A stretch of DNA of 32,000 bases from an uncultured Actinomycetes bacterium (GCA_963843975.1 CAWJMG010000001.1:840001-872000); one strand, 5' to 3'; shown: positions 1 to 32,000, counted from the stretch's first letter. Numbers and translations: made by a program. Notes: generated by a model from the sequence alone, not told the origin.

Positions 1-1706
<1,706 letters not shown>

Positions 1707-2180
1707 GGGCTGGGGGCCTCACGGCCCCGTCCCTCCTGACTGTGCTTGCTGGGTGACGGGCTGGCGAGCGGGCACGGGGGTCCTCGGACGGCGCTCCCGG
1801 GGCTCCGGGCGCGCGAACGAGGTCCCTCGAAGGTACACCGGCCCAGCGGTCACCGCCGTCCCGCGTGCCCCCTCACCAGCACAGACGCCCGCGGGACCCC
1901 ACCTGTTCCCCCGTTCACCCGGGGCAGAACCCAACCGATGGCGAGCCGGCGCTTGAGCTCGCTCAGTCAGCGTTCGACCTGCCCTACCCGCGCCGGGGCG
2001 AAGCCCGCGCGCCGACGACGGGCCCCGACGAAGGAGGGGCCCCGAGGAGGCGCGCACGTGGCCCAGCTGCGAGGAGGCCCGACGAAGGAGGGTCGCCGAG
2101 CAGATGGGCTGCGGCGCGGGTGCCCGACGCGAGGAGCGACGAAGGAGCGACGAGCTTGGAGGGCCAGAAGGCACAGAGGG

Positions 2181-2732
2181 CTAGGAATACACGTGCGGGG
2201 CCAGGGTGCCGACGACGCGGAGGTTGCGGTACTTCTCGGCGTAGTCGAGGCCGTAGCCGACGACGAACTCGTTGGGGATGTCGTAGCCGACGTAGCGGGG
2301 CTCGACCTGCACCTTGAGGGCGTCGGGCTTGCGCAGGAACGTGCACACCTCGACCGAGGCCGGGCCGCGCGAACGGAGGTTGCGCAGCAGCCAGGAGAGC
2401 GTGAGGCCGGAGTCGAGGATGTCCTCGACCACGAGCACGTGCCGGCCGGTGATGTCGCGGTCGAGGTCCTTCATGATCCGGACGACGCCGGAGGACTTCG
2501 TGCCCGCGCCGTAAGACGACACCGCCATCCAGTCCATCTCGACCGGGCCGGACATCGCGCGCGACAGGTCGGCCATGACCATGAGGGCGCCCTTCAGGAC
2601 GCCCACGAGCAGGAGGTCCTTGCCTGCGTAGTCGGCGTCGATCGCCGCGGCGAGCTCCTTCACCTTGACGGCGATGGCCTCCTCGTCGAGGAGGACCTGC
2701 GTGAGGTCGTTACCGAGGTCCGACGCGTCCAT
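2181..2732 (-). CDS. hpt: hypoxanthine phosphoribosyltransferase
   Basis: The 183-aa ORF carries the PRPP-binding loop [14 protein letters not shown] and the C-terminal [18 protein letters not shown] typical of Hpt. Its ATG shares one base with the tilS stop (TGATG at 2730-2734). Confidence 0.95.
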
Positions 2733-3727
2733 CAGGTCTCCTTGCGAGGCAGTGTTGTCTGGCGCAGGACGAGCCTCCCATAGTCACGGACCGCCTCGAC
2801 ACCGCCCGGCAGGGCGACGGCGCCCTGCCCCGTCCACTGGGTGACGAGACGACCCACGCGCTGCACGTGGTCGGCGCCGAGGCGGCCGGCAGGGCAGCCT
2901 CCGTCGATGAGCCACTGGCGGACGACGCGGGAGCGGACGGCCTCCGACAGCGGCTCGAGGTCGACGACGTCGAGCGTGCCCTCGTCGCGTGCGCCGTGGA
3001 TGACGTCCCACGCGACCTCGTCGGCGAGCTCGGCGAGCGCGTCCGCGTCGGCCCGGGCGAGGTCGGCCGTGCGGGCGAGCGCCTCGGCGATGCCCGGACC
3101 CAGCTCGGCCTCGAGGACGGGCAGCACGCGGTGGCGCACCCGGCTGCGGGCGAAGCGGTCGTCGTCGTTGTGCGGGTCGTCCACGACCGGTGCGCCCTCG
3201 GGCACCTCGGCCCGGACGACGTCGCGCCGCAGGTGCAGCATCGGCCGACGGAACGGCCCACGGGTCCGCGGCATCCCCGCGAGGCTGCGCGTGCCCGAGC
3301 CGCGGGCGAGGCCGAGCAAGACGGTCTCGGCCTGGTCGTCGAGCGTGTGGCCAAGGAGCACCACCTCGGCGCCGTGGTCGCGCGCGGCACGGAAGAGCGC
3401 GCGGTACCGGGCATCGCGGGCCGCGGCCTCCGGACCGTCGCCGGCCTCGACCACGGCGACCGGCACGACGAGGACCGGGTCGAGGCCGCTTTCGAGCAGC
3501 CAGGCCGCGGTGCGCGCGGCGACCTCCGCGGACCCAGCCTGGAGGCCGTGGTCGACCACGACGGCGCCGGCGCGGTCGCGCACTGCGCGCGTCGCGTGGG
3601 CGAGGGAGAGGGAGTCGGCACCGCCCGAGCAGGCGACGAGGACGAGTGCCGCGGGCTCGAGGTCGGACAGCTCGTCGCGCACCGCCCGGCGTACGGCGGA
3701 TCCACGGGGACCGATGTCGGCGGGCAC
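2732..3727 (-). CDS. tilS: tRNA(Ile)-lysidine synthase
   Basis: This is the 3' two-thirds of ORF 2732..4312. It has the PP-loop motif [14 protein letters not shown], then [19 protein letters not shown]. The in-frame GTG at 3727 lies 14 nt downstream of the upstream gene's stop (3742). The upstream extension of the ORF is R/P-rich junk. Confidence 0.88.
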
Positions 3728-3741
3728 GGGGCAGGCGGCCC

Positions 3742-4785
3742 TCAGGCCAGGAGGTCGGGGACGACGCGGCTGCACCAGGCGGCCGGGTCGAGCACCTCGT
3801 CGCGGGTGGGCAGGGTCTCCGGGGAGGTCCACACGCGGTTGAACCCGTCGCGGCCGACGGCACCGACGACGTGCGACACGAACGAGCGGCCCTCGGTGTA
3901 CTGGCGCATCTTGGCGTCGAGGCCGAGAAGGCGCCGGGCGAGGCCGTCGACGGCCCCCGGCTCGCCGCGGCGCTTCTCGAAGCGCTCCCTGATCTGGGCG
4001 ACCGACGGCACGATCTCGGGGCCGACGTCGTCCATCACGTGGTCGGCGTGGCCCTCGAGCAGGCTCATGAGCGCAGTGATGCGGTCGAAGACGACGCGCT
4101 GGTCCTCGGTCTGCACGGCGTCGACGAGCGAGGCGCCGGCGTCGCCGCGCACCGCGGCGACGATCGAGCCGAGGCCCTGCATGAGCCGCTTGACCGAGTC
4201 GCCGACACCGATCTCCGACAGCGCGAGGTAGTCGTGGATCTCGCCGACGAGGTGCTGCGACAGCCACGGCACCGCGCCGAACTGCACGCGGTGCGTCTCC
4301 TCGTGCAGGCACACCCAGAGGCGGAAGTCGCGGGAGTCGACGTCGAGGTGGCGCTCGGCGGCGACGATGTTGGGGGCGACGAGCAGGAGGCGGCCGCTCG
4401 AGGACGTCGTGAACGCCTCGTACTGGCCGAGCACCTTGCCCGACAGGTAGGCGAGGACGCCGCCGAGCTCGACCGCCGTCAGCCGCGAGCCGACCGTGGT
4501 GACGACTCCGGGCTGCTCGGTGGCCATGCGCTCGAGCAGCGGCGCGAGCACGACGCGGAAGCCGTCCACGTTGCTGTCGACCCAGGCGCTGCGGTCGACC
4601 ACCACGGCGTCAGGGGCGTCGCCGGCGTCGAGGCCGGTGCGCTCGCGGACCGGGCCGACGGCGTACCGGGCGAGGGCGCGGAGCTCGGCCACCGCCGAAC
4701 GGGCGTCCTCGGGCGTGCCACCGGGACCCCGCGGCGCGAAGCTGCGCGCGGTGGATCGGGCCAGGCCCCAGTCGACGACCTCCAC
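3742..4785 (-). CDS. zinc-dependent metalloprotease (HEXXH; actinobacterial family conserved between dacB and tilS)
   Basis: This is the C-terminal 347 aa of ORF 3742..6222. It starts at GTG 4785 (VEVVDWGLARSTARSF..) and has the HEXXH site VCLHEETHRVQF. The remaining 5' part of the long ORF is off-frame over dacB. The start is chosen from homolog-like N-terminus and spacing and is not proven. Confidence 0.82.
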   Translation of the reverse strand: MEVVDWGLARSTARSFAPRGPGGTPEDARSAVAELRALARYAVGPVRERTGLDAGDAPDAVVVDRSAWVDSNVDGFRVVLAPLLERMATEQPGVVTTVGSRLTAVELGGVLAYLSGKVLGQYEAFTTSSSGRLLLVAPNIVAAERHLDVDSRDFRLWVCLHEETHRVQFGAVPWLSQHLVGEIHDYLALSEIGVGDSVKRLMQGLGSIVAAVRGDAGASLVDAVQTEDQRVVFDRITALMSLLEGHADHVMDDVGPEIVPSVAQIRERFEKRRGEPGAVDGLARRLLGLDAKMRQYTEGRSFVSHVVGAVGRDGFNRVWTSPETLPTRDEVLDPAAWCSRVVPDLLA

Positions 4786-4859
4786 CCGCGTGACCCTACG
4801 CGAGGCACCGCCGGGATCCCGCGCCGAGGCTGCCCTGGCCTCCGGGCCGTGCGAGGCCG

Positions 4860-6257
4860 TCAGGCGGCGGCGATCGCCGCGGCCGCGCGGTCGAGCGCGG
4901 CCTGGGCGTCGAGCAGCGGGCCCGGCGAGGCGTCGGCGAGGAACGCGAAGACCCGCAGCCGGCCGGACTGGTCGCGGGCCATGCCCGCCAGGGTGACGAC
5001 GCCCGACAGCGTGCCGGTCTTGGCGCGCACCACGCCCCGGCCCGGCGAGGTGCCCGGGGTGTCGAAGCGCTCCGTGAGCGTGCCGGTGACGCCGGCGATG
5101 GGGAGCCCGGTCGAGAGCGGCCAGAGGATCCCCGCGGACGTTCCGACCGGCGGCTCGTCGCGGGCACCCGCGGCCAGCACTCCCGCGAGGGTGCGCGCGC
5201 TGACGGCGTTCCGGCGCGACAGTCCGCTGCCGTCGACGAGCGCGAGCCCTGTCGTCGGGACGCCGAGGCCCTCCACCACCTGGGCGGTGGCCTTCGCGCC
5301 GCCGGCGAAGGTCGGGTCGCCCATGAGCTTCGCACCGGACAGGTGGGCGAGCGCCTCCGCCAGGTCGTTGTCCGACGTCGTCAGCATCCGCTCGACGAGG
5401 TCGGCGACGGTCGGGCTGCTCACCGTGGCCAGTTGCTGCGCCCCCGCGACCGCCACGGTGCGGGAGACGTCGGACGAGACGTTGATGCCGGCCTTGCCGA
5501 GGCGTTGGGCGAACCAGAGGCCGGCAGCGAGGGCGGGGTCGGCGTCGCGGACGCGCGAGTCGGCGGACACCTTGCCGCTGTCGGCCGAGAGCGCACTGAC
5601 CGGCGAGACGACGCCGGTGCTGACGTACGACGTGGGCCACCCGGGAGCCGTCCGCGGGCCGCGGAAGAGCGAGTCGTCGACCCGCACGGTGACCGACGTG
5701 ACGCCGGCCGCCTTGAGCGCTTTCGCCGTCGAGCGGGCGAGCTCGGCGAGGGACGCCGGCCGGGCCGCCTGGCCGGCGGGCAGCTGGCCGGCCGTCGCCG
5801 TGACGCGGGTGAGGGTGGCGTCGCCGGCGCCGACGAGGACGATCTCGTTCGCGGACGACCCGCGCACGACCGACGTGACCAGCCGCGTCTCGGGGCCGAG
5901 CGCCGTCAGCGCGGTGACGGCCGTCATGGTCTTCGCGGTGCTCGCGGGCGCCTGGGTGCGCGACTCGTCGTCGCTGAGGACGACGTCGCCGCTCGCGACG
6001 TCGATGACGACCGCGGTGGTGTCGGTGCCGAGCGGCGCCGAGCGCAAGGCCTTGGTCACGGCGGCGACCAGGCCCTTGTCCGAGGTCGTCGGCGAGGGCG
6101 AGGGTGCGCCGTCCGCGACGGGCAGAACGACCGCGGGCGCGGACGGGGGTGCAGGAACGGCCGTGGGCAGCCCGGTCGCGGGGGTCCCGGCGAGCAGGGG
6201 GAGGGCGAGGGCGAGCGCGCACGCGACGACGATCGTCGGGCGGCGCACGGTGCTCAC
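4860..6257 (-). CDS. dacB: D-alanyl-D-alanine carboxypeptidase/endopeptidase (PBP4 / S13 family)
   Basis: The 465-aa ORF has a signal peptide ([20 protein letters not shown]) and the motifs SxxK (ASTAKTMT), SxN (TSDNDLAE) and KTG (AKTGTLSG). It starts at GTG 6257, preceded by GAGAGGAAG. Confidence 0.9.
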
Positions 6258-6451
6258 GCTCTTCCTCTCGCTGCTGGGCGGCGGACGATCGGCCGTTCGC
6301 GGGTGACCCGGGTCACGCCGCCAGCGGGAGCGTCGAGGTCTCGGTCACGGACGGGGTCCGCGTACGGAACACTAGGCGACGGACGACGACGTCCGGGAAT
6401 CCGGCTGCGTGGTCCATCCCTCGACCAGAACCTGACAGCAGGAGCATCCCC

Positions 6452-6979
6452 GTGGAGTTCGACGTCCTGATCGAGATCCCTGCCGGCTCGCGCAACAAGT
6501 ACGAGGTCGACCACCTCACCGGCCGGATCCGCCTCGACCGCATGCTCTTCACCTCGACGCGCTACCCGCACGACTACGGCTACATCGAGGGCACCCTCGG
6601 CCAGGACGGCGACCCGCTCGACGCCATGGTGCTGCTGCAGGAGCCGACGTTCCCGGGCTGCCTCATCAAGTGCCGCGCGATCGGGATGTTCCGCATGACC
6701 GACGAGGCCGGCGGAGACGACAAGGTGCTGTGCGTGCCGTCGGGCGACCCGCGCCTCGAGCACCTGCGCGACATCCACCACGTGGCCGAGTTCGACCGCC
6801 TCGAGATCCAGCACTTCTTCGAGGTCTACAAGGACCTCGAGCCCGGCAAGAGCGTCGAGGGCGCCACCTGGGCCGGCCGCACCGACGCCGAGGCCGAGAT
6901 CCACGCCTCCGTCGCGCGTCACCTCGAGCACGAGGCCGCGCAGGAGTCCGCGATCGAGGACGCCTCGCACGACGCCTAG
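6452..6979 (+). CDS. ppa: inorganic pyrophosphatase (family I)
   Basis: This is the in-frame part of ORF 6104..6979. GTG 6452 is preceded by GGAG (6441-6444). The sequence reads [20 protein letters not shown]...[24 protein letters not shown]...DDKVLCV, a canonical soluble PPase. Confidence 0.93.
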
Positions 6980-7004
6980 CAGCACCGCCGCCGTACGTCT
7001 CCGG

Positions 7005-7034
7005 AGCCCCCGCCACGCACGTGTGGCGGGGGCT
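7005..7034 (+). terminator. hairpin downstream of ppa (putative intrinsic terminator)
   Basis: A perfect 12-bp GC-rich stem, agcccccgccac (7005-7016) / gtggcgggggct (7023-7034), with a 6-nt loop. It is followed by tcgtcgttcc and lies 26 nt after the ppa stop. Confidence 0.6.
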
Positions 7035-7110
7035 TCGTCGTTCCTGGACGGCGGCGAGCGGGTGACCTTGCGGTCGTTCGCCGCGCAACCGCCCCCGCCT
7101 GCTCAGCACC

Positions 7111-8929
7111 ATGGGTGCAGACCGGCCCGTCGGGCCGGCCGGAGTCACGGACGGCCCCATGACCGAGCCCACCAGCCCCACGTCGCCGCACGCCTGGTCC
7201 CAGGTCGCGCAGGCGGTCGTGGACGCGCTCGACGCCGAGGTCGCCGTGCTCGACCGGGTGGGGCTCGTGGCAGCCACCAACCTCGCGTGGGAGAACCGCT
7301 CGCGGCACAGCCCGGCGCCCTCCGGGGCGTTCGTCGCGGCCTCGCCCGCCTCGGACCTCGTCGCCGAGCTCGGGGCCGCAGCCGACACGTCGATCTCCGC
7401 GCGCGAGGCGCTGGCCGGTCTCACGTCCGTCCTCGGCGGCAGCGTCCGCGAGTTCCGGATGGAGTACGCGGCCGAGGTCGCCGACGAGCCACGGCAGTAC
7501 CACCTCGCCATCACCTCGCTGCCGGACGGCGTCGACGGAGCCCTCGTGAGCCACGAGGACGTCACGTGGCGCCGCGCACTGGAGGGCCAGCTCGCCGACC
7601 GCGCCACCCATGACCCGCTGACCGGCCTGCCCAACCGGCTGCTGCTGCAGGACCGGCTGCGGGGAGCCCTCGTCCGCGCACAGCGCTCGGGTCATGTCGT
7701 GTCGGTGATGTACGTCGACCTCGACTGCTTCGCCTCGGTCAACGACGCTCTCGGCCACGCCGCAGGCGACCAGGTCCTCGTCGCGGTGGCCCGACGCCTC
7801 GTGCGCGCCTGCAGGACCAGCGACACCGTCACGCGGTTCGGCGCCGACGAGTTCGTGATCGTCCTCGACGACGTCGACGGCATCGACAACGTGCACCGCG
7901 TCGCCCGCCGCGTGCTCGAGTCGATGACCGCGCCGATCGTGGTGGACGGCTCGGAGCTGTACTTCACGGCCTCGGTCGGGGTGACCGTCTCCGGCGGCGA
8001 GCTGCCGCCGACGACGGCCACGGCGGACGGCCTCGTGCGCGACGCCGCTACGGCGGCGTACCGCGCCAAGGAGCAGGGGCGCGACCGGTTCGTGGTGTTC
8101 GAGCCGTCCATGCGAGAGCGCGTGGCCGAGCGGCTCGCCACGACCACCGCGCTGCGGCAGGCCGTGGCGCGCAACGAGCTTCCGGGTGGCGTATCAGCCG
8201 CTGTTCTCGTGCGCGGACGACCAGGTGGTGGGTGCCGAGGCGCTGCTGCGCTGGCAGAGCCCCGAGCGCGGGCTCGTGGCGCCCGGCGACTTCCTCGCTG
8301 TCGCCGAGGAGACCGGGCTCATCGTCGAGATCGGCGCGTGGGTGCTCGACGAGGCCTGCCGCCAGATGGCGGCGTGGCAGCGCATCGCACCCTCGTCGTT
8401 CCGAGTGGCCGTCAACATGTCCGCGCGCCAGCTCGCCGACCCGAATGTCGCCGCGATGTTCCGCGCGACGGCCGCGCGGCACGACGTCGATCCGCACCGC
8501 GTCAGCATCGAGATCACCGAGCGCACCCTGGCCGATGACCCCGAGTCGGCCGAGCGCACGCTGCACTACCTGCTCGGCCACGGCGTTCGCGTGTCGATCG
8601 ACAACTTCGGCACCGGCTACTCCTCGCTCGCCCACCTGCAGCGCTTCCCCGCGGGAGTGCTGAAGATCGACCGGTTCTTCGTGAGCCGGCTCCCGCACGA
8701 CCGCACGGCGTCGTCCCTCGTCGCCGGCATCGTCGGCCTCGCCGCCGCGCTCGGCATCGAGACGGTCGCCGAAGGAGTGGAGACGGCCGAGCAGCACGAC
8801 GCGGCCGTCGCGCTCGGCTGCGACCTCTACCAGGGCTACTACAAGGCCCGCCCCGGAGCGCCCGAGATCGTCACGAGCCTGCTCGAGAGCCGCACCGGCG
8901 TCACCCTCCTTCCGGTCCGCCGCGCCTGA
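7111..8929 (+). pseudogene. PAS-GGDEF-EAL c-di-GMP signalling protein, reading frame interrupted at the GGDEF|EAL junction
   Basis: ORF 7111..8538 encodes a PAS-like domain plus a GGDEF domain (HDPLTGLPNR; I-site RTSD; degenerate A-site GADEF) up to ..ALRQAVARNEL. It then runs into junk. ORF 8186..8929 (frame +1) continues with (V)AYQPLF...GAEALLRWQ, NMSARQL, EITE, DNFGTGYSSL, KIDRFF, EGVET and QGYY, an intact EAL domain. Removing one C at 8182/8183 restores ..RNELRVAYQP... The N-terminal start (7111 versus ATG 7159) is uncertain. Confidence 0.8.
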
Positions 8930-8994
8930 CACGTCACTCACGCAGGAGCCAGAGGACCCGTTCGGTTTCTGGCGCTTCGGTAGTGATGCGGGGG

Positions 8995-9366
8995 TCAGGC
9001 AGGGCCGAGGGCTCGGCGTACCGCGTCCTGCGCGTCGTCGGCCGCGACGCCCAGCAGCGCCGCGGTGCGCGCGTACTGCTCGGCCGCCTCGGCGAGACGG
9101 CGGCGGCGCTCCGATGCGGGCTGCACGACGCCGTCGGCGACCACCGTGCCCGTGCGGCGCCGTGACACGACGAGGCCGGCCTGCTCGAGCTCGGTGTACG
9201 CGCGGGCGACCGTGCCGCCGGCGAGCCCGAGGTCGTGCGCGAGCTGGCGGATCGAGGGCAGCCGGTCGCCGGCGGCGAGGGTGCCCGTGGCCACCATCGC
9301 CTCGATCTGCGCGCGGATCTGCTCGTACGGCGGCACCGCCGAGCCCGGGTCGACCGTCAGGATCAC
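8995..9366 (-). CDS. GntR-family transcriptional regulator (short, YtrA-like)
   Basis: This is the 3' part of ORF 8995..9459. It starts at GTG 9366 (VILTVDPGSAVPPYEQIRAQIEAMVATGTLAAGDRLPSIRQLAHDLGLAGGTVARAYTELEQAGLV), a winged-HTH GntR signature. The start overlaps the upstream gene's stop by 4 nt (GTGA, 9363-9366). Confidence 0.85.
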   Translation of the reverse strand: MILTVDPGSAVPPYEQIRAQIEAMVATGTLAAGDRLPSIRQLAHDLGLAGGTVARAYTELEQAGLVVSRRRTGTVVADGVVQPASERRRRLAEAAEQYARTAALLGVAADDAQDAVRRALGPA

Positions 9367-10271
9367 GGCAGCGCCTCGGCCGCCCGGACGATCGGGAACG
9401 GCGTGCGCATCAGACGGCGTCCGACCACGAAGCCGGCGATCGGAATGACGAGGCCGCACACGACCAGCACGAGGACACCGGCCGCCGCGATCGGGACGAC
9501 CCCGCCGTCAGGGCCGCCCTCGAACGCCGAGACGCCGCCGCGGGCAAGCAGCGCTACGAGGAGGCCTGCCACGGCCAGCGATGCGGCCCACGTGCAGATG
9601 CCCACCGAGGCGCCGGCGATCGCATGCAACGAACGGGAGCGCACCGCGTCGTCGGCCTCGGCGACGTCGGGCGAGAGATCGGGGCGCGGCCGCTCAACGA
9701 CGTAGCGGCTGACGACGGCGAGCACCCCGGCCACCGCTGCCGCGCCGTAACCACCGAGGAGCACCCACAGGTCGCGGCTGCCGAGCAGCAGTGCGCATGT
9801 GGCAGCGACGAATCCGATCGCGCCGAGCAGGCGGGGCCGCGCGGTCGCCCAGGAGCCCACGTAGTCGCCGAGCTGACGACGTACGAGGGACGCGCTGCGC
9901 GGCCCGGCGCCGAGGGGGGCCCTGGCCGTTCTCAGCTCGCCGACGATGCAGCCGACCCAGTAGCCGACCAGCCCCCACAGGAGCACGGTGAGGTTGACCG
10001 TCAGCCGCTGGTTGGTGGCGGAGTCGTACGCCGTCGCCACGACGACGAGGCCGAGCGCGACGGTCACGCCCACGGTCCTCCACAGCCGAGTGCGCGCGAC
10101 GGCGTCGACCACGAGGCCGACGCTGCTGGTCGTGACTCGAACCCCAGCCAGCTGCGCGAGCTCCTCCACCTCCTCGCGCTGCACCGGGTCCAGGCGCTGC
10201 GCGAGCCAGACCAGAAGCGCGATGATGCCGCCCACGAGCGCCAGGACGAAGAGCAGACCAAACAGCGCCAT
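9363..10271 (-). CDS. polytopic membrane protein of unknown function, translationally coupled to the GntR regulator
   Basis: ORF 9363..10313. The preferred start is ATG 10271 (MALFGLLFVLALVGGIIALLVWL..), preceded by AAGGGGG 7 nt upstream. It has several hydrophobic segments and no recognisable catalytic motif. Confidence 0.72.
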   Translation of the reverse strand: MALFGLLFVLALVGGIIALLVWLAQRLDPVQREEVEELAQLAGVRVTTSSVGLVVDAVARTRLWRTVGVTVALGLVVVATAYDSATNQRLTVNLTVLLWGLVGYWVGCIVGELRTARAPLGAGPRSASLVRRQLGDYVGSWATARPRLLGAIGFVAATCALLLGSRDLWVLLGGYGAAAVAGVLAVVSRYVVERPRPDLSPDVAEADDAVRSRSLHAIAGASVGICTWAASLAVAGLLVALLARGGVSAFEGGPDGGVVPIAAAGVLVLVVCGLVIPIAGFVVGRRLMRTPFPIVRAAEALP

Positions 10272-10278
10272 CGCCGTA

Positions 10279-10339
10279 CCCCCTTGACCAGATGCAGGGC
10301 ATGAATGTATCAATACCTTGCATCATTGAGTCAAGGGGG
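10279..10339. promoter_or_regulatory. symmetric divergent promoter/operator region
   Basis: This is a low-GC island. The outer inverted repeat is cccccttgac (10279-10288) / gtcaaggggg (10330-10339). Each arm is simultaneously a TTGAC(C/T) -35-like hexamer for one direction and the Shine-Dalgarno of the opposite gene. The inner imperfect inverted repeat is gatgcaggg (10291-10299) / ccttgcatc (10316-10324). GTAT-ca-ATAC (10307-10316) fits the generic GntR GT-Nx-AC operator shape. Confidence 0.4.
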
Positions 10340-10343
10340 AGCC

Positions 10344-10955
10344 ATGAGTGACACGGCGCAACGCGTGAGCGACGAGGCGTGGAACTCGGTCAGGGGCAAG
10401 CGCCTGCCGACCGCGTGGGCGTGGGCAGTGGTGGCCGTCGTCGTCGTGCTCGTGATCGCCGTGACGGGGGTGGTGCGCGGGGGCTACCTCGTCCCCCAGC
10501 TGGACGCATCGGTCACCGGCTCGGCGGCGACCGCGGACAGTGGAACGTTCGACCTACGCTTCACGCTGACGAACGAGGGCAGCAGCGGGGTCACGGTGAG
10601 CGACATCCGCACGGGCGCGTCGTGGCTGACCATCGCCGCCGTCACCTGGCCGGCGGGGACGAATCAGGGTGCGGGCGCGCTGCCCGACCCAGCGCTCGCC
10701 GACGTCCTCCCGCTCACGCTGGGACCGCACAGCGGCCTCGAAGTGCGCCTCGTCCTGAAGGTCGACTGCGACAAGCGCACGTCGGAGGGCGTCCCCATCC
10801 TCATCGACGCCCGCGCCATGGCCGGCACGCACGAGACGGTGTTCGTGCCCATGGCCACCGCACCGTTGATCCTGAGCGGGAACTCTGCGATGCAGCCCTG
10901 GCCGGTCTCCAGCGTCGACTGGGTCTGCACCCCCTACCAGGACGACGACGCCTGA
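10344..10955 (+). CDS. hypothetical single-pass membrane-anchored protein
   Basis: ORF 10305..10955. The preferred start is ATG 10344, preceded by AAGGGGGAG. It has an N-terminal TM (WAWAVVAVVVVLVIAVTGVV) followed by a roughly 150-aa extracytoplasmic domain with no motif I recognise. Confidence 0.68.
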   Translation: MSDTAQRVSDEAWNSVRGKRLPTAWAWAVVAVVVVLVIAVTGVVRGGYLVPQLDASVTGSAATADSGTFDLRFTLTNEGSSGVTVSDIRTGASWLTIAAVTWPAGTNQGAGALPDPALADVLPLTLGPHSGLEVRLVLKVDCDKRTSEGVPILIDARAMAGTHETVFVPMATAPLILSGNSAMQPWPVSSVDWVCTPYQDDDA

Positions 10956-11011
10956 CCGTCCTGGTCGGTACGCGTGAGCCCCGAGCGCGGGGCGGTCCGG
11001 AGCGGGCCCGG

Positions 11012-12970
11012 CTACGTCTGGGTGAGCCAGAGGGCGGCGTACGGCGCGAGCACGATCTGGCCGTCCTCGCGCTGCGGCGACTCGTCCGAGAGCCGGTCGA
11101 CGAGGGCCTCGTGCCGCAGGCTGCCGAGCACGGCGTCGTCGATGCGCTGCCAGTCGGCGCTCACGTTGTAGATCTGCACCAGGTCGCCCGCGGCATGGCG
11201 GCGCAGGACCGCGAGCACCGACGGGTTCGAGGTGTTCGCCGTCTGCGACTCGACCGCGGCATGCAGGGACGGCAGCTCGCGCCGCACCTCCCCCAGGTGC
11301 TTGATGACGCCGTGCATCCGGCCCTCGAGCGTGTACGGGTCGGAGCGCCGAGATGCCTTGTCCCACGGCATCTTCGGCCGGTGCATCCAGCGGTTGTCCT
11401 CGGCATGCGCCGGCTCGTCGAGGTAGGTGTCGTCGTTCAGCAGCGCGAGCTCGTCGCCCATGTACAGCAGCGGGATCCCGCCGAAGCCGTAGACGATCGC
11501 GTACGCGCAGCGCAGCCGGCGAAGCGCCTGCTCGAGCAGGGCGGAGTCGTTCGCCTCGAGCGCCGTCTCGACCCCGGCGAGCGAGGCGCCCGAGCCGCTG
11601 ATGCGGCTGTCGCCCGTCGCCTCGTTCACCTGGAACTCGGCGCCGCGCGCGGGGCTGCCGGGGAACGCGCCGACGAACCACTGCGACAGGAACCGCCTGT
11701 GGTCGTATCCGTTCCAGCCGATGGCCGCAGCGTCGCCGTCGTCGATCGCCCAGCCGATGTCGTCGTGGCAGCGGAGGTACGTCGCCCACGCGGTGGTGGT
11801 CGGCTTGGGCGGGAAGCTCTCCAGCGCCTGCACGAGCAGGCGCACGTCGTTCGTGGCGAGCGCCGACCAGATCTGCACCATGAGGCTGTTGTGGTACGCC
11901 AGGTCGGACACCTCGCCGGCGTACTCGCCGACGCCGAGGTACTTCACGAGGTCGCCCGGCGCCACGATCGCCTCGGCCTTGAACACCAGCGACGGCGCGG
12001 CGATCCGCGCGACCGCGCGCAGCGCGCGGGTGATGCCGTGCACCTCGGGCTGGTTCTGGCAGTTGGTGCCCAGCCGCTTCCAGAGGAACGCGATGGCGTC
12101 GAGGCGAAGGCAGTCGACGCCCTTGTTTGCCAGGAAGAGCATGAGGTCGGCGAACTCCGCGACGACGTCGGGGTTCGACCAGTTGAGGTCCCACTGGTAG
12201 GCGTTGAACGTCGTCCAGACCCAGCCCTGGAGGTCGTCGTCCCACGTGAAGTTGCCGGGCGCGAAGTCCGGGAACACCTCGGGCAGCGTGCGCTCGAAGC
12301 GGTCGGGCTCGGTGCGGTCGTCGTACACGTGGAAGTAGGCGCGGTACTTCGGGTCGCCGGTGCGCGCGGCCTCGGCCCAGGCGTGCTCCTTCGCGACGTG
12401 GTTGAGCACCAGGTCGATCGTGAGCGCGATGCCGTTGTCGTGCAGCACCGAGGCGAGCTTCTCGAGGTCGTCCATGCTGCCGAGGTCCGAGCGCACCTCG
12501 CGGTAGTCGGCCACGGCGTAGCCGCCGTCGTTCGCGCCCTCGCGCGGCTGCAGCAGCGGCATGAGGTGCAGGTACGTCGTCCCGAGCTCGCGGAGGTAGT
12601 CGACGTGCTCCGTGACGCCGGCCAGCGTGCCGGCGAAGCGGTCGGCGTAGCAGACGTAGCCGAGGGCGTCCGGGCGCTGGAACCAGTCGGCCACGAGCAG
12701 GCGGTCGGTGTCGCGGTCGCGCAGCGCCTCGGGGCGGGCGAGCCAGCCGTCGACGACGACCTCGGCGAGCCGCTCGACCAGGGCGTCGGACTGCGGGCCG
12801 AACACCGCGTGCACGCCGGCGGAGAGGTCCGGGCCCCACCGACGGGCGCGGGCGAGGAGGTCGGCGGCACCGGGTCGGGACTCGGCCGAGCGCGCGGCGA
12901 GCGCCCGCGCCACGGCCGAGGCGGCATCGACCCGCGACGGCGCAGGTGTAACCGGTGTCATGCCGCCCAT
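11012..12970 (-). CDS. amylosucrase-like GH13 alpha-amylase-family glucosyltransferase
   Basis: The 652-aa ORF carries the GH13 conserved regions DLVLNHVA, GVDCLRLDAIAFLWK, FKAEAIV and YLRCHDDIGW. Its length and the N-terminal YVCYADRFAG..LHLMPL..DGGYAVADYREV match amylosucrases. Substrate specificity is an inference. Confidence 0.82.
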   Translation of the reverse strand: MGGMTPVTPAPSRVDAASAVARALAARSAESRPGAADLLARARRWGPDLSAGVHAVFGPQSDALVERLAEVVVDGWLARPEALRDRDTDRLLVADWFQRPDALGYVCYADRFAGTLAGVTEHVDYLRELGTTYLHLMPLLQPREGANDGGYAVADYREVRSDLGSMDDLEKLASVLHDNGIALTIDLVLNHVAKEHAWAEAARTGDPKYRAYFHVYDDRTEPDRFERTLPEVFPDFAPGNFTWDDDLQGWVWTTFNAYQWDLNWSNPDVVAEFADLMLFLANKGVDCLRLDAIAFLWKRLGTNCQNQPEVHGITRALRAVARIAAPSLVFKAEAIVAPGDLVKYLGVGEYAGEVSDLAYHNSLMVQIWSALATNDVRLLVQALESFPPKPTTTAWATYLRCHDDIGWAIDDGDAAAIGWNGYDHRRFLSQWFVGAFPGSPARGAEFQVNEATGDSRISGSGASLAGVETALEANDSALLEQALRRLRCAYAIVYGFGGIPLLYMGDELALLNDDTYLDEPAHAEDNRWMHRPKMPWDKASRRSDPYTLEGRMHGVIKHLGEVRRELPSLHAAVESQTANTSNPSVLAVLRRHAAGDLVQIYNVSADWQRIDDAVLGSLRHEALVDRLSDESPQREDGQIVLAPYAALWLTQT

Positions 12971-13179
12971 TGTGGCCCCTCAGCACCCCTCGGCGGGAGT
13001 CCCCTCCGCCTCTTCGTTTGGGCAGCGTTCCCGCAGGTCAGCGCCGTGCGGCCCGCGTCGGGCCCCCGGCCGGAGGCCTGTCGGGCCCGCCGAGCGGCGG
13101 CGGCGCGGCGAACGGCTCGGAAACACCGGTGACACCGATCAGCACGCAAGCGGTAACACCGAGGGGGCACACTTCGCCC

Positions 13180-14820
13180 ATGCCCAGCGCGACGACACCG
13201 TCGGAGAGCCTCTCCGCCTTCGACGAGATGGTCGACGCGAGCGGTGAGCCGAGGCCCGGCATGGCCGGCATCGCGGGCGTCCTCAGCGGCCTCGGGGCCG
13301 AGGGGCTGTCCGAGCGGGCGCGCCTGCGCGACGCCTACCTCGACCGCCAGGGCATCACGTTCTCGCTGTCCGGCCGCGAGCGCCCCCTGCCCATGGACCT
13401 CGTCCCGCGCGTGGTCGCGGCCGAGGAGTGGGAACAGGTCGAGAAGGGGATCCGCCAGCGGATCCGCGCGCTCGAGATGTTCCTGGCGGACGTCTACGGG
13501 CCTGGCGAGATCCTCGAGGACGGCGTCATCTCCCGCCGACTCGTGACCAGCTCCAAGCACTACCACCGGGCCGCGTTCGGCCTCGTCCCGCCGAACGGCG
13601 TCCGCATCCACGTCGCCGGCATCGACCTCATCCGCGACGAGGCCGGCACCTTCCGCGTCCTCGAGGACAACCTGCGCTGCCCGTCCGGCGTCTCGTACGT
13701 CCTGGAGAACCGGCGCACCCTCGCGCACGTCCTCCCCGAGGTGTTCGCGGGACAGCAGGTGCGGTCGGTGTTCGAGTACCCCGAGCGCCTGCTCGATGCG
13801 CTGCGGGCGGCTGCGCCGTCCGACGTCGCCGACCCGACCGTCGCCGTCCTCACCCCCGGCGTCCACAACTCCGCCCACTTCGAGCACGCCTTCCTCGCGC
13901 GCCGCATGGGCGCCGAGCTCGTCGAGGGCCGCGACCTGTTCTGCCGCGACGACCGGCTCTGGATGCGCACCGTCCGCGGCCCGCGCCCCGTGCACGTGAT
14001 CTACCGCCGCATCGACGACGAGTACCTCGACCCGGTCCACTTCGTGCCCGACTCGCTCCTCGGCGTCCCCGGCCTGCTCAACGCTGCTCGCGCCGGCAAC
14101 GTCGCGATCGCGAACGCGGTCGGCAACGGCGTCGCCGACGACAAGGCGATCTACCCGTTCGTCCCGGCGATGATCGACTACTACCTCGGCGAGACCGCGA
14201 TCCTGCCGAACGTCGAGACCTACGACCTCTCCGACGCCGACCAGCGCGAGTTCGTGCTCGAGCGCCTCGACCACATGGTCGTGAAGCCGGTCGACGGCTC
14301 GGGCGGCTATGGCCTCGTCATCGGCAACCAGGCGAGCGAGGCGGTGCTCGCGGAGACGGCGGCGACGATCCAGGCCGATCCCCGCTCATGGATCGCGCAA
14401 CCGATCGTCAACCTCTCGACCTGCCCGACCGTCGTCGGCGACGGCGCGGTCGAGCCGCGGCACGTCGACCTTCGGCCCTTCGCCGTGAACGACGGCGACG
14501 AGACCTACGTCCTCCCGGGCGGCCTCACCCGCGTGGCGCTCCCCAAGGGCAGCCTCGTCGTGAACTCCTCGCAGGGCGGCGGCTCCAAGGACACCTGGGT
14601 GCTCGAGGAGGAGCCGCGCGAGGTCGGTACCGACGGCCGTACGCCGCCTCCGCGCGTCACGCGCGTGCGCCGAAGCGCGGTCGCACGCCACCACGCGCCC
14701 GTCGTCGCCGACGACCGCCTCCGCCAGCAGGAGGGCCAGCAGCAGCAGGGCGCGGCCGCTCGCGATGCCGTGCGCGACAACGGGGATCAGCAGTCACCCT
14801 CGGGGAGCCCGACGTGCTGA
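13180..14820 (+). CDS. circularly permuted type-2 ATP-grasp protein (COG2308-like)
   Basis: This is the in-frame part of ORF 12955..14820, from ATG 13180 (MPSATTPSESLSAFDEMVD..). Hallmark stretches are IDLIRDEAGTFRVLEDNLRCPSGVSYVLENR, NAVGNGVADDKAIYPFVP, VVKPVDGSGGYG and LPGGLTRVALPKGSLVVNSSQGGGSKDTWVL. Third-position GC stays high in the Q/R-rich C-terminal tail, so the tail appears to be translated. Confidence 0.85.
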   Translation: MPSATTPSESLSAFDEMVDASGEPRPGMAGIAGVLSGLGAEGLSERARLRDAYLDRQGITFSLSGRERPLPMDLVPRVVAAEEWEQVEKGIRQRIRALEMFLADVYGPGEILEDGVISRRLVTSSKHYHRAAFGLVPPNGVRIHVAGIDLIRDEAGTFRVLEDNLRCPSGVSYVLENRRTLAHVLPEVFAGQQVRSVFEYPERLLDALRAAAPSDVADPTVAVLTPGVHNSAHFEHAFLARRMGAELVEGRDLFCRDDRLWMRTVRGPRPVHVIYRRIDDEYLDPVHFVPDSLLGVPGLLNAARAGNVAIANAVGNGVADDKAIYPFVPAMIDYYLGETAILPNVETYDLSDADQREFVLERLDHMVVKPVDGSGGYGLVIGNQASEAVLAETAATIQADPRSWIAQPIVNLSTCPTVVGDGAVEPRHVDLRPFAVNDGDETYVLPGGLTRVALPKGSLVVNSSQGGGSKDTWVLEEEPREVGTDGRTPPPRVTRVRRSAVARHHAPVVADDRLRQQEGQQQQGAAARDAVRDNGDQQSPSGSPTC

Positions 14821-15722
14821 GCCGCCTCGCGGAGTCGTTCTACTGGATCGGCCGCTATCTCGAGCGCGCCGAGGCCACCGCCCGTCTGCTCGCCGAGCAC
14901 TACCACCTGACGGTGGAGGACCGGTCGGTGCCGGACGACGTCGCGGCGACCGTCGTCCTCGACGCGCTGACGCTGCCCCACGACGACGTCACGACGCCGA
15001 CCGAGCTCGTCCGCGCGCTCCTCGGCGACGTGAGCAACCCGTCGACCGTCATCGGTGCCGTCGGTGCCGCACGCGAGAACGCGCGGTCCGTGCGCGACGC
15101 GCTGTCGGGCGACGTGTTCGAGTCGCTGAACGGCGCCTATCTCACCCTGACCCGTGGCCTCATGGCGGCGGCGAGCCCGGGGCCGTCGATGTACCGCGTG
15201 ATCGAGCGGCTCATGGTCGTCAACGGCGCCGTCGAGTGGACCATGTCGCGCGACGAGGGCCACTGGTTCCTCATGCTCGGCCGTTCGCTCGAGCGCGTCG
15301 ACATGACCGGCCGCCTGCTCGAGGTACGGCACGAGCAGCTCTGGCCCGACACGGGTCCGGTCGCCACCCTCCGTGCTGCTGCTGGGCTTTCGCCGTTCCT
15401 CCGCACCGGCGAGGCACCGACCGGCGACATGGTGCGGCGGTTCCTCGTGCTCGAGCCGACGTTCCCCCGCTCGATGCTCCACAGCGCGCAGCAGGCCGAG
15501 GCGGCCGTCCGCGGCCTCCAGTCGTACGGCAGCGGCGCCGACGGCGATCTCGTCCGCGAGGTCGGCCTCATGCGCTCGCGGCTCGAGTTCGCCGGCACCG
15601 ACGACGACCCGGCCCTGCTCGACCAGCTCGCGCACGACACCCAGCTCTCCGCCGTCAACGCGGGCCTCGCGACGGCCGACTCGTACTTCCGCCAGGCCGG
15701 CACGATCGTGTGGAGCCACTGA
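14814..15722 (+). CDS. alpha-E domain protein (COG2307-like)
   Basis: GTG 14814 is preceded by GGGGAG (14802-14807). The sequence reads (V)LSRLAESFYWIGRYLERAEATARLL..GHWFLMLGRSLERVDMTGRLL, a typical alpha-E signature. It overlaps the ATP-grasp stop by 7 nt, and its own stop overlaps the next ATG by 1 nt. Confidence 0.85.
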   Translation: MLSRLAESFYWIGRYLERAEATARLLAEHYHLTVEDRSVPDDVAATVVLDALTLPHDDVTTPTELVRALLGDVSNPSTVIGAVGAARENARSVRDALSGDVFESLNGAYLTLTRGLMAAASPGPSMYRVIERLMVVNGAVEWTMSRDEGHWFLMLGRSLERVDMTGRLLEVRHEQLWPDTGPVATLRAAAGLSPFLRTGEAPTGDMVRRFLVLEPTFPRSMLHSAQQAEAAVRGLQSYGSGADGDLVREVGLMRSRLEFAGTDDDPALLDQLAHDTQLSAVNAGLATADSYFRQAGTIVWSH

Positions 15723-16579
15723 TGTCGACCGGACGCCGCCTGCGCATCACGCACCGCACGGGCTACCGCTACAGCGCGCCCGTGCAGGCGTCGTTCAACG
15801 AGGTCCGCATGACCCCGCGCGACGCCGACGGCCAGATGCTGCTCTCGCACCAGCTGCAGGTGTCGCCGCGCGCGTCGGTGCAGGCCTACGTCGACTACTG
15901 GGGTGCGCTGGTGCAGTCGTTCGACGTGCACGAGGAGCACGAGATGCTCGAGATCGTCGCGACGTCGCTCGTCGACGTGCCGCGCGGCGGCCCCGAGCTC
16001 GAGGGTGTCGGCTGGGACGACGTCACCGCACCCCCGGTGATCGACCGGTGGGGCGAGTTCCTCGTACCGACCAACCTCGTCGACGACGCGGCCACGGATC
16101 CCGCACGAGCGGGAATCGTGGCGGACCTGCGCGCGCTCGCCTCGCCCAAGGAGGCGATCCACGGCGCGATCGACGCGACCCGCGCGCGGATCCGGTACGA
16201 CGACTCCGCGACGGGCGTCCGCACGACGGCAGCACAGGCGTGGGAGATCGGCGGCGGCGTCTGCCAGGACTACTCGCACACACTGCTCTCGCTGCTGCGC
16301 TCGCTGCGCATCCCCGCCCGCTACGTCAGCGGCTACCTCCACGACGAGGAGGAGACGCCCGGGCGCACCGTGTTCGGCGAGAGCCACGCGTGGGTCGAGG
16401 TGTGGAACGGCGGCTGGGAGGCCTTCGACCCCACCAACGACCGCACCGTCGGATCGGCGCACGTCGTCGTGGCCCGCGGTCGCGACTACTCCGACGTCCC
16501 GCCGCTCAAGGGCATCTACGCCGGCGGCGCGAGCGAGAGCCTCGGCGTCACGGTGGAGATCACCCAGCTCCCCGTCTGA
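15722..16579 (+). CDS. transglutaminase-family protein (Cys-His-Asp papain-like fold)
   Basis: Starts at ATG 15722 (MSTGRRLRITHRTGYRYSAPV..). The catalytic-triad context is GGGVCQDYSH, ESHAWVEVW and AFDPTN, with a C-terminal KGIYAGG. Confidence 0.9.
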   Translation: MSTGRRLRITHRTGYRYSAPVQASFNEVRMTPRDADGQMLLSHQLQVSPRASVQAYVDYWGALVQSFDVHEEHEMLEIVATSLVDVPRGGPELEGVGWDDVTAPPVIDRWGEFLVPTNLVDDAATDPARAGIVADLRALASPKEAIHGAIDATRARIRYDDSATGVRTTAAQAWEIGGGVCQDYSHTLLSLLRSLRIPARYVSGYLHDEEETPGRTVFGESHAWVEVWNGGWEAFDPTNDRTVGSAHVVVARGRDYSDVPPLKGIYAGGASESLGVTVEITQLPV

Positions 16580-16590
16580 CCCACTCCACC

Positions 16591-16642
16591 CGATTTGGTA
16601 GTGCTAGGTCGCGCTATAGCGCGCCTTAGCACTACCAAATCG
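16591..16642. repeat. 52-nt near-perfect palindrome (possible terminator, operator or small repeat element)
   Basis: The sequence is cgatttggtagtgcta-ggt-cgcgcta|tagcgcg-cct-tagcactaccaaatcg. The outer arms are a perfect 16/16 match, and the inner cgcgcta/tagcgcg arms are perfect. There are only 2 mismatched positions (one a G.U pair in RNA). The arms are markedly AT-richer than the surroundings. It lies 12 nt after the transglutaminase stop and 23 nt before tesB. Confidence 0.6.
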
Positions 16643-16664
16643 ACGATCACGGCAGAGTGTCCCC

Positions 16665-17486
16665 ATGGTGGCCAGCGTCCCGGAGCTCCTGACCCTGCTC
16701 GACCTCGAGTGGATCGACGACGACCTGCTGCGCGGCCACGCCCCGGCGACGACCCTGCAGCGCGTCTTCGGCGGGCAGGTGCTCGCCCAGGCGCTCGTCG
16801 CCGGCGCGCGCACCGTGCCGGACGACCGCCCGCCGCACTCGCTGCACGGCTACTTCCTGCGCCCCGGCGACCCGTCCGTCCCGATCGTCTACCTCGTCGA
16901 GCGCACGCGCGACGGAGGCTCGTTCACCACCCGCCGCGTCATCGCGCGCCAGCACGGCCGCCCGATCTTCCACATGACCGCGTCGTTCCAGGTCGTCGAG
17001 GAGGGCCTCGAGCACCAGGACGTCATGCCCGAGGTGCCTGAGCCCGAAGGCCTGCCGACCCTCGCGGAGCGCATCGCCGCGAGTGGACGACCGGTGTCGC
17101 CCGACGAGTGGGGTGTGCTCGACGTGCGGTACGGCGGGGAGGCCCCCGACCGGCTGCAGGTGTGGCTGCGCACGATCGACGAGCTGCCCGACGGCGCGGC
17201 GCTGCACGCGGCCGTCCTTGCCTACGCGAGCGACCTCACCATCCTCGGCACCGCGCTGCGGCCGCACGGGATCGGCTTCGACGACCCGCGGCTCATCAGC
17301 GCGTCCATCGACCACGCCATGTGGTTCCACCGCCCGGCGCGGGCCGACCGGTGGCTGCTGCACGACCAGGACACTGCCTCGGCGTCCGGCGGCCGCGGCC
17401 TCGGACGCGGGAAGATGTTCGACCAGCAGGGTCGGCTCGTGGCGACCACCGTCCAGGAGGGTCTCATGCGGCTTCGCCGCGACTGA
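16665..17486 (+). CDS. tesB: acyl-CoA thioesterase II
   Basis: The 273-aa ORF reads LLDLEWIDDDLLRG..VFGGQVLAQALVAG..HSLHGYFLRPGD..VERTRDGGSFTTRRV...HAMWFHRP...GGRGLGRGKMFDQQGRLVATTVQEGLMR, a double hot-dog TesB pattern. Confidence 0.9.
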   Translation: MVASVPELLTLLDLEWIDDDLLRGHAPATTLQRVFGGQVLAQALVAGARTVPDDRPPHSLHGYFLRPGDPSVPIVYLVERTRDGGSFTTRRVIARQHGRPIFHMTASFQVVEEGLEHQDVMPEVPEPEGLPTLAERIAASGRPVSPDEWGVLDVRYGGEAPDRLQVWLRTIDELPDGAALHAAVLAYASDLTILGTALRPHGIGFDDPRLISASIDHAMWFHRPARADRWLLHDQDTASASGGRGLGRGKMFDQQGRLVATTVQEGLMRLRRD

Positions 17487-17625
17487 GCCGCACGTCCTGG
17501 GCAGATTGCCCATCGAATCGCTCGAATCAGCGGCATTCTGTGTGCCGGTATGCCATCGCCTTGCACGCCCTGCTGGGTGTCGGCACAGTGCGGGTCCGAC
17601 CTGACGACGAGCAAGGGACAGCCGC

Positions 17626-19005
17626 GTGAGCGAGACCCGGGACGACACCCCGCAGGGCCCCGCGCCCTCGAGCATCTGGGGCGACGAGACCCCGGTCGTC
17701 GACGCTGTCGTCGGCTGGGCCGCCCAACGGGTGGTCACGGCGTCCGACCCCAAGTCCACCGCCCATGCCGCCTCCGAGCTCGCGGCCGCGACCGGTCCGA
17801 CGGTGACGCCCGAGGGCATCGGCCACGTGGAGGCGCTGCGCCTCTTCCGCGACGTGCTCGCTCCGGCGACACGCGCGCAGGACGACCCGCTCAACCTCGC
17901 CTACATCCCCGCCGCGCCCACCCGCGCGGCCATCTCGTTCGACCTCGCCACGAGCGCGGCCAACGTCTTCGCCGGCTACTGGGAGACGGGAGCCGGCGCC
18001 ATCCATGCCGAGAACCAGGCGCTCGCCTGGATCTGCTCGCTGCTCGGCTGGCCCACCACCGCGGGCGGCGTCTTCGTCTCCGGCGGCACGAGCGGGAACC
18101 TGTCCGCTCTCGTCGCCGCGCGGCACACGCACGAGCAGCGGCACGGCCGCCCCGAGGGGCGCTGGCGGCTCGCCTGCACCCACGACGCGCACTCGTCGAT
18201 CCGCGCGGCTGCGCGCGTGATGGACGTCGAGGTCGTCGAGGTGCCGGGCGACGAGCTCGGCCGCCTCACCGGCGATCGGCTCGACGCCGTCCTCACCGAG
18301 AACCCCGGCGTCTTCGCGGTCGTGAGCTCGGCCGGCACCACCAACAGCGGCGTCGTCGACGACCTCGCCGGCGTCGCCGACGCGTGCGAGCGCCACGGCG
18401 TGTGGATGCACGTCGACGGCGCGTACGGCGGCGCCGGTCTCGCGGCGCCGTCGGTCCGCCATCTGTTCGACGGCATCGAGCGCGCCGACAGCTTCATCGT
18501 CGATCCCCACAAGTGGCTGTTCGCGCCGTACGACTCCTGCGCCCTCGTCTACCGGCAGCCCGAGCTCGCCCGCGCGGCGCACGCGCAGAAGGCCAGCTAT
18601 CTCGACCAGGTCGACCGCGCCGAGTGGAACCCGTCCGATCTCGCCGTCCACCTGTCGCGCCGGGCGCGCGGCCTGCCGTTCTGGTTCAGCCTCGCCACCC
18701 ACGGCACCGACCGCTACACCGCGGCGATCGAGCGCAGCATCGCCACGGCGAGGGTCGTGGCGCACGCGATATCGGAGTCCGACCACCTGTCGCTCTGCTT
18801 CGAGCCCCACCTGTCGGTGCTGCTGTTCGAGCGCGAGGGGTGGACCGACGAGCAGTACCGCGCCTGGTCGACGAAACTCGCCAAGGACGGCGTGATCCTG
18901 TGCCTGCCCACGCAGTGGAAGGGGCGCACCGTGCTGCGCCTGGCGTTCGTCAACCCGGCCACGCACTCCGACGACGTCCTCGCCGCGCTGGAGTCGTTGC
19001 GCTGA
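17626..19005 (+). CDS. pyridoxal-phosphate-dependent (group II) decarboxylase-family protein
   Basis: The 459-aa ORF starts at GTG. Motifs are GGTSGNLSALVAAR, HVDGAYGG and the PLP-lysine motif SFIVDPHKWLFAPYD. The substrate cannot be inferred from the sequence alone. Confidence 0.85.
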   Translation: MSETRDDTPQGPAPSSIWGDETPVVDAVVGWAAQRVVTASDPKSTAHAASELAAATGPTVTPEGIGHVEALRLFRDVLAPATRAQDDPLNLAYIPAAPTRAAISFDLATSAANVFAGYWETGAGAIHAENQALAWICSLLGWPTTAGGVFVSGGTSGNLSALVAARHTHEQRHGRPEGRWRLACTHDAHSSIRAAARVMDVEVVEVPGDELGRLTGDRLDAVLTENPGVFAVVSSAGTTNSGVVDDLAGVADACERHGVWMHVDGAYGGAGLAAPSVRHLFDGIERADSFIVDPHKWLFAPYDSCALVYRQPELARAAHAQKASYLDQVDRAEWNPSDLAVHLSRRARGLPFWFSLATHGTDRYTAAIERSIATARVVAHAISESDHLSLCFEPHLSVLLFEREGWTDEQYRAWSTKLAKDGVILCLPTQWKGRTVLRLAFVNPATHSDDVLAALESLR

Positions 19006-19013
19006 AAGGCTTC

Positions 19014-20588
19014 TCAGCCGCGGGCGGGTGAAGTGCCCTTGCCGCGGTACATCGCGATGTCGGCGGCGTGCAGCGCGGTGCGGGCGTCGAGCATGAGGTC
19101 GTCGACGACGACCTTGCCGATCGTGACGCCCACCGTCACCTGCTTGTCCTGCACCTGCACGTGCTGCACGAGAGACTCGTGCAGGCGGTCGGCGAGGATG
19201 TCGAGCTCGGACTCGTCGTTCATCCAGGTGGCCAGGACGACGAACTCGTCGCCGCCGAGACGCGCCACGGTGTCGTGCAGCCGTACGGCCTGGCGGAACC
19301 GGCCCGCGACCTCGATGAGGACGTCGTCGCCCGCCTCGTGGCCCAGGGTGTCGTTGACCTCCTTGAAGCGCTCGAGGTCGCAGAACAGGATCCCGACGAT
19401 CTCGCCGGACCGCTCGCGGCGGCGCATCGCCTCGCCGATCCGGTCGAGCAGGAGACCGCGGTTGACCAGGCCGGTGAGCGCGTCGTGGTTGGCCTGGTAC
19501 TCCAGCAGCGCCGCCGACCGGTCGTGCTCGAGGACGAGGGTCGCGAGGTCGCAGCACTGGCGGGCAACGGCGTCCACCTCCGGCGCGACGACGTCGCGTG
19601 CGCTGCCGAACAGCTCGAGCTCGCCCGACTCGGCCGGGTTGAGGCCGTCGCCGACCCGCCAGGTGCCGATCTGCTCGTCGCCGGTCGGTCGCAGCTGCGC
19701 GGCCTCGGACAGGACGACGCGGTCGGCGACCATGAGCCGGAACGGCAGGCCACCGGTCGCCTGAGAGGCGAGCTCGGCGACGGACGAGAGCTGCTCGTGC
19801 AGCGGGGCCCCGGTCGCGAGCCGCTCGAGCACACGAGCCTGGCCGCGCTCGAGCAGCGTGCTGCGCTCGAGTGCCGCGCGGGCCACCTCGAGACCTGCCC
19901 GCTCGCTGGCGATCGCGGCGTCGACGCGGCGGAAGTAGCGGCGGACGTCGAGGAAGATCCACCCGGCGAGGCCGAGCGCTGCGAGGAGCGCGGAGACGAG
20001 CAGGATCGAGACGAGCACGTTCGTCGCGATCTGCTGGTCGGTGGAGGTGCGGGTCTCGGTGCGGAAGGTGACGGACTCGAGGTCGCCGAGGTGGCGGGAC
20101 TCGCGCACGAAGTCGCTCAACGCCGGATCGACCGAGGTGTTCCACATCTGCTGCTCGACCGGGGCGAGCGTGCCCACGGGGATCGAGGCGAGCCTGGCGT
20201 CGAGGGCGAACAGCGACTCCCGGTACGACGCGGGCGCGGCGTCACCGGCCGAGACGCCGTCGGCCCCGATGACGCCGAGGCGCTGGCCGAGCAGTGCGCG
20301 CGCGATCTGGACGTCGCGGCGCGGCACCTCGCCGCCGAGGTAGCGCTCGACGACGAACGACAACGCGAGGCTCTCGCGCATCGTGTACACGATGTTGGTA
20401 CGCGTCGACTCCGAGCCCGCCAGCGCGTCGGCGCGCGACTGCACCGCAGCGGCCTGACGGGCGCCGGTGATGGCGAGGCCGGCGAGCAGCCCGATGACGA
20501 TCGCCGCGAGGACCAGCTGGCCGATCCGCGGTCGCAGCCGCTCGTCGGCGGCGGTCGGTGCCGACGTCATGCCGGTCGCGAGGGTCAT
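19014..20588 (-). CDS. membrane sensor diguanylate cyclase (GGDEF)
   Basis: This is the in-frame part of ORF 19014..21089, from ATG 20588 (MTLATGMTSAP..). It has two TM segments flanking a roughly 170-aa extracytoplasmic region. The cytoplasmic linker is followed by HDALTGLVNR, I-site RLHD, an intact GGDEF and a C-terminal YRGK. The start overlaps the stop of the upstream lipoprotein gene (ATGA, 20585-20588). Confidence 0.85.
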   Translation of the reverse strand: MTLATGMTSAPTAADERLRPRIGQLVLAAIVIGLLAGLAITGARQAAAVQSRADALAGSESTRTNIVYTMRESLALSFVVERYLGGEVPRRDVQIARALLGQRLGVIGADGVSAGDAAPASYRESLFALDARLASIPVGTLAPVEQQMWNTSVDPALSDFVRESRHLGDLESVTFRTETRTSTDQQIATNVLVSILLVSALLAALGLAGWIFLDVRRYFRRVDAAIASERAGLEVARAALERSTLLERGQARVLERLATGAPLHEQLSSVAELASQATGGLPFRLMVADRVVLSEAAQLRPTGDEQIGTWRVGDGLNPAESGELELFGSARDVVAPEVDAVARQCCDLATLVLEHDRSAALLEYQANHDALTGLVNRGLLLDRIGEAMRRRERSGEIVGILFCDLERFKEVNDTLGHEAGDDVLIEVAGRFRQAVRLHDTVARLGGDEFVVLATWMNDESELDILADRLHESLVQHVQVQDKQVTVGVTIGKVVVDDLMLDARTALHAADIAMYRGKGTSPARG

Positions 20589-21151
20589 GGGGTGGAGTCG
20601 ACCTCGATCGAGGACAGGCTCCAGTTCCAGGCATCCAGAACCGGCGAGAGCACCGAGCCGTCGGGGTAGATGAGCCGGATCGGGCCGCCCTGGTCGTACG
20701 GGATCGGGGCGCCGTCGCGCTGGGTGGCGATGAGCGCGTTGCTCGCCTCGAGGTCGCCGGCGGCGTCGGCGTACTCGTAGTCGTTGAGCGCGATGGTCGT
20801 GACCTTCGCGGTCGAGGGGATGCCCGCGCGGTCGAAGATCGCACTGACCGGGACACCGGTGAAGGTCTGCTGCGTCTTCACGAACGGCTCGCTGACCGTG
20901 ACCGACGTGGTGCCGAGGCCCTCGAGCTGGCCGAGGGTCAGCTGCACCTTCCCGGCGGTGCCGCCGGTCAGCGTGAGGACGGGCTCGTCCGGGCCGAGCG
21001 GGTCCACGACGGCAGCGCCGTACGGGTTGGTCTCGCTCGCGGACGGGCTCACGGTGGCGCCGCCGGTGCCGGCCGACGACGACGAGCACCCGGCAGCGAG
21101 CACGGCCACGAGTGCCGCGAGCACAGCGAGTACGGGGCGTCGACGATTCAC
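20585..21151 (-). CDS. secreted lipoprotein, possibly with a small molybdopterin-oxidoreductase-like (YedY-type) ligand-binding fold
   Basis: The 188-aa ORF has a signal peptide with a lipobox (MNRRRPVLAVLAALVAVLAAGC|SSSS). The mature domain reads TFTGVPVSAIFDRAGI..ALNDYEYAD..GAPIPYDQGGPIRLIYP. The fold assignment comes from memory of similar annotations and has low certainty. Confidence 0.7.
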   Translation of the reverse strand: MNRRRPVLAVLAALVAVLAAGCSSSSAGTGGATVSPSASETNPYGAAVVDPLGPDEPVLTLTGGTAGKVQLTLGQLEGLGTTSVTVSEPFVKTQQTFTGVPVSAIFDRAGIPSTAKVTTIALNDYEYADAAGDLEASNALIATQRDGAPIPYDQGGPIRLIYPDGSVLSPVLDAWNWSLSSIEVDSTP

Positions 21152-21242
21152 CCTTGTGACGGTACGGAGCGAGTCCGACCGTTTCAGCGCGGGAACCTCA
21201 AGATTCGCTCAGCGCTGCGGGCCAGGGCAGGAAGGGCGACGG

Positions 21243-21997
21243 TCAGAGGTCGTCGGCCGCGCGGATCCTGCCGCGCTCGCTCGCCTGCGGGGACGGATCG
21301 TCGGGCCCGGCCAGCGTCGCCGCCTCCACCTGGGCGGCGATCTCGCGCGGGTCCGTGCCCTCGTCGAACACGGCCACGACCAGGCGGCGGGGGCTTCGCC
21401 TCGCAACGCGGTGTCGAAGGACTGCGACAGCCAGACGAGCGCCGTGTCGAACTCGGCCATGGGGTCCGGGCCGAGGTCGTCCTTCAACCACCGGCGCAGC
21501 ATGTGGTTGTGCACCGCAGCGAACGAGCCCGCCATCGTCTCGGCCTCGAGCTGGCCGTACGGGCGCTCGTCCAGCCGCGAGTGCAGGAAGCGGGCGAACA
21601 GGACGCGGTAGCGCTGCACCCAGGCGATCTCGCGGGCGCGCAGCTCGGGGACGTCCTTGACGAGGCGGTAGCGCCGTAGCGCGATCTCCGGCTCCTCGAC
21701 GTAGTGCGCGAACACCATGCGCACGGCCTCGCACATCGTCGGCACGGCCGGGGTGTCGACGCTCGCGTCGAGGAACGCGGCCACCCGGGTGCTCAGCTCC
21801 TCGTGGTGGAGGAAGACGACCGCGTCCTTGCTGGGGAAGTGCAGGAAGAAGGTGCGCCGGGCGACGCCGGCCGCGGTCGCGATGGCCTCGATCGTGGTGG
21901 CGGCGTACCCCTGCTGCTCGAACAGGTCGAGAGCCGCTGCCTCGATGCGCGTCCGGGCGTCGCCCGGAGCGGGCGCTGCGGGGGCCGTGGAGGACAT
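21243..21997 (-). pseudogene. TetR-family transcriptional regulator with a frame change at a G5/C5 run near its 3' end
   Basis: Starts at ATG 21997 (MSSTAPAAP..). The HTH reads YAATTIEAIATAAGVARRTFFLHFPSKD. The frame of ORF 21209..22108 is convincing up to ..SQSFDTALRGEAP, then turns R/P/W-rich with rare codons. The frame of ORF 21243..21734 takes over with RRLVVAVFDEGTDPREIAAQVEAATLAG...ADDL*, where 46 of 47 codons end in G/C. The switch sits at the G5 run 21389-21393 and corresponds to one missing base. Confidence 0.7.
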
Positions 21998-22092
21998 GCG
22001 AAAGACCCTAGCCGTAACCCTGGCGTCATGGCTACACCCGGTGTACTGTGCGATGCACCCGGTGCAGTCCCCAGACGAGAGAGGCCCTCGCC

Positions 22093-22416
22093 ATGCCCCG
22101 AGTCCCACCGCCGCCGCCCGTCGAGGTCGTCGTCGCCGAGGAGCAGCAGTACCTCTTCGCGACCACCGGCACCGCCCTGCAGGAGCAGTGGTGGGCCTCC
22201 GCCGCGTGCCAGGACGCCGAGCCCGACGTCTTCTTCCCGGTCAGCGCGCAGGACCAGATCTCCCGCCGTGTCGCCCTCTCGTTCTGCGGCGGCTGCGCCG
22301 TCCGCGACGAGTGCCTGCGCGTCGCGCTGCAGGACCGCTCGCTCATCGGCATCTGGGGCGGCACCGACGAGGCCCAGCGCGCCCAGCTCCGCCAGCGCCA
22401 GCTCGTCGCGAGCTGA
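22093..22416 (+). CDS. WhiB-family (Wbl) Fe-S transcription factor
   Basis: ORF 22048..22416. Four Cys are arranged C(QDAEPDVFFP)..-C-GG-C-AVRDE-C, followed by the GIWGG turn. The preferred start is ATG 22093 (107 aa), with ATG 22048 as an alternative. Confidence 0.8.
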   Translation: MPRVPPPPPVEVVVAEEQQYLFATTGTALQEQWWASAACQDAEPDVFFPVSAQDQISRRVALSFCGGCAVRDECLRVALQDRSLIGIWGGTDEAQRAQLRQRQLVAS

Positions 22417-22431
22417 CCCGGCACCACCGAG

Positions 22432-22480
22432 CCCGGTCATGCGGGCACGAACAGCGTCGTTCGTGCCCTGCGTGACCGGG
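22432..22480. terminator. compound hairpin between convergent whiB-like gene and ackA (bidirectional terminator candidate)
   Basis: The inner stem is a perfect 10 bp, gggcacgaac (22443-22452) / gttcgtgccc (22459-22468), with a 6-nt loop. The outer stem is a perfect 8 bp, cccggtca (22432-22439) / tgaccggg (22473-22480). Confidence 0.65.
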
Positions 22481-22496
22481 CTCGCGTGCGTCCGGG

Positions 22497-23681
22497 TTAG
22501 AGCAGGTCCGCGGTGTCGCGGGCGATCAGATACTCCTCGTCCGTCGGAACGACGAGGGCGAGAGGGCCGACACCAGCTGCGCTGATGCGGTCACCGTGAG
22601 GCCCACCGCCGGCTGCCTGGTTCTGCGCCGGGTCGAGCTCGAGACCGAGGACGGCGAGGTGCCCGATGATCTGCGCGCGGACTCGGGCGGAGTTCTCGCC
22701 GATGCCGCCGGTGAAGACCACGGCGTCGAGGCGACCGAGGGCCACCGCTAGCCCGGCGACGTGCTTGGCCGCGCGGTAGCAGAACAGGTCGACCGCGAGC
22801 GTGGCGTCGTTGTCCCCGGCATCGGCCGACTCGAGCAGCGTGCGCATGTCGTTGGTGGAGCCGGACACCCCGAGCAGGCCCGACTCGGTGTTGAGCCGAC
22901 GGACGACCTCGGCCGCGTCGACACCGAGACGATCCGCGACGTAGGGGATTACGCCCGGATCGATGTCGCCGCTGCGCGAGCCCATCACGAGGCCCTCCAG
23001 CGGAGTGAAGCCCATCGTGGTGTCGACCGACTCGCCGTTGCTCACAGCAGCCGCGCTGCAGCCGTTCCCGAGATGCACCGTCACCATCCGGATGCCGTCG
23101 CGGTCGCCGAACCACCACCTCAGGGCTTGGCCCGACACGTAGCGGTGGCTCGTGCCGTGGAAGCCATACCGGCGCACGTCGAACTCGTCCCGCCATGCCT
23201 TCGGCACCGCGTACTGCGCCGCTCGCGGCGGCATCGACCGGTGGAAGGCCGTGTCGAACACCGCCACCTGCGGCAGGTCCGGGAGCGCGGCGGTCGTCGC
23301 GTCGATCCCGGCGATGTTGCCGGGAAGGTGAAGCGGCGCAAGGGGGACGAGTGCCTCGAGATCTGCGCGCACCACGTCGTCGATGACGACCGACGAGGAG
23401 TACGCCGGACCGCCGTGCACCACGCGGTGACCGACGGCAGTGATCGAGGCGCGCTCGCCGTCGGTCATGAGCGCCAGCAGCGCGGCGACGACCCCGGCGT
23501 GCGAGCCGTCGTCGGGCGTCGAGGTCGAGCGCTCGCCGTCGCGGTCGATCCGCACCGACGCGTCGGGCGTGCCGACACGCTCGGCGAGGCCGGTGAGGGC
23601 CCGCCGTCCGGACCCAGGGTCCAGGACGGCGAGCTTCACCGACGAGCTGCCGGCGTTGACGACCAGGATCTGGTCGCTCAC
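22497..23681 (-). CDS. ackA: acetate kinase
   Basis: The 394-aa ORF starts at GTG: (M)SDQILVVNAGSSSVKLAV.., HRVVHGG, RRYGFHGTSHRYV, HLGNGCS, FTGGIGENS. It begins 9 nt after the phosphoketolase stop. Confidence 0.95.
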   Translation of the reverse strand: MSDQILVVNAGSSSVKLAVLDPGSGRRALTGLAERVGTPDASVRIDRDGERSTSTPDDGSHAGVVAALLALMTDGERASITAVGHRVVHGGPAYSSSVVIDDVVRADLEALVPLAPLHLPGNIAGIDATTAALPDLPQVAVFDTAFHRSMPPRAAQYAVPKAWRDEFDVRRYGFHGTSHRYVSGQALRWWFGDRDGIRMVTVHLGNGCSAAAVSNGESVDTTMGFTPLEGLVMGSRSGDIDPGVIPYVADRLGVDAAEVVRRLNTESGLLGVSGSTNDMRTLLESADAGDNDATLAVDLFCYRAAKHVAGLAVALGRLDAVVFTGGIGENSARVRAQIIGHLAVLGLELDPAQNQAAGGGPHGDRISAAGVGPLALVVPTDEEYLIARDTADLL

Positions 23682-23690
23682 GCCGCAGCC

Positions 23691-26109
23691 TCAGACAGAG
23701 CCGTCACCGAGCGACCAGTCGCGCACCTCGGGCATGTCCTCGAGGTTCTCGACGACGTACGCCTCGTGCTTGTCCAGCTGCGCCTGGCACCACGCCTTGA
23801 GCTCGCTGGCCCCGGGCGGCGTGCGACGCGCGTTGTTGATCGCGTCCATGACGAGGTGGTAGCGCGAGACACGGTTGCGCACGACCATGTCGAACGGCGT
23901 GGTCGTCGTGCCCTCCTCGATGAAGCCGCGCACGCGGAAGCGGTCGGCGTCCGGACGGCCGTGCACGAGCTGGTGGATCGCGCCCGGGTAGCCGTGGAAG
24001 GCGAACACCACGTCGACGTGGTCGGTGAAGAGCTCGTTGAAGAGCGTCTCGTCCATGCCGTGCGGGTGGTCCTTGCGGCGCGGCAGCGTCATCAGGTCGA
24101 CGACGTTGACCACGCGGGTGCGGAAGTGCGGCATGTGCTTCTTCAGGATCTCCGCCGCGGCGATGGTCTCCATCGTCACGACGTCGCCCGCGCACGCGAG
24201 CACGATGTCGGGGTCGGCAGACGCCGTCGTCGGTGCCCGCCCACTCCCACACGCCGGCGCCGCGCGCGCAGTGCTCGACGGCCTCGTCGATCGTCAGCCA
24301 CTGCAGCTGCGGCTGCTTGTCGATGACGATGAGGTTGACGTACGACCGCGAGCGGAAGCAGTGGTCGGCGACCGAGAGCAGGCAGTTCGCGTCCGGCGGC
24401 AGGTAGACCCGGCCGATGTTCCCGCGCGTGGTGATGACGTTCTGCAGGAGGCCGGGGCCCTGGTGGCTGAAGCCGTTGTGGTCGTTCCGCCAGGCTGTCG
24501 AGGTCAGCAGGATGTTGAGGCTCGGCACCGGCTCGCGCCAGCCGAGGTGCTCGGCCTCCTGCAGCCACTTCGCGTGCTGGATGGTCTGCGACGCGCTCAC
24601 CATCGCGAACGCCTCGTACGTCGCGAACAGGCCGTGCCGGCCGGTCAGCGTGTAGCCCTCGAGCCAGCCGTGGCAGTTGTGCTCGGACAGGACCTCCATG
24701 ACGCGGCCGTCGCGCGAGAGCGAGACGTCCTCGGGCAGGACCTTCTCCGCGAACATGCGGTCCGACACCTCGAACACCGCGCCGAGCCGGTTGCTGTTGG
24801 TCTCGTCCGGGCAGAAGAGGCGGAAGCGGTCGCCGTTGTCGCGGTAGATGTCGCGCATGCAGCTCGCCGAGCTTGCGCGTCGACTCCAGCTTGCACCGTC
24901 GCCGGCGTCGGGACGTCGACGGCGTAGTCGCGGAAGTCGGGCATCTCCAGGTCGCGCGTGAGCAGGCCGCCGTTGGCGTGCGGCGACGCGCTCATCCGCA
25001 GGTCGCCGGTGATGTTGGCCCGGCGCACGAGCTCGCTGGGCCCGCCGTTCTCGTCGAACAGCTCCTCGGGCCGGTACGAGCGCAGCCACGTCTCGAGGAT
25101 GTCGAGGTGGTCCTGGTTGCCCTTGACGCCGGACAGCGGCACCTGGTGCGAGCGCCACGTGCCCTCGGTCTTCTGGCCGTCGACCTCCTTCGGGCCGGTC
25201 CAGCCCTTGGGCGAGCGAAGGATGATCAGCGGCCAGTCGGGACGCGTGCCGTCCCAGTCGCCGCCGCGCGCGGATAGCCTGGATCTCGCGGATCCGGACC
25301 CAGGCGCGGGTCAGCGCCGCGGCGAACCGATGGTGCATCCCAGGGATGTCGTCGCCCTCGACCTCGATGACCTCGTAGCCGTGGCCGGAGAGGAGCTCGC
25401 GCACCTCGGCCGGGTCCTTGCGGCCCAGCACGGTCGGGCCGGCGATCTTCGCGCCGTTGAGGTGCAGGATCGGGAGCACGGCCCCGTCGCGGGCAGGGTT
25501 GAGGAACGAGACGCCCTTCCACGAGCCCTCGAGCGGGCCCGTCTCCGCCTCGCCGTCGCCGACGACGGCGAGGGCGATGAGGTCGGGGTTGTCCATGACC
25601 GCGCCGAAGGCGTGCACGAGGACGTAGCCGAGCTCGCCGCCCTCGTGGATCGAGCCGGGGGTCGGCACCGAGACGTGGCTCGGGATCCCACCGGGAGCGG
25701 AGAACTGGCGGCAGAGCCGCAGCAGCCCGTCCTCGTCCTGGGAGACCTCGGGGTAGATCTCGCTGTAGGTGCCCTCGAGGTAGCCGGCAGCGACGAGCGC
25801 CGGACCGCCGTGGCCGGGGCCGGCGAGGTAGATCATCTGCTGGTCCGTCTTGCTGATCAGCCGCGTCGCGTGGGCGTAGATGAACGACAGGCCGGGGCTC
25901 GTGCCCCAGTGGCCGAGCAGACGCGGCTTGATGTCGTCCGAGACGAGCGTGCGCTTGAGCAACGGGTTCGCACCCAGGTAGATCTGGGCGACGGTGAGGT
26001 AGTTGTTGGCCCGCCACCAGGCGTCGAGGGGTGCGAGCTCGTCATCGGTCGGGTTCGCGAGCGCCTCGACGAGCGAGTCGGTGGGGACTGCGGTGGTGCG
26101 TGTGGTCAC
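23691..26109 (-). pseudogene. xfp: xylulose-5-P/fructose-6-P phosphoketolase, reading frame broken by four single-base (+1) shifts
   Basis: GTG 26109 is preceded by GGGAGGAA. Recognisable phosphoketolase sequence is spread over frames. Segment 1 runs 26109 to ~25270 (..GHWGTSPGLSF..GPGHGGPA..EGGELGY..GDGEAETGP..IREIQAIRA). Segment 2 runs ~25265 to ~24893 (GGDWDGTRPDWPLIILRSPKGW..HQVPLSG..MPDFRDYAVDVPTPATVQ). Segment 3 is a 10-codon piece, LESTRKLGEL (24889-24860). Segment 4 runs 24858 to ~24223 (MRDIYRDNGDRFRLFCPDETNSNRL..WRNDHNGFSHQGPG..VWEWAGTDDG). Segment 5 runs ~24221 to 23691 (SADPDIVLACAGDVVTMETIAAAEILKK..FHGYPGAIHQL..). Each junction needs one base removed. Confidence 0.88.
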
Positions 26110-26418
26110 GGGGTTCCTCCCGGTCGTGCGCGACGGCTGCAGTCCGGACGGACACGCCGTAAGCGCTTACAGGACCAACGGTAGTGAGTTCGGGTCGCAC
26201 GATGCCGGGGTTACCGGACAGTCGTGGCACGAGTCACGCGCTGTGCACGTACCCGTCACCTTCCCCTCACCTCGGGGCGGCGTCCACCGCTTCTGGCGAT
26301 CGGTCGGGCGATCGGCCGGGAAACTTCTCGGTCGGCGATGTCCTCCGCGGGCCCGGCCGTTCGTCCCTAGGGTGAGGACGGCCGAGGGGGCCGTCGCCGA
26401 GACCTGGGGAGACACGCC

Positions 26419-26769
26419 ATGCCGCAGTACGCAGCACTGATCTGGAGCACCGACCTCGAGCCGTCCGACCCCGCGTTCGCGGCGATGATGCCGGGCTACA
26501 ACGCCTTCGGGCACGAGGCCGAGGCCGTCATCCGCGGCGGCGCCGCGCTCTACAACAACGCCACCGCCACGACGGTCCGCGTCACCGGCGGCAAGGGCGG
26601 CGACATCGTCACCACCGACGGACCGTACGCCGACACCAAGGAGGCCCTGACCGGCTTCTACCTGGTCGAGGCAGCCGACCTCGACGAGGCCGTCGCCTGG
26701 GCCGCGAAGATCCCCGCCGCGTACGACGGCGGCTGCGTCGAGGTGCGGCCCGTCATCGACTTCGGCTGA
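26419..26769 (+). CDS. YciI-family (DGPF domain) protein
   Basis: The 116-aa ORF contains TTDGPYADTKEALTGFYLVEAADLDEAVAWAAKIP, a typical YciI/DGPF signature. SD GGGGAG lies upstream. Confidence 0.85.
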   Translation: MPQYAALIWSTDLEPSDPAFAAMMPGYNAFGHEAEAVIRGGAALYNNATATTVRVTGGKGGDIVTTDGPYADTKEALTGFYLVEAADLDEAVAWAAKIPAAYDGGCVEVRPVIDFG

Positions 26770-26784
26770 TCCGACGACCGTCCC

Positions 26785-28014
26785 ATGACGTCACCGGTGG
26801 ACGCGGTCGAGAGCGTCGTCCGCGAGGAGTTCCCACGCATCCTCGCGACGCTCGTCCGCGTCACCGGTGACGTCGGCCTGGCCGAGGACTCCGTGCAGGA
26901 GGCCGTGATCCGGGCCCTGACCACCTGGCCGCGCGACGGCGTCCCCGACGAGCCGCGCGCCTGGCTGACCACCGTGGCGCGGCGCTGCGCCGTCGACCGC
27001 ATCCGGCGCGAGGCGCAGCGTGACGGGAAGGAGGCGGAAGCCGTGTGGCTGCTGGACTCCGAGCCCGAGCCGCCGCCGGAGTCGGTCGTACGAGACGACC
27101 TCCTGCGCCTGGTGTTCACCTGCTGCCACCCGACCCTGTCGCCCGAGGCGCAGGTGGCTCTCAGCCTGCGCACGCTGTGCGGCCTGTCGACCGCCGAGGT
27201 CGCGCGCGCCCTGCTCGTCCCCGAGGCGACGGCGGCCAAACGGCTCACGCGCGCCAAGCAGAAGATCGCCGCGGCGCACATCCCCTACCGCGTCCCGTCC
27301 GACGCCGAGCTGCCCGACCGTCTCGCCGGCGTGCTCGCCACGGTCTACCTCGTCTTCAACGAGGGGTACGCGCCGTCGAGCGGGGACGCCGCCGTGCGGC
27401 AGGACCTCGTCGACGAGGCGATCCGCCTCGGCCGTCTTCTCCACGGCCTGATGCCGGACGAGCCCGGCGTGATCGGCCTGCTCGCCCTCATGCTGCTGCT
27501 CGACTGCAGGCGCGCGGCGCGCGTCGCACCCGACGGGTCCGCCGTGAGGCTCGCGGACCAGGTGCGGCACCGGTGGGACCCGGCCGAGGCACGCGAGGGC
27601 GTGACCCTGGTCGCCGAGGGCGTCCGGCGCACGCCCGAGCGCGCCGACCCGTACGTCGTCCAGGCTGCGATCGCGGGCTGCCACGCGCTGGCCCCGTCGT
27701 ACGCCGAGACCGACTGGGACGCCGTGATCGACTGGTACGACGTGCTTCTCGCCGTACGCGACTCCCCCTCGGCTCGGCTCGGCCGGGCCTCGGCGGTGGC
27801 CGAGCGGGACGGGGCCGCGGCAGGTCTCGAGGCAGTCGACGCGATCGGCGGTCTCGAGCACCACGCGTGGTGGCACGGGGCTCGCGCCGAGCTGCTGCAC
27901 CGCCTCGGCCGCGACGACGAGGCGCACACCGAGCGGGCGACCGCCGAGAGCCTCGGCCTCAACTCGGCCGCCCTCGCCTCGCTCGACTCCTCGCTCGCGT
28001 CCCCGCCACGCTGA
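26785..28014 (+). CDS. ECF-type RNA polymerase sigma factor with long C-terminal extension (ECF42-like)
   Basis: The 409-aa ORF has sigma region 2 (ILATLVRVTGDVGLAEDSVQEAVIRAL..PRAWLTTVARRCAVDRIRRE) and region 4 (LRTLCGLSTAEVARALLVPEATAAKRLTRAKQKI). It also has a roughly 230-aa helical C-terminal extension. Adjacency to a DGPF/YciI gene is the known hallmark of ECF group 42. The group assignment is an inference. Confidence 0.85.
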   Translation: MTSPVDAVESVVREEFPRILATLVRVTGDVGLAEDSVQEAVIRALTTWPRDGVPDEPRAWLTTVARRCAVDRIRREAQRDGKEAEAVWLLDSEPEPPPESVVRDDLLRLVFTCCHPTLSPEAQVALSLRTLCGLSTAEVARALLVPEATAAKRLTRAKQKIAAAHIPYRVPSDAELPDRLAGVLATVYLVFNEGYAPSSGDAAVRQDLVDEAIRLGRLLHGLMPDEPGVIGLLALMLLLDCRRAARVAPDGSAVRLADQVRHRWDPAEAREGVTLVAEGVRRTPERADPYVVQAAIAGCHALAPSYAETDWDAVIDWYDVLLAVRDSPSARLGRASAVAERDGAAAGLEAVDAIGGLEHHAWWHGARAELLHRLGRDDEAHTERATAESLGLNSAALASLDSSLASPPR

Positions 28015-28069
28015 CGCCGGTGGTCAGAACGCAGTCTCGGCATCGCGCGCCGACCACGGGCCGTGGGTA

Positions 28070-29047
28070 TCAGCCGATCGACGGCAGGACGAGCAGTCCC
28101 GCAGGCTGTCCGCTGGCGTCGTAGAACAGCCACTGCGGGACCGAGTTGGGGGTGCCCATCTCGGCGACCGAGAGCCGGGCCTCAACGAAGGGGGCGGCAG
28201 GGTCGCCGACGTATGCCTCGCCGCGGTGGTGCCTGAGGTCGTCGAAGGCCTGCGCTGCGCTGGGCACCTCCACCGGAGCGGTGCCCGTCACCCGACCTGT
28301 CTCGACGACCGCGAACGTCAGCCGCCCCTGCGCGTCGAAGCTGACCTGGTCGTACGACGTGATGACGCACTCGACGCAGGCGGTGCCGGTGATCTCGATG
28401 CCATAGCTCGCCGAGCCGTCGCTCGGCTCCTGCGCCGATCGAGGCGAGAGAACGGCACGCGCCGCGAAGCCGGTGCCCTCAAGGTCACCGAGGCCCCACG
28501 TCGTCACGAGCTCCAGCGCAAGCGCCACCTGCGCCTGCTGCGTCACAGCGACCGGCGCGCTGGGACCGCCATGGAAGGCGACATGGCCGTTCCAGCCCTC
28601 GAACGCGGGCACCACCGACAGAACGCCGGAGGGCAGGACCGCGACCGGATCCGCCAGCCGTTGGTCGGGGAGGCCCGACCCAGAGCCGAAGTACGGGGCC
28701 AGAGCTGCAAGCTCCTCGGACGAGGTGACGACGCGCGCGTCGCCGCCGCCCAGGGGTGCGGACAGGGCGGCCAGATCCTGGTCGAGGGACCACACCCGAG
28801 CCGCGACCACGGGGACGGTCGTCGTGGGCGGTACGTCGGACAGCACCACGGCGTCCGCGAGCGCGACGGCGGGGTCGCCGGCGATGCGCCACCACAGGGA
28901 GGCGGCGGGACCGGCGCCGTACACGTAGGCCGCGACAAGAGCCGCGACGACGGCCACGACCGTGAAGGTGCCCACGGTGGCGCGGACGATCTGGTGCCTC
29001 ACGCTGGGGCCGTCGCTCAGGTGCGGTGCTCCCCAGGCCATGCTCAT
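28070..29047 (-). CDS. hypothetical membrane-anchored protein (N-terminal TM, large extracytoplasmic domain)
   Basis: Only the 3' 978 nt of ORF 28070..30232 look coding. ATG 29047 (MSMAWGAPHL..) is preceded by GAGGGGGA. It has a TM (VGTFTVVAVVAALVAAYVYG) and no motif I recognise. The upstream part of the ORF is the antisense of the acidic-repeat gene. Confidence 0.62.
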   Translation of the reverse strand: MSMAWGAPHLSDGPSVRHQIVRATVGTFTVVAVVAALVAAYVYGAGPAASLWWRIAGDPAVALADAVVLSDVPPTTTVPVVAARVWSLDQDLAALSAPLGGGDARVVTSSEELAALAPYFGSGSGLPDQRLADPVAVLPSGVLSVVPAFEGWNGHVAFHGGPSAPVAVTQQAQVALALELVTTWGLGDLEGTGFAARAVLSPRSAQEPSDGSASYGIEITGTACVECVITSYDQVSFDAQGRLTFAVVETGRVTGTAPVEVPSAAQAFDDLRHHRGEAYVGDPAAPFVEARLSVAEMGTPNSVPQWLFYDASGQPAGLLVLPSIG

Positions 29048-29284
29048 GTCGTCCCCCTCGTACGACGGCGCGGGTTCGCCGTCCGTCACCTGGTCATCGG
29101 CCGCGGCCACCTCGCCGCCACGCGTCCGGACGGGTGATCCGACCGCCCATCTCCCGGCGGCCTCCCCCGGACGTCCAAGAACCGTCCCGAAGGCTGACCA
29201 GAGGTGTCGCAGGCCCTGGACCTGCGCAGATGCACCACCCACTCTGGGCCCGCACCACCCCACCGACCCGAGAACGAGGACCCC

Positions 29285-30079
29285 ATGACCACGACCCGAC
29301 GCACCACCCTCCGCGCGGCCACCGCCCTCGGTGCCGTCCTCGCCGTCCTCGTCGCCGGCTCGGCCACGACCGCCGCCCAGGCCCAGGGCGGCCACGGCTC
29401 GCGCATCGTCGTCGCGCAGAACGGTGCCGACGACGACCTCGACGGCGACGGCATCCCCGAGGCGGAGGACACCGACGACGACGGCGACGGCATCGACGAC
29501 TCGATCGACACCGACAAGGACGACGACGGCATCACCGACTCGGTCGACCTCGACGACGACGGCGACGGCGTGAACGACGCGTCGGAGTCCGACTACGACG
29601 GCGACGGCCTCGCCGACGACTCGTCGCTGGAGAAGGACATCGACGGCGACGGCCTCAGCGACGACTCCGCCACCGAGCTCGACATCGACGGCGACGGCCT
29701 GAAGGACAGCTCGGCAGCCGAGAAGGACATCGACGGCGACGGGCGTACCGACAGCTCGGCCACCGAGGCCGACATCGACGGCGACGGGCGCACGGACGGC
29801 TCGAAGTTCGAGGTCGACATCGACGGCGACGGGCTGAAGGACACCAGCGCCCTCGAGAAGGACATCGACGGCGACGGCCTCGGCGACTCCTCGTCGCTCG
29901 AGAAGGACATCGACGGCGACGGCACCACGGACTCGCGCGACAAGGACGTGGACGGCGACGGCGTCCTCAACCACTCCGACTCCGACCTGGACGGCGACGG
30001 CGTGGCCAACGCGCACGACACGGACAAGGACGGCGACGGCATCGCGAACTGGAAGGACAGCTCGCCCCGCGGCGTCTGA
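29285..30079 (+). CDS. secreted hyper-acidic DxDGDG-repeat protein (thrombospondin type-3-like Ca-binding repeats), paralog 1
   Basis: This is the in-frame part of ORF 29204..30079, from ATG 29285 after GAGGA. It has a Tat-like signal (MTTTRRTTLRAATALGAVLAVLVAGSATTAAQA|Q). About 13 DxDGDG/DDDGDG units follow, seven of them at a strict 15-aa (45-nt) period (e.g. DIDGDGLKDSSAAEK). It ends ..DKDGDGIANWKDSSPRGV. Confidence 0.8.
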   Translation: MTTTRRTTLRAATALGAVLAVLVAGSATTAAQAQGGHGSRIVVAQNGADDDLDGDGIPEAEDTDDDGDGIDDSIDTDKDDDGITDSVDLDDDGDGVNDASESDYDGDGLADDSSLEKDIDGDGLSDDSATELDIDGDGLKDSSAAEKDIDGDGRTDSSATEADIDGDGRTDGSKFEVDIDGDGLKDTSALEKDIDGDGLGDSSSLEKDIDGDGTTDSRDKDVDGDGVLNHSDSDLDGDGVANAHDTDKDGDGIANWKDSSPRGV

Positions 30080-30099
30080 CCTCCCCCGCACCACCGGCA

Positions 30100-30131
30100 G
30101 GGGCCGGGCAGCCTTCGGGCCGCCCGGCCCT
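30100..30131 (+). terminator. GC-rich hairpin after paralog 1
   Basis: A 9-bp stem, gggccgggc (30101-30109) / gcccggccc (30122-30130), is extended by gcc/ggc around a ttcg loop. It starts 21 nt after the stop. There is no U-tract. Confidence 0.5.
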
Positions 30132-30349
30132 GCTCGTCCTCTGGCCGCAGCGGGGTGGAGACGGAGCGCCATCAGCCGGACGCCCGGGCGATTTCCAAGG
30201 AACGTCCAAGAGACGTCGGACGCGCTCCCCACGGCCGCAGCGAACGGGTGAAGCCGCAGGTCGAACGCTCAGGGACCGCTCAGGAACGGGCGACAACGCA
30301 TCTGTCATCGACATCCCGGGCTTCGGCCCCATCCGATCGTGAGGACCCC

Positions 30350-31153
30350 ATGAGCAGCACCCGACGCACGAGCCTCCGCGCAGCCACCGCGCTGGGCGCC
30401 GTGCTCACCGTGATCCTGGCCGGCGGAGCCGTGACCGGCATCGCCCACGCCTCCGACTCCACCTCGGGCGGCGGCGACGGAACCAGCGTCAGCACCGACA
30501 CCGGCGAGGACCAGGACGGCGACGGCACCCCCGAGGCGGAGGACGCCGACGACGACGGCGACGGCATCGACGACGCCGTCGACTCCGACAAGGACGACGA
30601 CGGCATCGAGGACTCGGTCGACGCCGACGACGACGGCGACGGCGTCAAGGACGCGGTCGAGACCGACATCGACGGCGACGGCATGGACGACGACTCGGCC
30701 GCCGAGACCGACATCGACGGCGACCTGCGCGCCGACGACGCGTCGAACGAGCTCGACATCGACGGCGACGGGCTCAAGGACAACGCCGTCGCGGAGACCG
30801 ACATCGACGGCGACGGGCGGACCGACGCCAGCGCCAACGAGGCCGACATCGACGGCGACGGGCGCACGGACGGCTCGAAGTTCGAGGTCGACATCGACGG
30901 CGACGGCCTGAAGGACACCAGCGCCCTCGAGAAGGACATCGACGGCGACGGCAAGGGCGACAGCTCGGCCACCGAGACCGACATCGACGGCGACGGCACC
31001 TCCGACGCCAAGGACAAGGACGTGGATGGCGACGGCATCGCGAACCACGTCGACTCCGACCTCGACGGCGACGGCGTGGCCAACGCGCACGACCTCGACA
31101 AGGACGGCGACGGCGTCGTGAACTGGAAGGACAGCGCGCCGCGCGGCGTCTGA
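30350..31153 (+). CDS. secreted hyper-acidic DxDGDG-repeat protein, paralog 2
   Basis: This is the in-frame part of ORF 30155..31153, from ATG 30350 after the same GAGGACCCC leader as paralog 1. The signal is MSSTRRTSLRAATALGAVLTVILAGGAVTGIAHA|S. It has the same repeat architecture and the same C-terminus (..DKDGDGVVNWKDSAPRGV). Confidence 0.8.
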   Translation: MSSTRRTSLRAATALGAVLTVILAGGAVTGIAHASDSTSGGGDGTSVSTDTGEDQDGDGTPEAEDADDDGDGIDDAVDSDKDDDGIEDSVDADDDGDGVKDAVETDIDGDGMDDDSAAETDIDGDLRADDASNELDIDGDGLKDNAVAETDIDGDGRTDASANEADIDGDGRTDGSKFEVDIDGDGLKDTSALEKDIDGDGKGDSSATETDIDGDGTSDAKDKDVDGDGIANHVDSDLDGDGVANAHDLDKDGDGVVNWKDSAPRGV

Positions 31154-31170
31154 CCTCCTCGCACCACCGG

Positions 31171-31204
31171 CAGGGCCGGGTGACCTCCGGGTCGCCCGGC
31201 CCTG
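31171..31204 (+). terminator. hairpin after paralog 2
   Basis: A 14-bp stem, cagggccgggtgac (31171-31184) / gtcgcccggccctg (31191-31204), has one G.U pair and a 6-nt loop. The flank tgacctcc.cgcaccaccggcag is shared with the paralog-1 3' flank. Confidence 0.6.
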
Positions 31205-31283
31205 CTGCGTGCCGCCCTCGCGGCACGCGGCAACTTCGTGCGATGCGCTGCGACCTGCCGCGCGTCGGTCCTAGGTTCGCCCC

Positions 31284-32000
31284 ATGTTCACGTTGCTGCG
31301 CAGCTACTCGCCGTCGTGGCTCCGGGGGGACCTGGTGGCCGGCGTGACGGTCGCCGCCATCGCCATCCCCGAGTCCCTCGGCTACGCGTCCATCGCCGGC
31401 CTCCCGCCCCAGGCCGGCCTCTACTGCGCGCTGCTGCCCCCGATCCTGTTCGCGCTGCTCGCGTCCTCCCGCCAACTGGTCGTGGGTGCCGACTCGGCGA
31501 CCGCAGCACTGGTCGCGGCCGGCGCGGGCGCGGTGGCCGCCGTGGGCACGGCGGCGTACGCCGGGTCGATCGCGGTGCTCGGCCTCCTGACCGGCGCGAT
31601 CCTGCTCGTCATGGCGGTCGCACGGCTCGGGTTCCTCGCCGACCTCATCTCCCAGCCGGTGCTCGCGGGCTTCCTGTCGGGCGTCGGCGTCTCGCTCATC
31701 ATCGGCAAGCTGCCCGAGGTGCTGGGCATCAAGGCGTCGGGCTCCACGTGGGACAAGCTCGTCGACACGATCACCGGCCTCGGCACGATCAACTGGTGGT
31801 CCGCCGCCCTCGGGCTCGGCGTCGTCGCGGTGATGGTCGGTGCACTGCGCCTGCCGGCCGCCGTACCGGCAGCGCTCTTCGCGCTCGTCGTGTTCTCCAT
31901 CGTCGGCAACCTGCTGCACGTCGAGACCCACGGGGTCGACATGGTCGGCGCGCTGCCGCCGGGCCTCCCGAGCTTCGCGTGGCCCACGGTGAGCACGGGC
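31284..32000 (+). CDS. SulP-family anion (sulfate/bicarbonate) transporter, 5' portion (runs off the window)
   Basis: Absent from the ORF track because there is no stop in the window. My translation from ATG 31284 gives MFTLLRSYSPSWLRGDLVAGVTVAAIAIPESLGYASIAGLPPQAGLYCALLPPILFALLASSRQLVVGADSATAALVA.., a canonical SulP N-terminus. The frame is open to 32000 (239 codons). Confidence 0.85.
   Translation, partial: MFTLLRSYSPSWLRGDLVAGVTVAAIAIPESLGYASIAGLPPQAGLYCALLPPILFALLASSRQLVVGADSATAALVAAGAGAVAAVGTAAYAGSIAVLGLLTGAILLVMAVARLGFLADLISQPVLAGFLSGVGVSLIIGKLPEVLGIKASGSTWDKLVDTITGLGTINWWSAALGLGVVAVMVGALRLPAAVPAALFALVVFSIVGNLLHVETHGVDMVGALPPGLPSFAWPTVSTG

Follow-up and report, generated by a model that had tools for sequence, protein, structure and literature searches.

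Tandem genes for two putatively secreted, acidic thrombospondin type 3-like repeat proteins in an uncultured actinomycete

The 32,000-nt stretch of DNA from an uncultured Actinomycetes bacterium analysed here (GCA_963843975.1, CAWJMG010000001.1:840001-872000; referred to below as the window) contains two adjacent ORFs. According to the initial annotation, these encode small, secreted, hyper-acidic proteins built almost entirely of DxDGDG repeats, which were thought to be possible substrates of the Tat pathway and to be unusual in standing alone. The locus therefore raises the question of whether the ORFs are genuine genes, by which route their products leave the cell, and what function these products may perform outside it.

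Both ORFs are present as described: gene A (29285..30079, + strand) encodes a putatively secreted, acidic, thrombospondin type 3 (TSP3)-like repeat protein of 264 aa, and gene B (30350..31153, + strand) its paralog of 267 aa. The two tandem genes have intact reading frames, and their products share 73% aa sequence identity. In a short-read contig whose sequence is identical to that of the window (L001), genes had been called independently, and there too the start of A is at 29285. The G+C content at the third codon position is 0.96 for A and 0.92 for B, and the value for the first position exceeds that for the second. This pattern is typical for genes of this genome and thus indicates that the + frame of A and B is coding. 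Long antisense ORFs overlapping both genes were rejected as shadows, since the codon-position G+C content favours the + frame. Mature A (approximately 231 aa, 23.6 kDa) contains 71 Asp residues, no Cys, and has a net charge of about -65; B also lacks Cys and has a net charge of about -70. Neither protein had an exact match in the protein and contig collections searched, whichever of the possible starts was used.

Inspection of the flanking regions (all of the following features lie on the + strand) revealed a Shine-Dalgarno sequence common to both genes, GAGGACCCCATG, whose GAGGA motif, as read from the sequence, is located 4 nt ahead of the ATG in each case (29276..29280 for A and 30341..30345 for B). 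Further upstream, A is preceded by an 18-nt box, GGACGTCCAAGAACCGTC (29169..29186), a candidate promoter or operator remnant, which has a counterpart before B, GAACGTCCAAGAGACGTC (30200..30217). The pattern GRACGTCCAAGARMCGTC has two matches in the window, one preceding each gene. A role as a regulatory element conserved outside the duplication was not supported for the box: it is absent upstream of the orthologs at loci L007 and L074 (described below), and its window-wide significance is marginal, at least two matches being found in 7 of 100 shuffles of the window. Downstream of the stop codon of A there is a GC-rich hairpin (30095..30135), a candidate terminator without a U-tract, which is homologous to the first of two successive strong hairpins located 3′ of the stop codon of B (31169..31228; 31169-31206 and 31207-31228), also a candidate terminator. 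The 73-nt stretch with the hairpin after A (30078-30150) reaches -37.4 kcal/mol, with a z-score of only -1.6, and the 124-nt stretch with the hairpins after B (31152-31275) reaches -82.9 kcal/mol (z = -6.66; none of 200 shuffles was as stable). Scans for sigma-70-type promoters and U-tract terminators found none, and no such match is expected in a genome of 72% G+C. The possibility that A and B are fragments of something larger was rejected: an ortholog of equal size and layout exists, and each gene is equipped with a separate Shine-Dalgarno sequence, a signal peptide, a stop codon and a 3′ hairpin.

Each of the two proteins contains 15 loops, arranged as four 13-residue, eight 15-residue and three 13-residue units. 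In gene A (+ strand), the N-terminal block (29435..29590) is composed of four DxD(G/D)DGxxDxxDx units with a 39-nt period, the central block (29591..29944) of eight D(I/Y)DGDGxxDxSAxEx units with a 45-nt period, and the C-terminal block (29945..30076) of three 13-residue DxDGDGxxNxxDx units with the final cap NWKDSSPRGV. The layout of B is the same (4 + 8 + 3), and one of the eight 15-residue units of its central block (30665..31018, + strand) reads DIDGDL. Tandem Repeats Finder detected the 45-nt period far above chance in both genes (A, 29596-29962, 8.3 copies; B, 30658-30998, 7.6 copies). The earlier count of seven E-x-DIDGDG units per gene is accurate for A, whereas B contains eight, including the DIDGDL unit. 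The flanking 13-residue (39-nt) blocks, four units at the N-terminal side and three at the C-terminal side, are not mentioned in the initial annotation.

The flanking units have the canonical DxDxDGxxDxxD form, with Asp mostly at positions 1, 3, 5, 9 and 12; in the three C-terminal units, Asn takes the place of Asp9, and residues other than Asp sometimes occupy position 12. Among the sixteen 15-residue units of A and B, D1, D3, G4, D5 and D9 are invariant, G6 is present in 15, and position 14 is acidic throughout (Glu in 14 units and Asp in two). It is assumed that Glu14 of this unit stands in for Asp12 of the canonical motif. Between A and B the ligand positions are invariant and the other positions are near-neutral, with dN/dS values of approximately 0.55-1.1 depending on the region. 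A 69-nt stretch of A (29764..29832, + strand) is identical to positions 30838-30906 in B. It is part of a tract of about 90 nt that is 98-100% identical, compared with about 80% in the background, and this tract was probably generated by gene conversion. Both proteins end with the common sequence DKDGDG(I/V)xNWKDSxPRGV, as previously described. The proposal that the NWKDSxPRGV tail is a family signature was not borne out, as it represents an ordinary last TSP3 unit (DxDGDGxxNxxDxxPxG) whose Trp is not conserved among the orthologs. The tail was also rejected as a sorting signal, because similar DSxP(R/Q/S)G caps end repeat blocks in unrelated multidomain proteins.

Comparison with profile libraries agreed with the description of A and B as secreted, hyper-acidic TSP3-like proteins devoid of other domains. 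The TSP_3 model (PF02412; Pfam gathering threshold 25 bits) matched A with 27.0 bits (E = 3.6e-6) and B with 21.9 bits, which is under the threshold; it matched all four family members (A, B and the L007 and L074 orthologs), with a best E value of 8.4e-12. The best matches to Pfam TSP_3 and to COMP are given by the C-terminal 13-residue block of A. Of the profile searches suggested in the initial annotation, the one with TSP_3 was thus successful, whereas the EF-hand, Excalibur and dockerin models, as well as RTX/HemolysinCabind, did not match A or B at E values up to 1. The Excalibur motif, DxDxDGxxCE, includes a Cys residue, so the Cys-free proteins A and B do not fit it. The bacterial model TSP3_bac (PF18884) gave 12.2 bits (E = 0.17) for B, under its 25-bit threshold, and no match for A, and scans with Pfam and NCBIfam found no domain besides TSP_3 in either protein. 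The reported lack of an anchoring domain was also confirmed: there is no Cys (hence no lipobox), no LPXTG motif and no hydrophobic C terminus, the proteins ending with NWKDS(S/A)PRGV. The sole sequence match in the PDB was COMP (3fby), found with A alone at E = 1.3e-3 and with the family profile at E = 6.8e-4. In the AlphaFold2 model of A the repeat core has a pLDDT of about 85 and is predicted to contain neither helices nor strands, as in the calcium "wire" of thrombospondins. Foldseek searches of the PDB with this fold returned only TSP-2, TSP-1 and COMP, and these matches were weak (E = 0.02-0.08, TM 0.17).

Both proteins begin with a predicted signal peptide. That of A (29285..29383, + strand), MTTTRRTTLRAATALGAVLAVLVAGSATTAAQA, ends with a putative signal peptidase I site between AQA and Q, and that of B (30350..30451, + strand), MSSTRRTSLRAATALGAVLTVILAGGAVTGIAHA, with a putative cleavage site between AHA and S. 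The AxA cleavage site is kept in the orthologs.

It was only through scans of genomes and metagenomes with DNA patterns that these orthologs came to light. Word-indexed and exhaustive phmmer searches of protein collections returned predominantly repeat-rich proteins, with no full-length close ortholog among the matches listed; those listed for the exhaustive search were mostly giant proteins of 1-7 thousand aa. The pattern scans identified orthologs in one MAG locus (L007) and in two metagenome contigs (L074 and L075), which show full-length identities of 59-60% and keep the blocks. An ortholog with a 4/7-9/3 architecture occurs in a MAG from Lac Pavin. The central block of the orthologs contains 7 or 9 units, compared with 8 in A and B. 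At the related loci, 73 of 108 complete ORFs consist only of a signal peptide and repeats, so that the statement that small stand-alone all-repeat proteins are unusual does not hold. The related ORFs come mostly from MAGs of Verrucomicrobiota and Actinomycetota whose record names point to freshwater (lakes and rivers), and most of them have no annotation.

Proteins of this kind form an unnamed family in Verrucomicrobiota and Actinomycetota/Acidimicrobiia MAGs, most of which have freshwater-type names (e.g. ORF 602-1363 of L007, L012, L024 and P0083). Like A and B, its members (124-500 aa) combine the (A/S)xxExDIDGDGxxD unit with 13-residue units and have a signal peptide without other domains. 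Their identity to A and B is at most 63%, and a tandem pair is found only in the A/B lineage. Many members from Verrucomicrobiota differ from A and B in carrying an extra C-terminal domain of about 200 aa, and those from Acidimicrobiia in the dominance of 13-residue units and in their Gly/Ser/Thr-rich tails; several copies per genome are present in Acidimicrobiia MAGs. A and B belong to a common, poorly annotated family and so do not represent a new kind of system.

The neighbouring sigma factor gene was used as a query to establish the lineage of the window and to find syntenic loci. By this criterion, the closest named relative belongs to the genus Longivirga, which is placed within Sporichthyaceae in the NCBI taxonomy. 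A and B lie within a lineage-specific segment (29139..31276), at the position of which relatives carry an arginase gene. The flanks of this segment, with an ECF sigma factor gene on the left and a SulP permease gene on the right, are conserved at 82-88% nucleotide sequence identity. As judged from this synteny, the A/B pair is accessory and occupies a variable chromosomal spot. It appears to have arisen by local duplication of a unit of approximately 1.05 kb, comprising the upstream box, Shine-Dalgarno sequence, gene and hairpin. A functional link of A and B to the ECF sigma factor/YCII pair, to a 346-aa membrane protein or to the SulP permease was considered and rejected, because all of these are kept in relatives that have no A or B.

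We propose, with moderate confidence, that A and B are Sec-exported Ca2+ binders composed wholly of TSP3 loops, which are soluble or loosely associated with the envelope and store or buffer Ca2+ at the cell surface. In the bacterial cytoplasm, free Ca2+ is kept at a very low (sub-micromolar) level, and repeats of the TSP3 type depend on Ca2+ for folding and remain disordered in its absence. The pre-protein would therefore take the Sec route while still unfolded and highly charged, and signal peptidase I would then cut off the leader. Outside the cell, each loop would bind about one Ca2+ ion, i.e. about 15 per protein, and the Ca2+-bound chain would condense, stapled by the metal, into a compact structure devoid of helices and strands. 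The resulting high-capacity binder of divalent cations, either free or loosely held on the envelope, could act as a Ca2+ reservoir or buffer. The role of a soluble cation binder is suggested by the lack of any anchor, enzymatic or partner-binding domain in A and B; the reservoir or buffer function is deduced solely from this absence of other domains. The proposed binding of calcium is an analogy drawn from other small TSP3 proteins of bacteria, whose fragments bind metal (PMC12152738).

With regard to the export route, it was previously suggested that A and B may be Tat substrates, which would be loaded with metal and folded in the cytoplasm and exported as folded cargo. In favour of this, both N termini carry a twin arginine (A, TRRTTLR; B, TRRTSLR), and T-R-R is kept without exception in the two proteins and in the orthologs at L007 and L074. 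The h-region, in which Ala, Gly and Thr are abundant, is only moderately hydrophobic, and the TAT_signal model (PF10518) aligns, very weakly, with A. This alignment, however, scores 7.1 bits (cutoff 22.7), and B gave no match; of the NCBIfam models, no general Tat-signal model matched either protein, the only hit being formate_TAT (TIGR02811) for A, with 7.9 bits against a cutoff of 48.45. These profile tests are insensitive, as they also missed a control leader with SRRSFLG. Other features point away from Tat: the F position of the S/T-R-R-x-F-L-K motif is occupied by a polar residue (Thr in A, Ser in B), the L007 and L074 orthologs, which include the closest one, have Thr instead of the Leu (RRSTTR), the c-region of A has no basic Sec-avoidance residue, and most relatives of the repeat class have no twin arginine and signals that are read as Sec-type. 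Moreover, a folded, loaded state before export is unlikely, given the Ca2+ dependence of TSP3 order and the low Ca2+ level of the cytoplasm. Tat export is thus quite improbable. That A and B are non-functional, being either chance-open, low-complexity GAC/GGC repeat DNA or an artefact of assembly with collapsed or expanded repeats, is extremely improbable. The short-read contig L001 ends within the repeats of A, frameshifts elsewhere in the window (three of them in a phosphoketolase gene) indicate indels in the assembly or the genome, and neither A nor B has an exact match in the protein collection. Against this, both genes have uninterrupted frames complete with Shine-Dalgarno sequence, signal peptide and stop codon, their codon-position G+C content is typical for genes of this genome, the motif positions are perfectly kept where the remaining positions vary, and full-length orthologs built in the same way were found in MAGs and metagenomes that are independent of the window.

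The main alternative to a cation-binding role is that of calcium-dependent adhesins or constituents of the matrix, in which the variable surface of the Ca2+-folded rod would bind other cells, surfaces or exopolymers. Bacterial proteins with TSP3 repeats are usually suggested to have such a role, which is also implied by the name given to MtsC in NCBIfam, and those of Cutibacterium acnes have been annotated as putative adhesins (PMC3124536). An adhesive role would agree with the freedom of the non-ligand positions to differ between A and B, with the variation of the central block (7, 8 or 9 units among orthologs), which is often seen in surface proteins, with the multiple copies per genome in Acidimicrobiia MAGs, and with a weak NCBIfam similarity to MtsC, a named cell-cell cohesion protein. 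The match to MtsC, however, reaches 26.8 bits against a cutoff of 350, and the MYXO-CTERM segment is missing. Furthermore, A and B have no cell-wall anchor, lipobox, transmembrane segment or recognised binding domain, and no partner gene is located nearby, the neighbours being conserved in relatives without A and B. We consider an adhesive role unlikely. It is very improbable that the proteins scavenge a scarcer metal, such as lanthanides or another hard cation, in analogy to lanmodulin, with Ca2+ being only the default occupant of the sites. Asp at positions 1, 3, 5 and 9 supplies four carboxylates per loop, and fragments of comparable small TSP3 proteins favour lanthanides over Ca2+ (PMC12152738), but such a preference of Ca2+ sites reflects general chemistry and is no proof of biological use. 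In addition, the window contains no gene for a XoxF-type enzyme, TonB-type uptake or other lanthanide-related function.

A broader version of the cation-binder reading, which we regard as decidedly doubtful, would make the whole unnamed family a freshwater-adapted device for extracellular cation capture: a cheap, anchorless, polyanionic "sponge" by which scarce Ca2+ or trace lanthanides would be concentrated at the cell surface in soft, dilute waters, spread by horizontal transfer between phyla and expanded by duplication and by gain and loss of units. If this were true, the 15-residue unit would constitute a new, un-modelled TSP3 subtype with its own coordination geometry. The more immediate result is a refinement of annotation, in that two "hypothetical" genes can now be labelled as encoding secreted, TSP3-like, putative calcium-binding repeat proteins; the A/B locus alone makes no long-standing question testable. 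At the level of the family, this class of repeats proves to be common in the form of small stand-alone proteins, in bacteria that are mostly of freshwater origin by their record names. The three-block layout is kept with a variable number of central units, and the 15-residue unit is barely captured by current domain libraries, so most relatives are unannotated. For the separation of rare earths, comparable proteins are being explored as metal binders of high capacity (PMC12152738), and in view of this interest the family offers a large natural set of sequences to mine.

Among known systems, the calcium "wire" of thrombospondin-1, thrombospondin-2 and COMP (PDB 1ux6, 1yo8 and 3fby) shares with A and B the tandem DxDxDGxxDxxD motifs at a 13-residue period, and the chain of A, predicted to be free of helices and strands, would resemble it in this respect too. 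In contrast to these proteins, A and B have no Cys and consequently no disulfide-stapled C-type motifs, and nothing follows the repeats, so there is no lectin-like C-terminal domain for them to wrap around. Moreover, over half of each protein is made up of the 15-residue DIDGDGxxDxSAxEx variant, with Glu14 in place of Asp12, which is poorly covered by the Pfam TSP_3 model.

Small bacterial counterparts are found in Epidermidibacterium keratini, a member of Sporichthyaceae like Longivirga, and in Ulvibacter litoralis. The proteins in question, A0A7L4YJY0 (295 aa) and A0A1G7K3T7 (400 aa), respectively, consist essentially of TSP3 repeats, and for their fragments the binding of Ca2+ and lanthanides has been measured, with about one metal site per 13-15 residues (PMC12152738). 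Binding of metal compacts the disordered acidic chain, and the affinity for lanthanides, which are preferred over Ca2+, ranges from sub-micromolar to tens of micromolar (PMC12152738). As far as their description allows a comparison, these proteins resemble A and B in their small size, Asp-rich TSP3-type loops with about four Asp residues each, and very low pI. They differ in that they were selected as predicted cytoplasmic proteins, whereas A and B have signal peptides, and in that a beta-sheet arrangement was modelled for the E. keratini protein (PMC12152738), whereas no strands are predicted for A. Scans with EKDIDGDG-type patterns did not pick up the E. keratini genome, which therefore probably encodes a different repeat subtype, and none of the matches of 293-295 aa that were inspected resembled its protein.

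The C-terminal 13-residue units of A and B also show local similarity to MtsC (NCBIfam NF047638), a TSP3-repeat protein with MYXO-CTERM that is named for cell-cell cohesion in Myxococcus. With scores of 26.8 and 23.7 bits against the cutoff of 350, and with PRGV at the C terminus instead of MYXO-CTERM, A and B are not members of this family; a literature search combining MtsC with thrombospondin returned nothing. A parallel in working principle is provided by the RTX repeats (beta-roll, GGxGxDxUx), which are acidic, remain unfolded at the low intracellular Ca2+ level and fold on contact with extracellular Ca2+. The principle proposed here for A and B would be similar, although it is realised with another motif and another period, and with an N-terminal signal peptide in place of a type I secretion signal and its associated genes.

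Genes A and B (29285-30079 and 30350-31153, respectively, both on the + strand) encode proteins of 264 aa (counted from an ATG codon) and 267 aa, which share 73% sequence identity and belong to an already known class, that of the thrombospondin type 3 (TSP3) calcium-binding repeats. The codon-position composition of the two genes (GC3 of 0.96 in A and 0.92 in B, with GC1 exceeding GC2) identifies the + frame as coding in this window of approx. 72% GC; on the same basis, the long antisense ORFs overlapping A and B were rejected as shadows. The ATG start of gene A was identical in an independent gene call made on the short-read contig L001, which is 100% identical to positions 26635-29497. These data, together with the ORF listing, confirm that both genes are real, and the description of their sequences in the initial annotation proved accurate. 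Contig L001 stops inside the N-terminal repeat block of gene A, which shows that repeat genes of this type break short-read assemblies. Such breakage probably accounts for the lack of A and B in protein collections, and the repeat family may be under-counted for this reason.

In both proteins, a signal peptide of 33-34 residues (TRRTTLR...AQA-Q in A and TRRTSLR...AHA-S in B) and a short linker are followed by (i) four 13-residue units DxD(G/D)DGxxDxxDx, (ii) eight 15-residue units D(I/Y)DGDGxxDxSAxEx and (iii) three 13-residue units DxDGDGxxNxxDx, the last of which closes in NWKDS(S/A)PRGV, giving 15 conserved acidic loops per protein. At the nucleotide level, Tandem Repeats Finder detected a 45-nt period (8.3 copies in A, 7.6 in B) flanked on either side by 39-nt-period arrays, the latter unmentioned in the initial annotation. 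Residues D1, D3, G4, D5 and D9 are invariant in all 16 of the 15-residue units of A and B, I2 and G6 are each present in 15 units, and E14 in 14. The 13-residue units fit the canonical TSP3 motif DxDxDGxxDxxD, and the 15-residue unit is, judging from its sequence, a TSP3 variant with the last acidic ligand placed two residues further along. The mature proteins (approx. 23.5 kDa) contain 71-73 Asp residues and no Cys, and their net charge lies between -65 and -70. No anchor or domain other than the repeats was found in A and B, nor was any DxDGDG-type repeat motif found elsewhere in the window.

The only Pfam model matched was TSP_3 (PF02412; 27.0 bits for A vs a cutoff of 25, and 21.9 bits for B), and the only NCBIfam match was a local, far sub-threshold one to the TSP3-repeat protein MtsC (NF047638). 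A sequence search of the PDB returned COMP (3fby) alone, with E values of 1.3e-3 for A and 6.8e-4 for the family profile. The AF2 model of A, based on a 31-sequence alignment, has a mean pLDDT of 68.9 (approx. 85 over residues 110-250) and contains no predicted helix or strand; Foldseek matched it weakly (E 0.02-0.08, TM 0.17) to thrombospondin-2, thrombospondin-1 and COMP alone among PDB structures.

The duplicated unit (approx. 1.03-1.07 kb) comprises an upstream box, a ribosome-binding context, the gene and a post-stop hairpin. The 18-nt box shared by A and B, G(G/A)ACGTCCAAGA(A/G)(C/A)CGTC, is located approx. 100-135 nt 5′ of each start codon (29169-29186 for A and 30200-30217 for B, + strand), and that of A forms a GGACG...CGTCC inverted repeat. 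It was not found 5′ of the orthologs in L007 (a Lac Pavin MAG) and L074 (a metagenome contig), and may represent a promoter, an operator or a mere remnant of the duplication. The ribosome-binding context GAGGACCCCATG is common to both genes. The GC-rich hairpin after the stop codon of A (30095-30135, + strand) is weak and homologous to that of B (31169-31228, + strand), which is strong and doubled (z = -6.7 for the 124-nt stretch containing it). Since box, ribosome-binding context and hairpin recur in each copy, A and B are probably separate transcription units. The overall dN/dS between the genes is 0.73, a value inflated by extreme codon bias, and only non-ligand positions have changed. Over approx. 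90 nt, the two genes share 98-100% identity, with 69 nt matching exactly (29764-29832 = 30838-30906), which points to gene conversion.

The closest full-length relatives are encoded by the metagenome contigs L074 and L075 (60% and 59% identity, respectively). The top genome match, L007, is an Actinomycetota MAG of 63% GC, encoding a 253-aa protein with 59% identity over residues 1-263; the DNA-pattern scans yielded no confirmed match above 63% identity. In an alignment of A, B and the L007 and L074 proteins, all of which match TSP_3, the four first and three last 13-residue units are present throughout, and the central 15-residue units number 8, 8, 7 and 9, respectively. The four proteins share the terminus N-x-x-D-x-x-P-x-G, but not the Trp of NWKD.

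The DNA-pattern scan of genomes (one genome per species; taxa and habitat assigned by record title) confirmed 67 loci, approx. 47 of them from Verrucomicrobiota and 16 from Actinomycetota or Acidimicrobiia. The majority of the titles point to lakes, rivers or streams by tags such as Lac Pavin, ELA, Mendota-type bins, WHONDRS rivers and glacier-fed streams, and the family appears to be concentrated in freshwater members of Verrucomicrobiota and Actinomycetota, the habitat being inferred from record names. In Acidimicrobiia MAGs, several loci per genome encode all-repeat relatives of 240-370 aa. Single lake-named Acidimicrobiia/Actinomycetota MAGs contain two or three separate loci each (L008/L012/L013 of ELA314; L024/L054; L026/L042; L031/L041). 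The proteins of these MAGs are a within-genome multi-copy family; they share the leader MLPST(S/A)RRYxxxSLRxRL... and end in a tail rich in Gly, Ser and Thr. Small stand-alone all-repeat proteins, initially regarded as unusual, turned out to be common: they constitute 73 of the 108 complete ORFs at 125 fetched loci, as defined by an N-terminus resembling a signal peptide and no more than 45 residues past the last unit (the start choice was heuristic, the C-terminal criterion start-independent).

The protein searches, less informative than the DNA-pattern scans, returned mainly repeat-rich proteins, the majority of which lack Pfam annotation; some are giants of 1-7 kaa. Others are secreted proteins of 400-460 aa (among them P0001, P0002, P0004, P0007, P0016 and P0018, of 410-460 aa) that combine the 15-residue DIDGDG unit of A and B with a C-terminal domain of approx. 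200 aa. This domain is conserved (...VSxEVRRxLQIP...WRYLSPDNIQV...LQRTxMQVSRxWYG), is without Pfam annotation, and may constitute an unnamed domain family. The caps DSSPRGA, DSTPRGI, DSTPQGL and DSDPSGV terminate repeat blocks in unrelated multidomain proteins.

The ECF sigma factor of the window shares a 90%-identity cluster with that of Longivirga aurantiaca, placed by taxonomy look-up in the Sporichthyaceae (Actinomycetota). Syntenic loci of L. aurantiaca (L002) and of a closer MAG lineage (L003-L006) were compared with the window. The flanks on either side of A and B share 82-88% nucleotide identity with these relatives; between them, A and B are absent from L002-L006, and an arginase gene is present instead. 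The segment 29139-31276 is thus, as judged by synteny, lineage-specific and located in a variable spot, between the genes for the ECF sigma factor and a SulP permease downstream of A and B. This spot contains (i) arginase, cytosine/purine-type transporter and TetR genes in L. aurantiaca (L002 9230-12580), (ii) a 331-aa hypothetical gene and arginase in the closer lineage (L003 9230-11710), and (iii) a 346-aa hypothetical gene, A and B, without arginase, in the window. The 346-aa membrane protein (28070-29110, - strand), transcribed divergently from A, carries a transmembrane segment near its N-terminus and matches no Pfam model; conservation is limited to the N-terminal part (28814-29138), with 73% nucleotide identity to the gene for the relatives' 331-aa protein, and L. 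aurantiaca has no counterpart.

The upstream order, all on the - strand where coordinates are given, is GGDEF protein (19014-21089), small molybdopterin-oxidoreductase-domain gene (20585-21151), TetR regulator (21209-22108), WhiB, acetate kinase, phosphoketolase (XFP; 23691-26109), YCII and the ECF sigma factor, which carries DUF6596. The true starts of the otherwise ordinary GGDEF and TetR genes are probably internal to their longest ORFs (691 aa vs 525 aa and 299 aa vs 230 aa, respectively, in the gene calls of relatives). Three frameshifts interrupt XFP: residues 1 to approx. 279 and approx. 406-632 are in frame -3, and residues approx. 279-406 (25274-24891) and 628-804 (24224-23694) in frame -1, with 95% and 98% identity, respectively, to the intact 804-aa protein of L. 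aurantiaca. This points either to a pseudogene or to indel errors of assembly; the XFP and acetate kinase genes are also split in the related MAG L003. A functional tie of A and B to their neighbors was rejected, because the flanks are conserved in relatives lacking both genes.

TSP3-type repeats require Ca2+ for folding, and free Ca2+ in the bacterial cytoplasm is very low; Sec export of A and B as unfolded chains is therefore favored. The accepted logic for RTX proteins is that of unfolded export and folding outside the cell. The chain would pass unfolded through Sec and fold extracellularly, with approx. one Ca2+ bound per loop; metal binding would turn a disordered chain into a compact one, and the folded proteins would act outside the cell. 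The observed basis comprises intact genes, AxA cleavage sites in the signal peptides and an architecture conserved in orthologs, and it makes an artefact barely credible. We consider this overall picture fairly probable, with A and B acting, as our best guess, as soluble or loosely envelope-associated, high-capacity binders of divalent cations.

We judge the main competing role, that of a Ca-dependent adhesin or matrix protein, distinctly less probable. The initial annotation proposed Tat-like signals and, as one possibility, Tat export of folded cargo. The twin arginine is indeed kept in A, B, L007 and L074, but the consensus F position is occupied by Thr (A) or Ser (B), the consensus Leu is lost in both orthologs (RRSTTR), and a twin arginine is lacking from the signals of most proteins in the wider family. 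The Tat signal models did not match (7.1 bits vs 22.7 for A, nothing for B), although they are insensitive and also missed a control SRRSFLG leader. Tat export is thus unsupported, and the folded-cargo reading is unlikely. Trace-metal scavenging, with which the lanthanide binding described below would agree, seems quite improbable beside the preferred role in high-capacity cation binding.

Within this known class, the mildly new features are (i) the under-modelled 15-residue unit, (ii) the three-block layout, conserved except for the varying number of central units, (iii) the apparent freshwater Verrucomicrobiota/Actinomycetota concentration of the family and (iv) the tandem duplication specific to this lineage, located in a variable spot. 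Epidermidibacterium keratini is presumably another member of the Sporichthyaceae. A 295-aa protein of this species is among the small bacterial all-TSP3 proteins whose fragments bind Ca2+ and lanthanides, with approx. one site per 13-15 residues, and become compact on metal binding (PMC12152738). A and B resemble these proteins by description, and by this analogy the study supports the metal chemistry proposed for them.
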